From IMG/VR virus record IMGVR_UViG_3300030104_002385, positions 28,750-92,749 of that record: a stretch of DNA of 64,000 bases; one strand, given 5' to 3'. The notes under the pieces are model-generated. The model saw nothing but the letters and a program-made list of their open reading frames with translations. It made no database searches and had not been told where the DNA came from. Position 1 is the stretch's first letter; the number at the start of each line of letters is the position of its first letter. Made by a program: the position numbers and the translations under genes. This DNA comes from a virus. Of this stretch, positions 1 to 64,000 are shown one piece after another.

Positions 1-1
1 T

Positions 2-1228
2 GAATTGGATCTTGATAATAATTACATATACGTGACTGAATACGCTGGATCATTTGCTCTAGGTGACTTCATTGGTGATTATGGACTTGAATCAAATCCA
101 ATTGGTTACGCAACTGTAAGTACAAGGGTTGTGACACCTGGTGCTGCTGCAGCACAAGTACAAGATATTAGAGTTAGTGGTGTTAATAAGAGATTATATC
201 TTTCAGACATAGTTGGAACATTTGATCTTAAGGATGCAATTGTTGGACCTGAAAGTTACGAGTCAATCATATTGACTAAGGTTGATCTCAAGGCACGTGT
301 GAAGAGAGCATTTAAAGGATTTGATGGTACTACAACATCATTCAAGTTAACACAACAGAATGGTACTTCATACCTTCCAGATCCTGCTGGACACCTATTG
401 GTATTCGTTAATGGTATTCTGCAACCTCCAGGTGCTGCAAACGCATATACAGCGTTCTCAGACACTATACAGTTTACAGAAGCACCAGATCTAGGAGCAT
501 CATTTACAGGGTTCTACGTAGGTAAGTTGAGACAGTTGGATGATATATCCTTCGAGTTCGACTCCTTACGTCAGTCATTCAACCTTAAACGTAATGATGT
601 ATTCTACTCACTAACACTAACAGAAGGTGTTCAATCTTCTACCATACGTCCAGAAAACAATATTCTTGTTTCGCTTAACGGTGTTCTTCAGGAACCTGGA
701 ATTGGTTTTGAAATTGTTGGTTCTAGAATTATCTTCTCTGAAATTCCTCGTGTGGGATCGACATTCGTTGCCTTCTCCTACGTTGGTTCTGAGGCAGACG
801 TTGATGCTGCTGAGGTTGTACCTCCAGTCGAACCAGGTGACTTTATTGACATCCAAGGTGAGACAGACTCCAGAGAAGTTGCTGTTATTGAATCATCAAA
901 CTCCTTAATCACCTTCGACTATCTTGGATCAGTCTTTGGTAAGGATGCTCAAGGATCAGCAGCAATAACCCAAGGGTTCATAGATACAGTCCAAGTTACT
1001 GCTGGTGGATCTGGATATACTTCTAGACCAACAGTAAGAATTGACTCGATCTCTGGTTTTGAGGGTTCTATCAAGGCACTAGTTGGTGTCGGTGGTGTTG
1101 AAATAAGTAATCCTGGATCTGGATATGAAACTCCAGGTATCGCAGTTGAAACCTCAGTCCCTGACGATTGGACTGCTCCTGACTTAAGTGCTTATGGAGA
1201 AGAATTCGTCGATCCTGAAATAGGATAA
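2..1228 (+). CDS. C-terminal part of a giant baseplate/virion structural protein (gp7-like); 5'-truncated by the window edge
   Basis: Frame is open from position 2. Contains 'LLVFVNGILQPPG'/'ILVSLNGVLQEPG' and 'GGSGYT' repeats typical of cyanomyovirus baseplate proteins. Lies upstream of the gp9-like and gp8 genes. Confidence 0.6.
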   Translation, partial: ELDLDNNYIYVTEYAGSFALGDFIGDYGLESNPIGYATVSTRVVTPGAAAAQVQDIRVSGVNKRLYLSDIVGTFDLKDAIVGPESYESIILTKVDLKARVKRAFKGFDGTTTSFKLTQQNGTSYLPDPAGHLLVFVNGILQPPGAANAYTAFSDTIQFTEAPDLGASFTGFYVGKLRQLDDISFEFDSLRQSFNLKRNDVFYSLTLTEGVQSSTIRPENNILVSLNGVLQEPGIGFEIVGSRIIFSEIPRVGSTFVAFSYVGSEADVDAAEVVPPVEPGDFIDIQGETDSREVAVIESSNSLITFDYLGSVFGKDAQGSAAITQGFIDTVQVTAGGSGYTSRPTVRIDSISGFEGSIKALVGVGGVEISNPGSGYETPGIAVETSVPDDWTAPDLSAYGEEFVDPEIG

Positions 1229-1238
1229 TCAAACACTA

Positions 1239-1245
1239 ATAAATA
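1239..1245 (+). promoter_or_regulatory. T4-type late promoter (ATAAATA)
   Basis: ATAAATA in the intergenic gap about 20 nt before the ATG at 1265. Confidence 0.65.
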
Positions 1246-1264
1246 ACTAAAAAAGTAGCGAGTA

Positions 1265-2491
1265 ATGGCTAAACAATCTCTAGGTCTTGGTACTGCAGCA
1301 AACGACAATACAGGGGATACTCTGAGAGTTGGTGGTGACAAGATAAATGATAACTTTAATGAGATTTACAGTGCTATTGGTAACGGTACAACATTAACCC
1401 TCAGCGTTACTAACCCTGCTGTTGGTCAGGTGTTGCGTTATAATGGTTCTAGTTTTCTCCCGTCGGATTATTCCAATTTAACATCAGCTTTAGATGTTAA
1501 TGGAAATTCCATTATTTCTAGTACCAATGGCAATATAGTAATTGCTCCTAATGGGACTGGAGATGTAACAATATCTAATGGTGGTGTTACTAACACATTT
1601 GAAGGTAGTGATGGAACAATAGATTTACCAACAAAGGTAAAGTATAAGAATGAGTATGCTAGTGTTGGTGCAGCTCCTGCTGCAGCGACATACACGGGAT
1701 ATTTCTTTACTGTAGATGGTGATGACAATCCATATGTAAACATTAATATTACTGCTGGCGGTGCTGGTGATGTTAGGGCAAAGGTTGCAACAGAATATTC
1801 TAGTGTTGATCTTTTATCAGACGTTGATACTACAACGGCTGCTCCTACTAATAACCAAGTTTTGAAATGGGATTCTACTGCTAGTAAGTGGAAACCTGGA
1901 GATGATTCTGCTGGTATTTCTTCTATTAACCTTTGGTCATCTATTGTAGGTGATACTGGTACAACAACAGCAAATAGTCAGACAGACACATTAACTATTG
2001 CAGGTGGCACAAATATAACTACTGCAATTTCTGGAGATACTTGTACAATCAACTTCTCTGGAACTTTAACAACTACACTTGCTGCTTTAACAGATACTGA
2101 TACTTCTAGTGTAGTACAAGGTGATTCATTATTCTATAATGGAACTGGTTGGATTGTAACTAGAAGTCCAATTATATGGTGGGAAGTAAATGCAAGTGGT
2201 TCATCTGATTATACTATCAATGGACCTGGTTTTGCATCTCCTCAAAGTGATCCTACTTTGTATGTTCAAAGAGGATTTACTTATGCATTTGACAATACTA
2301 TACAATCTACTGCACATCCTTTTAGAATACAAAGTACTCAAGGATTGAGTGGTACTCCATATACAGATGGTCAATCTGGTAGTGGAACTGCGGTTCTTTA
2401 TTGGACTGTACCTATGAATGCTCCAAGCACACTTTACTATCAATGTACAATCCATGCTGCGATGCAAGGACAAATTAACGTTGTGAGTTAA
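1265..2491 (+). CDS. gp9: Baseplate wedge/tail-fibre connector (gp9/gp10-type N-terminus) with C-terminal cupredoxin-like domain
   Basis: N-terminal 'GTAANDNTGDTLRVGGDKINDNFNEIY' matches the T4 gp9/gp10 N-terminal motif; C-terminus has 'HPF...YYQCTIHAAM'. Confidence 0.7.
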   Translation: MAKQSLGLGTAANDNTGDTLRVGGDKINDNFNEIYSAIGNGTTLTLSVTNPAVGQVLRYNGSSFLPSDYSNLTSALDVNGNSIISSTNGNIVIAPNGTGDVTISNGGVTNTFEGSDGTIDLPTKVKYKNEYASVGAAPAAATYTGYFFTVDGDDNPYVNINITAGGAGDVRAKVATEYSSVDLLSDVDTTTAAPTNNQVLKWDSTASKWKPGDDSAGISSINLWSSIVGDTGTTTANSQTDTLTIAGGTNITTAISGDTCTINFSGTLTTTLAALTDTDTSSVVQGDSLFYNGTGWIVTRSPIIWWEVNASGSSDYTINGPGFASPQSDPTLYVQRGFTYAFDNTIQSTAHPFRIQSTQGLSGTPYTDGQSGSGTAVLYWTVPMNAPSTLYYQCTIHAAMQGQINVVS

Positions 2492-2494
2492 TAA

Positions 2495-5400
2495 ATGGCA
2501 AGAACTGTTTCTGGAAGTGGTGCTGTAATCGAACCAATTTTTGATGAAGTATTTGGTGTTCGTGCAGTCAAAGTAGTCAACGGAGGTACTGGATATACAT
2601 CAGCAGACCCTCCAAGGTTGACGGTGACGGGTTGTGGTACTCCGACTCAAGAAGCATTATTATATCCTATTATAGATCAGGATTCTGGTAGAATAATCCA
2701 TGTACGTGTTCTTAATAGAGGTAAGGGATACGATCCTTTAAGATTGGGAATTTATCCTCAAGCAGAAACTCCCAATGTAGTAGATTCATTTGATATTAAT
2801 AAGGTTTGGCAATCACATCCAAATTCCCCTACTACTGGTTTATTTGCTTTAAATACTGCTACACCACCACAAAAGACTGATAGATTAAGGATACAATCTG
2901 ATAACCATCCCAAACCCACTCCTACACAGGCTGAGAGGGTTCCTGGTGGTGGTCCTTTAGTTGATAGGGCATTTGATCAGACTTTCATTTATAGAGGTGG
3001 TAAAGACGTTCCTAATCCTGGTACTAGAGAAGCACAACCAGATAAGGTTACAGGTATTTTAGCGAATGGTGGTTTATTACATACTCCAGAATGGGGTCCA
3101 GATGGTAATCCATTTCCAGGATTTGCTCTTGATAGTGTAAAGAACAGTTACGTAAAGAATAATACAACATATGATGCTGTAGTTGAGAATAATATTAGTT
3201 ATTATCAATCAAGTAGAGTTCTTAATGAATTTGCACTTAAAAATGGTACTTTTGAATTTGGTAACTTAATCCAATTTACATGGTATGTCAAAGTAGAATT
3301 TGATAATATCATGTTAACAGTTACTAATATTGATGAATCTATAGGAACTATTGAAGTAGGAAGAACTGTTGATGTAATTAGTGGAAATGGTAGAGGTGAA
3401 GTTGCAAAAATTGTTAGAGATGGTAGTAATAATATTACTAGAATATATCTTAGACAAACAAGTGGAACTTTTAATGATCAAGATTTAGTTTTAGGATCAA
3501 CAGGATTTGGATTTAAAATTAATACAGTCCCTACATTATTACCCAACGGTATTTTTTATATCGATTTTGGTACAGATTCTGATGAATTTGGTCCATTTAT
3601 TTCAGGAACATATTACTTTGCACCACAAAATATTAAGGTTCAAAGAAATTATTTAATTATTTGGAACCAATCAGATAGCAGTAATGGTATAACTGGTACT
3701 CATACTCAAGGACACCCTATGCAGTTTAGCATAACTGCTGATGGTACATTAAATGGTGGTACTCTTTATTACAACAGCACTTCTTTAGATTATCCTGCTG
3801 CGGATTATGAGAATGAGTTCCAACCATTATTGATAATGAATGCTGATGAAAATACTAATCGCATTTATTATTTTTGTAAGCATCACAGATATATGTCTGG
3901 ATATGCTGGAGATGAGGGATATATTACGTTTGAGGCAGAGATCGATGACGACCCATTAGCTAATGATTATTACGTAACTGACTTTTTTGCAACTGGTCCT
4001 GATTATTCAAGACATGCTGATGGACATTCCAAGATTGTTGGTATGTCATTTGATGGATATCCTATTTACGGACCTTATGGATATACCTCTACTGGTACTG
4101 TTGCTAAAGAAGTATCTGGATTTAGATTTAAAACAACTGGGGAACTTGATGGTGGTAGACCAGAGGTAATTACAGCATCTACAGAAACATTTGTTGTAAC
4201 TGTTTCTAGTGGTAAGTTCTTATTTGGTGGTACTACTCCACCATTCTTAGATTTGAAGAGAGGGAAAACATATGTCTTCCAGCAAAATGATGCTAGTAAT
4301 GATAATGAAGCACTACTAATATCATCTACTGAAGATGGTTGGCATGCTGGTGTAGCAGGTACTGCATCGTACGTTTACACTACAGGAGTTAAGTATTACT
4401 TAGAAAGTGTAGAAAAAACATATACTGAATACTTAGCTGGATTTGATACAGCTACTGCAAGAGAATTAAGGTTTACAGTACCTTCAAATTCTATCACTGC
4501 ATTATATACATTTGCTGAAACAACGGCATCTGTTGGTGTAAGAACTGTTCAGGAAGGTTATATTCTTGGTGATGTAGTTCAGGATAATATTTGGGATAAT
4601 TCATCTACTTGGGATAGTGGTACTGCTTATGCTCAATATGCTACTGTAAGAAACTCATCTGGAATAATTTATGAAGCAACTGCTGCTATTAGTAGTGGTG
4701 GATCACAACCTGTACATACAAGTGGCACTACTAGTAATTGGAAATATGTGCAACCTGTTGGAACTTTAGATGAGCATAATGGTAAGTTTGGAGTAACTCC
4801 TGAGTATCCAAATGGAACGTATGCTTACTTTATGACAGAGGATGGTGCAGGTACTCCTGTTTTTCCTTATGTTATTGGTCCAAGATTTTACGGAGTTCCT
4901 TTATTTGAAGGCGATACACCTCCTGAAGCAAACAATGTATTCCCTGCTGGTGCAGAAGGTGAGGTTGTTTTAAGTACCGATAATCCAGGTACGATTGCTT
5001 ACGTTAAGATGACCCAAAAGGGTGATAACTATTTTGGTTCTGCAACTGCAAGAATTTTAGGTGGTACAGGAACAGGTGCTACAGGAAGTCCAACAGTTCA
5101 AACAATTACGGGTCTTTCACTACTTAGTGGTGGTAGGCAATATGCATCTCCCCCAACATTAATCTTTGAAGGTGGTGGTGGATCTGGTGCAGAAGGTGCT
5201 GCTGCGATTGATACTTTAGGTAAGGTTACTTCAATATCTGTTGTAGATAGTGGTGAATATTATCAAGAACCTCCTTACATTTTAATCAATGGTGGTGGAG
5301 GTTTAGGTGCAAAAGCAATTGCAACTATTTCTCAAGGTTCTATTAGTTCTATAACAGTTACTGATCAAGGTAAAGGATATACTTCTCAACCATCTGTTAT

Positions 5401-6880
5401 ATTCACAAAACTCGTTAATCTTAAACGTAAGACTAGAGCAAGACAGGCATATAACTCAGGTGCAAATTATCTTACTGGTCTTGTTAAGGATATGACTGCA
5501 TCGGATACAACAGTATTTGTTGATTCTACTGATGCATATCCTGGTTCTGGAAAACTTATTATTAATAAGGAAACTATATCATATACAAGTAAAGCAGCTG
5601 GTAAATTCTCTGGTATAACTAGAGGTGTTAATTTTAATTACGACCAGAGAGTTATACTTGATGCTGGACAGAACGCAGAAGATGGTAGTTCAAACTACAA
5701 ATTCAAGGTAGGTGACCGTGTTATTAGAAGAGTTGAAAATGCTGGTAACAAGATTGCTAAAGTATATGATTGGGATTCTTCTACTAGAGAGTTACTTGTT
5801 ACATTTGAAGTTGATGAATTAGCATTTATTGATGCTGGTATTCCATCTACAGAAGATGCTATTGTACAGTTTGATGGTGGTGTTGCTGATAGTGCTAATT
5901 CAGCATATCAACCACACACTATTCTTGATTTACAAAATAGTGTAATAACAACTTTAACAGTACCTATTTCGACTTTACAGGATAAAGCATTCCAAGATAT
6001 TTTGCCTACATCAATAGGTGATGGTATTCCTGACTTAGTAAATACATCAACAGATTATGAAAATCAGATACAATTAGATGGTGGTATCTTTAGTTCACTT
6101 TACGGTATTGAAGAAACATTGGGTGGTCAGAATACAACTTTATTCCAAGTTGGAGATAGTATTAAAGATGGTGATATACCATTTAAGTATGCGACTATAT
6201 CAACTGCAGGTGGATTGAGTGATGGTGTAGAACATACTGCACTTACTACATTATATCTTGATAACGCCACTGGTAATGGTGGTAGTTATAACGTTAATGA
6301 AATTGTTACTGGTTCTATATCTGGAGTTCAAGGAACAGTTGTTTCTTGGGATACTACAAATCAAATATTGGTTCTTAAAGCAGTAACACCATTTAACACT
6401 GGTAATATAAATGTTGGAGTTAATGGTTTACTTTATGAGTTCTCTCACAATTCCAGTATAATTGATTTTATCATTCAAAATCCAGGAACTAACTATAGTG
6501 CAATTCCGCTTTTAGAAATACAAGGACTATTATCACCTACAAGTGAAACCAGAAATGCGGAAACGATAAACTGGGGTGGTCCTATGGGTGATATACAGGC
6601 AACTGGTACTGCAGTAATGACGATTGCAGGAGACCAAGTTGCATCAATCAATATAACTAATGGTGGTTATGGATATAAGAAAACTATAGATAGTCAGTAT
6701 TATGATCATCCATATGTTTTATTTACGGATAGTTCTAATAATATACTAGATGGTAAATTTAATAGCACTTCAAGCGGTGCTATAGCACAGGCAGTATTGG
6801 GTGGAGAACTCTGCACAGGTACTGGTGGTGCTTCTTATAGAATTAAAAGAATTGAGTATCAAACACAGGTTCGTGCGTAA
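2495..6880 (+). CDS. Large baseplate-region virion protein with YHYH-like domain, cupredoxin-like and CBM-like inserts
   Basis: 'GHSKIVGMSFDGYPIYGPYGY ... LDEHNG...TPEYPNGTYAYF...FPY' YHYH-type motifs; Gly-rich beta repeats; lies between gp9-like and gp8. Confidence 0.65.
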   Translation: MARTVSGSGAVIEPIFDEVFGVRAVKVVNGGTGYTSADPPRLTVTGCGTPTQEALLYPIIDQDSGRIIHVRVLNRGKGYDPLRLGIYPQAETPNVVDSFDINKVWQSHPNSPTTGLFALNTATPPQKTDRLRIQSDNHPKPTPTQAERVPGGGPLVDRAFDQTFIYRGGKDVPNPGTREAQPDKVTGILANGGLLHTPEWGPDGNPFPGFALDSVKNSYVKNNTTYDAVVENNISYYQSSRVLNEFALKNGTFEFGNLIQFTWYVKVEFDNIMLTVTNIDESIGTIEVGRTVDVISGNGRGEVAKIVRDGSNNITRIYLRQTSGTFNDQDLVLGSTGFGFKINTVPTLLPNGIFYIDFGTDSDEFGPFISGTYYFAPQNIKVQRNYLIIWNQSDSSNGITGTHTQGHPMQFSITADGTLNGGTLYYNSTSLDYPAADYENEFQPLLIMNADENTNRIYYFCKHHRYMSGYAGDEGYITFEAEIDDDPLANDYYVTDFFATGPDYSRHADGHSKIVGMSFDGYPIYGPYGYTSTGTVAKEVSGFRFKTTGELDGGRPEVITASTETFVVTVSSGKFLFGGTTPPFLDLKRGKTYVFQQNDASNDNEALLISSTEDGWHAGVAGTASYVYTTGVKYYLESVEKTYTEYLAGFDTATARELRFTVPSNSITALYTFAETTASVGVRTVQEGYILGDVVQDNIWDNSSTWDSGTAYAQYATVRNSSGIIYEATAAISSGGSQPVHTSGTTSNWKYVQPVGTLDEHNGKFGVTPEYPNGTYAYFMTEDGAGTPVFPYVIGPRFYGVPLFEGDTPPEANNVFPAGAEGEVVLSTDNPGTIAYVKMTQKGDNYFGSATARILGGTGTGATGSPTVQTITGLSLLSGGRQYASPPTLIFEGGGGSGAEGAAAIDTLGKVTSISVVDSGEYYQEPPYILINGGGGLGAKAIATISQGSISSITVTDQGKGYTSQPSVIFTKLVNLKRKTRARQAYNSGANYLTGLVKDMTASDTTVFVDSTDAYPGSGKLIINKETISYTSKAAGKFSGITRGVNFNYDQRVILDAGQNAEDGSSNYKFKVGDRVIRRVENAGNKIAKVYDWDSSTRELLVTFEVDELAFIDAGIPSTEDAIVQFDGGVADSANSAYQPHTILDLQNSVITTLTVPISTLQDKAFQDILPTSIGDGIPDLVNTSTDYENQIQLDGGIFSSLYGIEETLGGQNTTLFQVGDSIKDGDIPFKYATISTAGGLSDGVEHTALTTLYLDNATGNGGSYNVNEIVTGSISGVQGTVVSWDTTNQILVLKAVTPFNTGNINVGVNGLLYEFSHNSSIIDFIIQNPGTNYSAIPLLEIQGLLSPTSETRNAETINWGGPMGDIQATGTAVMTIAGDQVASINITNGGYGYKKTIDSQYYDHPYVLFTDSSNNILDGKFNSTSSGAIAQAVLGGELCTGTGGASYRIKRIEYQTQVRA

Positions 6881-6884
6881 CGAC

Positions 6885-6891
6885 ATAAATA
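6885..6891 (+). promoter_or_regulatory. Late promoter (ATAAATA)
   Basis: Intergenic, upstream of gp8. Confidence 0.65.
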
Positions 6892-6917
6892 AACAAGAGG
6901 ACAATAGTCACTAGGAC

Positions 6918-8450
6918 ATGGCAGCTCTATTAACTGATCAATTTAGGATTTTTTCAGCAAAAAAATTCATTAAGGCACTTGAAGGTCCAGATGCGACTCA
7001 ATCCGATACGGCAGCTGGTGCCAATCGTGATAGGGTATATCTGTTCATTGGAAGACCACAATCGTGGGATAACGAAAACTCTCCACCGCAAGCGGTAGAT
7101 TCATTTTCGGAATTCTCTGGATCATATGATGATATGATCTCTCTGAAAAGAGTACTTGCTGCTGATACCGTACAGGTTGTTCGTAGGATTGACTGGGTTT
7201 CCCCAGAACAAACTACTGGTGGATTAGGTTTCACCTATGACATGTATCGTCATGATTATTCACCAACTAAAACTGCTGCATCTGGTGCTACTAAACTGTA
7301 TGATTCTGACTTTTACGTTGTAAACTCTCAGTATCAAGTATATAAGTGCATCTATAACGGAACGTCTCCTAGCGATCCTAACGGAAAACCCTCGACTGTT
7401 GAACCTACTGGTACATCTACTTCAATCATTACTACTGGTGATGGTTATAGATGGAAGTACATGTATACTATTCCTGTTGCATCTGTTCTTAAGTTCTTCT
7501 CGAACGATTATATGCCAGTTTTCACTAACGCTGCAGTGAAAACTAATGCTGTTGAAGGTGAAATTGATACAGTAGTTATTACTGCTGCAGGTACAGGTTA
7601 TAATAATGGAACGTATGATAACGTTTCTATCAACGGTGATGGTACTGGTGGTCGTCTTAGCGTTGTTATAGACGGAGGTAAGATTATTTCTGCTACTGTT
7701 ACTAGTGGTGGTACTGGTTATACTTTTGCTAAAATATCTGTTGATAATATTACAGGTATTGGTACTGGTACTGGTGGGCAGGTTGATGTTATCATTCCAC
7801 CTCCTGGTGGTCATGGAAGTGATGCAGTGGTTGAAATTGGTGCTTTCAGAACCATGATTAACGCCAAACTATCATATGATGAAGGTGCTGGAGATTTCCC
7901 AGTTGATAACGACTACAGAAGAATTGGTTTAATTACCAATCCTCTTAAGTTTGGTACAACTGAGTTGATATCAGACCTTACAGTTTCTGCTACTAAAGCA
8001 GTTATATTCTCTCCTACATTCCAAGGTAATTATGTCCCAGATGAAATTATCACTCAAACTAGAGTTGTTGGTGGTGCAAACGTCACTGCTCGTGCGAGAG
8101 TTATATCCTGGAACTCGACTACTAAACTATTAAAGTACTATCAAAATGCTGTTGATGGGATTTTCCCAGAAGTTACTGGTACACAAAACGAGTTTGATGG
8201 TTCCAACCCTATAAGTGGTGCAACTTCAGGTGCAGCTGGGCAACCAGATGTAAACTTCCCTGCAGTTCCAAACTCATCTTCTAGAACTATTAATAACACC
8301 GAATATGACCTCGGTATGAGATTTAATAACGGTTACGCAAAACCAGAGATTAAGTCAAATAGCGGTCAGGTTGTTTACATAGATAATAGAAGATCAATCA
8401 GTCGTGCAAACGACCAAGTAGAAGATATTAAAATCGTAATAGAATTCTAA
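6918..8450 (+). CDS. gp8: Baseplate wedge subunit gp8
   Basis: 'YLFIGRPQSW', 'VYKCIYN', 'DGYRWKYMYTIP' and C-terminal 'YIDNR...DQVEDIKIVIEF' motifs. Confidence 0.9.
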   Translation: MAALLTDQFRIFSAKKFIKALEGPDATQSDTAAGANRDRVYLFIGRPQSWDNENSPPQAVDSFSEFSGSYDDMISLKRVLAADTVQVVRRIDWVSPEQTTGGLGFTYDMYRHDYSPTKTAASGATKLYDSDFYVVNSQYQVYKCIYNGTSPSDPNGKPSTVEPTGTSTSIITTGDGYRWKYMYTIPVASVLKFFSNDYMPVFTNAAVKTNAVEGEIDTVVITAAGTGYNNGTYDNVSINGDGTGGRLSVVIDGGKIISATVTSGGTGYTFAKISVDNITGIGTGTGGQVDVIIPPPGGHGSDAVVEIGAFRTMINAKLSYDEGAGDFPVDNDYRRIGLITNPLKFGTTELISDLTVSATKAVIFSPTFQGNYVPDEIITQTRVVGGANVTARARVISWNSTTKLLKYYQNAVDGIFPEVTGTQNEFDGSNPISGATSGAAGQPDVNFPAVPNSSSRTINNTEYDLGMRFNNGYAKPEIKSNSGQVVYIDNRRSISRANDQVEDIKIVIEF

Positions 8451-8454
8451 ACGA

Positions 8455-11400
8455 ATGGCACAAAATACTAACTTAAACGTCACCCCGTATTACGACGACT
8501 TTGATAAAAGTAAAAACTTTTATCGAGTGCTGTTCCGACCTGGATTTCCTATACAGGCAAGAGAACTATCCACGATGCAAAGCATCATGCAAAATCAGGT
8601 TGAGAACATTGGTTCTCATACCTTTAAAGATGGTGCAATGGTCATACCAGGTCAGGTTGGTTATGACTTAAATGTTGACTGTATCATGCTTCAAGAAAGT
8701 TTTCTTGGTGCTGATGTTGAGAATTATCGTAGTCAACTTACAGGTAAAATTATTACAGGTTTGACTTCTGGTGTTAAAGCCAAAGTCCTTTATAGTATAT
8801 CTGCTGCTGAATCTGACAAAAGCTACATTACAATATATGTAAAGTATATTGAATCTGGTGGTGCTGCATTAAATCAAGATACATTTTCAAATAATGAACA
8901 GTTAATTACTGAAAGTGAAATTACTTTTGGAACTACTTTGATTGAAGTTGGTTCACCATTTGCACAGTTGTTACCTACTTCAGCAATTCAAACAGGATCT
9001 GTTGCTTATGTACAATCTGGTGTATACTTTATTAGAGGGTTCTTTGTAGACGTACCCTATCAATATATCCTTCTTGATCAATATGGAACTTCACCAAAAT
9101 ATAGAATTGGACTTGAAATCCTCGAGTCAATTGTTACCCCAGAAGATGACCTTAGCCTCAATGATAACGCTGCAGGAACATCTAATTATGCTGCTCCTGG
9201 TGCTCATAGGTTCAGAGTAACAACAAACTTAATTAAAAAATTACTTACAGATGATGCTGATAAGGACTTTATAGAATTACTAAGACTTAATGGTAATAAG
9301 GTTGAGAAGATTGTTGATCGTAGTGCTTACGATGAATTAGAGAAAAGTCTTGCCTTAAGAACATTTGAAGAAAATGGTGACTATGTTGTAAAAGATTTCC
9401 AAATCAGTATGAGGGAAAACCTCAATGATGGATTTAATAATGGTGTTTATTCCATTGGAGATATTACAAGTGGTGGTGCAACTGCTACTGAATCTAATTA
9501 CTCTGTTGAAATTGGACCTGGTATTGCGTATGTAAGGGGTTATAGAGTTAAGACTACAGCACCAACCTACATTGACTTAATAAAACCAAGAGAAACGGAT
9601 TCTGCACAGAACACTAACATAGCATTTGAACTTGGAAACTGGTCTACTATAGAAAACCTATTTGGTTTCCCTAATGTTGCTGGATCTACAATTACTAATG
9701 CATATCAAACTTTAGAATTACGTGATACTTTAACAGCAAGTGCTGGAACTGCTGCTGGTAATCTTATTGGTTATGCTAGAGTTGCTTCATGTGAATATGT
9801 AAGTAATCCAGATACGACATTTGGTAATACTGATGACAGGTATAAATTAAATCTGTTTGATGTACAAATGGTAACTACAATTCAGTTGAATTCTGCTAAG
9901 ACTATTGCTCAAGGATCAATAGTTGTTGGTGCAACAACTGGTGCAAGAGGTTATTTAATTGATGCTGTAACTGCAGCAACTCATATAAACTTGTATCAAG
10001 TAGAAGGAACATTTGCTGCTAGTGAGTATTTACTTTTAGATGGTGAACAATTAGATACGATTACTAATGTTCACACATACAAATATTCAGATACCAGACA
10101 GATTGTTGGTAAAGATGAAGGTACTACTGCTGTAGAATTTACTTGTGATGTTCGTTTAGAAGATGCACTATTCCTTCAAGGTGCTACATTTACCTATGAT
10201 GCGACTGGTGGTTCTGAAAAGATTACTGGTTTAAATTCTAATTTTGCATCTGATTTAAGACCAGGTGATAGAATTTACTTCTCTGAGACTAAGTATGTTG
10301 ATGTTGATTTTGTAGATCCTACTAACTTAGCATCTTCAAACGTATCTACAATATTCAACTATCAAGCTCAAACTGTTAATGTTACTCCTGGTGCTGGTGG
10401 TGCTGCTCCTACTGCAGGAACTTATACTGTAATGGTAAGATATAGATCTAAATTAAATCAAACTGAAAATGCAGATCTATTCAGTGCTCTAACTAAACCA
10501 TATGTTAAGAGTATTTCTGATGAATCTATGGTTTGTAGAAGAACCTTTGATGCTCAAACTGTTGCATCAAGTTCTATCTCCATAACCCTTCCTGAAAATG
10601 AGCAGTTTGAACCAATAACAGATCAGAATTATACTATTACTGTACTCGGTAGTACTAACGGTACTTATCCTGCTGGTGATCAAATACCTATTGATATAGC
10701 AAACTCTGGTGCTTTAGGATATACTTCTTTCACATCTTCTGAAAGAACTACTATTCAGATAGATAACCTAACAAATATATCATCTGTTAAGGTAACAGCA
10801 ACAATTTCTAAGAACGTAACGCAGAGAAAGACAAAGGCGTTACAGAAAATGTTTATCTTAAAAGTCAATAAGACTACTAAGAATTTAGATAAGATAAATT
10901 ACGGTTTAACATATTCAAACTTATATGGAACAAGAATACAAGATAAAGATGTATCTCTTGGTCTAGTAGATTCTTATAAAGTTCATGCTGTGTATGAATC
11001 ATTAGATGATAGTGATCCAGTAATACCATCTGTTACTTTAGTTGAACCTACATTCTTTGCTGTAGGAACAGTTGTAACTGGTAGAACTTCCAAAGCAAGG
11101 GCAACAGTAGTTGATTTTAACTCAAGTACTTTAAAACTAACAATCGTTTATCTATCTGGTGCATTCACATCTGGTGAAACTGTTAATGGTTTCAATACTG
11201 CAGGTGCTGCTATTAGTGGAATTATCAATGATTCTGTTGGATCTGTTGTAGCAGGTTCTAAAGTAATTACAGATCGATATATTGTAGATAATGGTCAAAC
11301 ACCATTCATGTATACTTGTGCTAGATTAACTAGAAAGAAAGGATTTGTTCAACCAATTAGAAAGTTAAAAATCGTTATAGATTACTATAGTCATTCTGCT

Positions 11401-14400
11401 ACTGGAGATTACTTTGGTGGTCAGTCTTACTTAGAAACTGATTATAAGAATATCAATATATTTGAGAATAGGTTTATGGCTGACTTCTTGGACTTCCGTC
11501 CAGGTGTCAAGAACTTATATACTGGAACAGGAACCGTTGCTTCACCAGCATATGTAAACTGTTCTACGTTTGACTTTAAGTCAAGAGTATTTCCAACTTC
11601 AGGTACTCCTGCTGCTACATTATTTGATATACCAAAACTCAATAGCAACTTTAAGTGTGACTTTGATTGGTATCTTGCTAGAATTGATAAACTATATTTA
11701 CTACCTAATGGTAAATTCCAAATCATTAAAGGTAAGTCTTCAGAAAATCCTTCTGAACCAGATAACCTTAATGATGGTATGCTCTTAGGAATATTAAGAC
11801 ATGCACCATATGGATTTAATCCAAATAAAGATGTATCTATAGCTAAATCTGATCATAAGAGATTTACTATGAGAGACATTGGTGCTCTAGAAAAACGTCT
11901 TGATCAGGTTGAATATTTTACATCTCTCAATATGTTGGAGACAGATACCTTCAACATTGAAGTTACTGATGCTTCTGGTAAGAACCGTTTGAAGAATGGT
12001 TTCCTTGTAGATGATTTTACAGATCATTCAAAATCAAACCTCAAATCAGAAGATTGGGGTGCATCTCTAGACTTTAGGGAAGGTGTTGCACGTCCATCTC
12101 ACTTCACAACAAACGTTTCATTGATTATTAATGAAACATTATCTCAAAATTATCAGAAGACTGGTCCTGTTGTTACCCTTCCATATACAGAAGAAGCATT
12201 AATAACACAACCATATGCATCTAGGACTGAAAACGTTAACCCATTTAACGTCTTTACATACATCGGACGTATTGATTTAACTCCAGCATCAGATGACTGG
12301 GTTGATACTAATAGATTACCTGAAGCTGTTCAAAGTATAGAAGGTGACTTTAGAGATACAACAGAAAGATTGAATACAGATCAAAATGGATTTGCTGGAA
12401 CTCAGTGGGGTTCATGGGAAACTACATGGACAGGATCGGGAACGAGAGAATCATTAGGAAGAAGAAATACAAGTAGACGTAGTGATTGGGGTGGTGGACT
12501 TGCAGTTGATGAAACTACAAGAATAACCGTACCTTCTAGACAGACAAGAGCTGGTGTTAGAACAAGAGTTGTACCCAGAATTGATAGAATTTCTCAAGGA
12601 GATACAGTTGTTTCTAGAACATCTACACCTTGGATCCGTTCCAGAAACATTGATGTTAGTGTTGTACGTATGAAGCCTAGAACTTCATTCTTCTCATTCT
12701 TTGATGGACAATCAGTTAATGACTACTTCACACCTAAGATTATTGAACTTATTAAGGATAGTACAACTGATGCTAGAACAAACTCAACACCATTTGTTGT
12801 TGGTGAAACAGTAACAGGTCTTACTAGTGGATGCAAATTGAAAGTTGCAGCTCCTGATGACTACTACAAATTCAATCCATATGATGATACTGAATTAGCA
12901 AGTTCTTATTCTTCTACTACAGCATTCTTAAATATTGATACTGTATCACTTGCTGCACAAGCAACAGGTACTTACTACGGTAACATGCAAGTTGGTGAAG
13001 TATTATTAGGTACTTCTGGTGCTAGAGCAGTAGTTAGAGATCGTAGATTTATTACTGACAGAAGAGGACAATATAGAGGAAGTTTATTCATTCCACCAGC
13101 AAATGTAGATACAAACCCACGTTGGGCAACTGGTACTAGAGTTCTTAGATTTACAACAAGTGCTACAGATTCTAGAACAGGGGGAACTGTTTCATCATCT
13201 GCACAAGCAGATTATCAAGCAACAGGTACTCTTGAAACTATTCAAGAAAATATACTTGCTGTAAGAAATGCTGATGTTGTTACTGACACTGTAACTCAAA
13301 CTGAAAGTAGAAATACAGTCAGAACAGAAACACGTCAGGTTGGTTGGTATGACCCTCTTGCACAGTCCTTTATTATTGACGAGGAAGGTGGTTCATATGT
13401 AACTTCAGTTGATGTTTACTTTAATGCTAAGGATGCTAATATTCCTATTTCCATGCAGATACGTTCTATGGAAAATGGATATCCAACTACATCAATTTTA
13501 CCATTTTCTGATACTACATTAAATCCTGATAATATTCAAATCTCTGAGACAGGTTCTATTGCTACGAAGTTTACCTTCCAAGCACCAGTTTATATACCAC
13601 AGTCTCAAGAACATTGTTTCGTTCTCTTATCAGACTCTAACTCTTATCAAGTTTGGATTTCTAGGATGGGTGAATTGGATATTACTGGAGATAGAACTAT
13701 ATCTGAACAACCTTATGCTGGTGTTCTGTTTAAATCACAGAACGCATCAACATGGACTGCTGATCAGTATGAGGACATGAAGTTTATTGTTAACAGAGCA
13801 GTCTTTAATACTAGCGTTAATTCACAATTAGTTTTAAACAATGCTTCATTAGATAGGGGTAATGGAGGACAAGTAGTTCTTCAAACAGATGCTATACAAA
13901 CATTCCAACCAGAATTGCAGTTGGTAATGAATGCTAACAACCTTCCATATACAGTTGGATCTAGACTTTATCAGAAGACTACTAATGCTGAAGGTACAGT
14001 TACTTCAGTTGGATCTAGTGGATCTGCAGTTCTCTTAACTATTAATGATATTTCAGGTACTTGGGCTGCTGGTTCTAATACTGGTGGTGTTATTTCCAAT
14101 AGAGTTGTTTCATCCAAAGCACTTGCTACTATGGTAGTAACTGGTGCATCAGGTGACTTCACGGTTGGAGAAACAATCACTGGTAACTCAGCTACTGCTC
14201 CTACTGCAGAAGTTGTTACTTGGACTGCTGGTACAAATACACTTACACTTAAGTATGTTTCTACTGACTTTACTGCATCTACTGAAACTATTACTGGTGC
14301 TCTATCCTCAAAAACTGCAACTGTGGGTTCTATAACTTATAGTGGTGATACTATCGTTGCTTCTGCAGTTGCTGATGCTTTCGTAGGAACTTCACCAACA

Positions 14401-15627
14401 TATACAAGTTCTCAAAGAAAGATTAGAGTATTCCATTCTAACCATGCTATGCATGATTTAGATAACAACGTCATTATCTCTGGTATAGAATCTGAAGTTA
14501 CACCAACATATTTAACATCTGCAATTGCTGCAGGTGATACCAGTTTACAGGTTAATGATGCTAGTGCGTTCCATAAGATTATTAATGGAGTTGCAATAAG
14601 TGCATCTAACGTTGCATACATTAAGATCAATGATGAGATTATGTCTTACAGTGCCATTAGTAATGACGGTAAAACAATTACTGTTTATGAAAGAGGTGTA
14701 TCAGGAACTGCTGTAACACAAGCAGACGAATCTATTGTCGAATGTTACAACTTAGATGGTATACCATTGACAGAACTTAATAAGACACATACAGCATTAC
14801 AGACACCAACCCTAGATTCATATGATCTAGTAACGACTTCTATTGCTATACAAGGAATTAAGTCAGGTGGATCTTCGATACTTGCTTCTCAGAATATACA
14901 GTATGAATATGTAACACCTTCTGTTCAAAAGGTTCTATTACCTAATACGGATATGACAGGTAGGGTTAATTCAATTAGTGGAACTTCTATTAATAATGGT
15001 GTTACTCTAAGTCAGAATTCATTCAGTAATAATGGTAAGTTCTATGATGTTCTGATTAATCGTAGTAATGAGTTCATAAGTCCTCAATTAATATGTTCAA
15101 ATATTAATGAATCAACAGAATTGGGTGGTGCGAAATCATTTAGATTAGATTTAAATCTAACAAGTACTGATAGCAACGTTTCACCAATTATTGATACTGA
15201 TAGAATGTCTATTATCTTGACATCTAATAGGATTAATAATCCAAGTAATGTAGATTCTGCTAAGTTACCAGTTGGTGATGAGCATGAAGCTGCTTATATA
15301 ACTAAGATTGCTGATCTAACAAATCCATCTTCATCTATCAAACTAATATTTTCGGGATACCGTCCACCAGATACACTTATTAAACCTCTATATAGAGTAT
15401 TGCCATCTGGATCAACTGACTCCATTGAGAAATATGGATTTGAGTTCTTCCCAACTAATGATGCAACTATTCCAAACACAACAGAATTGGAAGAGTATAG
15501 GGAATATGATTATGAGGTTTCTGGATTAGACTTCACACAATATCAAATTAAGGTATTGTTTGTGTCTGCTAACCAAGCATCTATCCCAAGAATAAGTGAC
15601 CTAAGAGCGATTGCACTTGCTATCTAA
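8455..15627 (+). CDS. VrlC-like (DUF4815) large virion structural protein
   Basis: N-terminal 'NLNVTPYYDDFD...FYRVLFRPGFPIQARELSTMQS'; 'KRFTMRDIG', 'KNGFLVDDF', 'DPLAQSF' motifs; syntenic after gp8. Confidence 0.85.
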   Translation: MAQNTNLNVTPYYDDFDKSKNFYRVLFRPGFPIQARELSTMQSIMQNQVENIGSHTFKDGAMVIPGQVGYDLNVDCIMLQESFLGADVENYRSQLTGKIITGLTSGVKAKVLYSISAAESDKSYITIYVKYIESGGAALNQDTFSNNEQLITESEITFGTTLIEVGSPFAQLLPTSAIQTGSVAYVQSGVYFIRGFFVDVPYQYILLDQYGTSPKYRIGLEILESIVTPEDDLSLNDNAAGTSNYAAPGAHRFRVTTNLIKKLLTDDADKDFIELLRLNGNKVEKIVDRSAYDELEKSLALRTFEENGDYVVKDFQISMRENLNDGFNNGVYSIGDITSGGATATESNYSVEIGPGIAYVRGYRVKTTAPTYIDLIKPRETDSAQNTNIAFELGNWSTIENLFGFPNVAGSTITNAYQTLELRDTLTASAGTAAGNLIGYARVASCEYVSNPDTTFGNTDDRYKLNLFDVQMVTTIQLNSAKTIAQGSIVVGATTGARGYLIDAVTAATHINLYQVEGTFAASEYLLLDGEQLDTITNVHTYKYSDTRQIVGKDEGTTAVEFTCDVRLEDALFLQGATFTYDATGGSEKITGLNSNFASDLRPGDRIYFSETKYVDVDFVDPTNLASSNVSTIFNYQAQTVNVTPGAGGAAPTAGTYTVMVRYRSKLNQTENADLFSALTKPYVKSISDESMVCRRTFDAQTVASSSISITLPENEQFEPITDQNYTITVLGSTNGTYPAGDQIPIDIANSGALGYTSFTSSERTTIQIDNLTNISSVKVTATISKNVTQRKTKALQKMFILKVNKTTKNLDKINYGLTYSNLYGTRIQDKDVSLGLVDSYKVHAVYESLDDSDPVIPSVTLVEPTFFAVGTVVTGRTSKARATVVDFNSSTLKLTIVYLSGAFTSGETVNGFNTAGAAISGIINDSVGSVVAGSKVITDRYIVDNGQTPFMYTCARLTRKKGFVQPIRKLKIVIDYYSHSATGDYFGGQSYLETDYKNINIFENRFMADFLDFRPGVKNLYTGTGTVASPAYVNCSTFDFKSRVFPTSGTPAATLFDIPKLNSNFKCDFDWYLARIDKLYLLPNGKFQIIKGKSSENPSEPDNLNDGMLLGILRHAPYGFNPNKDVSIAKSDHKRFTMRDIGALEKRLDQVEYFTSLNMLETDTFNIEVTDASGKNRLKNGFLVDDFTDHSKSNLKSEDWGASLDFREGVARPSHFTTNVSLIINETLSQNYQKTGPVVTLPYTEEALITQPYASRTENVNPFNVFTYIGRIDLTPASDDWVDTNRLPEAVQSIEGDFRDTTERLNTDQNGFAGTQWGSWETTWTGSGTRESLGRRNTSRRSDWGGGLAVDETTRITVPSRQTRAGVRTRVVPRIDRISQGDTVVSRTSTPWIRSRNIDVSVVRMKPRTSFFSFFDGQSVNDYFTPKIIELIKDSTTDARTNSTPFVVGETVTGLTSGCKLKVAAPDDYYKFNPYDDTELASSYSSTTAFLNIDTVSLAAQATGTYYGNMQVGEVLLGTSGARAVVRDRRFITDRRGQYRGSLFIPPANVDTNPRWATGTRVLRFTTSATDSRTGGTVSSSAQADYQATGTLETIQENILAVRNADVVTDTVTQTESRNTVRTETRQVGWYDPLAQSFIIDEEGGSYVTSVDVYFNAKDANIPISMQIRSMENGYPTTSILPFSDTTLNPDNIQISETGSIATKFTFQAPVYIPQSQEHCFVLLSDSNSYQVWISRMGELDITGDRTISEQPYAGVLFKSQNASTWTADQYEDMKFIVNRAVFNTSVNSQLVLNNASLDRGNGGQVVLQTDAIQTFQPELQLVMNANNLPYTVGSRLYQKTTNAEGTVTSVGSSGSAVLLTINDISGTWAAGSNTGGVISNRVVSSKALATMVVTGASGDFTVGETITGNSATAPTAEVVTWTAGTNTLTLKYVSTDFTASTETITGALSSKTATVGSITYSGDTIVASAVADAFVGTSPTYTSSQRKIRVFHSNHAMHDLDNNVIISGIESEVTPTYLTSAIAAGDTSLQVNDASAFHKIINGVAISASNVAYIKINDEIMSYSAISNDGKTITVYERGVSGTAVTQADESIVECYNLDGIPLTELNKTHTALQTPTLDSYDLVTTSIAIQGIKSGGSSILASQNIQYEYVTPSVQKVLLPNTDMTGRVNSISGTSINNGVTLSQNSFSNNGKFYDVLINRSNEFISPQLICSNINESTELGGAKSFRLDLNLTSTDSNVSPIIDTDRMSIILTSNRINNPSNVDSAKLPVGDEHEAAYITKIADLTNPSSSIKLIFSGYRPPDTLIKPLYRVLPSGSTDSIEKYGFEFFPTNDATIPNTTELEEYREYDYEVSGLDFTQYQIKVLFVSANQASIPRISDLRAIALAI

Positions 15628-15854
15628 TGAAACAACCAATTGAAAATCATGATGGGTGGTGGAAAGACACCACCACTGGTGCTATTCAATCTGCCGATAC
15701 TAAGGCATATGAAAAATATATGAAGATGTATAAGGCAGATCGGAATAAAGAAGAAGAATATCAGGCTTTACAAAATGATGTTTCTACGCTAAAATCTGAT
15801 ATGGGTGAGATAAAAGCCCTCTTAACCCAGTTAGCTAACAAAGAAAGGACTTAA
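15627..15854 (+). CDS. Small conserved protein with C-terminal coiled coil
   Basis: Coupled to the VrlC-like gene (TAATG); 'TTTGAI' followed by 'LKSDMGEIKALL' coiled coil. Confidence 0.7.
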   Translation: MKQPIENHDGWWKDTTTGAIQSADTKAYEKYMKMYKADRNKEEEYQALQNDVSTLKSDMGEIKALLTQLANKERT

Positions 15855-15856
15855 TT

Positions 15857-16135
15857 ATGCCAACGACTACTGCATCAATAGATGCCCCTGCTACACCTAA
15901 TGTACCTACTACACCAGTTTCTGAAACTGGAACTCCTGTAGAAAAGGTATCTCAGGATGAGATGCTCAAGAATTTTCAAGATAGATTAAAAAATATCCTT
16001 AATGAGAATAAGCAGATTTCAGACAAACTTAAAGAAAATGAAATTATAGCACTTAAATTACAAGGTGCTATAGAAGCATTAACTTATTATAATCCACAAG
16101 AAGAAACGGTGGATAACGTTACAACTGAAGAATAA
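15857..16135 (+). CDS. Hypothetical coiled-coil protein
   Basis: ORF with upstream AAGGA; 'LKLQGAIEAL' motif. Confidence 0.65.
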   Translation: MPTTTASIDAPATPNVPTTPVSETGTPVEKVSQDEMLKNFQDRLKNILNENKQISDKLKENEIIALKLQGAIEALTYYNPQEETVDNVTTEE

Positions 16136-16137
16136 TT

Positions 16138-16163
16138 AAAGGGGGATTAAGTTCCCCCTTTTT
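16138..16163 (+). terminator. Rho-independent terminator
   Basis: AAAGGGGGA-TTAAGT-TCCCCC-TTTTT hairpin followed by a U tract. Confidence 0.8.
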
Positions 16164-16169
16164 AATGAC

Positions 16170-16176
16170 ATAAATA
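16170..16176 (+). promoter_or_regulatory. Late promoter (ATAAATA)
   Basis: Directly after the terminator and before the fibre gene. Confidence 0.7.
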
Positions 16177-16212
16177 ACTGAGAAGCATGTTTTATAGAGT
16201 TGTTCCAATAAA

Positions 16213-19200
16213 ATGGCAAATAGAATACAGTTAAGACGAGGTGGTGCTCAGGAATGGGCAAACTCAAACCCTACATTGGCACAAGGTGAATTAGGGATAG
16301 AATTAGACACAGGCCGATTTAAACTTGGCGATGGTGTTTCAGCATGGAACTCTTTGAGATACGAGAGACCAGTTGAATCAACATCTAATACAGCAAATAC
16401 GTTAGTACAGAGAGACGCAGACGGCAATTTTTCTGCTGGTACTATAACGTCAACTCTAATTGGTAACGCTTCAACTGCTACACGTCTTGCTTCAACTAGA
16501 CAAATTCAACTCTCTGGGGATGTACAATCATCTGGTGTATTCGATGGTTCTGCAAACCTAACATTAAACTCAGCATTAGGTTTAGTATCAACACTACCTC
16601 ATTATGATGGTACTGCAACACCTACAGGTACATATACAAAACTTACTGTAGATGCAAAGGGTAGAATTACTAATGCTACAAACCCAACAACTCTTGCTGA
16701 TTACAATCTTAATGGAACCGTAGAAGGTTCATCTGCACAACCATATGATTTAGACCTTGTTGCTGTTGCAGGTCTTACTAGTACTGGTTTAATATCTAGA
16801 ACTAGTACTGGTACTATGGCAACCAGAGCAATTGCTGGTACTGCCACAAGAATTGCTATTACAGATGGTAGTGGTCTTTCTGGAAACCCAACAATTGATC
16901 TTATAACAACTGCTGTTACTGGTGCTGCTTATAACACAGCATCTCTAACATCTATTGCTGGATCACAAACTGTTAATACTACAGCATATACAGTTGATGA
17001 TTACGGTAGACTAACAGCATCAGTAGCACTTCCTATTGCAACTGCTGTAGAGGGAACAGATGCACTTGCATATGCTGCAGGTACTACATATGTTCGTGAT
17101 GATAAAATTACTAATGCATCAAAACTTTATCAAGCAATAGCAGGTATTGCTGCTGGTGCTGGTGCTCCAACTCATTCAGATGCTACTGATGCTGGATCTT
17201 GGAGATATCTTGGTGCAGTTACAACTAAACAAAAAGGATTAGCGTCATTCGCACAGGAAGATTTTGACGTATCTGCAGCAGGTCATGTCACTATTTCTGC
17301 TAATGGGGTTGATAATACTCAACTACAAAATAGACGTATCGGTTTTGCTGATGGAAATACTGTAGAGAATTTTGAATTAGATCAGGAACTCACAGCAACA
17401 TCTGGTTATAGAGGTTTTAATTATTTAAATTATATAAAGGTCAATGACACTTCAGGTAATCTTCTGTTTGGTGCTAATAACACTGGCGATAGTAGTGCTG
17501 GTGAGATCGATGTCAATGTAAGATCATACTTTAGTGATCCAGATATTACTTTGGATGGTGCTGTTGCACAAACTTTAGACAAGACTGGAGATGGTAATCT
17601 AACATTCCAGACTACACAGAACTCAACATCCGCTAGAACATTAAGTATTTTAGCAACTAATGCTGGCACTGGTGCTAGTGGTGTTGTAGTAACTGCAGAA
17701 AATACAGTTACTATCACTGCATCAGACGCTGCTGGTAAAGTTCAAATAGAAGACATATATCTTCAAGGAGATTATATCGCTTCCTCTGCTGCTACTATGA
17801 TCTTGGATCCTGGTGATGACAGAGCGACTAGTGGTAAAGTTCAGATAATGGGGGATTTACAAGTTGATGGAACGACTACGACAGTTAATTCAACCGTTAC
17901 TACGTTGGATGATCCTATTATCACTCTTGGCGGTGATACTGCTCCAGGTTCAGATGACGGTAAGGATAGAGGAGTTGAATTCAGATATTACGACACACAA
18001 GCAAGAGTTGGATTCTTTGGTTACGACGATTCGGCCGCTGATCTTGGAGGCCATTCAGGAGCGTTCTCATTCGTCTACGATGCCACAAATACCGCAGAGG
18101 TATTCGCTGGAACAGATGCAGGGATCATCGCTGGTAACTTAAAATTAACAACTAATACTAACTCAACCTCAAATACTACTGGAGATTTAGTAGTAGCAGG
18201 TGGTGTTGGTATTGGAGATGATGTTAATATTGGTGGTACTTTAGATGTTGATACTAACTTCAGAACTCATGGTACATCTAGGTTTGATGATGAAGTAGTT
18301 ATTCAAGGTGCATCTAAAGACTTCATAATGAAGAACGGAAGTGGTACTGCAAAATTTACAGCAGGATCTACAACTGGTAACCTTACTATGGCAGGTGTTC
18401 TTGCCGTCACAGGTAATGTAGATGTTAATAGTAATAAGTTTAATATAACAGCAGCATCTGGTAATACTGCTATTGCTGGTACTCTAACGGTATCAGATGA
18501 GACTATAGTTAAGGCAGACAATAAAACCTTTAAAGTTCAAACTGCTGCTGGAGTAGATAAGTTTGTTGTTGATACAGATAACGGTAATCTAGATTCTGCA
18601 GGTGGTGCAAATATTGCAGGACTTGTTTATCTTGAAAGTACAGATGAACCTGATATCTTATCTGGTGCTCCACATACAATTCAGAATGCCGACTACGGTG
18701 CATTACGAGTAGATGGTGGTGGATACTTTGATAAGAACGTTCTCTTTAATGGTGACATCTTCCTGAATGGTGACTTTAACCAGCAAGAAGACGCAACTGA
18801 GAACTACGGTTTAAGGAACTATCTATCCATCAGATACAAGATGCGAGCAGGTTCTGTTGCTGCATATACTCCAAGTTATTCAAACCATAACACTTCTAAC
18901 TTAAGAGTTTTTGGTGGTGCTGGTATTAACACAACACTACACGTTGGTGGAACTGGTGCTAGTCAAGGTTTATTTGTAGGTAAAAAGAACTCTGGAGATA
19001 CAGTTAAGTTTAGTGTTCTAGGTGCTTCAGGAGATATCACATCTGAAGGTACACTAACACAGAATGGTAATGCTGAGTTTAATGGAACTGTAGATGTCGA
19101 TGGTAACTTTGCTGTTCGTAATAGTACAACAGATAAGTTTACTGTTGCTTCTTCTACTGGTAATGCAGTTGGTGAAGGAGATCTAAACATTAAAGGTGCA

Positions 19201-22200
19201 GTTGATTTTGATACTACACTTAATGTTGATGGTGCTACAACTATCCAAGATGATCTTATCGTCAAGTCTGACAATAAGACGTTCAAGGTTCAGAATGCAT
19301 CTGCTGCAGATAAGTTTACTATTGATACTGATAATGGTAATACAGAGACACAAGGTACATTAACAGTACAAGGTCAAACAAACATCATTGACTCTCTTGT
19401 AATTAATGCAGCGAATGAAAATTTATATATTCAGAATGGTTCTGCTGTTACTAAATTCTCAGTTGATACTGATAACGGTAACACTAACATTATTGGTACT
19501 CTTACCGTTGGTGATGCTACACAGATTAATGACACCTTCGGTGTTTCTGGTGTAGTAACAGCAACAAATAACACAGAGCAAACACTTACTGGTTCATATG
19601 CTGCTGATGGTTCTGTAAGACTTTCTGGTGGTGTTGGATTAGCAAAGAACTTAGCAGTTGGTGGAGACGCAAGAGTATACGGTACTTTAGAAGTAACACA
19701 GACTGTAGATATTAATGACGCTGTTGATGTATCAGGTAATTTAGTTGTAAGTAATACACAAGAAGCAACATCTCTTGCAGATGCTTCTGTTGCTCTACAA
19801 GTTGCTGGTGGTGCAACGATTGATAAGAACACCTACATTGGTGGAAACCTTGTAGTCTATGATGCTGGTAATACTCGTGCTGCATTTACAGTAACTAACA
19901 GTTCAGGTGATGGTGAGTTCCACAATGACCTTACAATTGGAGGTAACTTAATAGTCAATGGATCAACAACTACTGTCAATAGCACGGTCACAACTCTCGA
20001 TGACCCTATTATTACTTTGGGTGGTGACACAGCACCATCGTCTAATGATGCTAAGGATCGTGGTGTTGAATTCCGTTACTATGACGGCTCTGCTAAAATT
20101 GGGTTCTTCGGATTTGATAGATCCACACAAGAATTTGCATTCCTAACAAGTGCAACTAATACTTCAGAGGTTCTAGCAGGTACAGATGGTCCATTAAGAG
20201 TTGGATCTATTAATGTAACTGGTGCTGGTACTTCAGTTGATATTGATAATAATTTAAATGTAGATGGTACAGCAACAGTTGATGGTCAAATAATTTCTCA
20301 ACTTGCTCAAGGTACTGCTCCATTTGTAATTGCATCTACAACTAAAGTTAATAACCTTAACGCAGATCTACTAGATGGCATGACAACTGCTACTGCTAAT
20401 ACAGTATCTACAGTTGTTAATAGAGATGCATCTGGAAACTTTGCTGCAGGAACAATTACTGCTGCCCTAACAGGTAATGCAGATACTTCTACTGAAGCAA
20501 CAAATGTAACTGTTAGTGCTAACAATACTGCTAATGAAACTGTATATTTAACATTCGTTGATGGTGCCACTGGCACTCAAGGAGTTGAAACTGATACAGG
20601 ACTTAATTACAATCCAAGTACAGGAATTCTAACTACTACCCAAGTAACTGGTAATGTAGTTGGAGATGTAACTGGAGATCTTACAGGTACTGCTGATGTT
20701 GCAACTACAATTACTCTTGCTGACGAATCTACTGACACTTCATGTAACGTTCTATTCGCAACAGCAGCAACTGGCAATCTTGCAGCGAAGACTGGTACTA
20801 ACCTCACGTTCAATTCCAACACTGGTATTTTAACTGCTACTGGATTTAGTGGTCCTATTACTGGTGAAGTTACAGGTAATGCTGCTACTGCTACAGTCCT
20901 CGCTACAGCGAGAAATATTGGTGGGGTATCATTCAATGGTTCTGCTGATATAACCCTTCCAGGCGTTAATTCAAGCGGTAATCAGGACACCTCTGGTAAT
21001 GCTGCTACTGCTACTGCTCTTGCAACAGCAAGAAACATTGGTGGAGTATCATTTGATGGTACTGCTGCAATTAACCTTCCAGGCGTTAATACAGCAGGTA
21101 ATCAGGACACCTCTGGAAATGCTGCAACTTCTACTCAGGCAGCAAACCTAACCAATCATAATACTGGTGGTCTATCAGAAGGAACTAACCTCTATTATAC
21201 AGAAGCAAGAGTACAAGCAAAACTAGATAATGCTTATTCTCAGTTGAAGTCTATGCTCAATAACCTTGCAACTTCAACTACATTGACTATGAATTTATCT
21301 GGAGACCCAACACCAGGTGTCGTTGTTACTCTCGGATCAATTACTGCTAATGGTATTGGTGGATTTTCGAGTGCTTCAAACGTTGCTACATCAGGTGGAA
21401 CAGGATCTTCATTAACAGTTGATACTACAGTTAACGCTGCTGGTGCTATAACTGGAATAGCATTGAATACTGCTGGTACAGACTATCTTGTATCTGATAC
21501 TTTGACAATCACTAACCCAAATCTGGGTGGTGTTTCTGCTCTTAACGTTGGTACTTTAAGTGCTGGTACTGGATATGCTACAGGAACTACTATCGCAACA
21601 ACTTCGTCTGGATCTGGTAGTGCATGTACAGTTGATATTACTGGTGTTAGTGGCACTGGTGCCATCACTGGTATATCAATCAATGCAAATGGTTCTGGTT
21701 ATGCAATCGGTGAAACACTAACAATCGCCAATGCTAATGCCACTGGTGCTAAGACCCTCGGTTCTATCGCTACTGCTGGTACAGGTTATGCTGCTGGATC
21801 TGCTATTGCTACTTCTGCTTCTGGATCTGGATCTTCTGCAACTGTTGACATTACAGTTGATGGATCTGGTGCTGTAACAGGTGTCACAATTAATGATGAT
21901 GGTACTGGATATGCAGCATCTGAAGTATTGACAATTACTAACGCTAATGCATCTGGTGTTAAAACACTCGGATCTATTAGTGTTGCTGGTACTGGATATA
22001 CTACAGCATCTGGAGTTGCTACAACTTCATCTGGTTCAGGAACTGGATTGACAGTTGATGTAACAGTATCTTCAGGTGGTCTTGCAACTCTAACAATTAA
22101 TAATGATGGTTCTGGATATGCTGCATCAGACACTATTACAGTTGTTAATGCTAACGCATCTGGAGTTAAAACTCTTGGAACTATCTCTGCTGCTGGTACT

Positions 22201-22719
22201 GGATATACTGAAGGAAGTGCTACTGGTGTTTCAACAACAGCAAGTGGATCAGGTACTGGTCTGACGGTAGATATTGTTGTTGATGCATCTGGTAACGTTA
22301 CTAGTGTTGCAATTAATAATGATGGTTCTGGATACGCAGCATCTGAAGTTATCACAATTGCAGGTGAAGGTGATGGTAATGCTACTATCCCAGTCTCTGC
22401 TATTCATGGAAATGGAGGAACATCATCTGTTTCTGCTATTCATGGTAACGGTGCAACGATCCCTGTATCAGCAATACATGGTAATGGTGCATCGATTAAT
22501 ACTTCTACAGTATTCACCAATGCTACATTCGCTCTATCTGACATCACAACGATGGAAGTTGGTGCAACTGTAACAGGTGGAACCTCTGGTACAACTGGTG
22601 TTATTACTGCTCTTGGTACTAATGCAATTACAGTTAATACCGTTGACGGATTCTTCAAAGTCGGAGAAACCGTTGGTGCTAATGATGTTACTAACTTGAC
22701 GATCTCCTCATTCGCTTAA
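16213..22719 (+). CDS. Long tail-fibre-like protein with Mtd-type N-terminal domain and multiple internal repeats
   Basis: 'RIQLRRG..EW..NPTLAQGELGIELDTGRFKLGDG' (Mtd_N-like); Gly/Thr/Ala-rich fibre repeats; 2168 aa. Confidence 0.8.
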   Translation: MANRIQLRRGGAQEWANSNPTLAQGELGIELDTGRFKLGDGVSAWNSLRYERPVESTSNTANTLVQRDADGNFSAGTITSTLIGNASTATRLASTRQIQLSGDVQSSGVFDGSANLTLNSALGLVSTLPHYDGTATPTGTYTKLTVDAKGRITNATNPTTLADYNLNGTVEGSSAQPYDLDLVAVAGLTSTGLISRTSTGTMATRAIAGTATRIAITDGSGLSGNPTIDLITTAVTGAAYNTASLTSIAGSQTVNTTAYTVDDYGRLTASVALPIATAVEGTDALAYAAGTTYVRDDKITNASKLYQAIAGIAAGAGAPTHSDATDAGSWRYLGAVTTKQKGLASFAQEDFDVSAAGHVTISANGVDNTQLQNRRIGFADGNTVENFELDQELTATSGYRGFNYLNYIKVNDTSGNLLFGANNTGDSSAGEIDVNVRSYFSDPDITLDGAVAQTLDKTGDGNLTFQTTQNSTSARTLSILATNAGTGASGVVVTAENTVTITASDAAGKVQIEDIYLQGDYIASSAATMILDPGDDRATSGKVQIMGDLQVDGTTTTVNSTVTTLDDPIITLGGDTAPGSDDGKDRGVEFRYYDTQARVGFFGYDDSAADLGGHSGAFSFVYDATNTAEVFAGTDAGIIAGNLKLTTNTNSTSNTTGDLVVAGGVGIGDDVNIGGTLDVDTNFRTHGTSRFDDEVVIQGASKDFIMKNGSGTAKFTAGSTTGNLTMAGVLAVTGNVDVNSNKFNITAASGNTAIAGTLTVSDETIVKADNKTFKVQTAAGVDKFVVDTDNGNLDSAGGANIAGLVYLESTDEPDILSGAPHTIQNADYGALRVDGGGYFDKNVLFNGDIFLNGDFNQQEDATENYGLRNYLSIRYKMRAGSVAAYTPSYSNHNTSNLRVFGGAGINTTLHVGGTGASQGLFVGKKNSGDTVKFSVLGASGDITSEGTLTQNGNAEFNGTVDVDGNFAVRNSTTDKFTVASSTGNAVGEGDLNIKGAVDFDTTLNVDGATTIQDDLIVKSDNKTFKVQNASAADKFTIDTDNGNTETQGTLTVQGQTNIIDSLVINAANENLYIQNGSAVTKFSVDTDNGNTNIIGTLTVGDATQINDTFGVSGVVTATNNTEQTLTGSYAADGSVRLSGGVGLAKNLAVGGDARVYGTLEVTQTVDINDAVDVSGNLVVSNTQEATSLADASVALQVAGGATIDKNTYIGGNLVVYDAGNTRAAFTVTNSSGDGEFHNDLTIGGNLIVNGSTTTVNSTVTTLDDPIITLGGDTAPSSNDAKDRGVEFRYYDGSAKIGFFGFDRSTQEFAFLTSATNTSEVLAGTDGPLRVGSINVTGAGTSVDIDNNLNVDGTATVDGQIISQLAQGTAPFVIASTTKVNNLNADLLDGMTTATANTVSTVVNRDASGNFAAGTITAALTGNADTSTEATNVTVSANNTANETVYLTFVDGATGTQGVETDTGLNYNPSTGILTTTQVTGNVVGDVTGDLTGTADVATTITLADESTDTSCNVLFATAATGNLAAKTGTNLTFNSNTGILTATGFSGPITGEVTGNAATATVLATARNIGGVSFNGSADITLPGVNSSGNQDTSGNAATATALATARNIGGVSFDGTAAINLPGVNTAGNQDTSGNAATSTQAANLTNHNTGGLSEGTNLYYTEARVQAKLDNAYSQLKSMLNNLATSTTLTMNLSGDPTPGVVVTLGSITANGIGGFSSASNVATSGGTGSSLTVDTTVNAAGAITGIALNTAGTDYLVSDTLTITNPNLGGVSALNVGTLSAGTGYATGTTIATTSSGSGSACTVDITGVSGTGAITGISINANGSGYAIGETLTIANANATGAKTLGSIATAGTGYAAGSAIATSASGSGSSATVDITVDGSGAVTGVTINDDGTGYAASEVLTITNANASGVKTLGSISVAGTGYTTASGVATTSSGSGTGLTVDVTVSSGGLATLTINNDGSGYAASDTITVVNANASGVKTLGTISAAGTGYTEGSATGVSTTASGSGTGLTVDIVVDASGNVTSVAINNDGSGYAASEVITIAGEGDGNATIPVSAIHGNGGTSSVSAIHGNGATIPVSAIHGNGASINTSTVFTNATFALSDITTMEVGATVTGGTSGTTGVITALGTNAITVNTVDGFFKVGETVGANDVTNLTISSFA
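17866..20120 (+). repeat. Dispersed internal duplication in the fibre gene (copies at ~17866-18020 and ~19955-20120)
   Basis: 'G.TTTVNSTVTTLDDPIITLGGDTAP.S.D.KDRGVEFRYYD..A..GFFG.D' occurs twice. Confidence 0.85.
20875..21129 (+). repeat. Tandem 120-bp (40-aa) fibre repeat, about 2 copies
   Basis: 'GNAATAT.LATARNIGGVSF.G.A.I.LPGVN..GNQDTS' repeated with an exact 120-nt period. Confidence 0.9.
21316..22551 (+). repeat. Five ~70-aa repeats followed by five short closing segments (three are 36-bp 'VSAIHGNG' tandem repeats)
   Basis: Repeats begin at ~21316, 21523, 21739, 21949 and 22156; 36-nt units at 22381, 22417 and 22453. Confidence 0.85.
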
Positions 22720-22724
22720 AATAA

Positions 22725-23531
22725 ATGTCCACAACTAGACCCGCAAGTAAAACTGAATTGAAGAACTATGCTCTTCGTAGGTTAGGATATCCTACGATAG
22801 ACATTAACGTTGCTACTGAACAACTAGATGACCTAGTTGAAGAAGTAATTGATTACTATCAGGAATATCATTATAACGGAAGTTATAAGACGTTCATGAG
22901 AGTTGAAGTTACACAGGCAATGTTGACTGCAGGACAAGGGTTTACTCAGCAAGGTTCAACTCCTTGGTATGGTGCGGATAATTATATCGACACACCTCCA
23001 GGTATGTTAAACATCAATCATGTTTATACAAACATTGGTTTGTCAAAAATGTCTAGTGGTAATATATTCAATATTAAATATCAACTTTTCTTGAATGATA
23101 TTCATAATATGACACATGGTCGTATTTTACATTACTATATGACTTCTCAATATCTTGAGACTTTAGATTGGATAACCAACTCTCAAGCAAATCGTAGAGT
23201 TAAATGGAATGAAATGCAAGGCAAACTTTATATGGACTTTGATTGGAAAGATATTGCAGTGGGTGATTTTATTATGGTTGATTGTAACATGCGTCAAGAC
23301 CCAGATACATACACTGACATGTATAATGATAATTGGTTAAAGGATTATACCGAAGCATTGTTCCAACAACAGTGGGGTAGAAATCTAAGTAAGTATGATG
23401 GTATTCAGATGATAGGTGGTGTTACACTTAATGGTAGACAAATACTTGAAGATGGTAGTACTTATAAAACTTCTTTGGAAGAGAAGTTACGTGATACTTA
23501 TGAACTTCCACCTATGGACTTAGTAGGGTAA
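22725..23531 (+). CDS. gp13: Neck protein gp13
   Basis: 'LKNYALRRLGYPTIDINV', 'QQWGRNLSKY.GIQ..GGVTLNG'. Confidence 0.92.
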   Translation: MSTTRPASKTELKNYALRRLGYPTIDINVATEQLDDLVEEVIDYYQEYHYNGSYKTFMRVEVTQAMLTAGQGFTQQGSTPWYGADNYIDTPPGMLNINHVYTNIGLSKMSSGNIFNIKYQLFLNDIHNMTHGRILHYYMTSQYLETLDWITNSQANRRVKWNEMQGKLYMDFDWKDIAVGDFIMVDCNMRQDPDTYTDMYNDNWLKDYTEALFQQQWGRNLSKYDGIQMIGGVTLNGRQILEDGSTYKTSLEEKLRDTYELPPMDLVG

Positions 23532-23538
23532 TTACTAA

Positions 23539-24465
23539 ATGGCATATTCAAATTCACCAGCACAGGATTACGTTCAGTCTGACTATAGTAATTCTTCACG
23601 TTTGAACGTTAATGGGTCTGCTCAAGAGCAGAAGTTTATAGAAAATCTAATTGTAGAAACAATTGAAATTTACGGGCAAAATATTTACTACGTGCCGAGA
23701 ACTATTGTCAACCGTGATAGTGTCTTCGGAGAGGATTCTGATGGCAAATTTGAAAGTGCCAAAGCGATTCGTGCCTATGTCAATAATGTTGAAGGATGGG
23801 AAGGACAAGGCGAACTTCTTACGAAGTTTGGGATCCGCATCGAGGATAAGACAACATTTGTATTCTCCCGTGAAAAATTTAAAGAAAAGGTTGATGACAG
23901 CACTGTCCTCAATGTCGAAGGAAGACCCAACGAAGGGGATTTAATTTGGTTCCCTATAACTAAACATTTATTTGAAATTAAGTTTGTAGAAGTCGAACGT
24001 CCTTTCTATCAGTTAGGTAAGAATTACGTTTGGGAATGTCAGTGCGAACTCTTTGAGTACAGTGATGAGGAGATTGACACTGGTCTTACAGAACTTGATG
24101 CTATTGAGACTGCCTTTGCTAATGCAATTACAGTTGGTCTTGCTGCTGGTGGTTCTGGAGACTTCACTGTTGGTGAGACTGTTACTGGAGGTAGTTCTAA
24201 TGTAACTGCTGAAGTTAAGTCTTGGGATTCTAGTACTAGAACACTTATTGTTATTAACCGTTCTGGTACATTTACTATACCAGAAACATTGACAGGTGGT
24301 ACATCTAGTGCATCTTGGACTACTGCTACATATAATACAATAGACAATAAAAATACAACGTACGATCAGAACTACGAATTTGAAACTGCTGATAATGATA
24401 TCATAGACTTCAGTGAAGCAAACCCATTCGGATCAGTTGGATCATCCACTGACTTAACAATCTAA
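23539..24465 (+). CDS. gp14: Neck protein gp14
   Basis: 'IEIYGQNIYYVPR', 'RPNEGDLIWFP', 'PFYQLG', 'IDFSEANPFG'. Confidence 0.92.
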   Translation: MAYSNSPAQDYVQSDYSNSSRLNVNGSAQEQKFIENLIVETIEIYGQNIYYVPRTIVNRDSVFGEDSDGKFESAKAIRAYVNNVEGWEGQGELLTKFGIRIEDKTTFVFSREKFKEKVDDSTVLNVEGRPNEGDLIWFPITKHLFEIKFVEVERPFYQLGKNYVWECQCELFEYSDEEIDTGLTELDAIETAFANAITVGLAAGGSGDFTVGETVTGGSSNVTAEVKSWDSSTRTLIVINRSGTFTIPETLTGGTSSASWTTATYNTIDNKNTTYDQNYEFETADNDIIDFSEANPFGSVGSSTDLTI

Positions 24466-25496
24466 TGCTAGGAACCTACAACTATAACCAAATATTTAGA
24501 AAGACTATTGTTTCTTTTGGTACTCTTTTCAATAACATTGAAATAAGAAGATCAGATGAGGTAATGAAAGTTCCTCTAGCTTATGGTCCAAAACAAAAAT
24601 TCTTAGCACGTCTGGATCAAAACCCAGATCCAACCAATAAAAGGGTTCAAATTACATTACCCAGACTTTCGTTTGAAATAAATTCTGTTAGTTATGATTC
24701 TACAAGGAAAGTCTCACCCACACAAAAGATCAAATTCAAGAAAGACGTAGATGAAGTTAAGTCAGCTTTCATGCCTGTGCCTTATAATATTGGATTTGAA
24801 TTGGCAATTATATCGAAAAATCAAGATGACGGATTACAAATCATTGAACAAATTCTTCCGTACTTTCAACCTCATTATAATCTCTCAGTTAAACTCCAAA
24901 CATCAATAGGGGAAACTAAAGATGTTCCTGTAGTATTACAGAACATAGATTATGAGGATGATTACGAAGGAGATTTTGCAAGTCGTAGAGCAATTATATA
25001 CACATTACAATTTATTGCTAAGACTTATCTATACGGTCCTGTTACAGAGGCTAAGACAATCAAAAAGGTTATTACCGATTCTTATACCTCTGTCAATACG
25101 ACTACAGCACCAAGAGAGAAGAGGTATACTGTTACACCTCAAGCATTAACAGATCAGGATGGAGTAGGACTTACTACTCTTACTGCTGCAATGGACATTA
25201 ACGATGGAATTATATCTGTTGCTAGTGTATCATCTCTTGCACAAGGAGATGACATTCAGATTGGTACTGAGGTTATGCATATTAACAGAGTTGTTGGTAG
25301 TACGCTTCATATCAGTCGAGGATGGAACAGCACAACTATTGCAGGACATGCAAATGGATCAGGAATTCTTAAGTTAGATGCTGCAGATGATGCACTATTA
25401 ACTTCTGAGGATGATTTCGGATTTGGTGAAATATTCTCAGACTTTACTGATCTCAAGAAACGCAACCCAGTTAGCGGTGCTGATGAAACAATCTAA
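24465..25496 (+). CDS. gp15: Tail sheath stabilizer/terminator gp15
   Basis: 'FGTLFNNI', 'KVPLAYGPKQKFLARL', 'LPRLSFE', 'QIIEQILPYFQP'. Confidence 0.92.
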   Translation: MLGTYNYNQIFRKTIVSFGTLFNNIEIRRSDEVMKVPLAYGPKQKFLARLDQNPDPTNKRVQITLPRLSFEINSVSYDSTRKVSPTQKIKFKKDVDEVKSAFMPVPYNIGFELAIISKNQDDGLQIIEQILPYFQPHYNLSVKLQTSIGETKDVPVVLQNIDYEDDYEGDFASRRAIIYTLQFIAKTYLYGPVTEAKTIKKVITDSYTSVNTTTAPREKRYTVTPQALTDQDGVGLTTLTAAMDINDGIISVASVSSLAQGDDIQIGTEVMHINRVVGSTLHISRGWNSTTIAGHANGSGILKLDAADDALLTSEDDFGFGEIFSDFTDLKKRNPVSGADETI

Positions 25497-25498
25497 TT

Positions 25499-25912
25499 AT
25501 GGATGAAGATTTTACAGGATTAACAAAAGCTTTTGGTGAAGAACCTTCTGAACTGGAACAACATGTTGAGAAAACTAAATCACTGAGAACTGATACTCCT
25601 GACGTACAACAGGATTACGAGACTTCTCGTGCTCAACTACATAGCCTAGTAATGAAAGGGCAGGAGGCAGTAGATGGTATACTTGATGTGGCACGAGCAA
25701 GTGATCATCCAAGAGCTTATGAAGTTGCTGGTCAACTCATCAAACACGTGGCAGATACGACAGACAAGTTGATAGATCTGCAAACAAAAATGAAAGAATT
25801 AGATAAAGAAGATAAGAAAGGTCCGACTAGTGTCACTAATGCTATGTTTGTCGGGAGTACTTCTGATCTTCAGAAGATGTTAAAAAACATAAATAAAGAG
25901 GAATCTAACTAA
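25499..25912 (+). CDS. gp16: Terminase small subunit gp16
   Basis: 'DYETSR..L', 'SDHPRAYEVAGQLIK', 'NAMFVGSTSDLQKML'. Confidence 0.92.
   Translation: MDEDFTGLTKAFGEEPSELEQHVEKTKSLRTDTPDVQQDYETSRAQLHSLVMKGQEAVDGILDVARASDHPRAYEVAGQLIKHVADTTDKLIDLQTKMKELDKEDKKGPTSVTNAMFVGSTSDLQKMLKNINKEESN
25889..25895 (+). promoter_or_regulatory. Late promoter (ATAAATA)
   Basis: Within the 3' end of gp16, about 30 nt upstream of the ORF at 25924. Confidence 0.55.
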
Positions 25913-25923
25913 CTCGACACGAC

Positions 25924-26457
25924 ATGACTGTACTTAATGTATTAAGCACAAATGCAATATCTGGATCTGGAACGGAATATCAAACTATTCAGACTGGATT
26001 TTATCGTATAAGTGCTACTGCTGCAACGACTGTTCAATTTGGTGCTGGTCCTGCAATCCAAGTGTTTGCAAATTCACCTGTTCTTTTGAAAGGTGGTAAA
26101 CCAGGTCAAGCAAGAGTTGTTAAAGCGATTGATGATTCTACTGCAGATTATATCCTTGGGCAACACCTTCAGGATTCATCTAGCAATCATCCTTTCTCGG
26201 TTGGTGATTTTATCGCAGTTGTAGATGCTTCTACTGATCCTGCAATTGATAGTAATTTTCTATCTGCTGGAACTGTTGGTAAAAAAATTACCGCAATTGA
26301 TGGTAATAAAATAAGTACAGATATTGATTCTTCTTCAGCATCTGCTGATTACACATACGCACAGTCTGGTAATCAAGCAATCGTGCAACGTGCCATAAAG
26401 ATCACAGCTGGCGGTCAGGCAATTACGGTTGAAGAGGTACAAGTGGTCGGAGGTTAA
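25924..26457 (+). CDS. Hypothetical, probable virion protein
   Basis: Late promoter upstream; beta-rich, Ala/Ser/Thr-rich composition. Confidence 0.6.
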   Translation: MTVLNVLSTNAISGSGTEYQTIQTGFYRISATAATTVQFGAGPAIQVFANSPVLLKGGKPGQARVVKAIDDSTADYILGQHLQDSSSNHPFSVGDFIAVVDASTDPAIDSNFLSAGTVGKKITAIDGNKISTDIDSSSASADYTYAQSGNQAIVQRAIKITAGGQAITVEEVQVVGG

Positions 26458-26458
26458 G

Positions 26459-27130
26459 ATGCCTTTGGTTAATCAAGAAGCCGAACGTATAGTTCGTGGA
26501 ATGAAAAGTAAAAGTGGTCATCGCTTTAGAAAACTCTATGGGAAGCGTGATAAAGAAGTGATGCATGCAACGGCAAATAAATTAGCTCAAAAGGAACAAC
26601 TGAAAGTTATGTATTATTCAGACTTTATAAAACTTGCAGAAGGTAATCCTACTACCAGAATGCTTACCAAGTCAAAGACAAAAACGACTGGTAATATATC
26701 TGCGGATAGAGGATCCGATGAATCTAAGAACCGTGAGAAACGTAAAGGTCTGGAAAAAGATTTTAAAAAGAAAGGTATTGGATATAAAAAGGGTGTAGGT
26801 GAATACAAATATAAATCTGATGATGGAAAAGAAGGGACTGGAAGAGAGGTCTCTTACCAAACAAGCAAACCTGATAACATGAGCAAGCGTAGGTTTGGTA
26901 AAACAATGAGAAGATTAGGACGTAAGCATGGACAGGAATCCGTCATCACCAAAGATAAGGACAAACCTGCAAGATTACATGATACCCAATCCAAGAAACC
27001 AGATAAATCTATTAACTTAGGTAAGTCTGCACCAGGCAAACATCCCAAAGGAGATGGTGAAACATCAGGGACTAAAGTTAGGTCAGGTAAATTATCTAAA
27101 ACATCAAAGCCAGCGTACCACTACAAATAA
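26459..27130 (+). CDS. Very basic protein, possible internal head protein
   Basis: ATG at 26459 just after the upstream stop; Lys/Arg-rich; internal 'MYYSDFIKLAE' resembles the T4 capsid-targeting sequence. Confidence 0.6.
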   Translation: MPLVNQEAERIVRGMKSKSGHRFRKLYGKRDKEVMHATANKLAQKEQLKVMYYSDFIKLAEGNPTTRMLTKSKTKTTGNISADRGSDESKNREKRKGLEKDFKKKGIGYKKGVGEYKYKSDDGKEGTGREVSYQTSKPDNMSKRRFGKTMRRLGRKHGQESVITKDKDKPARLHDTQSKKPDKSINLGKSAPGKHPKGDGETSGTKVRSGKLSKTSKPAYHYK

Positions 27131-27147
27131 GTAAAGGACGCAAAACC

Positions 27148-27303
27148 ATGTCAGAATCTGAACGTAAGTACAGAGAAGAATTAGATCGATATAGACAATT
27201 ATTAAATAGGCAAAAAGAAGAGGATGAAAAGAAAGGTTTAAAACCCTATAGTCATCCAGATCACTACGATAAACTGTGTTCAAAGGAGAACAAAGGTAGT
27301 TAA
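27148..27303 (+). CDS. Small charged hypothetical protein (51 aa; not in ORF track)
   Basis: MSESERKYREELDRYRQLL...KENKGS*, with AAGGA upstream. Confidence 0.55.
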   Translation: MSESERKYREELDRYRQLLNRQKEEDEKKGLKPYSHPDHYDKLCSKENKGS

Positions 27304-27314
27304 TTATACTTACA

Positions 27315-27328
27315 TGGTATAATAAATA
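27315..27328 (+). promoter_or_regulatory. Overlapping extended -10 (TGGTATAAT) and late promoter (ATAAATA)
   Basis: TGGTATAATAAATA upstream of ORF 27355. Confidence 0.5.
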
Positions 27329-27354
27329 CTTATCAGTATGGGATTGAAAAAATC

Positions 27355-27585
27355 ATGCCCCTGACTCATCAGAAGCATTATACCGTAGGTTACCATGACC
27401 TACAAAAAAACAAAGGAGAAATTTGCGAGTATGCCGTAGATGCATATTCAGCAATGCAACAAGCAAAAGAGGATGTACCTTTTCTAGAAGGGCATCCTCA
27501 TTTTATTGATTCGTGTGAAATGAATCCAACTGAGATTGATAACATTACTCGGTTGATGGCATCAGGAATTCCAATGGGACATTAA
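27355..27585 (+). CDS. Picocyanobacterial-type small conserved protein
   Basis: 'HYTVGYHD....EICEYA.D.Y.A....KEDVP.L..HPHFID.C', recalled from Prochlorococcus/Synechococcus hypothetical proteins. Confidence 0.65.
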   Translation: MPLTHQKHYTVGYHDLQKNKGEICEYAVDAYSAMQQAKEDVPFLEGHPHFIDSCEMNPTEIDNITRLMASGIPMGH

Positions 27586-27587
27586 TT

Positions 27588-27701
27588 ATGACTACTATAA
27601 CAAAAAATAAACATGAGATAATGTGGTGGATGAGTAGACTCACCATCATGGGAACATCTCTAGGTATGGCAACATGGCTTGCAGCACAAGCATGGGTTTA
27701 G
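27588..27701 (+). CDS. Small hydrophobic protein (37 aa; not in ORF track)
   Basis: MTTITKNKHEIMWWMSRLTIMGTSLGMATWLAAQAWV*; fills the gap between neighbouring ORFs. Confidence 0.6.
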   Translation: MTTITKNKHEIMWWMSRLTIMGTSLGMATWLAAQAWV

Positions 27702-27925
27702 ATTATTCATATGTAGAGGCACAAGTCACTGAGGGTAAAAAGTATTATGATAAAGATGGGTGGGAGATTTCTCCACCCATTTCTGATAGGGAATGTATCT
27801 ATCGTGCCCTAGAGAACTGTCAAAACCTTGCTGGACTTGATAGAAAACAAGTTCAGAAATTGATGGAAGATTTCAAGACTAAGAAAACTGAATTCGTACG
27901 CAACGAAGAGTACCCTGTGCTATAA
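27692..27925 (+). CDS. Hypothetical protein
   Basis: Probable start MGLDYSY at 27692, overlapping the previous stop. Confidence 0.55.
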   Translation: MGLDYSYVEAQVTEGKKYYDKDGWEISPPISDRECIYRALENCQNLAGLDRKQVQKLMEDFKTKKTEFVRNEEYPVL

Positions 27926-27955
27926 TTACTATATAAATTATGAACTATATTAACA

Positions 27956-28261
27956 ATGATTTTTCTATCAAAACCATCTGTATATAATCTTCCTGGTACA
28001 TGGGAGAAGCAACCCGATGTTCTCGTTCAACATTTAAATCTTACACCTGATCAAGGATTAATTTTATTCTTTGGTTTATTATTAGGTGCTTTAGTTGCGT
28101 ATGGTATTTACTATACATTTGGAGCAGGAAAGAAAGAACTGAGGGATCAGATTGACGAACATGCTAAGATGCATGAACTAGGTATTGCTCACGGACATGA
28201 AGGGAAGAGAGCAATGATAACAAAAGTAGATAAGGACTACCCCAAACATCAACATAAATAA
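27956..28261 (+). CDS. psbN: PsbN-like membrane protein with N-terminal extension and His-rich tail
   Basis: TM helix then 'YGIYYTFGAGKKELRDQIDEH', matching the PsbN pattern 'G..Y..FGP.SK.L.DPF..H'; TGTGCTATAAT extended -10 upstream. Confidence 0.6.
   Translation: MIFLSKPSVYNLPGTWEKQPDVLVQHLNLTPDQGLILFFGLLLGALVAYGIYYTFGAGKKELRDQIDEHAKMHELGIAHGHEGKRAMITKVDKDYPKHQHK
28254..28260 (+). promoter_or_regulatory. Late promoter (ATAAATA)
   Basis: Upstream of ORF 28282. Confidence 0.55.
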
Positions 28262-28281
28262 AATTAACAACTTAATAATAT

Positions 28282-28581
28282 ATGCTATCAACACAATATC
28301 GTTTGAGATTAGCATCTATATGTAAGGACATAGGTGCTGGAGTTGAAGTAAGTCTAGATGATATGATCTGGGCAGAGAAACTAGCAAAAGCAAATACTGC
28401 TGCTAGAGGTATGTTACAGAGTGCTAGAAGAAGTAGTACAGATCCTACAGACTCTTTTCTGAATAGCTTGAATATAGGAGACCCCGATTCAAGCAATCAC
28501 CGTAGGGGTTTTGGAGATCCACAAGATGTGGTAGACTGGTTCCATCAAGAACGATCTGATGATTGGAGACAACGTGATTAA
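28282..28581 (+). CDS. Conserved cyanophage hypothetical protein
   Basis: 'MLSTQYRLRL..IC..I..G.EV.L.DMIWAEKLAKAN' ... 'DDWRQRD'. Confidence 0.7.
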   Translation: MLSTQYRLRLASICKDIGAGVEVSLDDMIWAEKLAKANTAARGMLQSARRSSTDPTDSFLNSLNIGDPDSSNHRRGFGDPQDVVDWFHQERSDDWRQRD

Positions 28582-28906
28582 AAAGTTAACTAAGGAGGAG
28601 ATAGGTTACAAAACTACCGATAAAATTCGTCAGATGTGGCTCCTTAATCCCCATGATCATCACATGTTATATGTGAGAGATGATGGGACTTTTTATGGGT
28701 TTACTCACATGAAAGGGGAGGATCCAGAGGAATGGTTTTGGGAAGCACATGGTATACAGACTGAGTTATTTCCACCTGAACCACCTAAGTCTAATCCACC
28801 GACAGAAGAGCAGATTGCTCGTGCCCCACATCTCAATATGTTAGAGAAATACTATGGTAAGGGTTGGAAACCTGAACCAGTTGAAGGGTTGGGAGATCAC
28901 TTCTAA
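28574..28906 (+). CDS. Hypothetical protein
   Basis: GTG start overlapping the upstream gene end; coupled to the next ORF (TAATG). Confidence 0.6.
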   Translation: MIKKLTKEEIGYKTTDKIRQMWLLNPHDHHMLYVRDDGTFYGFTHMKGEDPEEWFWEAHGIQTELFPPEPPKSNPPTEEQIARAPHLNMLEKYYGKGWKPEPVEGLGDHF

Positions 28907-29064
28907 TGTTTGTTGTACCAGAATACACTTGTAAACATCCTATATTTCCTCATCACAATACTGTTGATATAATGTATGATGCTATTAACAAACATGAGTG
29001 TGAGCAAAAGGATTGGTATGCATACCTCGATTTTATAAGTAACAATCAATATGACTTCCAATAA
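28906..29064 (+). CDS. Small hypothetical protein (52 aa; not in ORF track)
   Basis: MFVVPEYTCKHPIFPHH...NQYDFQ*; TAATG coupling. Confidence 0.55.
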   Translation: MFVVPEYTCKHPIFPHHNTVDIMYDAINKHECEQKDWYAYLDFISNNQYDFQ

Positions 29065-29350
29065 CGGTTACACACAAGAGATGATCAAGGAGATGCTAGG
29101 CACTGCTTGGTTGGACAAATCCAATATGCCTGAGACTGGTAATCAAATTAGAAGAAGAAAGGGACAAGAGATGAGAGCAGGAACAAGACCTTATCCTAAG
29201 TATCCATCAAAGGAGTCAAGAATATTAGACACTTCAGGTATGTTTGATGATGAGGGACAATATGTTTACCCACCTAACAGTGGATTTAATTGGGTGGAGA
29301 AATGTGATCCTAATCACGAAGGATATCTGCCAGGTGGTAAAGTATCATGA
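29051..29350 (+). CDS. Hypothetical protein
   Basis: 99-aa ORF in a tightly packed operon. Confidence 0.55.
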   Translation: MTSNNGYTQEMIKEMLGTAWLDKSNMPETGNQIRRRKGQEMRAGTRPYPKYPSKESRILDTSGMFDDEGQYVYPPNSGFNWVEKCDPNHEGYLPGGKVS

Positions 29351-29523
29351 GTGAAGTAGTATGGTCAGTTAATATAATGGTTGCTATTCTACTTGTAGCT
29401 GTAGGTATTGTAATCTACTACATATTTAAGTACGATGAATTTTGGCCAAATGGGAGCGATGACACCACCGAGCAGGAAGAGCTGCTACAACTTTCGAGTG
29501 ACGGAGATAAACCGTGTTCTTGA
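29347..29523 (+). CDS. Small single-TM protein (58 aa; not in ORF track)
   Basis: MSEVVWSVNIMVAILLVAVGIVIYYIFKYDE...; ATGA coupling. Confidence 0.55.
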   Translation: MSEVVWSVNIMVAILLVAVGIVIYYIFKYDEFWPNGSDDTTEQEELLQLSSDGDKPCS

Positions 29524-29914
29524 CGGTGATACTATTGACGTTACCATTGACCTCGGTTTTGATCTATTCAAGAAAGAAAGAGTTAGAGTTGCAGGAGTTG
29601 ATACGCCAGAGAAAAGAACAAGAAACCTTGAGGAGAAGGCATTGGGAATAGATGCTACTAATTGGTTGAAACAAAAACTAGAAGATACTATTGCAGGTGA
29701 TGGAGATGAACTTACTGTTAGAACAGAACTTGTGGGTGGGACTGGGAAGTATGGTAGGCTTCTTGGTTGGCTCTATATTAACGAGGATACTGTTTCATTA
29801 AACGAACAGATGATTACTGAAGGGTATGCTCACGCATATGATGGTGGAACCAAAGATATGAACCTTGAAAAACTACGTGTTATACGTAGATCATTCGGAA
29901 CACTAAATGAGTAA
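29450..29914 (+). CDS. Thermonuclease (SNase-like) family nuclease
   Basis: 'RVLDGDTID', 'RVRVAGVDTPE', 'GKYGRLLG', 'LNEQMITEGYA' staphylococcal-nuclease motifs. Confidence 0.85.
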   Translation: MGAMTPPSRKSCYNFRVTEINRVLDGDTIDVTIDLGFDLFKKERVRVAGVDTPEKRTRNLEEKALGIDATNWLKQKLEDTIAGDGDELTVRTELVGGTGKYGRLLGWLYINEDTVSLNEQMITEGYAHAYDGGTKDMNLEKLRVIRRSFGTLNE

Positions 29915-31571
29915 AACGCAAGAACTATACTTAGGCAATCCTAATCTAAAGAAGGCAAACGTTTCCCAAAACTTCACTAAGAAACAAATTGCTGAGTATT
30001 TGAAATGTGCTGAAAATCCTGTTTACTTTATTAGGGAATATATTAAAATTGTATCACTTGATGAAGGTGTTATACCCTTTACCATGTATGATTTTCAGGA
30101 AGACATGGTACAAAAGTTTCACGACAATAGATTTAATATAGCAAAACTTCCTCGTCAGTCTGGTAAGTCAACTATTGTTACAGCATACTTACTATGGTAT
30201 GTTCTTTTTAATGATAATGTTAACGTAGCAATACTTGCTAACAAAGCAGCAACTGCTCGTGAGATGTTAGGTAGGTTACAATTATCATATGAGAACTTAC
30301 CAAAATGGTTACAGCAGGGTATACTAGGATGGAACAAAGGTAGTCTAGAGATAGAAAATGGATCAAAGATACTAGCAGCATCTACGTCTGCAAGTGCTGT
30401 CCGAGGTATGTCATTTAACATCATCTTCCTTGATGAATTTGCGTTCGTTCCTAACCATATTGCAGAACAATTCTTTAGTTCTGTTTATCCCACTATATCT
30501 TCTGGTACAAAAACCAAAGTCATCATCATCTCCACTCCACATGGAATGAACATGTTCTATAAGTTGTGGCATGATGCAGAGCGTAAGTCAAATGAATATA
30601 TTCCTACAGAAGTACATTGGTCTGAGATACCTGGTAGGGATGAAGTATGGAAAGAACAAACTATAAGAAATACATCAGAAGCACAATTCAAAGTTGAGTT
30701 TGAATGTGAGTTCTTAGGATCAGTTGATACATTAATCAGTCCAAGTAAGTTGAGAGTCATGCCATATGAAGAACCAATACAACAAAATAGAGGGTTGGCA
30801 GTCTATGAGCAAGTCCAAGAAGATCATAATTATATCTTAACTGTTGACGTGGCTCGTGGTATTGGTGGTGATTATTCAGCATTTTGCGTAATGGATACAA
30901 CTACGTTACCATATAGACTGGTAGCAAGGTATAAGAATAATGAAATCAAACCTATCATATTACCTAATATTATTGTTGAAGTAGCTAAGAATTATAATGG
31001 TGCTTATGTTCTTTGTGAAGTAAATGATATTGGTGGGCAAGTAGCAGATATAATTCAATACGATTTAGAATACGAGAATTTATTACAAGCTGCTATGAGA
31101 GGAAGAGCAGGTCAACAATTAGGACAGGGGTTCTCAGGTAAGAAAACTCAGTTAGGAGTTAAGATGTCAACTGCTGTAAAGCAGGTAGGTTGCTCTAACC
31201 TAAAAGCATTAATAGAAGATGATAAATTGATGATACCCGACTATGATACGATTGCGGAATTGACAACGTTTATTCAAAAGGGTAATTCATTCCAAGCGGA
31301 AGATGGATGTCACGATGATCTTGCTATGTGTTTAGTGATATTTGGGTGGATGGCGATGCAAGAATACTTTAAAGAGATGCATGACAACGATGTTAGACAA
31401 CGCATTTATGATGATCAGCGAGAAAATATTGAACAGGACATGGCACCATTTGGATTTATCAGTGATGGTATGGATGATGAGGTTATTGTAGATGCTCAAG
31501 GAGAGAGATGGGAAGTTGCGGAGAAGCTGTCGGAATACGGGGATAGGGCTTACATGTGGGAGTTTCAGTGA
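29907..31571 (+). CDS. gp17: Terminase large subunit gp17
   Basis: Walker A 'PRQSGKST', Walker B 'IFLDEFAF', 'STPHG', nuclease motifs 'VDVARG' and 'HDDLAM'. Confidence 0.96.
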   Translation: MSKTQELYLGNPNLKKANVSQNFTKKQIAEYLKCAENPVYFIREYIKIVSLDEGVIPFTMYDFQEDMVQKFHDNRFNIAKLPRQSGKSTIVTAYLLWYVLFNDNVNVAILANKAATAREMLGRLQLSYENLPKWLQQGILGWNKGSLEIENGSKILAASTSASAVRGMSFNIIFLDEFAFVPNHIAEQFFSSVYPTISSGTKTKVIIISTPHGMNMFYKLWHDAERKSNEYIPTEVHWSEIPGRDEVWKEQTIRNTSEAQFKVEFECEFLGSVDTLISPSKLRVMPYEEPIQQNRGLAVYEQVQEDHNYILTVDVARGIGGDYSAFCVMDTTTLPYRLVARYKNNEIKPIILPNIIVEVAKNYNGAYVLCEVNDIGGQVADIIQYDLEYENLLQAAMRGRAGQQLGQGFSGKKTQLGVKMSTAVKQVGCSNLKALIEDDKLMIPDYDTIAELTTFIQKGNSFQAEDGCHDDLAMCLVIFGWMAMQEYFKEMHDNDVRQRIYDDQRENIEQDMAPFGFISDGMDDEVIVDAQGERWEVAEKLSEYGDRAYMWEFQ

Positions 31572-31582
31572 CGTTTCAAAAA

Positions 31583-31590
31583 TATAAATA
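31583..31590 (+). promoter_or_regulatory. Late promoter (TATAAATA)
   Basis: Exact T4 late consensus upstream of gp18. Confidence 0.8.
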
Positions 31591-31632
31591 ATCTTAGACA
31601 ACTGACAAGGCAATTACAAGGAGTTTATAAAC

Positions 31633-33885
31633 ATGGCAGCCAATCAATTATCGCCAGGTGTAGTCGTTCAGGAAAGAGACCTGACAACGATTACCACTCT
31701 GTCAACAGCAAACGTTGGTGTAATAGCAGCACCTTTCGATATTGGTCCTGTCGAAGAAATAGTAGATATTAGTACCGAAAGAGGACTAGTAGATAAATTC
31801 GGTAAACCAAACGATGCAAACTATGAGTTTTGGTTCACTGCATCACAATACTTAGCATACGGTGGTTCACTTAAAGCAATTAGAACTAATGCAGCATCTC
31901 TAAAAAATGCTGTTAATACAGGAACTGCTCCTCTAGTTAAGAACTTAGATGATTATGATGCTAACTGGGTTGCCTCAAATAATAACTGGAATTGGTCTGC
32001 TAGAACTCCTGGTACCAAAGGAAATTCGATTGGTGTATTTGTAACTGATGCTGGTGCTGATCAGATTGGTGTAATACCTGCTCCTGGATCTGGTAACGAT
32101 TATGAATTCGTTGCAGATGCTGCAGTTTCTGCTACATCTGGTGCTGCTGGTAAAGTATTTAAGTATTCAATTCGTCTAACAGTAACAACAGTTGTTGGTG
32201 ATTTCACTCCTGGTGCTACTACAACAATTAACATTGGTGGTTCAAATGAAACTGTTAATGTTCTTGCTTACGATCCAGCTAATAAGTATATTGAAATTGG
32301 ACTACCTTCTGGTGGTGTAACTGGTATCATTGCTGATGGTCAGACAATTACCCAAGGAGCAAATACTGCTGTTATCGCAACTACTGGTATTGAGCGTCGT
32401 CTATACATTGCTAAAAACAAAGGATCTATAGATTTCGCTGCTGCTGATAGTGTTCAGGATACTAACTCAACTGCTGTTGCAATTACTTCAGTAAGAGTTG
32501 AGTATAACGAGCGTGAGTATCTTCCTGGTATTAAGTGGATTAACGTTGCTACACGTCCTGGAACTTCACAGTCAGTTGATGCTGCTGGTGGTTTCCGTGA
32601 TGAAGTACACATTATTGTAACAGACGTTGATGGTTCTATCACTGGTACTGCTGGTGCTGTTCTTGAGCGTTTCATCGGATTGTCCAAAGCATCTGATGCT
32701 AAGACATCTGTTGGTGAGACTAACTACTACGTAGAAGTAATTAAGCAAAAGTCTAATTACATCTATTGGGGTAAGCATGAAGCTACTGTATTCAATGCAA
32801 CTGGTACTCCTTCTGATGGAGATTGGGGATTGAGTGGTGCTTCTAAGCAGTTCAACTTACTACGTTCTGCTGATGGATCTACTGATTATCCTGTAGGTCG
32901 TACAACTGTTGGTTCTAAAAATAACTCAACATTCTACTACAGACTTGCATCTGGTGCAGACTACACAACTTCAGGTGGTAGTTACGCTGTTACTAATGCA
33001 GACTTCGAGACTGCTTATAATTTAGTTGCTGACCCTGAGTCACAAACAATCGACTTTATCCTTACTGGTCCTTCTGGTGCTGATAATGGTGCTGCTCTTT
33101 CTAAAATAACTGCAATTGCAAACATTGTTGAAGAGCGTAGAGATTGTCTAGCATTTGTTTCTCCACGTAGAGGAAACGTTGTTGGTGTAAGTAATGCACA
33201 AACAGCAACAGATAATACTATTGAGTTCTTCGATTTACTTCCAAGTTCTTCTTACATGGTATTTGACTCAGGATACAAGTACATCTATGACAAGTTTAAT
33301 GATGTATATCGTTACATCCCTTGCAATGGTGATACTGCAGGTCTATGTTTACAAACAACTGAAGTTGCTGAAGCATGGTTCTCACCTGCTGGTTTCCAAA
33401 GAGGAACTCTAAGAAATGCAATTAAACTTGCTTTCACACCTAATAAGTTACAAAGAGATCAACTTTATGCTTCACGCATAAACCCAGTTGTATCTTTCCC
33501 TGGACAGGGTATTGTATTATTCGGTGATAAAACTGCTCTTGGATATGCATCTGCATTTGATAGAATTAACGTACGTCGTTTGTTCTTGACAATTGAGAGA
33601 GTTATATCTGGTGCTGCTAAGGCACAACTCTTCGAGCAAAACGATGAGTCACAAAGAAGTCTATTCCTCAACATCGTTGAACCTTACATGCGTGATGTTC
33701 AAGGTCGTCGTGGTGTAACTGACTTCTTAGTTAAGTGTGATAGTGACAATAACCCTGCTGAGTCAATTGACCGTGGTGAATTCTACGCAGAGATATTTGT
33801 AAAACCAACTCGCACAATTAACTACATCACTCTAAGTTTTGTTGCTACAAGAACTGGTGTTGCATTTAGCGAAGTCGCTAACTAG
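31633..33885 (+). CDS. gp18: Tail sheath protein gp18
   Basis: 'LSPGVVVQERDLT', 'WFSPAGFQRG', 'SAFDRINVRRLF', 'KPTRTINYITL'. Confidence 0.96.
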   Translation: MAANQLSPGVVVQERDLTTITTLSTANVGVIAAPFDIGPVEEIVDISTERGLVDKFGKPNDANYEFWFTASQYLAYGGSLKAIRTNAASLKNAVNTGTAPLVKNLDDYDANWVASNNNWNWSARTPGTKGNSIGVFVTDAGADQIGVIPAPGSGNDYEFVADAAVSATSGAAGKVFKYSIRLTVTTVVGDFTPGATTTINIGGSNETVNVLAYDPANKYIEIGLPSGGVTGIIADGQTITQGANTAVIATTGIERRLYIAKNKGSIDFAAADSVQDTNSTAVAITSVRVEYNEREYLPGIKWINVATRPGTSQSVDAAGGFRDEVHIIVTDVDGSITGTAGAVLERFIGLSKASDAKTSVGETNYYVEVIKQKSNYIYWGKHEATVFNATGTPSDGDWGLSGASKQFNLLRSADGSTDYPVGRTTVGSKNNSTFYYRLASGADYTTSGGSYAVTNADFETAYNLVADPESQTIDFILTGPSGADNGAALSKITAIANIVEERRDCLAFVSPRRGNVVGVSNAQTATDNTIEFFDLLPSSSYMVFDSGYKYIYDKFNDVYRYIPCNGDTAGLCLQTTEVAEAWFSPAGFQRGTLRNAIKLAFTPNKLQRDQLYASRINPVVSFPGQGIVLFGDKTALGYASAFDRINVRRLFLTIERVISGAAKAQLFEQNDESQRSLFLNIVEPYMRDVQGRRGVTDFLVKCDSDNNPAESIDRGEFYAEIFVKPTRTINYITLSFVATRTGVAFSEVAN

Positions 33886-33908
33886 ATTACAATTACATAG
33901 ATTAAGAG

Positions 33909-33934
33909 TAGCGGAGTATATCTCCGCTATTTTT
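33909..33934 (+). terminator. Rho-independent terminator
   Basis: TAGCGGAG-TATAT-CTCCGCTA-TTTTT. Confidence 0.8.
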
Positions 33935-33990
33935 ATGTTGAAAATATTCATTTTTCTAAATATTAAGGACAAGGGAGTAACATAACAATC

Positions 33991-34581
33991 ATGGCACAAA
34001 AAGGAACTATTGATGATTTTAAGGCGAAAGTCGCAGCAGATTTTGCCCGTCCTAATCTATTCCAAGTGGATTTGGCATTCCCATCAACAATACCACAGTT
34101 GAATAATTCTGCAATTACTGATACTGGTAAGTTTACAGTCCGTGCAGCAAATTTACCTGCTTCACAGATTGGTGTAATAGAAGTTCCTTTTAGGGGAAGG
34201 GTTTTAAAGATTGCAGGAGATCGTACATTCGAGCCTTGGACAATCACAATTCAGAACGACAGCAACTTCGTTCTTAGAAGTGCGTTTGAACTTTGGGCAC
34301 AATCTATTCAAGCATACAATGAGAACTTTACTCAAGCAAAAGGTTTGGGTGATACTGATGACGCAACAGGTTACTTCGCTGATATGCAAGTTCATCAGTT
34401 AGCAAGAGATATTAAGGATGGTGATGCACCTAAGATCCTTAAGTCTTATAAGTTCTACAACGTCTTCCCATCAAGTATCGCAGCCATAGATCTTGACTTC
34501 GGAAACAATGACGCAATCGAGGAGTTCACTGTTGAACTACAAGTTCAGTACTGGACAGATATGCCTCTCAAAAATTCATGA
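33991..34581 (+). CDS. gp19: Tail tube protein gp19
   Basis: 'ARPNLFQV', 'VPFRGRVLKIAGDRTFEPWTIT', 'IEEFTVE'. Confidence 0.95.
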   Translation: MAQKGTIDDFKAKVAADFARPNLFQVDLAFPSTIPQLNNSAITDTGKFTVRAANLPASQIGVIEVPFRGRVLKIAGDRTFEPWTITIQNDSNFVLRSAFELWAQSIQAYNENFTQAKGLGDTDDATGYFADMQVHQLARDIKDGDAPKILKSYKFYNVFPSSIAAIDLDFGNNDAIEEFTVELQVQYWTDMPLKNS

Positions 34582-34593
34582 TCAGGCAACCTG

Positions 34594-34600
34594 ATAAATA
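34594..34600 (+). promoter_or_regulatory. Late promoter (ATAAATA)
   Basis: Upstream of gp20. Confidence 0.7.
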
Positions 34601-34625
34601 GAACAGGAACAATAGAAATTTAGTA

Positions 34626-36230
34626 ATGTCGCAACTCTTTGGATTTAGTTTAGAGAGGGCAAAGAAGGTTCCAAAGGGGCCTTCTTTTGTTCAGAAGGAT
34701 AGTTTAGATGGATCACAACCTATAGTAGGTGGTGGTTACTATGGCTATTCTATTGACATGGATGGTACTGTTCGTAATGAGTATGAATTGATCACCCGTT
34801 ATAGGGAGATGGTTTTACAACCAGAATGTGATAGTGCTGTCGATGATGTAGTTAATGAAACAATATGTGGAAACTTTGATGATGTTCCTATTGCTGTAGA
34901 GCTATCAAATTTAAAAGCATCTGAAAAAATTAAGAAATTAATTCGTGAGGAGTTCGATGAAATCCTACGTCTTCTTGATTTTGATAATAGATCTTACGAA
35001 ATCTTCCGTCGATGGTATGTTGATGGGAGACTTTTTTATCATAAGGTAATCGATCCTAAAAACCCTAAAGGTGGATTGATAGAACTTAGATATATCGATC
35101 CTCGTAAGATACGTAAAGTAACTGAGTACGATCAAAAACGTCCAGAAGAATTCAGATCTACTGATCTCAATACTCAACTCACACAGAAGTCAGCATCATA
35201 TTATCTGTATAATCCAAAAGGATTAAGGAACGCAACAAATCAGGGTATGAAAATTGCTCCTGATTCCGTGACATATTGTCACTCTGGTATACAAGATCTC
35301 AATAAGAATATGGTCTTGTCTCATTTGCATAAAGCAATTAAGGCAGTCAATCAGTTAAGAATGATTGAAGACTCTCTTGTTATCTACAGATTATCAAGAG
35401 CACCAGAAAGAAGAATTTTCTATATCGATGTAGGTAACCTTCCCAAAAATAAAGCGGAACAATATCTACGTGAGGTAATGGGTCGTTACAGAAACAAACT
35501 TGTATACGATGCAAACACTGGTGAGATAAAGGATGACAAGAAGTTCATGTCCATGATGGAAGACTTCTGGTTACCTAGAAGAGAAGGTGGAAGAGGAACT
35601 GAGATTACTACATTACCTGGTGGTCAGAACCTTGGAGAACTAGAAGACGTTAAGTACTTCCAGAAGAAACTATACAAATCACTCAACGTTCCTAACTCAA
35701 GATTAGAATCAGAAACTACATTTAACATCGGACGTGCTGCTGAAATCACACGTGATGAAGTTAAGTTCCAGAAGTTTGTTGCAAGATTGCGTAAGAGATT
35801 TGGAGAATTATTCACAGATCTTCTAAAAACTCAATTGGTTCTTAAGGGTGTCATCTCCATTGAAGAATGGGATGAAATGAAAGAGCACATTCAATTCGAT
35901 TATATTGCAGATAACTATTTCACAGAACTGAAAGAGATAGAGATCCGTAATGAAAGAATGAATGAAGTCAATCAAATGGATCCTTACGTTGGTAAATACT
36001 TCTCTCTAGACTATGTTCGTCGTCAAGTTCTAAAACAGACTGACGTTGAAATCAAGGAAATTGATAAGCAAATCGAACAAGAAATGGCAGATGGATTAAT
36101 CATGGATCCTGCGGAAGCTGCTGCTATGGAAATGGGTATAGATCCTGCTGCTCCTGCAGAAGGAGCACCACCAGAAGCTGATACAAATTCCGCAGTTTCA
36201 CCTGCTGATCAACGCAAAGGTGAGTTTTAA
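34626..36230 (+). CDS. gp20: Portal protein gp20
   Basis: 'IYRLSRAPERRIFYIDVGNLPK', 'EDFWLPRREGGRGTEITTLPGGQNL'. Confidence 0.97.
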   Translation: MSQLFGFSLERAKKVPKGPSFVQKDSLDGSQPIVGGGYYGYSIDMDGTVRNEYELITRYREMVLQPECDSAVDDVVNETICGNFDDVPIAVELSNLKASEKIKKLIREEFDEILRLLDFDNRSYEIFRRWYVDGRLFYHKVIDPKNPKGGLIELRYIDPRKIRKVTEYDQKRPEEFRSTDLNTQLTQKSASYYLYNPKGLRNATNQGMKIAPDSVTYCHSGIQDLNKNMVLSHLHKAIKAVNQLRMIEDSLVIYRLSRAPERRIFYIDVGNLPKNKAEQYLREVMGRYRNKLVYDANTGEIKDDKKFMSMMEDFWLPRREGGRGTEITTLPGGQNLGELEDVKYFQKKLYKSLNVPNSRLESETTFNIGRAAEITRDEVKFQKFVARLRKRFGELFTDLLKTQLVLKGVISIEEWDEMKEHIQFDYIADNYFTELKEIEIRNERMNEVNQMDPYVGKYFSLDYVRRQVLKQTDVEIKEIDKQIEQEMADGLIMDPAEAAAMEMGIDPAAPAEGAPPEADTNSAVSPADQRKGEF

Positions 36231-36234
36231 CTAA

Positions 36235-36241
36235 ATAAATA
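36235..36241 (+). promoter_or_regulatory. Late promoter (ATAAATA)
   Basis: Upstream of ORF 36258. Confidence 0.6.
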
Positions 36242-36257
36242 AGAAAGTGGGGTTATT

Positions 36258-36590
36258 ATGCCTAGTGAAATCGCAAACACAATTGTAAATCACATCTTTA
36301 GCGATGAGAAATCTAAAGCTATTGATGCGACTAATGATGCAATTAGTGCGACATCATACGATATGATTCAACAAAAGAAAGTTGAATTTGCAAAAGAGTG
36401 GGGATTTGATCCAGATCAAACTGGACAAGCAACTGCTGATGAAATTGATAAAATATATGATGGTCAAGAACCGCCAGAGGTTGCACCTACCGCAGGTGAG
36501 ATTGCTCAACAAGAGCAAGAACCAGAGGCAAGTCTTGAACCCACCGAAGAACAACCTGTAGAGGAACCAAAAGATGAGACTGATAGCTGA
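36258..36590 (+). CDS. Acidic prohead core-like protein (gp67/68 position)
   Basis: Acidic; lies between portal and protease genes. Confidence 0.55.
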   Translation: MPSEIANTIVNHIFSDEKSKAIDATNDAISATSYDMIQQKKVEFAKEWGFDPDQTGQATADEIDKIYDGQEPPEVAPTAGEIAQQEQEPEASLEPTEEQPVEEPKDETDS

Positions 36591-37218
36591 GGAAATTACT
36601 AACGTCAAGTTTTTTGCCGAAGAAAAGGAAGGTAAGAAGAGTCACTTTATAGAAGGTGTATTTCTTCAAGCTGAAATTGAAAACCGCAATGGACGAAAGT
36701 ATCCTTTTAAAACTCTTCAAAGAGAAGTCGCAAGGTATGATGAAAATCATATTCAGAAGGGACGTGCTCTTGGTGAGTTAGGACATCCTGATGGACCTTC
36801 AGTTAATCTTGATCGTGTCTCTCATAAAATATTATCTCTTTCCGAAGAAGGTAATAATTTTGTAGGTAGAGCGAAGATCCTCGAAACACCTATGGGTAAG
36901 ATTGCCAAGAACCTTTTAGATGAAGGTGTAAAACTTGGTGTATCCTCAAGAGGTATGGGTTCTCTTAGACAAGAACAGAACTGCAATATCGTTCAAGATG
37001 ATTTTATGCTTGCTACTGCTGCAGATATAGTTGCAGATCCTTCAGCTCCTGATGCTTTTGTTGATGGAATTATGGAAGGAAAGGAGTGGGTTTGGGCAAA
37101 TGGCATACTTAAAGAGTCTGCTGTTGCTGAAATCAAGCAAGAAATTGATGAAGCAACTCTAATAAACTTACAAGAACGGAAGGTTTCCGCATTCTCTAAG
37201 TTTTTGCAGAGTTTATAA
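36574..37218 (+). CDS. gp21: Prohead protease gp21
   Basis: 'NRNGRKYP', 'ALGELGHP', 'GVSSRGMGS', 'DIVADPSAPDA'. Confidence 0.95.
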   Translation: MRLIAEEITNVKFFAEEKEGKKSHFIEGVFLQAEIENRNGRKYPFKTLQREVARYDENHIQKGRALGELGHPDGPSVNLDRVSHKILSLSEEGNNFVGRAKILETPMGKIAKNLLDEGVKLGVSSRGMGSLRQEQNCNIVQDDFMLATAADIVADPSAPDAFVDGIMEGKEWVWANGILKESAVAEIKQEIDEATLINLQERKVSAFSKFLQSL

Positions 37219-37220
37219 TT

Positions 37221-37228
37221 TATAAATA
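37221..37228 (+). promoter_or_regulatory. Late promoter (TATAAATA)
   Basis: Exact consensus upstream of gp22. Confidence 0.8.
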
Positions 37229-37265
37229 AACATAGACAAACGTAATGTTAACGGAGTTAGAACCA

Positions 37266-38351
37266 ATGTCTGAGACCTCGACAAAAGAGCTTGATAATAT
37301 GGATCCAGTGAACGAAGACGCTGCTACTGGCACTGCTGCTATAACCAAGGGAGCGAAACCAGGAGAAAAGATTGACACATCTGGTGCCAATGATACCATA
37401 ATTGGTGGATCTGATAGTAAGGGTAATCCTGAAGGAACCGCAAATTTAGGTAAAGCCGCCTCTGCCCCTGTAGGAGTAGAAAAGGATAAGTCAATTAAGA
37501 CGAAACCGTCTGGAGCTGGAACTGGTAACGTATCTGCTGGATTGTCTGGTAAGATCTTTGACAGTGAGGAGCACAATGGCGAAGAAACAATCTCAGAAAA
37601 AGAAGAGACCTCTGAAACCAAGTACGACTTTAGTCAAGATGTTGACGCTCTTGTCGCTGGTGAAGAGTTAAATGAAGAATTCAGAGAGAAAGCTAAGACA
37701 CTCTTTGAAGCGGTTGTAACTCAACGTGTCAATGAAGAGACAAAAACACTTCAAGAGGCATATGAATCTGCCTTGACCGAAGAGGTTGAAAAGATCAAAA
37801 CAGAATTGGCTGAGAAAGTCGATGACTACATCTCTTATGCTGCAAAGCAATGGTTAGAAGAAAATAACCTTGCTGTGGAGCATGGCATTAAAACAGAGAT
37901 GGCAGAATCGTTCTTCGATGGCCTAAAGAAACTGTTCATCGAACAGAACTTCACTGTACCTGAAGAGAAGTATAACCTACTAGACGGTATGGCTGAAGAG
38001 CTAAATGATATGGAGACTAAGCTCAACGAACAAATCGACTCTAACGTATCTTTAAATAAGAGAATTGGGGAGTTTGTTAAAATGGAAATTGTGAACGAAT
38101 GTGCAACTGGACTTGCTGAGACCCAAAAGGAAAAGCTTGTTTCATTAGCAGAGGGTGTTGAGTTTGAAACTGAAGCAGATTTTCGCAAGAAAGTCGAAAC
38201 TATCAAGGAATCATACTTCACTAGGAAGGCTGAAGTCGTTGCAGAAGCAAAGACTGACCCCACCGAAGAAGCAACTGCACCTTTGGTAGAAGAAACCACG
38301 ACTGGTACTATGTCTAAGTACGTAGATACACTATCTCGTTGGTCCAAATAA
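37266..38351 (+). CDS. gp22: Prohead scaffold/core protein gp22
   Basis: Acidic coiled coil; 'EEFREKAKTLFEA', 'VDDYISY...W'; probable start at 37266 after GGAG. Confidence 0.92.
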   Translation: MSETSTKELDNMDPVNEDAATGTAAITKGAKPGEKIDTSGANDTIIGGSDSKGNPEGTANLGKAASAPVGVEKDKSIKTKPSGAGTGNVSAGLSGKIFDSEEHNGEETISEKEETSETKYDFSQDVDALVAGEELNEEFREKAKTLFEAVVTQRVNEETKTLQEAYESALTEEVEKIKTELAEKVDDYISYAAKQWLEENNLAVEHGIKTEMAESFFDGLKKLFIEQNFTVPEEKYNLLDGMAEELNDMETKLNEQIDSNVSLNKRIGEFVKMEIVNECATGLAETQKEKLVSLAEGVEFETEADFRKKVETIKESYFTRKAEVVAEAKTDPTEEATAPLVEETTTGTMSKYVDTLSRWSK

Positions 38352-38384
38352 TAAACAACTACTTTTTAAAAAAAGGAATAACTA

Positions 38385-39782
38385 ATGGCTGACATTAAGC
38401 AACTCCAAGAAAAGTGGGCACCCGTTCTTAATCACGATGCTCTTCCAGAGATAGGTGATTCATATAAGAAAGGCGTAGTCGCACAACTCTTAGAAAACCA
38501 AGAAAGAGCTTTAACAGAAGAAGGACAAATTCTTACTGAGACTCTTCAAACTGCAGGAACAGGTGGATTTAGTGGTGGTTCAACCGCTACAGGTCCCGTA
38601 GCTGGTTTCGACCCTGTTCTAATTTCATTAATCCGTCGTTCAATGCCTAAGCTAATTGCTTATGACATTGCGGGTGTTCAACCGATGACAGGACCTACTG
38701 GTCTTATCTTCGCAATGAGAACCAACTACAACGAGACAAGAGATCCTAACTCAGGTAACTTCCGTGAGGCATTCTTTAATGAGCCTAACGCTGGTTTCTC
38801 TGGTGGTGCTGGAACTGGTCTTTCTAATTATGACCCTAACGCATCAGATGCAACTAACGACGCTCAAGGTGCTAACCCTGGACTTCTTAACGATTCCCCT
38901 GCTGGAACTTATGAGAAGACTGGTGATGCTGAAGGAATGGCAACAGCTACTGCTGAAGGTTTAGATGACAGTTCTGCATCTACTGCTTTCAGAGAAATGG
39001 GTTTCTCAATCGAGAAGGTCACAGTTACTGCGAAGTCACGTGCTTTAAAAGCTGAGTACTCAATCGAGCTTGCTCAAGACTTGAAAGCAATTCATGGTCT
39101 TGATGCCGAGCAAGAGTTAAGCAACATTCTCTCTACAGAGATCCTTGCTGAAATTAACAGAGAAGTTGTTAGAACTATCTACGTTAATGCTGTTGCTGGT
39201 GCTCAGAACAATACTGCTAACGCTGGTATTTTCGACCTTGACGTTGACTCTAATGGTAGATGGTCAGTTGAGAAATTCAAAGGACTTCTATTCCAGATAG
39301 AAAGAGATGCTAACGCTATCGGTCAGCAAACTCGTCGTGGAAAGGGCAACGTTCTCATCTGTTCTGCTGATGTAGCTTCTGCTCTAGGAATGGCTGGTGT
39401 ACTTGACTACTCTCCTGCTCTTAATGGTAACAACGCTTTGACAGGTGTAGATGATACATCTTCAACTCTTGTTGGAACACTTAACGGTAAGATTAAGGTT
39501 TACGTTGATCCTTATTCTGCTAACGTTGCTGATAAGCACTTCTACGTTAATGGATACAAAGGTACTTCACCTTATGATGCTGGATTATTCTATTGCCCAT
39601 ATGTACCTCTACAGCAGGTCAGAGCAATTAATCCTAACACCTTCCAACCAAAAATTGGGTTTAAGACTCGTTACGGAATGGTTGCTAACCCATTTGCTCA
39701 AGGTCTTACACAAGGTTCTGGTGCTCTTACAGCTAATACTAACAAGTATTACAGAAGAGTTCAGGTTGCAAACCTAATGTGA
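38385..39782 (+). CDS. gp23: Major capsid protein gp23
   Basis: 'GVQPMTGPTGLIFAMR', 'KSRALKAEYSIELAQDLKAIHGLDAE', 'FQPKIGFKTRYG'. Confidence 0.98.
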   Translation: MADIKQLQEKWAPVLNHDALPEIGDSYKKGVVAQLLENQERALTEEGQILTETLQTAGTGGFSGGSTATGPVAGFDPVLISLIRRSMPKLIAYDIAGVQPMTGPTGLIFAMRTNYNETRDPNSGNFREAFFNEPNAGFSGGAGTGLSNYDPNASDATNDAQGANPGLLNDSPAGTYEKTGDAEGMATATAEGLDDSSASTAFREMGFSIEKVTVTAKSRALKAEYSIELAQDLKAIHGLDAEQELSNILSTEILAEINREVVRTIYVNAVAGAQNNTANAGIFDLDVDSNGRWSVEKFKGLLFQIERDANAIGQQTRRGKGNVLICSADVASALGMAGVLDYSPALNGNNALTGVDDTSSTLVGTLNGKIKVYVDPYSANVADKHFYVNGYKGTSPYDAGLFYCPYVPLQQVRAINPNTFQPKIGFKTRYGMVANPFAQGLTQGSGALTANTNKYYRRVQVANLM

Positions 39783-39790
39783 TATAAATA
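39783..39790 (+). promoter_or_regulatory. Late promoter consensus (TATAAATA) immediately after the gp23 stop
   Basis: Exact consensus, but located upstream of a terminator. Confidence 0.5.
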
Positions 39791-39810
39791 TCTCGGTTCG
39801 AGATGGATCA

Positions 39811-39839
39811 AGAGAGACCCTACGGGGTCTCTTTTTTTT
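39811..39839 (+). terminator. Rho-independent terminator after gp23
   Basis: AGAGACCC-TACG-GGGTCTCT followed by a T tract. Confidence 0.9.
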
Positions 39840-39872
39840 GCCTAAATATTTTTATAATTGTAGTGAGTGACT

Positions 39873-40043
39873 ATGCAATTCAACGAAAAGGAAATGAACC
39901 GCATCTTATTGGCATGCGAATATTATCAACATTATCAAACTGGTGCAAAAAAACAGGAGTACGAAAAGATCATTGGTAAACTCCATAGTTATGAAGAAGA
40001 ATATGAATGTCCTGATTGTGTCATTTGTTCTTTACATATGTAA
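39873..40043 (+). CDS. Small protein with C-terminal CxxC (56 aa; not in ORF track)
   Basis: MQFNEKEMNRILLACEYY...YECPDCVICSLHM*. Confidence 0.6.
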   Translation: MQFNEKEMNRILLACEYYQHYQTGAKKQEYEKIIGKLHSYEEEYECPDCVICSLHM

Positions 40044-40076
40044 GACCTTGTGGTATATTAGAAAGGTATATACCCT

Positions 40077-40232
40077 ATGAAAATGAGCGAAGAATTTACA
40101 CGCATTGCTAATTCACTGGAAAGAATTGCTAATGCATTAGAACATCTTCATATTGAGAAGATTGATCATGCTCACATAGATGACATCGGTGAGATACATG
40201 GTGATGTAGTAACCCATCCTAAACAATTTTAA
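40077..40232 (+). CDS. Small His-rich protein (51 aa; not in ORF track)
   Basis: MKMSEEFTRIANSLERIANALEHLHIEKIDHAHIDDIGEIHGDVVTHPKQF*. Confidence 0.65.
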   Translation: MKMSEEFTRIANSLERIANALEHLHIEKIDHAHIDDIGEIHGDVVTHPKQF

Positions 40233-40234
40233 TT

Positions 40235-40459
40235 ATGCCTCAGCAAACCATTAAGTTTATTATCGCACAAGACGGTACAGTTACCGAAGAGGTGCAAGGT
40301 GCTGAGTCAAAGCAGTGCCTAGATATTACACTACCATTTGAAGAAGCACTTGGTACAGTTTCAACACGAGAACTCAAACCAGAATACTATGTCACACTTC
40401 AGCAAAATCAAAACGAAGATCAAAGACAAACCAGCATTAATTCAAGCACTGATGCTTGA
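40235..40459 (+). CDS. DUF2997 family protein (cyanobacterial type)
   Basis: 'QQTIKF.I.QDG.V.EEVQG.....C...T..FEEALG.V....LKPEYY'. Confidence 0.8.
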   Translation: MPQQTIKFIIAQDGTVTEEVQGAESKQCLDITLPFEEALGTVSTRELKPEYYVTLQQNQNEDQRQTSINSSTDA

Positions 40460-40772
40460 TGGTTTGCCAGTTGATATTAATAGAGAGTTAGTAAATCCTA
40501 TAGGACATGATCATGAGAAAATAAGATGTGAGGTAACTATAGGTGATGACATAGGGTTTGTTTGGAATAAGCAAACTCAATGTTATGAATTAATTACTGA
40601 TAGACAAACTTGGTCTCGTAAGATACCAATAGAAAGATTTCTTGAAAAGATTACACAGTTGTATTGTATACAATTACTAACTAGTGTTGCTAAGTCTCAA
40701 GGATTTAAAGTAGAAAGTCAAAAGATTGATTCTAGTAATGCTGTTGAACTAGTTGTTAATCGGTGGGTATAA
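40389..40772 (+). CDS. ycf35: Ycf35 / DUF1257 family protein
   Basis: Start MSHFSKIKTKI at 40389; 'DIGFVWN.....YELITD.QTW....P.ERFL.K.TQ.Y', 'ELVVNRW'. Confidence 0.85.
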   Translation: MSHFSKIKTKIKDKPALIQALMLDGLPVDINRELVNPIGHDHEKIRCEVTIGDDIGFVWNKQTQCYELITDRQTWSRKIPIERFLEKITQLYCIQLLTSVAKSQGFKVESQKIDSSNAVELVVNRWV

Positions 40773-40775
40773 ATA
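40768..40775 (+). promoter_or_regulatory. Late promoter (TATAAATA)
   Basis: Exact consensus upstream of gp3. Confidence 0.75.
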
Positions 40776-40795
40776 ATTAAAAAAGTACTGCTATA

Positions 40796-41341
40796 ATGGC
40801 AAACTGGTATCAAGATCAAATAACAAATAAGAACTTTCTTTCCCCAATAGGATTTATTTTCCTATTAGAAAAAGCAAAGAAGGTTTCTTTTCTATGCCAA
40901 AAAGCAGAGATCCCATCATTGTCTGTAGGTAATATAGATATTCCTACTAGAGGTATGGCACGTATTCCAATTGAAGGTAATATTGTTTATGGTGATCTTT
41001 CTCTTGAGTTTGTAGTTGATGAAGATCTACAAAACTATATGGAGATCCATAATTGGATAAGAGCATTAGGTACACCACAAGATTTTAAAGAAAGAAGAGA
41101 TTGGGTTAATAAATTTTCTAATCAAGAAAGTGATGCTAGGTTCTCAGATGCTACACTACAAGTTTTAAACAATAACAATCTTGTCAATTTTGATGTTGTA
41201 TTTAAACAATTGTTCCCTATTGAATTAACTTCTCTACCATTTGATGTAACACAAACTGATAATGAATATTTTACTGCAACAGCAATGTTTAAGTATATGA
41301 CCTACGAAGTAAGAAATAAGAATAGTCAGAAGAGAAGGTAG
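40796..41341 (+). CDS. gp3: Tail tube terminator/completion protein gp3
   Basis: 'NFLSPIGF', 'L.F.VDEDLQNYMEIHNW', 'SDATL', 'FP..L'. Confidence 0.88.
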   Translation: MANWYQDQITNKNFLSPIGFIFLLEKAKKVSFLCQKAEIPSLSVGNIDIPTRGMARIPIEGNIVYGDLSLEFVVDEDLQNYMEIHNWIRALGTPQDFKERRDWVNKFSNQESDARFSDATLQVLNNNNLVNFDVVFKQLFPIELTSLPFDVTQTDNEYFTATAMFKYMTYEVRNKNSQKRR

Positions 41342-41370
41342 TTGCAAAATTTATAAATCTGTGCTAAGGT
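41342..41370 (+). promoter_or_regulatory. Possible sigma70-like promoter for the uvsY/uvsW operon
   Basis: TTGCAA-N17-TAAGGT with a TG extension. Confidence 0.4.
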
Positions 41371-41410
41371 ACTAAGGTCTATACATATTGTGGTATGGGA
41401 GGTATAACCA

Positions 41411-41680
41411 ATGGGATTAAGAAAGGGAGATCACCCAAGAAAAGAACCAATCACCGAATGGGATGATAGCAATTGGAGAGAGGAGCAGAAAGCTTACACT
41501 ACCAATAAGCATGAATTAGAATTACTAGAGAATGGTCCTAAAAGTCTTTCTCAATCATGGTTACTGAGTGCATTGAGACAAAAATGGATGAAGAGGAATA
41601 ACTATGGTTATCCAGAACCACCTGATGTATCATCATCAATGAAAGAATTTTTTGCTAAAACTAAGGATCAAGGTATATGA
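41411..41680 (+). CDS. Conserved cyanophage hypothetical protein
   Basis: GGAGG RBS; 'DSNWREE', 'LLENGPKSLSQSW', 'PEPPDVSSS'. Confidence 0.7.
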   Translation: MGLRKGDHPRKEPITEWDDSNWREEQKAYTTNKHELELLENGPKSLSQSWLLSALRQKWMKRNNYGYPEPPDVSSSMKEFFAKTKDQGI

Positions 41681-41958
41681 TATTCTGGATTGGTTTCACT
41701 CTCATGTTTTTCAATGAGGGTTTTGTTATGATGAGACACGTATCTCCGTGGTTCGGAAAACAGAGAGATAAATTTATTGATAAGTACGGTGCTAATGTAT
41801 GGTATAGATTTCATGGTACATTAGATTATACTTGGATAGGACTGGTAACCATTGGATTAATAGTTCATCCTAATAGGTTGTTGCATACAGCAGCATTAGG
41901 AATATTTTGGACTACTTCATTTTTAGTATTCTATGCACCAAGGTGGATTAAAAGATAA
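41677..41958 (+). CDS. Hypothetical membrane protein
   Basis: Hydrophobic segments; ATGA/TAATG coupling on both sides. Confidence 0.65.
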   Translation: MIFWIGFTLMFFNEGFVMMRHVSPWFGKQRDKFIDKYGANVWYRFHGTLDYTWIGLVTIGLIVHPNRLLHTAALGIFWTTSFLVFYAPRWIKR

Positions 41959-42386
41959 TGAATTTAGAAAATCTTCAGGAGATGTGGAAGACTGATAGTG
42001 TCATAGATCCTGATAAGTATGGTGAGGAATCTGTAAGGATCCCTCAACTCCATCAAAGATGGATGGCATTTTATAATACATTTTCTCTAATGAAGAAAGA
42101 AAGAGAAGGTGAAATGAAAGGTTTAGTTAAACAGAAGTGGATATATTATAAAGGAAAGGCACCTGCTACAGTGTATAGAGAGGTGCCTTTTGATTTTAAA
42201 CTGACTACTAGAGAAGAAATTAATATGTTTATTGACGGTGATGAAGAGGTCAGAAAACTTCAGTACAAGATAGACTATATAGAACAAGTGATATTCTTTC
42301 TCGATGGTGTTTTGCGACAGATAAATGGTCGTAACTTTCAGATTAAAAATGCTATTGAATGGGATAAGTTTCAATCTGGTATGTAA
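41958..42386 (+). CDS. uvsY: Recombination mediator UvsY
   Basis: 'IPQLH', 'W.YYKGKA', 'R.FQIKNAIEW.KF'; upstream of uvsW. Confidence 0.88.
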   Translation: MNLENLQEMWKTDSVIDPDKYGEESVRIPQLHQRWMAFYNTFSLMKKEREGEMKGLVKQKWIYYKGKAPATVYREVPFDFKLTTREEINMFIDGDEEVRKLQYKIDYIEQVIFFLDGVLRQINGRNFQIKNAIEWDKFQSGM

Positions 42387-42958
42387 TGAATTACGGCAAG
42401 TATTTTAAATTAGTAACTTTTAATCAGCAATCGTTAAACACTGTAAGAACTGCTATAGCAGGTGCTGATTTAGATTTTATTCCTGCAACTCTTTATAACA
42501 ATAAAGAAAACGAAGGTACTGGAACAAAAAGAAATAGTCAAGTAACATGGTTGAAAGATCAAAAACTTTCGACCATGCTAATGAAAATGGTACAGGTAAT
42601 AAATGAAAGTGCTGGATGGAATTTTAATATAACTGGTGTAGAACCTGTACAGTTTGGTGTCTATCCTAAAGGTGGTTTATATGATTGGCACGTTGATCAA
42701 CACCCTAGACCCATTCGTGGTGTTGTTAGAAAAATAAGTATGACCCTCTTTATGAGTGACCCTGAAGAGTATGAGGGAGGGGAGTTTGATTTGGAGATAT
42801 ATAAACCAGGGACTAATCCAAGATACGAAACCTTTAAAGGTAAGAAAGGTTCTGCTATATTTTTTCCTTCTGGAAAATGGCATAGAGTACGTCCTGTAAC
42901 ATCTGATGATGTGAGAAAATCTATTGTGGCATGGTTTTATGGATCTCCTTATACGTAA
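42386..42958 (+). CDS. 2OG-Fe(II) oxygenase (prolyl-4-hydroxylase-like)
   Basis: 'YDWHVD', 'RKISMT', 'YEGGEF', 'FPS..WHRVRPVT...RKSIVAW'. Confidence 0.9.
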   Translation: MNYGKYFKLVTFNQQSLNTVRTAIAGADLDFIPATLYNNKENEGTGTKRNSQVTWLKDQKLSTMLMKMVQVINESAGWNFNITGVEPVQFGVYPKGGLYDWHVDQHPRPIRGVVRKISMTLFMSDPEEYEGGEFDLEIYKPGTNPRYETFKGKKGSAIFFPSGKWHRVRPVTSDDVRKSIVAWFYGSPYT

Positions 42959-44408
42959 GAAGAATGAAGTTTATTTAAAAGTTGATGCAGAACCTCATCT
43001 CAAACAAGAGTTAACAGAATATTTTACCTTTGAAATTCCCTCTGCAAAGTACATGCAGAAGACGAGAAGATACAAAGGTTGGGATGGTAAGGTGCGTTTA
43101 TTCTCACCTGCTACTGGGGAAATTTATTGCGGTTTAGTAGACTATCTAACTGACTGGGCAACTGAAAGGGGATATCAATATCAGGTTTTGGAAAGTCAAC
43201 ACTTTGGATTTCCAAAGGAAGAGAACTCTCTGGTAACGCCTCAGTCTGTAGTTCAATTTGTTCGAGCTTTAAAGCTTCCTGTGAAGGCTCGTGATTACCA
43301 ATACGCAGCAATATACGAGTGCCTAAAATACAACAGAAGACTCCTATTGTCGCCAACTGCAAGCGGGAAATCGTTAATGATTTATGCATTAGTTCGGTTC
43401 CATGTAAATGTTAAGAGGAATATACTTATTATAGTACCAACTACGTCTCTTGTCGAGCAAATGTATAAAGATTTTACACAGTATGGTTGGAACGCTGAGT
43501 ACCACTGCCATAAAATATACGGTGGACAAGATAAATATGTGCAGAATGATGTAGTTATATCAACTTGGCAGTCTATCTATAAGGAACCAAGGAAATTTTT
43601 TGAAAGGTTTGATGTTGTGATTGGTGATGAAGCTCATTTATTTAAAGCTAAATCACTTACTACAATTATGAATAAGTTACATGGATGTAAGTATCGTATT
43701 GGATTTACTGGTACGTTAGATGGAACAGACTGTAATCAATTAGTATTAGAAGGTGTGTTTGGTAAATGTTCTAAGGTTACTAAGACATCTGAGTTGATGA
43801 AGAAAGGACATGTTGCTAAATTAAATGTTAACGTCATTGTACTTAAACATCAAGAACAAATCTTTGATGGGTATCAAGATGAGATGGATTACCTTTGTGA
43901 ACATGAACAACGTAATAAATTTATCCGTAACTTAGCGTGTGACCTTAAGGGAAACACATTGGTACTATTCAACTATGTTGAGAAGCACGGTCTACCTTTG
44001 TATGACATGATAAATAGTCATACCGACAGACCAGTACATTTAGTTTATGGTGGAGTGGATGTCGATGACCGAGAACATATACGGAGTTTAGTTGAAAATG
44101 AAGATGATCAAATCATTGTTGCCAGTTATGGCACTTTCAGTACTGGGATTAACATTAGGCGGTTGCACAACCTCGTCTTCGCCAGTCCCTCCAAGTCCAG
44201 AGTCAGAAATCTCCAATCTATCGGGAGGGTACTTCGACAGTCTAGGGGAAAAGAAGTAGCAACTTTGTATGATATCGCAGACGATATTAGTAGAGACAAT
44301 GGGAAGAATTATACTCTTCTCCATCTCTTTGAGAGATTAAAAATTTACAAAGAAGAAAATTTTAATTATGACATTGTAGAGATTAAACTCAAAACTAATG
44401 ACACTTAA
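42939..44408 (+). CDS. uvsW: Helicase UvsW
   Basis: 'SPTASGKS', 'GDEAH', 'GFTGT', 'QSIGRVLR'. Confidence 0.95.
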   Translation: MDLLIRKKNEVYLKVDAEPHLKQELTEYFTFEIPSAKYMQKTRRYKGWDGKVRLFSPATGEIYCGLVDYLTDWATERGYQYQVLESQHFGFPKEENSLVTPQSVVQFVRALKLPVKARDYQYAAIYECLKYNRRLLLSPTASGKSLMIYALVRFHVNVKRNILIIVPTTSLVEQMYKDFTQYGWNAEYHCHKIYGGQDKYVQNDVVISTWQSIYKEPRKFFERFDVVIGDEAHLFKAKSLTTIMNKLHGCKYRIGFTGTLDGTDCNQLVLEGVFGKCSKVTKTSELMKKGHVAKLNVNVIVLKHQEQIFDGYQDEMDYLCEHEQRNKFIRNLACDLKGNTLVLFNYVEKHGLPLYDMINSHTDRPVHLVYGGVDVDDREHIRSLVENEDDQIIVASYGTFSTGINIRRLHNLVFASPSKSRVRNLQSIGRVLRQSRGKEVATLYDIADDISRDNGKNYTLLHLFERLKIYKEENFNYDIVEIKLKTNDT

Positions 44409-44853
44409 CTACGCTAAACACGAAGAAGAATTTCACGGAGTATTTAAACTTGTCAGTGGTGAGGAGATCCTTGCGAAAGCAGTGCTTACTGTAGAAGACT
44501 ATGGTGGTACAGATGCAAAGGAAAGTTTAGCATTTCTACAAGACCCAGTATGTATTCAAATTGTTGACAAACCAATAAGTGAGAACAAGATGATGAGAGG
44601 CATGGGGTTTCATAAATGGATGAATATGTCTGACGAGGAATTTTTTATAATACGTGAAAAAGATATCTTGAGTGTCGCATCGATGAGTAAAGAAATTATT
44701 TTTATGTATGAGGCATTTATAAAAAGTTTAGAACCTGAAGATAAGGTTAGAGAAAGAACTACTAAAAGAAGATCTAGTGCAGAAGACGCAACAGGTTATC
44801 TCGGTAGGATAGATAATGCAAGAAAACTATTTGAAAAATTATATAATACATAA
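44398..44853 (+). CDS. Conserved hypothetical protein (Sm-like fold N-terminus)
   Basis: 'FKLVSGEEILA'; usual position between uvsW and gp55. Confidence 0.65.
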   Translation: MTLNYAKHEEEFHGVFKLVSGEEILAKAVLTVEDYGGTDAKESLAFLQDPVCIQIVDKPISENKMMRGMGFHKWMNMSDEEFFIIREKDILSVASMSKEIIFMYEAFIKSLEPEDKVRERTTKRRSSAEDATGYLGRIDNARKLFEKLYNT

Positions 44854-44879
44854 TATATCCCTCAACCCTTGACATGGTT

Positions 44880-44908
44880 AGTCTACAGGTGATTGACATT
44901 CTTGTCAA
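44880..44908 (-). promoter_or_regulatory. Antisense sigma70-like promoter
   Basis: Minus strand TTGACA (44908-44903)-N17-TAGACT (44885-44880). Confidence 0.6.
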
Positions 44909-44921
44909 GCCCTGTTACAAT
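44893..44921 (+). promoter_or_regulatory. Sigma70-like promoter of gp55
   Basis: TTGACA-N17-TACAAT. Confidence 0.8.
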
Positions 44922-44943
44922 ATAATCAAAGGAAAAAAACCAT

Positions 44944-45414
44944 ATGAGGCGTACCACAAAAAAGAAAGAGCATTACGTTAATAACGCTGAGTTTCTTGCT
45001 GCTATTGTAAAGTACAAGGATAAGGTTAATATTGCCAAGGAGAAAGGTCTTCCTAAACCCCGTGTCAATAATTATATCGGTGGATGTTTTTTAAAGATAG
45101 CACAACATCTATCGTATAGACCAAACTTTATCAACTACATGTATAAAGATGATATGGTTTGCGATGGTATAGAAAATTGTATACAATACATAGATAACTT
45201 TGATCCTGCTAAAAGTAAAAATCCATTTGCTTATTTTACACAAATAGTGTACTATGCGTTTCTACGTCGTATTGCTAAGGAGAAACGACAGATGGACATC
45301 AAAGAAAAAATCTTAGAGAAGTCTGGGTTTGAGCATGTCTTCTCAGTTGATGGTGAAGCAACTGCTGATATGGCACAAATTAAAAATCGTGTTGAGATGA
45401 ATACCAAAAGATAA
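44944..45414 (+). CDS. gp55: Late transcription sigma factor gp55
   Basis: 'HYVNNAEFL', 'RPNFINY', 'NFDP.KSKNPFAYFTQI'. Confidence 0.95.
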   Translation: MRRTTKKKEHYVNNAEFLAAIVKYKDKVNIAKEKGLPKPRVNNYIGGCFLKIAQHLSYRPNFINYMYKDDMVCDGIENCIQYIDNFDPAKSKNPFAYFTQIVYYAFLRRIAKEKRQMDIKEKILEKSGFEHVFSVDGEATADMAQIKNRVEMNTKR

Positions 45415-46064
45415 TGTATCCGATAACTATCGTTGATGATTTCTTTCCAAATCCAGATAAGATTCTAGAGTATTGTAAAACTCTAGAATTTCAACCTGAT
45501 CCTAGAGGTCAATGGCCAGGTAAAAGAACACAAACATTAGAAGTTCTCAATCCTGATTTGAATAATTATATTTGTCAGAGGATTTTAAGAAATTGGTATC
45601 ACACCTATCAGATGAACTGGGGTGCTGCACTTAATTTTCAAATGGTAGAACCATTCCATGATGATCAATATCATATTCAAAATCATGGGTGGGTACATGT
45701 GGATGACGATGTTAAATTTGGTGGTATAATATATTTGAACAAATATCCAGAACCTGATACTGGAACAAGTATATATGAAGAACACAATGGATATGCTTGG
45801 TGTCAACCTAAAGACAACGATGCACAGTGTAAATTTTATAGAGGAGAACCAATTAAGGATGAGGAGTATAAGGAATCATATGATAGATTTCATTCACAAT
45901 ACACAGAAACTGTAAGAGTTAGTAATGTATACAACAGAATGTTTTGTTTCAACAATCAAACTCCACATGGGATGCAAACGTTTGGTAAAAATCAAACAAG
46001 ATTAACTCTCGCATTCTTCTTCCATGAAGTAATGGGACCAAACCCTCCATACCATAGGTGTTAG
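45414..46064 (+). CDS. 2OG-Fe(II) oxygenase-like protein
   Basis: 'IVDDFF.NP', 'WPGKRT', 'GWVHVD', 'IIYL', 'NVYNR', 'PHG', 'RLTL.FF'. Confidence 0.8.
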   Translation: MYPITIVDDFFPNPDKILEYCKTLEFQPDPRGQWPGKRTQTLEVLNPDLNNYICQRILRNWYHTYQMNWGAALNFQMVEPFHDDQYHIQNHGWVHVDDDVKFGGIIYLNKYPEPDTGTSIYEEHNGYAWCQPKDNDAQCKFYRGEPIKDEEYKESYDRFHSQYTETVRVSNVYNRMFCFNNQTPHGMQTFGKNQTRLTLAFFFHEVMGPNPPYHRC

Positions 46065-46065
46065 T

Positions 46066-47097
46066 ATGAAAGTTTTATTAATTACAGATCAACACTTTGG
46101 TGTTCGTAATGACAATCTACATTTTGTAGAGCACTATAGAAGGTTCTATAGTAAAATTGTTATACCTTTTATTAAAGCATCAGGTATTAAAGAGATTATA
46201 AATCTAGGTGATACCTTTGATAAACGTAGGTCTATTAATTACATGTCTCTCGAAGCAGCGAAGGAGATGTGGTTTGACCCTATTAAAGAATTGGGATGTA
46301 ACATGACTGCCTTGATTGGCAATCACGACATATATTATAAGAACACATTAAGAATTAACTCACCAGAAGAGTTGCTCGGAGGATATGATATAGATGTTAT
46401 CGATGAACCCACTACCCGTAATTATGACGGTACTGACATTCTATTTCTTCCTTGGATATGTGATGAGAACAGTGACAGAACCTTACGAAGCATCACAGAA
46501 AGTACTGCACCTCTCTGCATGGGCCATCTTGAGCTTAACGGTTTTGAAGCTCATCCAGGTCATGTAATGGATAATGGTATTGATATGAATATCTTTAGTA
46601 AGTTTAATAAGGTATTCTCTGGTCACTATCATACAAAATCTAATAAAAATAATTGTTATTATCTTGGTAACCCTTATCAGTTGTATTGGAATGATTATGC
46701 ACAGAAGAGAGGGTTTCATGTTTTAGATACTGATACTCATAAGACAACATTTTATAGAAATCCCTTTGACACTTTCTATAAGTTGTACTATAATAATGGT
46801 GTTGATATACCAGATGAAAATGAACTGAAGGGTACCTTTGTTAAACTCATAGTAGAAAACAAAGGTGATTATTCCAAGTTTGATTATGCAGTAAGAAAAC
46901 TTCAAGACATTGGTCTTGCTGATCTTAAGATTGTAGAAGATCTAAGTGTTGATCTTGAGAGTGGTTCTTCAGTCGTAGAGACCGAAGATACTATGACTTT
47001 ATTGGACAACTACATAGATGAGATAGATCTTAAAGTCAGTAAGGATAGTGTTAAGAACATTATGCGATCTCTATACATGGAAGCCTCGGAACTCTGA
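46066..47097 (+). CDS. gp47: Recombination endonuclease subunit gp47 (Mre11/SbcD-like)
   Basis: 'TDQHFG', 'LGDTFD', 'GNHD', 'SGHYH'. Confidence 0.95.
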   Translation: MKVLLITDQHFGVRNDNLHFVEHYRRFYSKIVIPFIKASGIKEIINLGDTFDKRRSINYMSLEAAKEMWFDPIKELGCNMTALIGNHDIYYKNTLRINSPEELLGGYDIDVIDEPTTRNYDGTDILFLPWICDENSDRTLRSITESTAPLCMGHLELNGFEAHPGHVMDNGIDMNIFSKFNKVFSGHYHTKSNKNNCYYLGNPYQLYWNDYAQKRGFHVLDTDTHKTTFYRNPFDTFYKLYYNNGVDIPDENELKGTFVKLIVENKGDYSKFDYAVRKLQDIGLADLKIVEDLSVDLESGSSVVETEDTMTLLDNYIDEIDLKVSKDSVKNIMRSLYMEASEL

Positions 47098-47348
47098 TGT
47101 TTATTCTAACTGAAAAAGAAACTGGTGGTGTGTATTCTCAAAAGGATAAGAATAACGTTAGAACAGTAGTATCTTTTGTACAGAAGGATGATGCTGAACG
47201 TTATAAAACTCTTTTAGAGGCTAATGATTATGCACATCCATTAGAATTAATGGAGATAGATGAGGAATCTGTTGCTGTTAATTGTGATAATTTTGGTTAT
47301 CAATATTCAGTTGTTTCTAAAGATGAATTGATTATCCCTAAAGTATGA
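47097..47348 (+). CDS. DUF3110-like small protein
   Basis: 'GVYS.......V..F..KDDAERY..LLEA' pattern. Confidence 0.6.
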   Translation: MFILTEKETGGVYSQKDKNNVRTVVSFVQKDDAERYKTLLEANDYAHPLELMEIDEESVAVNCDNFGYQYSVVSKDELIIPKV

Positions 47349-49066
47349 TTACATTTGAAACTCTTAAGTGGAAAAACTTTCTTTCCACTGGTGATCAATG
47401 GATTGAAATTGATTTAACAAATTCCAAATCAACTTTAGTTGTAGGATCAAACGGTGCAGGGAAGTCTACTATGCTAGATGCTCTGTGCTTTGCTTTATTC
47501 AATAAACCTTTTCGTAAGATTACTAGATCACAGATGGTCAATAGTATCAATGAGAAGGGTACAAAAGTAGAAGTTACATTCTCTATTGGTAAGGATGAGT
47601 ATCGTGTCTTTAGAGGAATTAAACCCAATACTTTTGAAGTATATAAAAATAACAAATTAGTAGATCAAGATGCAGCAGCACGTGACACCCAAAAGTACCT
47701 CGAACAAACAGTCCTCAAACTCAACTTCAAGAGTTTTACCCAAGTCGTCATTCTTGGTTCATCCACATTTGTCCCATTCATGCAACTCGGAGCAAGTATC
47801 AGGAGAGAAGTTATCGAAGATCTATTGGACATCCAGATCTTCTCAGACATGAATACACTCCTTAAGGAGAGAATTCGTGCTTCAAATAAATCAAATCAAG
47901 ACTGTATTTATATGATGGATCGTGCAGAAGAACGTGTTTCTTCTCAGGAAAAATTAATAAATTCTTTAAAAGAAGTTAATAAAACAAGAAAGAAAGAAAA
48001 AAATGATAAAACTATATCAAATGAAAGTAAAATAAAAGAAAAAGAGTCAATAAAAGAAACAAAAAAAGACCATCTGCAAGAGGTGGAAATCTTATGTGAG
48101 GGAATGAATACACATAAACAACTACTACAATCTTTACGTGGAGATGAAAGGGAATCAAATACAGAATTAAAACGTCTTAAGAAAGAAGCAAAGTTTTTTG
48201 AAACTAATGATCAGTGTCCTACCTGTACTCAGGAGATTGGTAAGGACTTTAAGAAAAGTCGAATGTCAAGTTTAAGTAAACAAGGAGTTAAATTAACTAA
48301 GACAGTTACTAAATATAAAGAAAATATTAAAGAAGCAGTAGATAAATTAACTGAATACGAAACATTTTCTTTAGAATTGTATGAATTGCGTAGTGAAATC
48401 TCTTCTATTGAAAGAGAAATTATTCGTATAGAGAAAGAAAATCTTCAAATAGAAAAAGAACTTAACGAGTTGGATGTCAATACTCCTAACATAGATAAGG
48501 AAAAGAAACTACTTAAAGAGTTATCTGAACAATTATCACAAACTCAATCTAGTTGTGCAGAAGTTAAAAAAACTTTAGATGAGTATCAAATAGTTGGTAA
48601 TTTGTTAAAGGACTCTGGCATTAAGAAGCAAATCATTAAGAAGTATATACCAGTTTTTAATAATTTAATCAATAAGTACTTACATAGTATGGATACTTTT
48701 TTTAACTTCACATTAGATGAGGAGTTTAATGAAGTAATCAAGAGTAGATTTAGGGATGAGTTTAGTTATTCTTCTTTCTCCGAAGGTGAGAAACAGAAGA
48801 TTGACTTAGCTCTTCTTTTTACATGGAGAGAAGTAGCAAGGATGAAGAACTCTGCTGCTACTAATCTTCTTATACTTGATGAGGTATTTGATAGTTCTCT
48901 AGATGCATCTGCAACAGGAGAGTTACTTTCTATACTTTTAAAGTTAGGTGAAGGAACTAATCTATTTGTTATATCACATAAGGGTGACTTACTTATGGAC
49001 AAGTTTAAGCGTTGTCTTAGATTTGAAAAGGTCAATGATTTTTCAAAATTACTAGAGGAAGAATGA
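47345..49066 (+). CDS. gp46: Recombination endonuclease subunit gp46 (Rad50/SbcC-like)
   Basis: 'GSNGAGKST', zinc hook 'CPTC', 'FSEGEK', 'LILDEVFD', 'ISHK'. Confidence 0.96.
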   Translation: MITFETLKWKNFLSTGDQWIEIDLTNSKSTLVVGSNGAGKSTMLDALCFALFNKPFRKITRSQMVNSINEKGTKVEVTFSIGKDEYRVFRGIKPNTFEVYKNNKLVDQDAAARDTQKYLEQTVLKLNFKSFTQVVILGSSTFVPFMQLGASIRREVIEDLLDIQIFSDMNTLLKERIRASNKSNQDCIYMMDRAEERVSSQEKLINSLKEVNKTRKKEKNDKTISNESKIKEKESIKETKKDHLQEVEILCEGMNTHKQLLQSLRGDERESNTELKRLKKEAKFFETNDQCPTCTQEIGKDFKKSRMSSLSKQGVKLTKTVTKYKENIKEAVDKLTEYETFSLELYELRSEISSIEREIIRIEKENLQIEKELNELDVNTPNIDKEKKLLKELSEQLSQTQSSCAEVKKTLDEYQIVGNLLKDSGIKKQIIKKYIPVFNNLINKYLHSMDTFFNFTLDEEFNEVIKSRFRDEFSYSSFSEGEKQKIDLALLFTWREVARMKNSAATNLLILDEVFDSSLDASATGELLSILLKLGEGTNLFVISHKGDLLMDKFKRCLRFEKVNDFSKLLEEE

Positions 49067-49263
49067 AACATTTACTACTCCTTACACCCCTTCTCTTAAT
49101 GGGGTGTGGAATCGGAATGAATAATGGAGGTGGAGGATCTTTTGGATCTGGGTTCAATCCCACATTTCCTGGTGTAGCAGATGAATACACTTGCGAGTCA
49201 GCAGGTGAAAATGCTGCTGCTTACTATGCCACAGGAGAACACCCTAACCTATCAGACTGTTAA
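49063..49263 (+). CDS. Small predicted lipoprotein
   Basis: MKH + hydrophobic core + lipobox-like LMGC, then a Gly-rich linker. Confidence 0.6.
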   Translation: MKHLLLLTPLLLMGCGIGMNNGGGGSFGSGFNPTFPGVADEYTCESAGENAAAYYATGEHPNLSDC

Positions 49264-49407
49264 ATGAAATCACTATTCAAAATCTTTAGTACAAAATGGT
49301 TTAGATCTGCACCAGTTGTAGCAACTATATGGTTGACTATTACAGCAGTTATTCTTATTATGTTTAACTACTTCTTCCCTGATCTTTTATTCCATCCTAT
49401 GTCATGA
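49264..49407 (+). CDS. psaJ: Photosystem I subunit IX PsaJ (47 aa; not in ORF track)
   Basis: [47 protein letters not shown] matches PsaJ 'APV.A.IW...[16 protein letters not shown]'; abuts the upstream stop and overlaps purS (ATGA). Confidence 0.88.
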
Positions 49408-49724
49408 GATTTAAAGCAACTGTGAATGTGAAGTTGAGAGGGTCTGTATCAGATGCTGCTGGTAATGCCGTGATGAATAATGTCAAAAGAGTTGCTCCTT
49501 CTCTTGAACCTCATCTATTGAGAATTGGTAAGTGTATTGATTTTTGGTTTGACGCACCAGACTATGAAACAGCAGATAAGGAAATGTATCTTCTTAGTGA
49601 TCAGATGTTAGCAAACACTGTGATAGAAGATTGGGAATATGAATTTCATGAAACCGAAGAGACTGGCATTGGAAATATATCGAATGATAATGCTGGTACA
49701 TCAAAACACCATTTATTTAAATGA
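49404..49724 (+). CDS. purS: FGAM synthase subunit PurS
   Basis: 'F.A.V.V.LR.SVSD.AG.AV', 'LRIGK.I', 'LAN.VIEDW'. Confidence 0.85.
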
Positions 49725-49969
49725 TTAACCTATGGAGGATATGGAAGTATGCACTGGGTTCATTCTCTGATGCAAAAACTAAACGCTACGACAATCACAT
49801 TGTTCTGGTACGTTCTGTTATTTTCATATCTTATCTCGTCACTAACTGTTTTATTACTGCAGGGGTCATAAGACACTGGGGTGACGGTCATGAAAGTGGC
49901 ACACCAATCCCTGCAAACCTCTCTGTTAATGCTATGATGTATACATCAGAGGAAAACAATGACAGTTAA
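49721..49969 (+). CDS. Small membrane hypothetical protein
   Basis: 'WRIWKYALGSFSD.KT..YDN....VR........TNCFI.AGVIRHW'. Confidence 0.65.
   Translation: MINLWRIWKYALGSFSDAKTKRYDNHIVLVRSVIFISYLVTNCFITAGVIRHWGDGHESGTPIPANLSVNAMMYTSEENNDS
49881..49939 (+). promoter_or_regulatory. Palindromic motif plus sigma70-like -10 (putative early promoter)
   Basis: GTGACGGTCATGAAAGTGGCAC ... CTGCAA ... TGCTATGAT upstream of ORF 49959. Confidence 0.55.
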
Positions 49970-52106
49970 CACCGAAGTAAAAGGCACTCTTGCTAAACTA
50001 TTAGCTACAGAAAATCTTACTGTAGAACATCGTAATGTTCAGACTGCTTCGTTTGATGTTAATAATCGTGTATTGACACTACCTATTTGGAAAGATGCAT
50101 CTGGTACAATCTATGACCTTCTAGTAGGACATGAAGTTGGACATGCTCTATACACACCCAATATTCCAATTGATGCTCCTAAAGGGTTTGTAAACGTCAT
50201 AGAGGATGCTCGTATTGAGCGTATGATGAAAGAGACTTATCCTGGTCTTAAGAGATCATTCTATCAAGGGTATAGAGAACTATGGCATAAAGATTTCTTT
50301 GGAGTTAGAGATGAGAATATATCAGAACTAGCATTTATTGATCGTATTAATTTATTTTTTAAAGGTAATAATGAAATAGAATTTAATGCTGAGGAACAAG
50401 TATGGGTTGATCGTGTAGCAACTACAAAAACATTTGAGGATGTCTTACAACTTTCTAGAGAGTTATATGAGTGGGCAAAGTCACAAGACAAAGCAAATGA
50501 AGAACAGCAACCTATACAGGCAGATATTGATTGGGACAATCCTGCTGCTGGTAATGAGTTAGAGCAAGAGTACCAACCTGAAAATACGGAAGAAGGTGAA
50601 GGTGAAGGTGAAGATAAAACACCTAGTAATCAAAAGTCAATTGAACAGCAACTTGATGAATTAGAAGATGCTATGTATGATGACGATATGATTGGAGGAA
50701 TGGAGGGTGGAGTTAAAGAGACTGAGAGTATTACTGATACAGCATTACAAGAGAGTTTAGAAACTTTAGTTGATGATAAAGCACAAGAGTGGAAATATCT
50801 AGATCTTCCTAAAATAGATCTTAATAAGGTGCTGGTATCACATAAAAAAATACAAGAAGATTTGAATTTTGGAATATATGGATTTACTTCTAGTAATAAG
50901 AATGATCATGATTATCGTAGAGAGAGTATTACTTATGGTGAAGATCATTACAAAACATATAAGAAGGATGCACAACGTAGTGTCAACTATCTTTTAAAAC
51001 AGTTTGAGATGAAGAAATCTGCTGATGAGTATAAGAGAGCAGCAACATCTAAGACTGGTGTTCTTGATACACAATCTCTATACAAGTATAGATTGAGTGA
51101 TGATATCTTTAAAAGAGTTACGGTAATTCCAGAAGGTAAAAATCATGGATTAGTATTCTTCCTTGATTGGTCTGGATCTATGGGTAATTGTTTATTGGAT
51201 ACTCTTAAGCAAACATATAATCTAGTATGGTTCTGTAGGAAAGCACAAATTCCATTTAGAGTTTATGCATTCCAAAATGTTTGGAATAGTAGTGGAGTTC
51301 ATCCAGCAATTACATTGGATGATGATAAAACTACACTTGGATTTGATCCTGGTTTTAGACTTCTAGAATTCTTTTCTTCAAGACAAAACAAAAAGTCTCT
51401 AGAAAAATCTATGGAGTTAGTTTACTTACAAGCATTTGCTATGAGTGGTCATAGGTTCCAGTTTGTACAAGAGTATACTTTGGGAGGCACTCCTCTTGCT
51501 GATGCTGTAATGTGTACACCACAGTTAGTTAATCTAATGAAGAGTGTTGAGAAGGTACAAAAAGTTAATGTAGTTTGCTTAACAGATGGTGAATCAAATC
51601 CATTATCAATAATTCAAGAAAGTGCTGGTTACTATACAAATGAAAGTGAATACTGCACAAGACAGTTGCGTTATGGTGGTATTAAGTATATACTAAGAGA
51701 TAGTAGAACTGGTTACAGTTGTGAAATTTCTCCTAGTCCTTACATGACCACTAAAGAAATTGTTAATTTCTATAGACAGATTACTGATTTCAATTGGATA
51801 GGTATTCGTATCTGTAGTAAGAACGAAATGAAGAGAACTCTTCGTGTTCTAGATTTTGAAGATGCAAATAGAATGGAACATCAGTGGAGTAAAGAAAAGT
51901 TCTCATCAGTTAAAAAACTATTAGGATATACTGAAGCATTCTTTATACCATCTCAGGGTATGGGTGAAGGAACTTCTGACCTTGAAGTTAAACAGAAGGG
52001 TGAAGTAGCAACGAGGGCAGAACTTAGTCGTGCATTTAAAAAGCACATGGGTTCTAAGATGACAAACAAAACTATCTTAAATAAATTTGTGGAGCAAATA
52101 GCATGA
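49959..52106 (+). CDS. Metallopeptidase-like (HExxH) plus VWA domain protein (CobT-like partner)
   Basis: 'HEVGHALYT', 'NVIEDARIE', acidic linker, MIDAS 'LDWSGSM', 'GGTPL', 'LTDGE'. Confidence 0.85.
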   Translation: MTVNTEVKGTLAKLLATENLTVEHRNVQTASFDVNNRVLTLPIWKDASGTIYDLLVGHEVGHALYTPNIPIDAPKGFVNVIEDARIERMMKETYPGLKRSFYQGYRELWHKDFFGVRDENISELAFIDRINLFFKGNNEIEFNAEEQVWVDRVATTKTFEDVLQLSRELYEWAKSQDKANEEQQPIQADIDWDNPAAGNELEQEYQPENTEEGEGEGEDKTPSNQKSIEQQLDELEDAMYDDDMIGGMEGGVKETESITDTALQESLETLVDDKAQEWKYLDLPKIDLNKVLVSHKKIQEDLNFGIYGFTSSNKNDHDYRRESITYGEDHYKTYKKDAQRSVNYLLKQFEMKKSADEYKRAATSKTGVLDTQSLYKYRLSDDIFKRVTVIPEGKNHGLVFFLDWSGSMGNCLLDTLKQTYNLVWFCRKAQIPFRVYAFQNVWNSSGVHPAITLDDDKTTLGFDPGFRLLEFFSSRQNKKSLEKSMELVYLQAFAMSGHRFQFVQEYTLGGTPLADAVMCTPQLVNLMKSVEKVQKVNVVCLTDGESNPLSIIQESAGYYTNESEYCTRQLRYGGIKYILRDSRTGYSCEISPSPYMTTKEIVNFYRQITDFNWIGIRICSKNEMKRTLRVLDFEDANRMEHQWSKEKFSSVKKLLGYTEAFFIPSQGMGEGTSDLEVKQKGEVATRAELSRAFKKHMGSKMTNKTILNKFVEQIA

Positions 52107-52729
52107 GTATTTGGGAAGGATATAGGGAAGCAGTATTTGATACGTTTCCCGATTTAAAATTTGAAAGTAATCACACAACTTGGAAGAATAAAAGAGAAGT
52201 AAATCTTACTGCTGATCTATACTCTGGTAAGTATTTTATTAAATCTAGACACGTTGATATATGGGATGGCACTATTGATATCCATAACAATATAATATAC
52301 CCTAAGACTGGACATAATCTTCCTTGCTTTGGTATGGATTTGATGGGGTTTAATAAAAAGAAAGTTATAATAGTATTTGACTTCCAACATCCAGTAGAAA
52401 ATTATCTATTGAAAGTCCCACCACTACCTCAGACAACAGAGACCTATCGTTTCTTTGAGAAGGGTAATCACTTCTCTGATAATATCTTTGTAAGGTATTG
52501 TGAGATGGATGGAGTTGATACATTCTTACCAACATTCAAATACTATCTGTCACTCTATAAGGAGATGATAGATAAAGCAAAACCTACTGGTACTGATACT
52601 AGTTTGTATAAAGATTTTGATAGTTATATGGTAAGACTAGATCCCATATCAAGTTATCTTTCCCATCAGTTTGGTAAAGATGAATCAGAAAAATTAATCA
52701 AGGAGTTCTTTTTTAGTTATGCAGAATGA
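52103..52729 (+). CDS. pebS: Phycoerythrobilin synthase PebS
   Basis: 'IYPKTG.NLPCFGMDLM.F..KKVIIVFDFQHP', 'YRFFE.GNHFS.NIFVRYC', 'LDP' as in cyanophage PebS. Confidence 0.92.
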   Translation: MSIWEGYREAVFDTFPDLKFESNHTTWKNKREVNLTADLYSGKYFIKSRHVDIWDGTIDIHNNIIYPKTGHNLPCFGMDLMGFNKKKVIIVFDFQHPVENYLLKVPPLPQTTETYRFFEKGNHFSDNIFVRYCEMDGVDTFLPTFKYYLSLYKEMIDKAKPTGTDTSLYKDFDSYMVRLDPISSYLSHQFGKDESEKLIKEFFFSYAE

Positions 52730-53411
52730 TATAGTACAAGACATAGCAGTATTACTTTCATACACTATGCAAGATCTACCTGATGTAGAACCATTAAAGT
52801 GTCCTATAGAAGAGGTTAAGAAAGATGATCTTATTATTAAAAATACAATGTATAAGACTGCTAAACTTAGGAAAGTTCATTTAGAATTAGCAGAACTTAA
52901 AGGGTTAAAAATATTACACTGTGTATTTTTTCCTGACCCAAATTACAATCTTCCTATATTTGGATGTGATATTGTTGCTACTGAGAAAACAGTAACTGCT
53001 GCTATTGTTGACATTTCTCCTATAAAGGGTTATGATAATTGGGATGATATACGAGAGATTAGTAATGAATATAATTTTAAAGGTAAAAGACCATTGCCAC
53101 TGTGGGGTGATGATGTATTCTCACCTTACTGTAAGTTCACACGTTTAAGTGAAGATATAGATACTGCAAATTTTTATTGTCTTGTTATGCAGTACCTTAG
53201 AATATATCTTCTTGAAGTTAATAAATGTGAACGAGATGCTGATTGGGTTAAGACAATGTTGAGGTTTGATGATCAAATCTATTACTGTGATCAACAGAGA
53301 AAGAATGATAAGACACGTGGTATTTTAGAAAAATTATTTGATAAAGACTTTGCAACTAATTACATAGATAATGTATTATTTGATAAACCAATAATGAGGG
53401 TTGCTCTATGA
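52719..53411 (+). CDS. pcyA: Phycocyanobilin:ferredoxin oxidoreductase PcyA
   Basis: 'RKVHLELA', 'ILHCVFFP', 'LPIFGCDIV', 'AAIVDISP', 'LPLWG..VFS', 'YC.QQRKNDKTR'. Confidence 0.9.
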   Translation: MQNDIVQDIAVLLSYTMQDLPDVEPLKCPIEEVKKDDLIIKNTMYKTAKLRKVHLELAELKGLKILHCVFFPDPNYNLPIFGCDIVATEKTVTAAIVDISPIKGYDNWDDIREISNEYNFKGKRPLPLWGDDVFSPYCKFTRLSEDIDTANFYCLVMQYLRIYLLEVNKCERDADWVKTMLRFDDQIYYCDQQRKNDKTRGILEKLFDKDFATNYIDNVLFDKPIMRVAL

Positions 53412-53569
53412 AACCAGTCAAGTGGGAGGCATATATACTATTAGAATCAAATAGATTGCAGAAGGTTGAGTTTCTATGTCCATCTAACTTAAGACAAGAT
53501 GCTGAACAAAAATGCAAAGCAATATTTGGAACAACTGACATTAGACAATTAAAAAGAATTTGGGAATGA
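53408..53569 (+). CDS. Small hypothetical protein (53 aa; not in ORF track)
   Basis: MKPVKWEAYILLESNRL...RIWE*; ATGA overlaps at both ends. Confidence 0.6.
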   Translation: MKPVKWEAYILLESNRLQKVEFLCPSNLRQDAEQKCKAIFGTTDIRQLKRIWE

Positions 53570-54174
53570 AGTATTTTACCGTTGATGCTCCTTGCGTTAT
53601 TAAACCATTTTTAGCACATGATGCATATAAGACATTTGTACTTACTGCAATAAATGATGATCCTATGAGGAAAGAAATTTCTGCAGAAGGTATGAAAATC
53701 TGGACAGATTATAGACCTGAAGTTGCAGAGTATACTCCACCTTATTGGGAACCAATTAAAGATGATATGATGGATCATATGCAAAAAGTTCTTGTAGATG
53801 ATCTTAGGTACAATAGGATGGAGATGGGAAACATATGGTTCCAACAGTATGAAGAAGGTTTTGAACATAGATGGCATGTACATGATAAGACAATGTTCAC
53901 TTCAGTTTATTACCTCGAACATCCTGAAGGTTCTCCACCTACAGAAATTTTAAATACTTTGAATGGTGATATCTCTAAGGTAGATTGTATACAAGAAGGT
54001 GATATATTAACTTTCCCTAGTTTTATTGTACATCGTGCTCCAACAATAAATGAAAAAGATTGTAGAAAAACAATCATATCATGGCATAATGAGGTTGAGT
54101 TTGATAGGTGGAGACCACGTGATCCAGTTCCAGCAAGGGTGATCACTTCTGAGGACAGTTTACAAACTGTCTAA
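53566..54174 (+). CDS. 2OG-Fe(II) oxygenase-like protein
   Basis: 'WFQQY', 'HRWHVH', 'SVYYL', 'EGDILTFPS..VHRAP', 'RKTIISW'. Confidence 0.8.
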   Translation: MKYFTVDAPCVIKPFLAHDAYKTFVLTAINDDPMRKEISAEGMKIWTDYRPEVAEYTPPYWEPIKDDMMDHMQKVLVDDLRYNRMEMGNIWFQQYEEGFEHRWHVHDKTMFTSVYYLEHPEGSPPTEILNTLNGDISKVDCIQEGDILTFPSFIVHRAPTINEKDCRKTIISWHNEVEFDRWRPRDPVPARVITSEDSLQTV

Positions 54175-54208
54175 AGATTGGTTGCAAGATCCATTTTGAT
54201 GCTATAAT
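54153..54208 (+). promoter_or_regulatory. Palindromic motif plus sigma70-like promoter (putative early promoter)
   Basis: GACAGTTT-AC-AAACTGTC inverted repeat, then TTGCAA ... TGCTATAAT upstream of the cobS-like gene. Confidence 0.65.
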
Positions 54209-54231
54209 TAGTACATAATCAAAAGAGATCC

Positions 54232-55305
54232 ATGCCAATCAAGTCTGAAGTTACTGCTCAAGAAATCATTTCTTATTTAAAGGATAAGCATGCTCCTAGC
54301 AATGAAGTTGATACTATTGCATTAAGAGCTGCTGGAAACAAATTTAAGATTTCTTATCCTACTGTTCTTAAACGTCTTAAGAAATTTAAGAAGGGTAGAG
54401 GCACTTGGGACTTGACTGCATTGGATATTGAAAAATCATATAAAGCACCTGCTGCTGAACCCGTCACACAAAAAGTTTCTTATGTTCCAGAAAGTGATCC
54501 GAACTATGTACCCTTCGGGAATGCCCCGTCTCTCAAGAAGGTTATTAATTCTGGACAGTTTTACCCTGTGTTTATTACTGGTCTTAGTGGTAATGGTAAG
54601 ACATTGGGGGTAGAGCAAACATGTGCATCTCTAAATAGAGAATTGATACGTGTTAACATTACAATAGAAACAGATGAAGATGATCTTATCGGGGGTTTCC
54701 GTCTTGTCAATGGTGACACCGTTTGGCACAACGGACCAGTTGTTGAAGCTCTCGACAGAGGGGCTGTCTTGCTCCTTGACGAAATCGACCTTGCCTCAAA
54801 CAAGATACTCTGTCTCCAGTCCGTCCTTGAAGGTAAAGGAATTTTCCTTAAAAAGACTGGAAGATACGTCAAACCAGCAGCAGGGTTCACAGTTATTGCC
54901 ACCGCAAATACTAAAGGTAAAGGTTCAGACGACGGAAGATTTGTTGGAACTAACGTGCTCAACGAAGCCTTCCTTGAAAGGTTCCCAATAACCTTTGAGC
55001 AAGAGTATCCATCACCTGTTATTGAACAAAAGATACTAAAGAATGTTGGATGTGAATTGACATTTGCTGAAAATCTGGTAAAATGGGCAGGAGTGATACG
55101 TAAAACATTCTTCGATGGAGGAGTGGATGAAGTAATCACAACACGTCGTCTAGTACACATTGCACAAGCATACACCATCTTTGGTGATCGTTTACAAGCA
55201 ATAACAAACTGTGTAAATAGATTTGATGATGATACTAAGCAATCATTCTTAGATCTTTATACTAAGGTTGACGCTGGTGAAGACACTACCGAGGAGAATT
55301 ATTAA
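54232..55305 (+). CDS. cobS: CobS-like MoxR AAA+ ATPase
   Basis: 'GLSGNGKT', 'TDEDDLIGG', 'LLLDEID', 'TANTKG.G', 'NEAFLERF', 'TRRL'. Confidence 0.9.
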   Translation: MPIKSEVTAQEIISYLKDKHAPSNEVDTIALRAAGNKFKISYPTVLKRLKKFKKGRGTWDLTALDIEKSYKAPAAEPVTQKVSYVPESDPNYVPFGNAPSLKKVINSGQFYPVFITGLSGNGKTLGVEQTCASLNRELIRVNITIETDEDDLIGGFRLVNGDTVWHNGPVVEALDRGAVLLLDEIDLASNKILCLQSVLEGKGIFLKKTGRYVKPAAGFTVIATANTKGKGSDDGRFVGTNVLNEAFLERFPITFEQEYPSPVIEQKILKNVGCELTFAENLVKWAGVIRKTFFDGGVDEVITTRRLVHIAQAYTIFGDRLQAITNCVNRFDDDTKQSFLDLYTKVDAGEDTTEENY

Positions 55306-55508
55306 TGCATGGAGAATTAGAACCAGAGGAGCATGTGTGGGGGGAGGATCCCGACCCCCGACATGTAAATGATCTCTGGGAGGACATGGACCGCCTTAAT
55401 GCTTTGTATGAAGAAATGATGTGGCCACATGATGACGTATTAGAATTTGTACCCGATCATGCAAATGATCAAATTATTATTAAAAACAAATCTAGACAAG
55501 GTTTATGA
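55305..55508 (+). CDS. Hypothetical protein
   Basis: Coupled ORF (TAATG, ATGA); 'NDLWEDMDRLNALYEEMMW'. Confidence 0.65.
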   Translation: MHGELEPEEHVWGEDPDPRHVNDLWEDMDRLNALYEEMMWPHDDVLEFVPDHANDQIIIKNKSRQGL

Positions 55509-55813
55509 AGTACAATGAAAATGAGATCTTGAAAGAGGTCTCTGATTATATTAGTGGAACTTACAGAGGTCACTACTCCTCAAACAATGTTCAGACACTT
55601 GACTTGATTGATGCATGTGGTGACGCAGAGGCATTCTGTAGGTCTAACATATTGAAGTATGCCTCAAGGTATGATAGAAAGGGTACAGCACGTAAGGATA
55701 TCATTAAGATTATCCACTATGCTGTGTTACTTTGTCACTTCAATGACAAAACAGCAGCATCGTATGCTACCCAGACTGGAGCTACCCCCTTTTCCGTAGA
55801 TTATGACAAGTAA
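55505..55813 (+). CDS. DUF3310-like protein
   Basis: 'HY....QTLDLI', 'FCRSNILKYASRY.RKG...DI.K..HY'. Confidence 0.7.
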   Translation: MKYNENEILKEVSDYISGTYRGHYSSNNVQTLDLIDACGDAEAFCRSNILKYASRYDRKGTARKDIIKIIHYAVLLCHFNDKTAASYATQTGATPFSVDYDK

Positions 55814-56473
55814 ATGACTGTATTATCCAAACCAACAATTGAAGTCCTTAAGAACTTTTGTTCTATTAACAAGTCTCTTGTTATTAAACCAGGCAACAAG
55901 TTGAGTACCTTAAGCATCAATAAGAACATTCTTGTTTATGCTGATGTTGATGAAGAATTTGATTCTCAACTGTCCATATATGATCTTGGTGTATTCCTTG
56001 GTGGTCTATCTCTATTTGAGCAACCATCTATTGACACATCAAAAGATAATTATGTCACTGTAAGTGACACTAAGGGTAGATCTAAGACTAGGTTCTTTTA
56101 TGCTGACCCTGATATTATTACACAACCACCAGATAAAGAAATCGATCTTCCATCTGAGGATGTTAACTTTGCTTTAGATGCTACAACTTTACAACAACTA
56201 CAACGTGCTGCTTCAGTATATCAATTACCTGATCTATGTTTATATGGTGACGGCACTGAGATGAGTTTACGTGTAACTGATAAGAAGAATGATACTTCTA
56301 ATAGTTACTCTGTTAAGGTAGGTGATACACAGGATACATTCTGTTATTGTTTCAAAGTTGAGAACTTGAAGTTGCTTCTTGCTGATTATGATGTTACAAT
56401 AAGTAAGTCTAACGTTGCTCTCTTTCAAGCAGAGGGTATCAAATACTTTATAGCACTCGAACCAAACACATGA
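55814..56473 (+). CDS. gp45: Sliding clamp gp45
   Basis: 'LKNF.SINKS', 'IYDL..FL', 'FKVENLK', 'YFIALE'. Confidence 0.92.
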   Translation: MTVLSKPTIEVLKNFCSINKSLVIKPGNKLSTLSINKNILVYADVDEEFDSQLSIYDLGVFLGGLSLFEQPSIDTSKDNYVTVSDTKGRSKTRFFYADPDIITQPPDKEIDLPSEDVNFALDATTLQQLQRAASVYQLPDLCLYGDGTEMSLRVTDKKNDTSNSYSVKVGDTQDTFCYCFKVENLKLLLADYDVTISKSNVALFQAEGIKYFIALEPNT

Positions 56474-56967
56474 ACATTTTTGTGACTGACCCCGACCCTA
56501 TTGTATCAGCACAAGTATTACCTGACAAACATGTAGTCAAGATGCCATTAGAAACATGTCAAATGCTTTCTATTGTTGCATGTCAAGACTGGGGTCACAA
56601 CTTTGGTTTATTACCAAAGAAAGGCGGTGGTTTTTATGCTACTGCTAAGGGTGCATTTCGTAATCACCCTTGTACAATATGGGCACAGAGTAACTTTCGT
56701 TGGTTAATAGCACATGGTCTTGCACTATGTGCTGAGTATACACACCGTTACAATAAAGTACATAGTTGCGAATATACGCTAGACTATGCTGACAATCTAT
56801 TTCCTGGTTGTCCTTCTCCTGTATCCTTTACACGAGCTATGCCTGATGAGTATAAACATGACACAAGCATTGACACTTTTACTGCTTACAAAAATTACAT
56901 TAGCAGCAAACCTTGGGTTGCAGATAATTATCTACGTGACCCATCCAGAAAACCAGATTGGTTATGA
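56470..56967 (+). CDS. Pyrimidine-dimer DNA glycosylase-like protein
   Basis: 'MNIF...DP..SAQ.LPDKHVVKMPLE..QML', 'NHPCTIW', 'L..EYT.RY.K.H'. Confidence 0.7.
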   Translation: MNIFVTDPDPIVSAQVLPDKHVVKMPLETCQMLSIVACQDWGHNFGLLPKKGGGFYATAKGAFRNHPCTIWAQSNFRWLIAHGLALCAEYTHRYNKVHSCEYTLDYADNLFPGCPSPVSFTRAMPDEYKHDTSIDTFTAYKNYISSKPWVADNYLRDPSRKPDWL

Positions 56968-57203
56968 TTGATAATGATGTGAAGATCACTATCAACCTTA
57001 ACAAGTTGGTAGAGGCAAGAGCAAAACTTCAAACTCAATATGGAGACTATTCTGAAAAGATAGTAAGGGGTGTGTTCCTTAATGGAGATGATATAGGTAA
57101 CATAGCATCTAAATTAAGAGATACATTGACTTGGGAAAGTTTGTATAGTATGATCGATAAGGAAGTTTTAGAATACGTGACCCATCAAGATAATAAACTA
57201 TGA
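56964..57203 (+). CDS. Hypothetical protein
   Basis: ATGA-coupled at both ends. Confidence 0.6.
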   Translation: MIDNDVKITINLNKLVEARAKLQTQYGDYSEKIVRGVFLNGDDIGNIASKLRDTLTWESLYSMIDKEVLEYVTHQDNKL

Positions 57204-58141
57204 GTGATTTTTTATGGGTAGAGAAGTATAGACCTCAGAAAGTTGAGGACTGTATACTTCCTACAGATGTGAAGAAGACCTTCCAGAGTTTTATAGAGCA
57301 AGGAGAGATACCAAATCTTCTACTCTCTGGGACTGCTGGTGTAGGTAAGACAACTATTGCAAAGGCATTATGTAATGAATTAGGAGTAGATAGTTATGTC
57401 ATTAATGGGTCTGATGAAGGTAGATTCTTGGACACTGTTCGCAATCAGGCAAAATCCTTTGCTAGTACTGTTTCTCTTACATCTAGCAGTCGTCACAAAG
57501 TTCTCATTATTGATGAAGCAGATAATACAACACCAGATGTCCAACTCCTCTTACGTGCGTCGATTGAGGAATTCCAAAAGAATTGTAGGTTCATATTCAC
57601 GTGTAACTTTAAGAATAAAATAATAGAACCGTTACATAGTAGAACAACAGTAATTGATTTTAATGTTCGTGGAAAAACAAAACAACAACTTGCAGCAGAA
57701 TTCTTTACTAGATGTAGAGAGATCCTTACAGCAGAGAAAGTTGAGTATAACTCATCAGTTCTTGTTGAAGTTATACAGAAGTATTTTCCAGACTTCAGAA
57801 GAACCATCAATGAACTACAACGCTATAGCTCCACGGGATCAATCAATACGGGCATCCTGGCAACGCTGAATGATGCTAATGTTGATAATCTAGTAACCTT
57901 TCTTAAAGAGAAAAAGTTTAATGATGTTAAAAAATGGGTAACTCAAAATATAGATAGTGATGCAACTTCTATTATGAGAAAGTTGTATGATAGTCTAGCA
58001 GGTTCAATGACTGGTGCTAGTGTTGCTGCAGCAGTTCTCATTATTGCTGAGTATCAATACAAGGCTGCCTTTGTTGTAGATCAAGAGATTAATTTACTTG
58101 CTTGCTTAACTCAATTGATGTTGGAATGTGAATTTAAATGA
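57200..58141 (+). CDS. gp44: Clamp loader large subunit gp44
   Basis: 'LWVEKYRP', 'GTAGVGKTT', 'IIDEAD', 'PLHSR', 'FPDFRR'. Confidence 0.96.
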   Translation: MSDFLWVEKYRPQKVEDCILPTDVKKTFQSFIEQGEIPNLLLSGTAGVGKTTIAKALCNELGVDSYVINGSDEGRFLDTVRNQAKSFASTVSLTSSSRHKVLIIDEADNTTPDVQLLLRASIEEFQKNCRFIFTCNFKNKIIEPLHSRTTVIDFNVRGKTKQQLAAEFFTRCREILTAEKVEYNSSVLVEVIQKYFPDFRRTINELQRYSSTGSINTGILATLNDANVDNLVTFLKEKKFNDVKKWVTQNIDSDATSIMRKLYDSLAGSMTGASVAAAVLIIAEYQYKAAFVVDQEINLLACLTQLMLECEFK

Positions 58142-58638
58142 CACCGAAAAAATGGTTCCCTCAAGTTAGAAATGGTGGGAGTTATATACTTACTGAGATT
58201 GATATTACAAAATCAAAAAAATGTAAACAGTGTGGAGAAATAAAAACTTTAGATTTGTTTAGAGTAGAAAGAAAAAGATGTACTGATGGAACTACCAATA
58301 CATGTAAGAAGTGTTATAGTAGAAATCAAACTATAACAAATAAGATTAGAGAGGATGCAAAAAACTCTGGTAAACCTCTTCCAGATTTTTGTCAGTGTTG
58401 TGGAAAATATCTTCCTGATTTTACTGATGTGCATGCAGATCATATTAGATCTACAGAGGAACATAGAGGATGGTTATGTGCTGATTGTAATAGATCTATA
58501 GGAATGTTGGGTGATAATCTTGAAGGTGTTATGAATGCTGTACGATATTTGGAAGGTAATCCAAGAACTGAACCTAGAACAGAACGTATTAAAAAAATTG
58601 ATTTACCTAACCCACTTGAAAAAATCTTAGACATGTAG
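58138..58638 (+). CDS. Endonuclease VII-family (HNH-like) putative homing endonuclease
   Basis: N-terminal CxxC...CxxC, then 'CQCCG', 'HADH', 'RGWLC..CN..IG.LGDN'. Confidence 0.8.
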   Translation: MTPKKWFPQVRNGGSYILTEIDITKSKKCKQCGEIKTLDLFRVERKRCTDGTTNTCKKCYSRNQTITNKIREDAKNSGKPLPDFCQCCGKYLPDFTDVHADHIRSTEEHRGWLCADCNRSIGMLGDNLEGVMNAVRYLEGNPRTEPRTERIKKIDLPNPLEKILDM

Positions 58639-58644
58639 TATAAT
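58616..58644 (+). promoter_or_regulatory. Sigma70-like promoter
   Basis: TTGAAA-N17-TATAAT upstream of ORF 58665. Confidence 0.65.
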
Positions 58645-58664
58645 ATCGATAGACTAATTATATT

Positions 58665-58907
58665 ATGACTAATTCTTATCCGACACCACCATTACCTGAA
58701 TGGGGTTCAAGAAAACAAAAACAAAGAGCACAAGTTAAATCTAGATTTTATTATCTTTTCTGGGGTGTAGCTACTGTATCTGTTTTAGCAGGACAACTTT
58801 ATGTTGGTTCTGGTTATCGTCAAATGGCAAGATCATTTAATCGTATAATGGATGCCATAGTTGTTGAAGTAGAAAGAGGGATCGGATCAGGACCAAGGTA
58901 CTATTGA
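58665..58907 (+). CDS. Single-TM hypothetical protein
   Basis: 'RAQVKSRFYYLFWGVATVSVLAGQLYVGSGYR'. Confidence 0.65.
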   Translation: MTNSYPTPPLPEWGSRKQKQRAQVKSRFYYLFWGVATVSVLAGQLYVGSGYRQMARSFNRIMDAIVVEVERGIGSGPRYY

Positions 58908-59086
58908 TGAGACTAACACAAGAAGTAATTGACAAAATCCAAGTTGCAATGCAACACACCAAAATGAATGGTGATGTTAATTGGGTGGATGGTGATGAGA
59001 TTGATGTGTGTCTTGGTGGTACATTTGCTGGAGATAAGTTCATAGCAATTCATAACAGAACAAGAAGTAACACAACAAAAAAATAA
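58907..59086 (+). CDS. Hypothetical protein
   Basis: Coupled ORF; 'GDVNW.DGDEIDVCLGGTFAGDKFI'. Confidence 0.65.
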   Translation: MRLTQEVIDKIQVAMQHTKMNGDVNWVDGDEIDVCLGGTFAGDKFIAIHNRTRSNTTKK

Positions 59087-59157
59087 TGTGGTATGTTATA
59101 GGGTGGACAATAGTAACACTTTGGTTACTATCTAAGTTAGGTGTATTTAAGAAGTGA
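59086..59157 (+). CDS. Tiny hydrophobic peptide (23 aa)
   Basis: MWYVIGWTIVTLWLLSKLGVFKK*; TAATG and GTGA coupling. Confidence 0.45.
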   Translation: MWYVIGWTIVTLWLLSKLGVFKK

Positions 59158-59288
59158 AAACCTTAGAGGATTATTTCTTTATTGGATTGATATTATTGGA
59201 AGAGTTTCTTAAAAGAACTCTAATTGGTGTATATTACATATGGCAAAAATTTGATTACTGGAACTTTAATCGCAGATTACCTAAATGA
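59154..59288 (+). CDS. Small hypothetical protein (44 aa)
   Basis: GTG start overlapping the previous stop; stop overlaps the dam ATG. Confidence 0.5.
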   Translation: MKTLEDYFFIGLILLEEFLKRTLIGVYYIWQKFDYWNFNRRLPK

Positions 59289-60112
59289 AATCATTGAAAA
59301 CCCCTCTTCGTTATCCTGGTGGTAAGTCTCGTGCTATCACAAAGATGTCACGCTTCTTACCAGATATGAATAAGTATAAAGAGTATAGAGAACCTTTCCT
59401 TGGAGGTGGTTCTGTTGCTTTATACATTACAAAAACTTATCCTCATTTAGAGGTATGGGTTAATGACTTGTATGAACCTTTAGCAAACTTTTGGCAACAA
59501 CTACAACACGAACCAGATGAAATTACGACCAGGCTCAAAATCTTTAAAACAAAATACCCAACCCCAGATAGAGCACGTGAACTTTTTCTGGAAAGTAAAG
59601 AATTGGTTAACGATGAGGGAGCCAGTCTCGTTACCCGTGCTGTTAGTTTTTATATTGTTAATAAGTGTTCTTTCAGTGGTCTTACCGAATCGAGTTCCTT
59701 CTCCAAACAAGCCTCAGACAGTAACTTTAGTTTACGAGGGATAGAAAAGTTACCAGCATATTCGGTGGTGATACAGAACTGGGTTATAACTAATCTATCT
59801 TATGATAGGATGTTGACTGATGATAAAGGAATATTTACTTATCTAGATCCTCCTTATGAGATTGGAGATAAACTCTATGGTAAGAAAGGTGATCTACATA
59901 AGTACTTTGACCATGATCATTTTGCAGAAGATTGTGATAGACAAACTAACCATCAAATGATATCATACAATAGTAGTCAGGTGATTAAAGATCGCTTTAA
60001 AGACTGGAACGCTGCTGAGTTTGATTTAACTTATACTATGCGTAGTACAGGTGACTACATGAAAGAACAGCAAGAACGCAAAGAACTTGTCTTAACTAAC
60101 TATGCCATATGA
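59285..60112 (+). CDS. dam: DNA adenine methyltransferase (Dam/D12 class)
   Basis: 'LRYPGGKS', 'EPFLGGGSV', 'YLDPPY'. Confidence 0.9.
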   Translation: MKSLKTPLRYPGGKSRAITKMSRFLPDMNKYKEYREPFLGGGSVALYITKTYPHLEVWVNDLYEPLANFWQQLQHEPDEITTRLKIFKTKYPTPDRARELFLESKELVNDEGASLVTRAVSFYIVNKCSFSGLTESSSFSKQASDSNFSLRGIEKLPAYSVVIQNWVITNLSYDRMLTDDKGIFTYLDPPYEIGDKLYGKKGDLHKYFDHDHFAEDCDRQTNHQMISYNSSQVIKDRFKDWNAAEFDLTYTMRSTGDYMKEQQERKELVLTNYAI

Positions 60113-60500
60113 TGATCGGTATCCTCTTAAGGATTACCTGAACAGTATTAATAACAATAAGGAAAATCTTATGCAAGATGATCCTGGTTGGGAAAAGAAT
60201 TATCCTCCTTATGTCATTAACAAATGTATGTCACATCATATGGACACACTAGCATTTGCTAATGAGATGAATCGGTATCCTAACTTGGATAAGAAATTAC
60301 AATATTCGTTTTATCTAAATACAGTGAGACCTAAGAGGAGATATTCTCCTTGGGGTAAAAAGGAAAAGGTGAAAGATCTTGAATGCATTAAATCATACTA
60401 TGGTTATAGTAATGAAAAAGCCAAACAAGCATTAGGGATTTTATCTCCAGACCAACTTAACTACATCAAAGAAAAACTGAATAAAGGAGGTAAGAGATGA
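60102..60500 (+). CDS. gp62: Clamp loader small subunit gp62
   Basis: 'YLNSIN', 'YPPYVINK', 'ANEMN', 'YYGYSNEKA'; upstream of regA. Confidence 0.9.
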   Translation: MPYDDRYPLKDYLNSINNNKENLMQDDPGWEKNYPPYVINKCMSHHMDTLAFANEMNRYPNLDKKLQYSFYLNTVRPKRRYSPWGKKEKVKDLECIKSYYGYSNEKAKQALGILSPDQLNYIKEKLNKGGKR

Positions 60501-60919
60501 ATGAAGTCGAAGTCCAGTGGACTAAAGATGATATGGTGGAGGTGAATTTAAAGGAGCCTGATGATTTCCTTAAAGTTCGTGAAACTCTTACACGTATTGG
60601 TGTTGCTTCTCGTAAAGAAAAGAAGTTGTATCAATCTTGTCATATCCTTCATAAGAAGGGACAGTATTACATAGTACATTTTAAAGAATTATTTGCTCTT
60701 GATGGTAAGAAAGCAAATCTATCTGAGAATGATGTACAAAGAAGAAATAGAATAGTTAAACTTCTATCTGATTGGGGTCTAGTACAGATCGTTAAAGAGG
60801 AATCTATATCTGAAGCAGCACCGCTTAGTCAGATAAAAGTGATCGCTTATAAAGAAAAAAGCGAATGGACTTTAGAGTCCAAATATAACATTGGTAAAAA
60901 AAAGCAAACGAATGAGTAA
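60497..60919 (+). CDS. regA: Translational repressor RegA
   Basis: 'PDDFLKVRETLTRIGVAS', 'LYQSCHILHK.G.YYIVHFKELF.LDG'. Confidence 0.96.
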   Translation: MNEVEVQWTKDDMVEVNLKEPDDFLKVRETLTRIGVASRKEKKLYQSCHILHKKGQYYIVHFKELFALDGKKANLSENDVQRRNRIVKLLSDWGLVQIVKEESISEAAPLSQIKVIAYKEKSEWTLESKYNIGKKKQTNE

Positions 60920-61574
60920 ACCTTTTGAAGTTGATGTACATGTTGAGTGGTTTCATTCACCTGGTTATCTATTAGCAGAAGTACCACCTGAAGTTCGGGA
61001 AGAAATTGAGGTGTCTATTCATAATATACAGAAAGATAAAAAGTTAGATGCAAGAGCAGGTCTGAAAGGACACCTTGCTGAAGAATATCATCTACCTATT
61101 ACACCAAAGATTTCTAGGTTGATGAGAACTTTGTCATATGAATATGAAAAACAATTTAAGTTTAAAGTAAATCATATGTCTCCTGTAAATGTTGACGAGT
61201 ATGATTTTGAATTACAAGGTTTGTGGATTAACTATCAAAAGAAGCATGATTTTAATCCTATTCATATTCACAATGGAGCATTCTCTTTTGTTATATGGGT
61301 TCAAATACCTTGGGATAATATAGATGTTGAGATGGCACAATATAAACCTAATGGTAATGAGACTGCTATGTTTTCCTTTAGGTATATCGATGCTATGGGG
61401 TTTCAAGCAGCAAAATATTTTCCTTTAGATAGTAGTTGGAATTGGAAGATGGCATTCTTTCCTGCTGGATTAAATCATTCTGTTAATCCATTTTACACTA
61501 CTGATGATTATCGCATTTCAATTTCTGGTAATGTTTTTGTAGTTCCAACTAAAGCAGATTTTCTTGATAAATAG
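60912..61574 (+). CDS. 2OG-Fe(II) oxygenase-like protein
   Basis: 'WINYQKKHDFNPIHIH', 'FSFVIW', 'FPA.LNHSV.PF', 'RISISGN'. Confidence 0.82.
   Translation: MSKPFEVDVHVEWFHSPGYLLAEVPPEVREEIEVSIHNIQKDKKLDARAGLKGHLAEEYHLPITPKISRLMRTLSYEYEKQFKFKVNHMSPVNVDEYDFELQGLWINYQKKHDFNPIHIHNGAFSFVIWVQIPWDNIDVEMAQYKPNGNETAMFSFRYIDAMGFQAAKYFPLDSSWNWKMAFFPAGLNHSVNPFYTTDDYRISISGNVFVVPTKADFLDK
61567..61573 (+). promoter_or_regulatory. Late promoter (ATAAATA)
   Basis: Upstream of ORF 61595. Confidence 0.6.
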
Positions 61575-61594
61575 AATGGCCTTGATGTATAAAA

Positions 61595-62023
61595 ATGCCT
61601 GAAGAAATAAAAGAAGAAGTAGTAGAAGAAGAAGTCAAAGAAGAAAAGAAAGGTTTCTTTGGCAAGGCAAAAGCCGCACTACTACCAGATGCTGACGAAC
61701 AAGCAGCAATCATCTCAACCGCAGTGAGAATAACCGTTCTTGCCTGGTCGGGTGGAATATTGACTCTTAATTATGTGGCGATTCCAGGTATACCACAACA
61801 AAAAATAGATCCAACTTTTATAGCTTCGGTTTTTACTGGAGTTTTAGCTAGCTTTGGAATTCAAACTGCATCTAAGAAAGGTGACGGTACTATGAAGATG
61901 AATGGTAATGGTAATGGTGGTGGTAACGGTGGTCCTACTCAGACTATTCGTATCGAACAAGCACCCCTAAAAATTATTGCTGTTGATCCTAACAGTAAAG
62001 ATAAGAAAACTTACGAATTATAA
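61595..62023 (+). CDS. Conserved cyanophage membrane protein (about 2 TM)
   Basis: 'VRITVLAWSGGILTLNYV', 'IDPTFIASVFTGVLASFGI'. Confidence 0.7.
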   Translation: MPEEIKEEVVEEEVKEEKKGFFGKAKAALLPDADEQAAIISTAVRITVLAWSGGILTLNYVAIPGIPQQKIDPTFIASVFTGVLASFGIQTASKKGDGTMKMNGNGNGGGNGGPTQTIRIEQAPLKIIAVDPNSKDKKTYEL

Positions 62024-62025
62024 TC

Positions 62026-62271
62026 ATGCAAAAACTAATCAATGTACTCGCTGTTGCGTCTGCTGTTGTATCTCTTGCCGTTGTTGGCACTGCTGGCTAC
62101 GTTTATGTACGCAAGGATGCAATAATAGAAAACATAAAAGAAAAAGCACTCGGAGGAATAGGTGGAGGACTAGTTGGTGGTGCTCTTACAGGAGACGTAG
62201 GATTGCCTATAGGAGGCGATGTATCTACTACTCCTAGTATGGGATTACCTGTTCCTGGATCACCTCTCTAA
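62026..62271 (+). CDS. N-terminally anchored small membrane protein
   Basis: 'MQKLINVLAVASAVVSLAVVGTAGYVYV..DAII'. Confidence 0.7.
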   Translation: MQKLINVLAVASAVVSLAVVGTAGYVYVRKDAIIENIKEKALGGIGGGLVGGALTGDVGLPIGGDVSTTPSMGLPVPGSPL

Positions 62272-62284
62272 GATTTAAATCATT

Positions 62285-62896
62285 ATGAACTTTGTGAAAA
62301 AGATTAGTAAGGGTAAATTTACACCCTTACTCAATCCTAAGACTGATGAATTTTATCAGTTAAAGAAATTAATTTTAGGAAAAACTTTTAACTGGCAGTA
62401 CCGTCCAGCATCAACTTATGGTGACATGGGACTGTTTGAGAAACAAACATATAAAAATGTTCCTTTTTATTCTCATTGCTTTTTAGCAAGACCTTGGGAT
62501 AAACGTTTCGCACCATCAGAAGAGTACGAAAATGAAACAAGGTACCCTAGAGTTATTGATTCAGATCTTATGCCATTGGTTAGCACTGTAATAGAGCAAA
62601 TCTTTCAGCATAATGTTTTAGAGATTGTAACTCTATTGAGAGTAAATGCTAATCAAGTTGAACCTCAACGTGAAATGGCACAGACATTCCCTCATGTAGA
62701 TCATCAATTTGATCACAGGAATATGTTAATATATTTTACAGATGCTGGTGGGGAAACTATTTTATATGATGATGATAAACAACCTCATATACATGATCCG
62801 AAAGAGGATGACATTGTAGCATTTGGTGGTAGTACACATCATCATGTAACTCCTAAAGATAATCGTAGAGTAGTATTGGTATTAACTTACATATAA
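62285..62896 (+). CDS. 2OG-Fe(II) oxygenase-like protein
   Basis: 'LR.NAN', 'PHVDH', 'LIY.TD.GGET', 'PKED....F.G..HH', 'RRVVLV'. Confidence 0.72.
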   Translation: MNFVKKISKGKFTPLLNPKTDEFYQLKKLILGKTFNWQYRPASTYGDMGLFEKQTYKNVPFYSHCFLARPWDKRFAPSEEYENETRYPRVIDSDLMPLVSTVIEQIFQHNVLEIVTLLRVNANQVEPQREMAQTFPHVDHQFDHRNMLIYFTDAGGETILYDDDKQPHIHDPKEDDIVAFGGSTHHHVTPKDNRRVVLVLTYI

Positions 62897-62898
62897 CT

Positions 62899-63156
62899 AT
62901 GGACATTCAAAAAGTAACATCAGGTGTAACAGCAGCAGCAGTCGTAGGGACTGGTGCATTTGTTGGTGGTGGTCACGTGATTGATCAGAATACTGGTGGT
63001 CCACAGAAACGTGAAGATGCTAAGATAGAAAGAATAAGAGAAGTAGTAAGAGAAGAAGTATATCTACAATTAATTAATGCTTGGCCACAAACTAGTGGTC
63101 CTGTTAAGGGATTGAAAGATCCTAAAGACTACAAAAATCAAATTCCTAAAAAATGA
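62899..63156 (+). CDS. Hypothetical protein with N-terminal hydrophobic segment
   Basis: 'GVTAAAVVGTGAFVGG...GGP..R'. Confidence 0.62.
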   Translation: MDIQKVTSGVTAAAVVGTGAFVGGGHVIDQNTGGPQKREDAKIERIREVVREEVYLQLINAWPQTSGPVKGLKDPKDYKNQIPKK

Positions 63157-63368
63157 ACTTATTAAACACATTCGCTGCTGCATCATTAGATCTTAATGAA
63201 GCTTGGAACATGTCATGGGGTGAAGGTATCCAGTTCCTACTGGTACTTACCTTTGTATATTGGTTGAAGGTTAAGATAGATGCAAGAGCAGGTCTTGGTA
63301 AAAAGAAACTAAGACAATTAAAGACTGTAATTAAAGAGGCGATAATAGAAGCAAATGGAACCAATTGA
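63153..63368 (+). CDS. Small single-TM protein
   Basis: 'EAWNMSWGEGIQFLLVLTFVYWLK', basic C-terminus. Confidence 0.62.
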   Translation: MNLLNTFAAASLDLNEAWNMSWGEGIQFLLVLTFVYWLKVKIDARAGLGKKKLRQLKTVIKEAIIEANGTN

Positions 63369-64000
63369 AGTACCTAATATTACTCTCCGTGGACTTGATA
63401 TACCTAACATAACAGTTAATGGTACTGGTATACCTTTGATTGGTAACTATGGTATAGGTATTAGACCCACTTATGTTTCAAACATACGGAATGTTAATAT
63501 TCGTGATACCCGTAATTGGTTAGCAAATCCACCACAGGCAGTTCCAATAGCTGTTCCAGTCACTGTTAATGCTGGTACACCTATTGTTGATATGCCTGGT
63601 TGTGTAACAGTACACAAAGAGAATGCTAAGAAGGATCCATCTACCAATAAGAATCTAGTAAACGATGATCCTAAAGGACAGACCACACTATGTGATGCTG
63701 GTATGCCCTACTACCAACCACCTGACTATGACTATAGAGAATTATTTTGGCAGACAATTAATACAGAACCTGATGAGGTTGATGAGGGTGTAGATACTAA
63801 TCCTGATGTAGATACAGATTTTGAGACACCTGGAACACCTGAGATACCAAGTACAGGTTCAGACGAGGTAGAGTGTCCTCCACCTAATGCTAGACGCATA
63901 GGTGATAGGAATCAGAAGGGTGATGAGCAAGTTAAAGAATATAAACTAACACCTGACGGTAAAATCTGTGAGACAATCTGGGAACCTATACCAGCAGTGG
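63355..64000 (+). CDS. Conserved cyanophage Pro/Cys-containing protein, 3'-truncated (not in ORF track)
   Basis: MEPIEVPNI...PVTVNAGTPIVDMPGCV...DDPKG..TLCDAGMP...; frame stays open to the window end. Confidence 0.7.
   Translation, partial: MEPIEVPNITLRGLDIPNITVNGTGIPLIGNYGIGIRPTYVSNIRNVNIRDTRNWLANPPQAVPIAVPVTVNAGTPIVDMPGCVTVHKENAKKDPSTNKNLVNDDPKGQTTLCDAGMPYYQPPDYDYRELFWQTINTEPDEVDEGVDTNPDVDTDFETPGTPEIPSTGSDEVECPPPNARRIGDRNQKGDEQVKEYKLTPDGKICETIWEPIPAV

Follow-up and report, generated by a model that had tools for sequence, protein, structure and literature searches.

A small beta-barrel domain probably nested in its own copies at the C-terminus of a cyanophage fibre protein

The last 470 residues of a fibre protein of 2,168 residues, encoded by a marine T4-like cyanophage, consist of five repeats of about 70 residues, five segments of 10–12 residues and an end module of 55 residues. 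Why should five long repeats be followed by exactly five short segments? An earlier note on this DNA proposed that each domain is inserted into a loop of the previous one and receives its last strand on the return leg of the chain. The repeat and segment counts, their mirror order and an AlphaFold2 (AF2) model bear this out, and we consider it likely, with a probability of roughly 0.8, that in the C-terminal block one small six-stranded beta-barrel domain is nested linearly, five levels deep. The analysis covered a window of 64,000 nucleotides of viral DNA; the long repeats are referred to here as R1 to R5 and the short segments, in the order of the chain, as closers c1 to c5.

In the proposed arrangement each long repeat would contribute five barrel strands, and the next barrel would be inserted in the loop before the sixth. 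Beyond the innermost barrel, formed by R5 plus c1, the chain would run back and add the missing sixth strands in reverse order, such that c2 closes R4, c3 closes R3, c4 closes R2 and c5 closes R1.

The fibre gene and its C-terminal block

The fibre gene is flanked by baseplate genes on one side and the neck genes gp13 and gp14 on the other; its neighbours encode baseplate wedge proteins, gp13, gp14, gp15 and the terminase. The protein matches phrog_697 (E = 0) over residues 1–1534 plus the C-terminus, carries Pfam Mtd_N at residues 5–43, and aligns by tblastn with S-TIM4 ORF_108 at 52% identity and 100% coverage. Profile match and gene position together identify it as the phrog_697 cyanomyovirus structural/fibre protein and the orthologue of S-TIM4 ORF108, which has been detected in virions by mass spectrometry (PMC6224464). 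A Pfam search with the C-terminal 479 residues returned nothing above threshold. The features of the block are collected in Table 1.

Table 1. Positions in the window of the fibre gene, the parts of its C-terminal block and a related domain elsewhere, with the roles proposed for them
Feature	Position	Strand	Proposed role or description	Basis
Unsplit copy of the barrel family	7578..7736	+	Inside gp8-like baseplate protein	BLASTP
Fibre gene	16213..22719	+	Virion fibre or structural protein, T4-like cyanophage	ORF, 2168 aa
Long helix (aa 1661–1685)	21193..21267	+	Precedes the nest	AF2 helix, model residues 14–38, pLDDT 54–69
Entry linker TLTMNLSGDPT	21280..21312	+	Leads into outermost barrel	Residues conserved in alignment A1
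R1	21313..21531	+	Five first strands of outermost (level 1) barrel; closed by c5	
R2	21532..21747	+	Five first strands of level-2 barrel; closed by c4	gp18 domain I alignment
R3	21748..21957	+	Level-3 barrel (KTLG type); closed by c3	Covariation
R4	21958..22164	+	Level-4 barrel; closed by c2	Covariation
R5	22165..22380	+	Innermost (level 5) barrel; ends in hairpin turn	Single-unit AF2 model
c1	22381..22416	+	Closing (sixth) strand of R5, 12 aa	Strand 73–79 in single-unit model
c2	22417..22452	+	Closing strand of R4, 12 aa	Strand 423–429, pLDDT ~90; covariation
c3	22453..22488	+	Closing strand of R3, 12 aa	Strand 434–441, pLDDT ~90
c4	22489..22521	+	Closing strand of R2, 11 aa	Contains model residue 452, end of gp18 domain I alignment
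c5	22522..22551	+	Closing strand of R1, 10 aa	Strand 457–465; type invariant across N = 2 to 8
End module, 55 aa	22552..22716	+	Conserved C-terminal module, placed back at nest base	25/58 columns invariant

The five repeats, each of 69–73 residues, align to one HMM at 90–104 bits. R1 to R4 end in the motif T(I/V)xNxN and R5 in the turn AGEGDGN. R5 is the least conserved unit (majority fraction 0.67); the R1 type, together with a last closer of DITT type, is present in homologues at every repeat number N from 2 to 8. The closers c1, c2 and c3 share the ending VSAIHGNG. At the DNA level c1 and c3 are only 75% identical, despite encoding the same peptide, and R3 to R5 are 66–71% identical; the copies are therefore old and do not represent an assembly artefact. 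The tally of five long repeats followed by exactly five short segments, as first described, holds, with the boundaries shifted by about three codons.

The elements that surround the repeats are modelled with less confidence. The helix preceding the nest has many invariant columns in alignment A1 of the homologues and may be a coiled-coil neck. In the entry linker pLDDT falls below 50 (model residues 36–51), and the end module is modelled poorly (pLDDT ~40). Prediction of the 58-residue end module as a three-copy complex scored 0.00 against a mark of 0.42, the partner's own fold being uncertain, and speaks neither for nor against a trimer. The entry linker and the motif MEVGATVTGG had been read as two halves of a module also seen in gp14. 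A profile of the end module does match gp14 weakly, at gp14 residues 210–249 (i-E 0.0035), running from the module's own start. BLASTP gave no alignment of gp14 with c4–c5 plus the end module, so the idea of a split gp14 module is left unsupported.

Counts and order of repeats and closers

Of 106 distinct homologous C-termini, with N ranging from 1 to 8, 105 have as many closers as long repeats (r = 0.998), and the closer array lengthens by 11.7 residues for each added repeat. When the counts were shuffled, at most 39 matches were obtained in 10,000 shuffles, and the pattern is therefore not due to chance. Closers were counted automatically; two divergent ones (in P0003 and L067) were missed and then added by eye. 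In P0036, the sole unequal homologue, four repeats are accompanied by three closers. A tree computed from the flanking 400 upstream residues plus the end module requires at least 24 changes of each of the two counts. The predicted one-to-one covariation of repeats and closers among homologues is thus seen both in the counts themselves and in their changes. Ordinary tandem domain repeats, free to vary in number independently, were considered as a class for the block and set aside, since repeat number is tied one-to-one to closer number.

These data bear directly on the simplest alternative, in which the long repeats are a tandem array of the beads-on-a-string kind, the short tandem repeat behind it is unrelated, and the two counts agree in this protein by coincidence. 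Tandem Repeats Finder does see the 36-bp closer array as a plain tandem repeat, but the equality in 105 of 106 homologues, the lockstep of at least 24 changes, the mirror positions of insertions and deletions and the placing of R2 and c4 in one barrel by the structure model make this arrangement very improbable.

The order in which repeats and closers belong together was addressed through insertions, deletions and covariation. In a MAFFT alignment made without the nesting hypothesis, paired indels fall at mirror positions: a gain of 68–70 residues after R2 is accompanied by a gain of 11 residues after c3, and R5 is lost jointly with c1. Judged by within-protein shuffles, repeat/closer covariation reached z = 13.4 in mirror order and z = 1.6 in parallel order. 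With the contiguous innermost pair left out, the summed mutual information was 68.5 for mirror pairing and 44.0 for parallel pairing, with 35.2 +/- 3.2 under the null. Covariation links closer residues to the first strand of the repeat. Individual types follow the same scheme: the SEV last strand of R3 is accompanied by a TIPV closer, and the SDT last strand of R4 by the proline-free closer GTSSV, likewise in homologues. The pairs R1–c5, R3–c3 and R4–c2 are supported by the mirror-order covariation, the mirror-placed indels and the topology.

Parallel pairing, in which closers would follow the order of the repeats, was rejected on the same two measures (z = 1.6; mutual information 44.0 versus 68.5 for mirror pairing). 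Position-specific descent could contribute to the mirror covariation.

Structure models and competing arrangements

The C-terminal block was modelled as a monomer only. In the AF2 model pLDDT exceeds 90 for residues 60–465, which span all repeats and closers, and every closer is a strand. Domain I of the T4 sheath protein gp18 (residues 99–186, a solved barrel of 88 residues) was the best match of the whole-model search with VIA-align; its 73 aligned residues are spread across R2 plus c4, within the stretch 128..452 of the model (Z 5.2, rmsd 2.9). Modelled alone as a single unit, R5 plus c1 gives the same barrel with the closer as last strand (pLDDT 88.6), and gp18, here residues 98–191, is again the best match, over model residues 2–84 (Z 4.3, rmsd 3.9, 79 aligned). 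Both matches are weak, at 22–23% identity and with Z below the level that the tool's notes advise trusting. The earlier note had expected AlphaFold to pair repeat n with closing segment 6-n, and the models would place R2 with c4 and R5 with c1 in just this way; with Z of 4.3–5.2, these two are the only pairs that the model-based matches appear to tie. R2 plus c4 would accordingly represent an interrupted domain whose remainder follows the insert, with the closers predicted as strands at pLDDT ~90. That the insert belongs to the same family, in a pattern extending over at least two levels, is indicated by the HMM, the counts, the mirror covariation and the indels.

Foldseek against the PDB, with the whole model and with the single unit, gave no match at E <= 0.001; its rows to RNA polymerase (RNAP) beta' (8gzh_Z, 2auk_A and 6n57_J) are non-significant (E 1 to 4), and no RNAP beta' rows for the sandwich-barrel hybrid motif (SBHM/HABAS) fold occur among the VIA-align matches listed. 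In BFVD, many cyanophage virion proteins carry this barrel (TM 0.7–0.88). A profile of the unit (A2) showed no relation to this phage's own sheath protein (hhalign probability 0.1). The repeat HMMs, run over every other ORF in the window, matched only the gp8 and gp9-like proteins, and these weakly. By BLASTP, residues 221–273 of the gp8 homologue align with residues 7–62 of R5 at 38% identity (pair E 4e-6), and in this unsplit copy the last strand lies directly after a Gly-rich loop.

The unsplit copy helps to weigh a second alternative, in which each long repeat is a domain complete in itself, with the closers running back alongside the repeats, outside the fold, in a step of 12 residues per domain. 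Such an external strap would also be expected to show equal counts, and about 11.7 residues per step would suit an extended chain. It is nevertheless decidedly unlikely, because the barrel matches need the closer as last strand (gp18 98–191 through model residue 84, and gp18 99–186 on R2 plus c4), the gp8 copy has its final strand at the same place, and closer residues covary with the first strand of the repeat.

Strand exchange within trimers is common in phage fibres, which favours a third arrangement: the chain runs out and back, but its closers complete barrels in a neighbouring chain of the trimer. The count rule and the mirror order fit this arrangement equally well, and the helix before the nest resembles a coiled coil. 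The monomer model closes every barrel in cis at pLDDT >90, however, and monomeric settings, among them the gp8 insertion, contain the barrel in unsplit form; we regard such a domain swap as unlikely.

A possible projecting arm and its parallels

If the barrels are closed in cis by mirror pairing, adjacent barrels are joined by two chain crossings, since the sixth strands are added on the return leg. The double connection would be expected to make the arm a stiffer rod than a beads-on-a-string chain. At its far end would lie the hairpin turn of R5, while the conserved 55-residue end module would return to the arm's base, beside the helix preceding the nest. Depth varies in whole steps among relatives, from 1 to 8. 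Because the protein works only with as many closers as repeats, depth would change through a matched pair of events at two DNA sites that do not adjoin. Alternatively, recombination could replace a contiguous inner cassette.

The nest may act like decoration domains, as an exposed surface arm that contacts the host surface and can be adjusted in length. A more speculative version, which we put forward tentatively as possible but improbable as a whole, would have an adjustable-length rod, nested up to eight deep, whose depth is under diversifying selection for host contact, which folds only from the inside out, and whose short-lived mismatched intermediates, of which P0036 may be one, are restored through slippage within the 36-bp array of closers.

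During adaptation of S-TIM4 to new hosts, all 45 mutations of ORF108 in an evolution experiment arose upstream of the nest and none inside it, and host-specific amino-acid changes cluster in its first ~225 residues (PMC6224464). The mutation-free nest of ORF108 counts against a role of the nest in host contact. Two suggestions of the earlier note, that the nest sits at the tail-fibre tip and that its length could tune receptor reach, are not supported.

Literature searches on nested insertions in cyanophage or phage fibres found no description of such a build. Among published systems, the Si3 insertion of the cyanobacterial RNA polymerase and the domains of contractile sheath proteins come closest. 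Si3, in the beta' subunit (RpoC2), consists of recursively inserted sandwich-barrel hybrid motifs (PMC10895346), and a 2026 survey of 2.7 million classified domains gives this six-level nest as its example of complex nesting (PMC13114784). Si3 and the fibre nest have in common that one small beta domain family is inserted into its own copies, that several domains draw on chain segments far apart from one another, and that the result is a long projecting arm. Si3, however, branches irregularly and comprises four continuous domains and four split ones, whereas the fibre nest keeps strictly to a linear order, with every split falling before the last strand; Si3 lies in the trigger loop of an enzyme and the fibre nest in a virion fibre; and only the latter varies in depth from 1 to 8 among close relatives. 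Towards the SBHM fold of Si3, the fibre unit gives only Foldseek rows to RNAP beta' at E about 1.

Contractile sheath proteins have a ‘Russian doll’ domain organisation (T4 gp18, PDB 3FO8/3FOA; diffocin CD1363, PMC6088184), and they share with the fibre nest the insertion of domains in one another within a phage tail protein. The outermost inserted domain of gp18 (residues 98–191) is, moreover, the best, though weak, structural match to one nest unit. Sheath domains have different folds and reach at most 3–4 levels at a fixed depth, unlike the fibre nest. The decoration-type barrel domains of other cyanophage virion proteins share both the barrel fold and the G-x-G-Y motifs; the gp8 homologue has a single unsplit insertion, in contrast to the fibre, in which the barrel is nested in itself five deep.

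The fibre nest most likely shows the insertion of a domain into its own copies with unusual regularity. A virus of cyanobacteria would be applying a building rule of Si3 type in a virion fibre, with complete regularity, at one to eight levels and with at least 24 changes of depth; if this is true, an eight-deep nest exceeds the six-level RNA polymerase case in both depth and regularity. For annotation, such regions should not be labelled as plain tandem repeats, and the C-terminus of the chain differs from the far end of the structure. The nest also represents a case of two distant DNA segments kept in step, and it provides a test of whether barrels with a double link yield stiff rods of defined length, for use in host contact or in protein design. 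Inside-out folding, if it occurs, would make the fibre protein naturally suited as a model of how deep nests fold, and the natural depth variants offer a ready-made series for studying how, and in what order, split domains fold.

Layout and setting of the fibre C-terminus

The nesting interpretation of the fibre C-terminus, in which a six-stranded beta-barrel is inserted into itself five deep, is supported with a probability of about 0.8. In this arrangement the five short segments (closers c1–c5) would complete the five long repeats (R1–R5) in mirror order, c1 closing R5 and c5 closing R1. Cutting the translation at recurring motifs delimited these units and bore out the layout described in the earlier note: five long repeats, R1–R4 terminating in T(I/V)xNxN and R5 in the turn AGEGDGN, then five short segments. 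The peptides of c1 and c3 are identical at a DNA identity of just 75%, and R3–R5 share 66–71% of their DNA; these are thus old copies maintained by selection, and neither a recent duplication nor an assembly artefact.

The whole 2168-aa protein matches the profile of phrog_697, a cyanomyovirus structural family, and Pfam Mtd_N lies at residues 5–43. Baseplate wedge genes and the gene for a 2390-aa protein lie 5' of the fibre gene, and gp13-, gp14- and gp15-like genes, terminase and sheath lie 3' of it. A tblastn search placed relatives in 243 records, every one from a phage of Synechococcus or Prochlorococcus; their annotations read fibre or 'YadA domain-containing structural protein'. The orthologue in S-TIM4, ORF108, has been found in virions by mass spectrometry (PMC6224464).

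Coordinates of the features discussed (window positions unless a viral locus collected for comparison is named)
Feature	Position	Strand	Basis or remark
Fibre/structural protein gene	16213..22719	+	ORF, 2168 aa; nest region = last 1.44 kb
R1–R5, five long repeats, 69–73 aa each	21313–22380	+	motif cutting of translation
c1–c5, five short segments (12, 12, 12, 11, 10 aa)	22381–22551	+	motif cutting of translation
End module, 55 aa	22552–22716	+	motif cutting of translation
120-bp tandem repeat	20875–21135		2.2 copies, 85% matches, coding 40-aa repeats
gp14 homologue	23539–24462		
Innermost barrels of relatives	L005:3386–3655; L011:3602–3871		further loci also
1818-aa protein	L061:1256–6709; L062:637–6090; L063:1256–6709		9–10 long-repeat HMM matches, 10–66 bits
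388-aa ORF	L013:5184–6347; L014:3091–4254; L028:3470–4633; L033:5464–6627		one weak repeat copy, 21–28 bits

Conservation within the nest is lowest in the innermost barrel. Two clearly different types occur among relatives, each at several depths: one resembles R5 with its G-rich turn, while the other, of ~90 aa, starts I(K/N)TVGN... and finishes ...DAQLGGGG. This variability fits an exposed far end. Just 5' of the nest lies a 120-bp tandem repeat. In ORF108 of S-TIM4, a stretch of 120 bp lying a short way upstream of the nest acquired 15 synonymous changes, attributed by the authors to recombination with identical nearby sequence (PMC6224464); this region may be the equivalent of the window's tandem repeat.

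The earlier note also suggested that the block splits a gp14-type module, an idea that found no support. A small module ('FTVGETVTGG...') occupies residues 210–249 of the gp14 homologue. No BLASTP alignment joined gp14 to the end module, and an end-module profile matched those residues weakly (i-E 0.0035) and from the module's own start, so nothing shows the nest splitting such a module. The nest is located where a helix meets a complete end module. Sequence conservation of this module is high, yet AlphaFold2 modelled it at a pLDDT of ~40, and likewise the entry linker TLTMNLSGDPT before R1.

Repeat and closer numbers in relatives

If each repeat needs a closer, the two numbers should change together. 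They were compared in 120 homologous proteins and 80 viral loci; an HMM trained on the five copies in the window served to count repeats, and a position matrix to count closers. Automatic counting gave equal numbers in 103 of 106 distinct C-terminal blocks; in two of the remaining three the detector had overlooked closers (one in the tail of homologue P0003), and their addition gave one-to-one covariation in 105 of 106 (r = 0.998), against at most 39 matches in 10,000 shuffles. Depth, the number N of long repeats, ranged from 1 to 8, with 1, 1, 22, 23, 27, 24, 1 and 6 blocks respectively. Another protein with N = 1, from locus L068, lies outside the set because its end module starts MQVG. Each extra repeat adds 11.7 aa to the closer array. 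A tree built solely from the end module and the 400 residues upstream requires at least 24 changes in each count, a figure that recombination could inflate; the equal-count rule is therefore not one inherited accident.

In the sole unequal case, P0036 (C-terminal 379 aa), four repeats are followed by three closers. The front part is like that of the N = 4 relative P0032, and everything from the last repeat onward, closers and end module included, is identical to the N = 3 relative P0071; P0036 is either a recombinant formed by a single crossover or a chimeric contig.

Two further proteins carry matches to the long repeat. One is an 1818-aa protein at three loci; a scripted search of the stretch following its final repeat turned up no ME(V/I)G motif, and the protein may be a further array of this barrel, nested or tandem. 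At several eight-level loci a 388-aa ORF lies ~0.8 kb 3' of the fibre gene.

Pairing order and structure of the unit

The alternative to mirror pairing, a parallel order of R1 with c1 through R5 with c5, was rejected. The order of types points to the mirror arrangement: at every N from 2 to 8 the blocks share their two opening repeat types and their two final closer types, the numbers of 'KTLG'-type repeats and 'HGNG'-type closers match, and a divergent third repeat occurs exactly when an '...IATIF.N' closer is third from the end. A MAFFT alignment of 45 C-termini, made without any hint of nesting, placed indels at mirror positions: more than 20 rows carry both an extra 68–70 aa following R2 and an extra 11 aa following c3; R5 is lost jointly with c1, and R3, R4 and R5 with c1, c2 and c3. 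For sequences thinned to 90% identity, mutual information between repeat and closer columns, with closers shuffled inside each protein as the null, stood 13.4 sd above shuffles in the mirror order and 1.6 sd above in the parallel one, although position-specific descent, reckoned from the junction, can contribute to the mirror signal. Without the innermost pair, whose two parts are contiguous and trivially linked, the scores were 68.5 for mirror and 44.0 for parallel (null 35.2 ± 3.2, maximum 47.4). Proline-free closers (TS, SS, TT, LT) accompany Asp or Asn, mostly 'SD', in the last strand of the repeat in 15 of 18 cases, R4 with c2 of the window among them. These results support the reverse-order matching proposed earlier.

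An AlphaFold2 model of residues 1648–2168, using the 45-row alignment, had a mean pLDDT of 82, exceeding 90 over model residues 60–465, which hold all five repeats and closers; every closer was modelled as a beta-strand. Domain extents were taken from the ranges given by structure searches. Among 48,161 solved chains the top rows were the T4 sheath protein gp18 (3fo8_D, 3foa_A) and a related Klebsiella phage sheath. Residues 99–186 of gp18 aligned at 73 positions over model 128..452 (Z 5.2, rmsd 2.9, 22% identity), a range that begins at R2 and finishes inside c4, and translation-factor barrels aligned over the same range. R5 and c1 modelled alone (84 aa, 38-row alignment) gave five strands plus the closer strand at pLDDT 88.6, with gp18 98–191 as best match over residues 2–84 (Z 4.3, rmsd 3.9). 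In these models R2 with c4 would span one barrel and R5 with c1 another; both pairs fit the order predicted in the earlier note. At low Z (4.3–5.2), the matches are read as evidence for a single compact barrel that includes its closer, and do not prove kinship with gp18; a nest-unit profile gave no match to the phage's own sheath protein. When a library of predicted viral structures was searched, many cyanophage proteins of the fibre, baseplate and tail matched the unit (TM 0.7–0.88). The window's gp8 homologue has an unsplit copy (BLASTP E 4e-6), whose last strand comes after a Gly-rich loop, where the fibre copies are split.

Known nests and host adaptation

Nested insertion of one domain family has been published for Si3 of cyanobacterial RNA polymerase, in which four of eight hybrid-motif domains are assembled from distant chain segments (PMC10895346) and which a 2026 survey terms a six-level nest (PMC13114784). 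For sheath proteins, a 'Russian doll' arrangement has been described in which the domains are unlike one another (PMC6088184). No description of self-nested domains in a phage fibre was found in the literature searched. Unlike the published nests, that of the fibre is linear, is split always at the same loop, reaches up to eight levels and differs in depth among close relatives.

Mutated ORF108 was carried by 12 evolved S-TIM4 populations (PMC6224464). Every recorded mutation lies at gene positions 59–5019, and the nest begins near 5500 (PMC6224464); these positions give no support for the nest as the site of host adaptation, and changes of depth are outside their reach. Those amino-acid changes that are host-specific are concentrated within residues 1 to ~225 (gene positions 59–670; PMC6224464, Supplementary Table 2), near the Mtd_N domain. 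This clustering near the N-terminus raises the question of which end of the fibre meets the host.

Follow-up and report, generated by a model that had tools for sequence, protein, structure and literature searches.

Cyanophages carry photosystem genes that sustain host photosynthesis during infection, among which psaJ is, to our knowledge, the smallest and least studied. The locus considered here raises the question of what a phage might do with this gene on its own, in a form in which one of the residues that bind chlorophyll in photosystem I (PSI) has been replaced. It lies in a stretch of 64,000 nucleotides (the window), which is part of a 92,749-base virus record from IMG/VR estimated by CheckV to be ~52% complete. 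The record is that of a marine T4-like cyanomyovirus. It encodes gp46/gp47-like endonuclease subunits, a phage peptidase, two bilin reductases and a CobS-like ATPase, and its best DNA matches are the Prochlorococcus phages P-SSM2 and P-SSM5 and the Synechococcus phages S-CAM8 and Syn19. All the genes around the locus are on the + strand, and those that matter most here are listed below.

47345..49066, + strand: gp46-like SbcC/Rad50 recombination endonuclease subunit, an upstream backbone gene (Pfam AAA_23 and SMC_N; gp46 in the Syn19 and Syn2 matches)
49063..49263, + strand: putative lipoprotein gene, 66 aa (ORF list; signal peptide and LMGC lipobox recognised by eye)
49264..49407, + strand: psaJ, 47-aa homologue of photosystem I subunit IX, viral "M-type" (Pfam, NCBIfam, 74 related IMG/VR loci, dN/dS)
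49404..49724, + strand: purS (Pfam PurS, E=1.2e-14; PHROG 1282, E=2.9e-37)

As for the identity of the 47-aa ORF, it scores 55.5 bits (E=7.8e-15) against the Pfam family PSI_PsaJ (PF01701; gathering cut-off 22.4) and 77.9 bits against the NCBIfam equivalog for photosystem I subunit IX (NF002743; cut-off 69). Since both scores exceed curated cut-offs, the ORF is a genuine PsaJ gene borne by a phage, which bears out the original prediction that it is clearly PsaJ-like. The product has a basic N terminus, one transmembrane helix and a PD-LF-HP tail at the C terminus, and its size is within the range of ~40-50 residues. Solved PsaJ chains of 41-49 aa can be aligned with it over their full length. 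Its identity to Prochlorococcus PsaJ is 70-79%, and it retains nearly all PsaJ-specific positions (SAPV, TIW, T-x-T, FN and PD-LF-P). PHROGs contains no family for this product, and inspection of the sequence ahead of psaJ revealed no obvious Shine-Dalgarno motif. Scans for promoters and terminators gave 30 promoter-like sites (34.6 expected) and 2 terminator-like sites (2.7 expected), none above chance. A promoter-like site within psaJ, at 49333-49361, was disregarded, the scan counts being at chance level.

The gene is tightly packed between its neighbours, the lipoprotein gene and purS, as the ORF map and the Pfam and PHROG matches of purS confirm. The TAA stop of the lipoprotein ORF, which matches no Pfam or PHROG family, abuts the psaJ ATG, while the ATG of purS overlaps the psaJ TGA as ATGA. 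Because of this start/stop overlap, translation of psaJ and purS is probably coupled. The phage-type genes in the neighbourhood include gp46, gp47 (SbcD-like, PHROG 100), a peptidase (PHROG 459), purS and the bilin reductases. The latter are two adjacent ferredoxin-dependent bilin reductase genes at 52103-53411 (Pfam Fe_bilin_red, E=1.2e-16 and 1.6e-49); next come genes for a protein resembling 2OG-Fe(II) oxygenases and for a CobS-like AAA ATPase (54232-55305).

That no other PSI gene accompanies psaJ in the window was part of the original prediction, and this proved true of the entire record. Profile searches of its 92.7 kb found no PsaA/B or PsaF, leaving psaJ with no adjoining psaF, and a tblastn search with all seven proteins of the P-TIM68 PSI cassette returned the psaJ ORF as the sole match. 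The PsaA/B and PsaF profiles likewise matched nothing in four assemblies of related single viruses, the largest of 149 kb and another of 140 kb; three of the four carry psbA. Finally, psaJ is present, and PsaA/B and PsaF absent, in a relative from IMG/VR of 202.5 kb that is rated as 100% complete. Since PSI cassette genes are absent from both the record, which covers ~52% of its genome, and this complete relative, psaJ appears to stand alone in this phage lineage. Elsewhere, a psaJ-carrying phage fragment (L028 record) contains a PsaF-like stretch within a 135-aa ORF (G003:C1:59896-59979; profile positions 103-129). At 17 bits it is below the cut-off, and it probably reflects mere similarity between transmembrane helices.

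A lone viral psaJ is not new as such, at least as earlier work is cited. According to Hevroni et al. (PMC4511924), who cite Sharon et al. (2011, ISME J 5:1178), a single psaJ is one of three known organisations of viral PSI genes, the other two being cassettes, and Roitman et al. (PMC5019241) give the same account. Going by these citing papers, the single psaJ of Sharon et al. is, like ours, a lone gene in DNA of uncultured marine cyanophages, and the novelty that the original prediction implied for a stand-alone gene does not hold. What distinguishes the window copy is its placement between a lipoprotein gene and purS, which is not common to most other loci. Another phage-borne PsaJ moiety meant for host PSI is that of the psaJF-C-A-B-K-E-D cassette of P-TIM68 (NC_028955), the proteins of which are annotated as proteomics-confirmed. 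However, PsaJF (vPSI-7) is an in-frame fusion to an N-terminally truncated PsaF, in which the J part keeps the Glu and Arg discussed below, lacks the C-terminal His segment and runs on into PsaF, whereas the window gene is unfused, stops after 47 codons and has no cassette genes with it. Over 29 residues (tblastn), no more than 38% identity links the J part of PsaJF, with its Glu and Arg, to the window protein, whereas the product of the unfused window gene shares 70-79% identity with Prochlorococcus PsaJ; on this sequence comparison, the window gene is a separate acquisition. A search for longer homologues revealed no fused PsaJ but just one 105-aa protein, which probably has a wrong start. 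A 425-aa predicted protein (P0057) contains four tandem repeats, each with a PsaJ-like segment and Val at the Glu position, and may be a polyprotein or the read-through of a tandem array.

To place the altered residues, we aligned the window protein to T. elongatus PsaJ of known structure (PDB 1JB0). In this alignment, T27, M33, Y36 and H44 correspond to Thr22, Glu28, Arg31 and His39. Gisriel et al. (PMC7002129) name three of these T. elongatus residues, Thr22, Glu28 and His39, as the ligands of the three chlorophylls of PsaJ, which upholds the earlier claim that the Glu and His positions are chlorophyll ligands. The codons are as follows.

49342..49344, + strand: ACA, Thr27, equivalent to Thr22 and kept (1JB0 alignment; PMC7002129; 73 of 73 viral copies)
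49360..49362, + strand: ATG, Met33, which replaces the ligand Glu28 (1JB0 alignment; PMC7002129; 17 of 73 viral copies)
49369..49371, + strand: TAC, Tyr36, which replaces Arg31 (Tyr in 73 of 73 viral copies)
49393..49395, + strand: CAT, His44, equivalent to the ligand His39 and kept (1JB0 alignment; PMC7002129; 66 of 73 viral copies)

The Thr/Glu/His triad is therefore incomplete in the window protein, which keeps Thr27 and His44 and has Met33 in place of Glu, a replacement that takes at least two base changes from GAA or GAG. The changes read in the motif by the original prediction stand for Glu>Met and Arg>Tyr, together with retention of the His, but the accompanying Gly>Val is not unusual, a PsaJ labelled as Nostoc also reading TAV.

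How widespread these replacements are among viruses can be judged from the 74 related psaJ loci found by scanning IMG/VR. Together with five GenBank single-virus records and the window, these loci provided 73 full-length viral copies. Position 27 is Thr and position 36 is Tyr in every one of them. Position 33, by contrast, is Glu in 55, Met in 17 and Gly in one, and position 44 is His in 66 and Leu in seven. Of the two substitutions whose recurrence in viral copies was in question, Arg>Tyr is thus fixed, but Glu>Met is confined to a sub-clade. In a nucleotide tree the 17 Met copies are monophyletic (support 0.89, on 141 nt), with the window copy and L007 at the base. The seven Leu44 copies, in which the His ligand is lost, form a separate sub-clade that also has Phe41 and Val46. 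Two further changes are found within the Met sub-clade and in none of the 49 Glu/His copies: Tyr37, one helical turn from residue 33, in 15 of 17, and Ser28 in 10 of 17. Elsewhere the helix hardly varies. The reading frame is intact in all 73 full-length copies, and dN/dS (Nei-Gojobori) is 0.074 across them at a dS near 1, and 0.052 within the Met sub-clade at a dS of ~1.3; for so short a gene with dS near saturation the values are rough, but their direction is clear. Because dN/dS is this low at such a dS, psaJ is an old gene kept under strong purifying selection, and this holds for the Met form too. A decaying gene, which the original prediction had allowed for, is contradicted by these values (~0.05-0.1) and by the intact frames.

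Host genomes offer two kinds of comparison. In Prochlorococcus, the native psaJ gene comes after psaF and its product has Glu, Arg and His at these positions, which shows that the phage residues are not standard there. For example, the native copy of Prochlorococcus MIT 1012 (L094) is ~70% identical to the window protein, with the same length class and the same N-terminal motif. However, it lies after psaF and has Glu/Arg/His (EFNRFVPDLLFHP), whereas the window copy has Met/Tyr/His and no psaF. MIT 1012 has three psaJ genes in all. A virus-like copy of 47 aa with Val33, Tyr36 and His44 (L081:8001-8144) is found at ~0.53 Mb. Its neighbours are a ferredoxin gene of the 2Fe-2S type, a gene of the phage family phrog_15479 (E=3e-41) and an ORF of 416 aa that weakly matches PHROG 216 (E=7.7e-4) and nothing in Pfam or NCBIfam. 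These surroundings look like a phage-derived island, the 416-aa ORF being only a hint of an integrase. The third copy, of 44 aa with Gly33, Tyr36 and Met44 (L120:1483-1617), lies among hli genes, and its type recurs in low-light Prochlorococcus (L128, L132, L135, L137, L124), with hli clusters enclosing six of nine loci of the Gly33/Met44 type.

Such accessory paralogues are common: 12 of the 18 genomes in the GTDB genus of MIT 1012 have two or three PsaJ matches. The accessory types combine Val or Ile33 with Tyr or His36 and His44, or Gly33 with Tyr or Ser36 and Met44. Like the window gene, they lack Arg at position 36 (Tyr, Ser or His instead) and Glu at position 33 (Val, Ile or Gly instead). 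They differ from it in being chromosomal; none has Met33, and in the commonest type His44 is changed to Met. With scores of 66.1 and 51 bits, host accessory copies are under the NF002743 cut-off of 69. In the tree they group with the viral copies and apart from the native ones, with a support of only 0.76 and only when the native copies are taken as the root. A set of 51 cluster representatives (50% identity), some of them truncated, has T/E/R/H as its commonest combination (27 representatives), so that the ligand triad is typical without being universal. Representatives without Glu have nearly always lost Arg as well, and Met33 is absent. The ligand change is thus absent from native PsaJ, a condition on which the original prediction depended, but it is not peculiar to phages: because accessory chromosomal psaJ has comparable replacements, replacements at ligand positions are not exclusive to viruses. 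From these groupings, the stand-alone viral psaJ was probably acquired from, or is shared with, the accessory host lineage. We found no earlier description of the ligand sub-clades or of the host accessory paralogues, Sharon et al. being represented by the papers that cite it.

What, then, might the window protein do? The reading that we favour, to which we give an even chance, is that it is a functional phage isoform of PsaJ that is swapped into host PSI, where Met33 alters one peripheral chlorophyll site. Under this scenario, phage PsaJ would be made during infection along with the products of its tightly coupled neighbours, would insert into the thylakoid membrane with its basic N terminus in the cytoplasm, and would take the PsaJ place beside PsaF in new or repaired host PSI, helping PSI to keep working while the phage replicates, in keeping with what phage photosystem genes generally do. 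The gene would come from a lineage common to cyanomyoviruses and the accessory copies of low-light Prochlorococcus, in which Arg31 has been replaced and the ligands have been replaced repeatedly. In the window protein, Met33 would weaken, retune or empty the Glu28 chlorophyll site. This site is on the outer PsaJ/PsaF edge of PSI, where antenna rings of the IsiA/Pcb type dock; the Pcb antennae of Prochlorococcus are relatives of IsiA. In the PSI-IsiA supercomplex, a distance of 4.6-5.8 Å separates the PsaJ chlorophylls Chl101 and Chl102 from carotenoids of IsiA, and these chlorophylls may relay energy inward (PMC7214436). Of the two consequences originally put forward for the phage protein, antenna coupling and donor docking, it is only for the antenna side that our survey points to support in the literature, in that same study.

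A precedent for a swap of PsaJ that changes pigments is provided by PsaJ2 of far-red light photoacclimation (FaRLiP; Fischerella thermalis, PDB 6PNJ), an alternative isoform that replaces standard PsaJ. PsaJ2 lacks the Thr22, Glu28 and His39 ligands, and PSI containing it is without the three PsaJ chlorophylls and a carotenoid (PMC7002129). However, PsaJ2 is host-encoded, ~40% identical to standard PsaJ and co-expressed with five paralogous subunits, whereas phage PsaJ has one ligand changed and is encoded alone.

Some points weigh against our favoured reading. Met is able to ligate chlorophyll, and the site may have been kept. Moreover, because 55 of the 73 viral copies keep Glu, viral function is independent of the Glu change. 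Both points lead to the main rival, in which the changes are silent; a role outside PSI and a decaying passenger gene are less likely. Under the main rival, phage psaJ would be a plain maintenance copy, standing in for host PsaJ that turns over quickly or has ceased to be made, in the way that phage psbA supplies D1, and Glu>Met and Arg>Tyr would have no effect, Met or a water molecule holding the chlorophyll. We regard this as possible but rather doubtful. It fits with the three quarters of viral copies that keep Glu, Thr and His and with the near-invariance of the remaining helix. Met is, besides, an accepted chlorophyll ligand in PSI, where it binds A0. Silent change is harder to reconcile with a replacement that requires two base changes or more and was then held at a dN/dS of ~0.05, and with Tyr37 and Ser28, which share a side of the helix with Met33 and appeared after it. 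Nor are the Glu and Arg changes ever seen in native host PsaJ. Finally, since the losses of Glu and Arg coincide among the 50%-identity representatives, they point to a coupled site rather than to drift.

A different set of alternatives arises from the company that psaJ keeps in other phages. When the window segment 49262-49407 was compared with ~85 phage and host loci, DNA similarity ended within two bases of the ORF borders, and the flanks were unrelated. Neighbours vary between phages, with no fixed partner, and the psaJ stop overlaps the next start in most loci. Because similarity stops at the ORF borders and neighbours differ, psaJ has the character of a one-gene module placed in the variable parts of cyanomyovirus genomes, and a conserved operon partner for the window gene was rejected since no neighbours are fixed across phages. 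One neighbour nevertheless recurs: in many phages of the Glu type (L063:6141-6698, L054:5331-5873, L028, L040, L065), ndhI is directly beside psaJ, either upstream or downstream, and it is full-length (TIGR00403, 309 bits; cut-off 302). This adjacency would suit a PsaJ-derived membrane peptide with another target, which blocks or redirects PSI assembly or antenna docking, or binds, e.g., NDH-1. The sub-threshold NF002743 scores of the host accessory copies would suit it as well. We nevertheless consider another target unlikely. The window protein is itself above the equivalog cut-off, the PsaJ-specific positions that it retains fit the same packing against PsaF and PsaB, and the window record has no ndhI.

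RNA libraries bear on whether the gene is expressed, which the original prediction had left in doubt. Three studies provided marine RNA libraries with contigs over the psaJ ORF, and one contig spans 49317-49465, from psaJ into purS. These are Logan contigs, most of them at 90-95% identity (the pieces are mostly from relatives at 90-99%), for which DNA carry-over is possible, and they speak to presence in the libraries rather than to the level, strand or ends of a transcript; stretches that they leave uncovered carry no information. psaJ-like sequences thus do occur in marine RNA, mostly from relatives, which is only a hint of psaJ transcription in nature. One further contig (run X3) joins 49067 to 49404, suggesting that purS comes immediately after gp46 in some relative, with neither lipoprotein gene nor psaJ. 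That the window gene is an unexpressed or decaying passenger, or a chance ORF, is highly improbable: its small size, its omission by ORF callers and its lack of a PHROG family and of an obvious Shine-Dalgarno motif would speak for this, but the PsaJ profile matches it at E=7.8e-15, all 73 frames are intact at a dN/dS of ~0.07 with dS near 1, both its ends are coupled to neighbouring genes, and RNA-library contigs lie over it.

Our favoured reading of a swapped-in isoform can be extended, tentatively, to a broader one that covers viral and host copies alike. Phage psaJ and the accessory psaJ of low-light Prochlorococcus might be one exchangeable family of swap-in subunits, in which Arg was lost and the ligands were replaced independently several times (Glu by Met, Gly, Val or Ile; His by Leu or Met), and which, when the cell is infected or under light stress, would serve to take away or retune individual peripheral chlorophylls at the PsaJ/PsaF edge. 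If this is true, the swap-in family would change how antennae of the Pcb/IsiA type feed PSI, much as the far-red PsaJ2 swap does for pigments but with a single gene.

More generally, stand-alone viral psaJ is abundant, strongly conserved and appears to move as a single-gene module. The chlorophyll-binding residue that is altered differs from one sub-type to the next, and host chromosomes contain extra copies of a similar kind. Together, the viral sub-types and host copies form a natural series of single-residue variants at one PSI pigment site, which could be used to probe the roles of the peripheral PsaJ chlorophylls, for example in antenna coupling.
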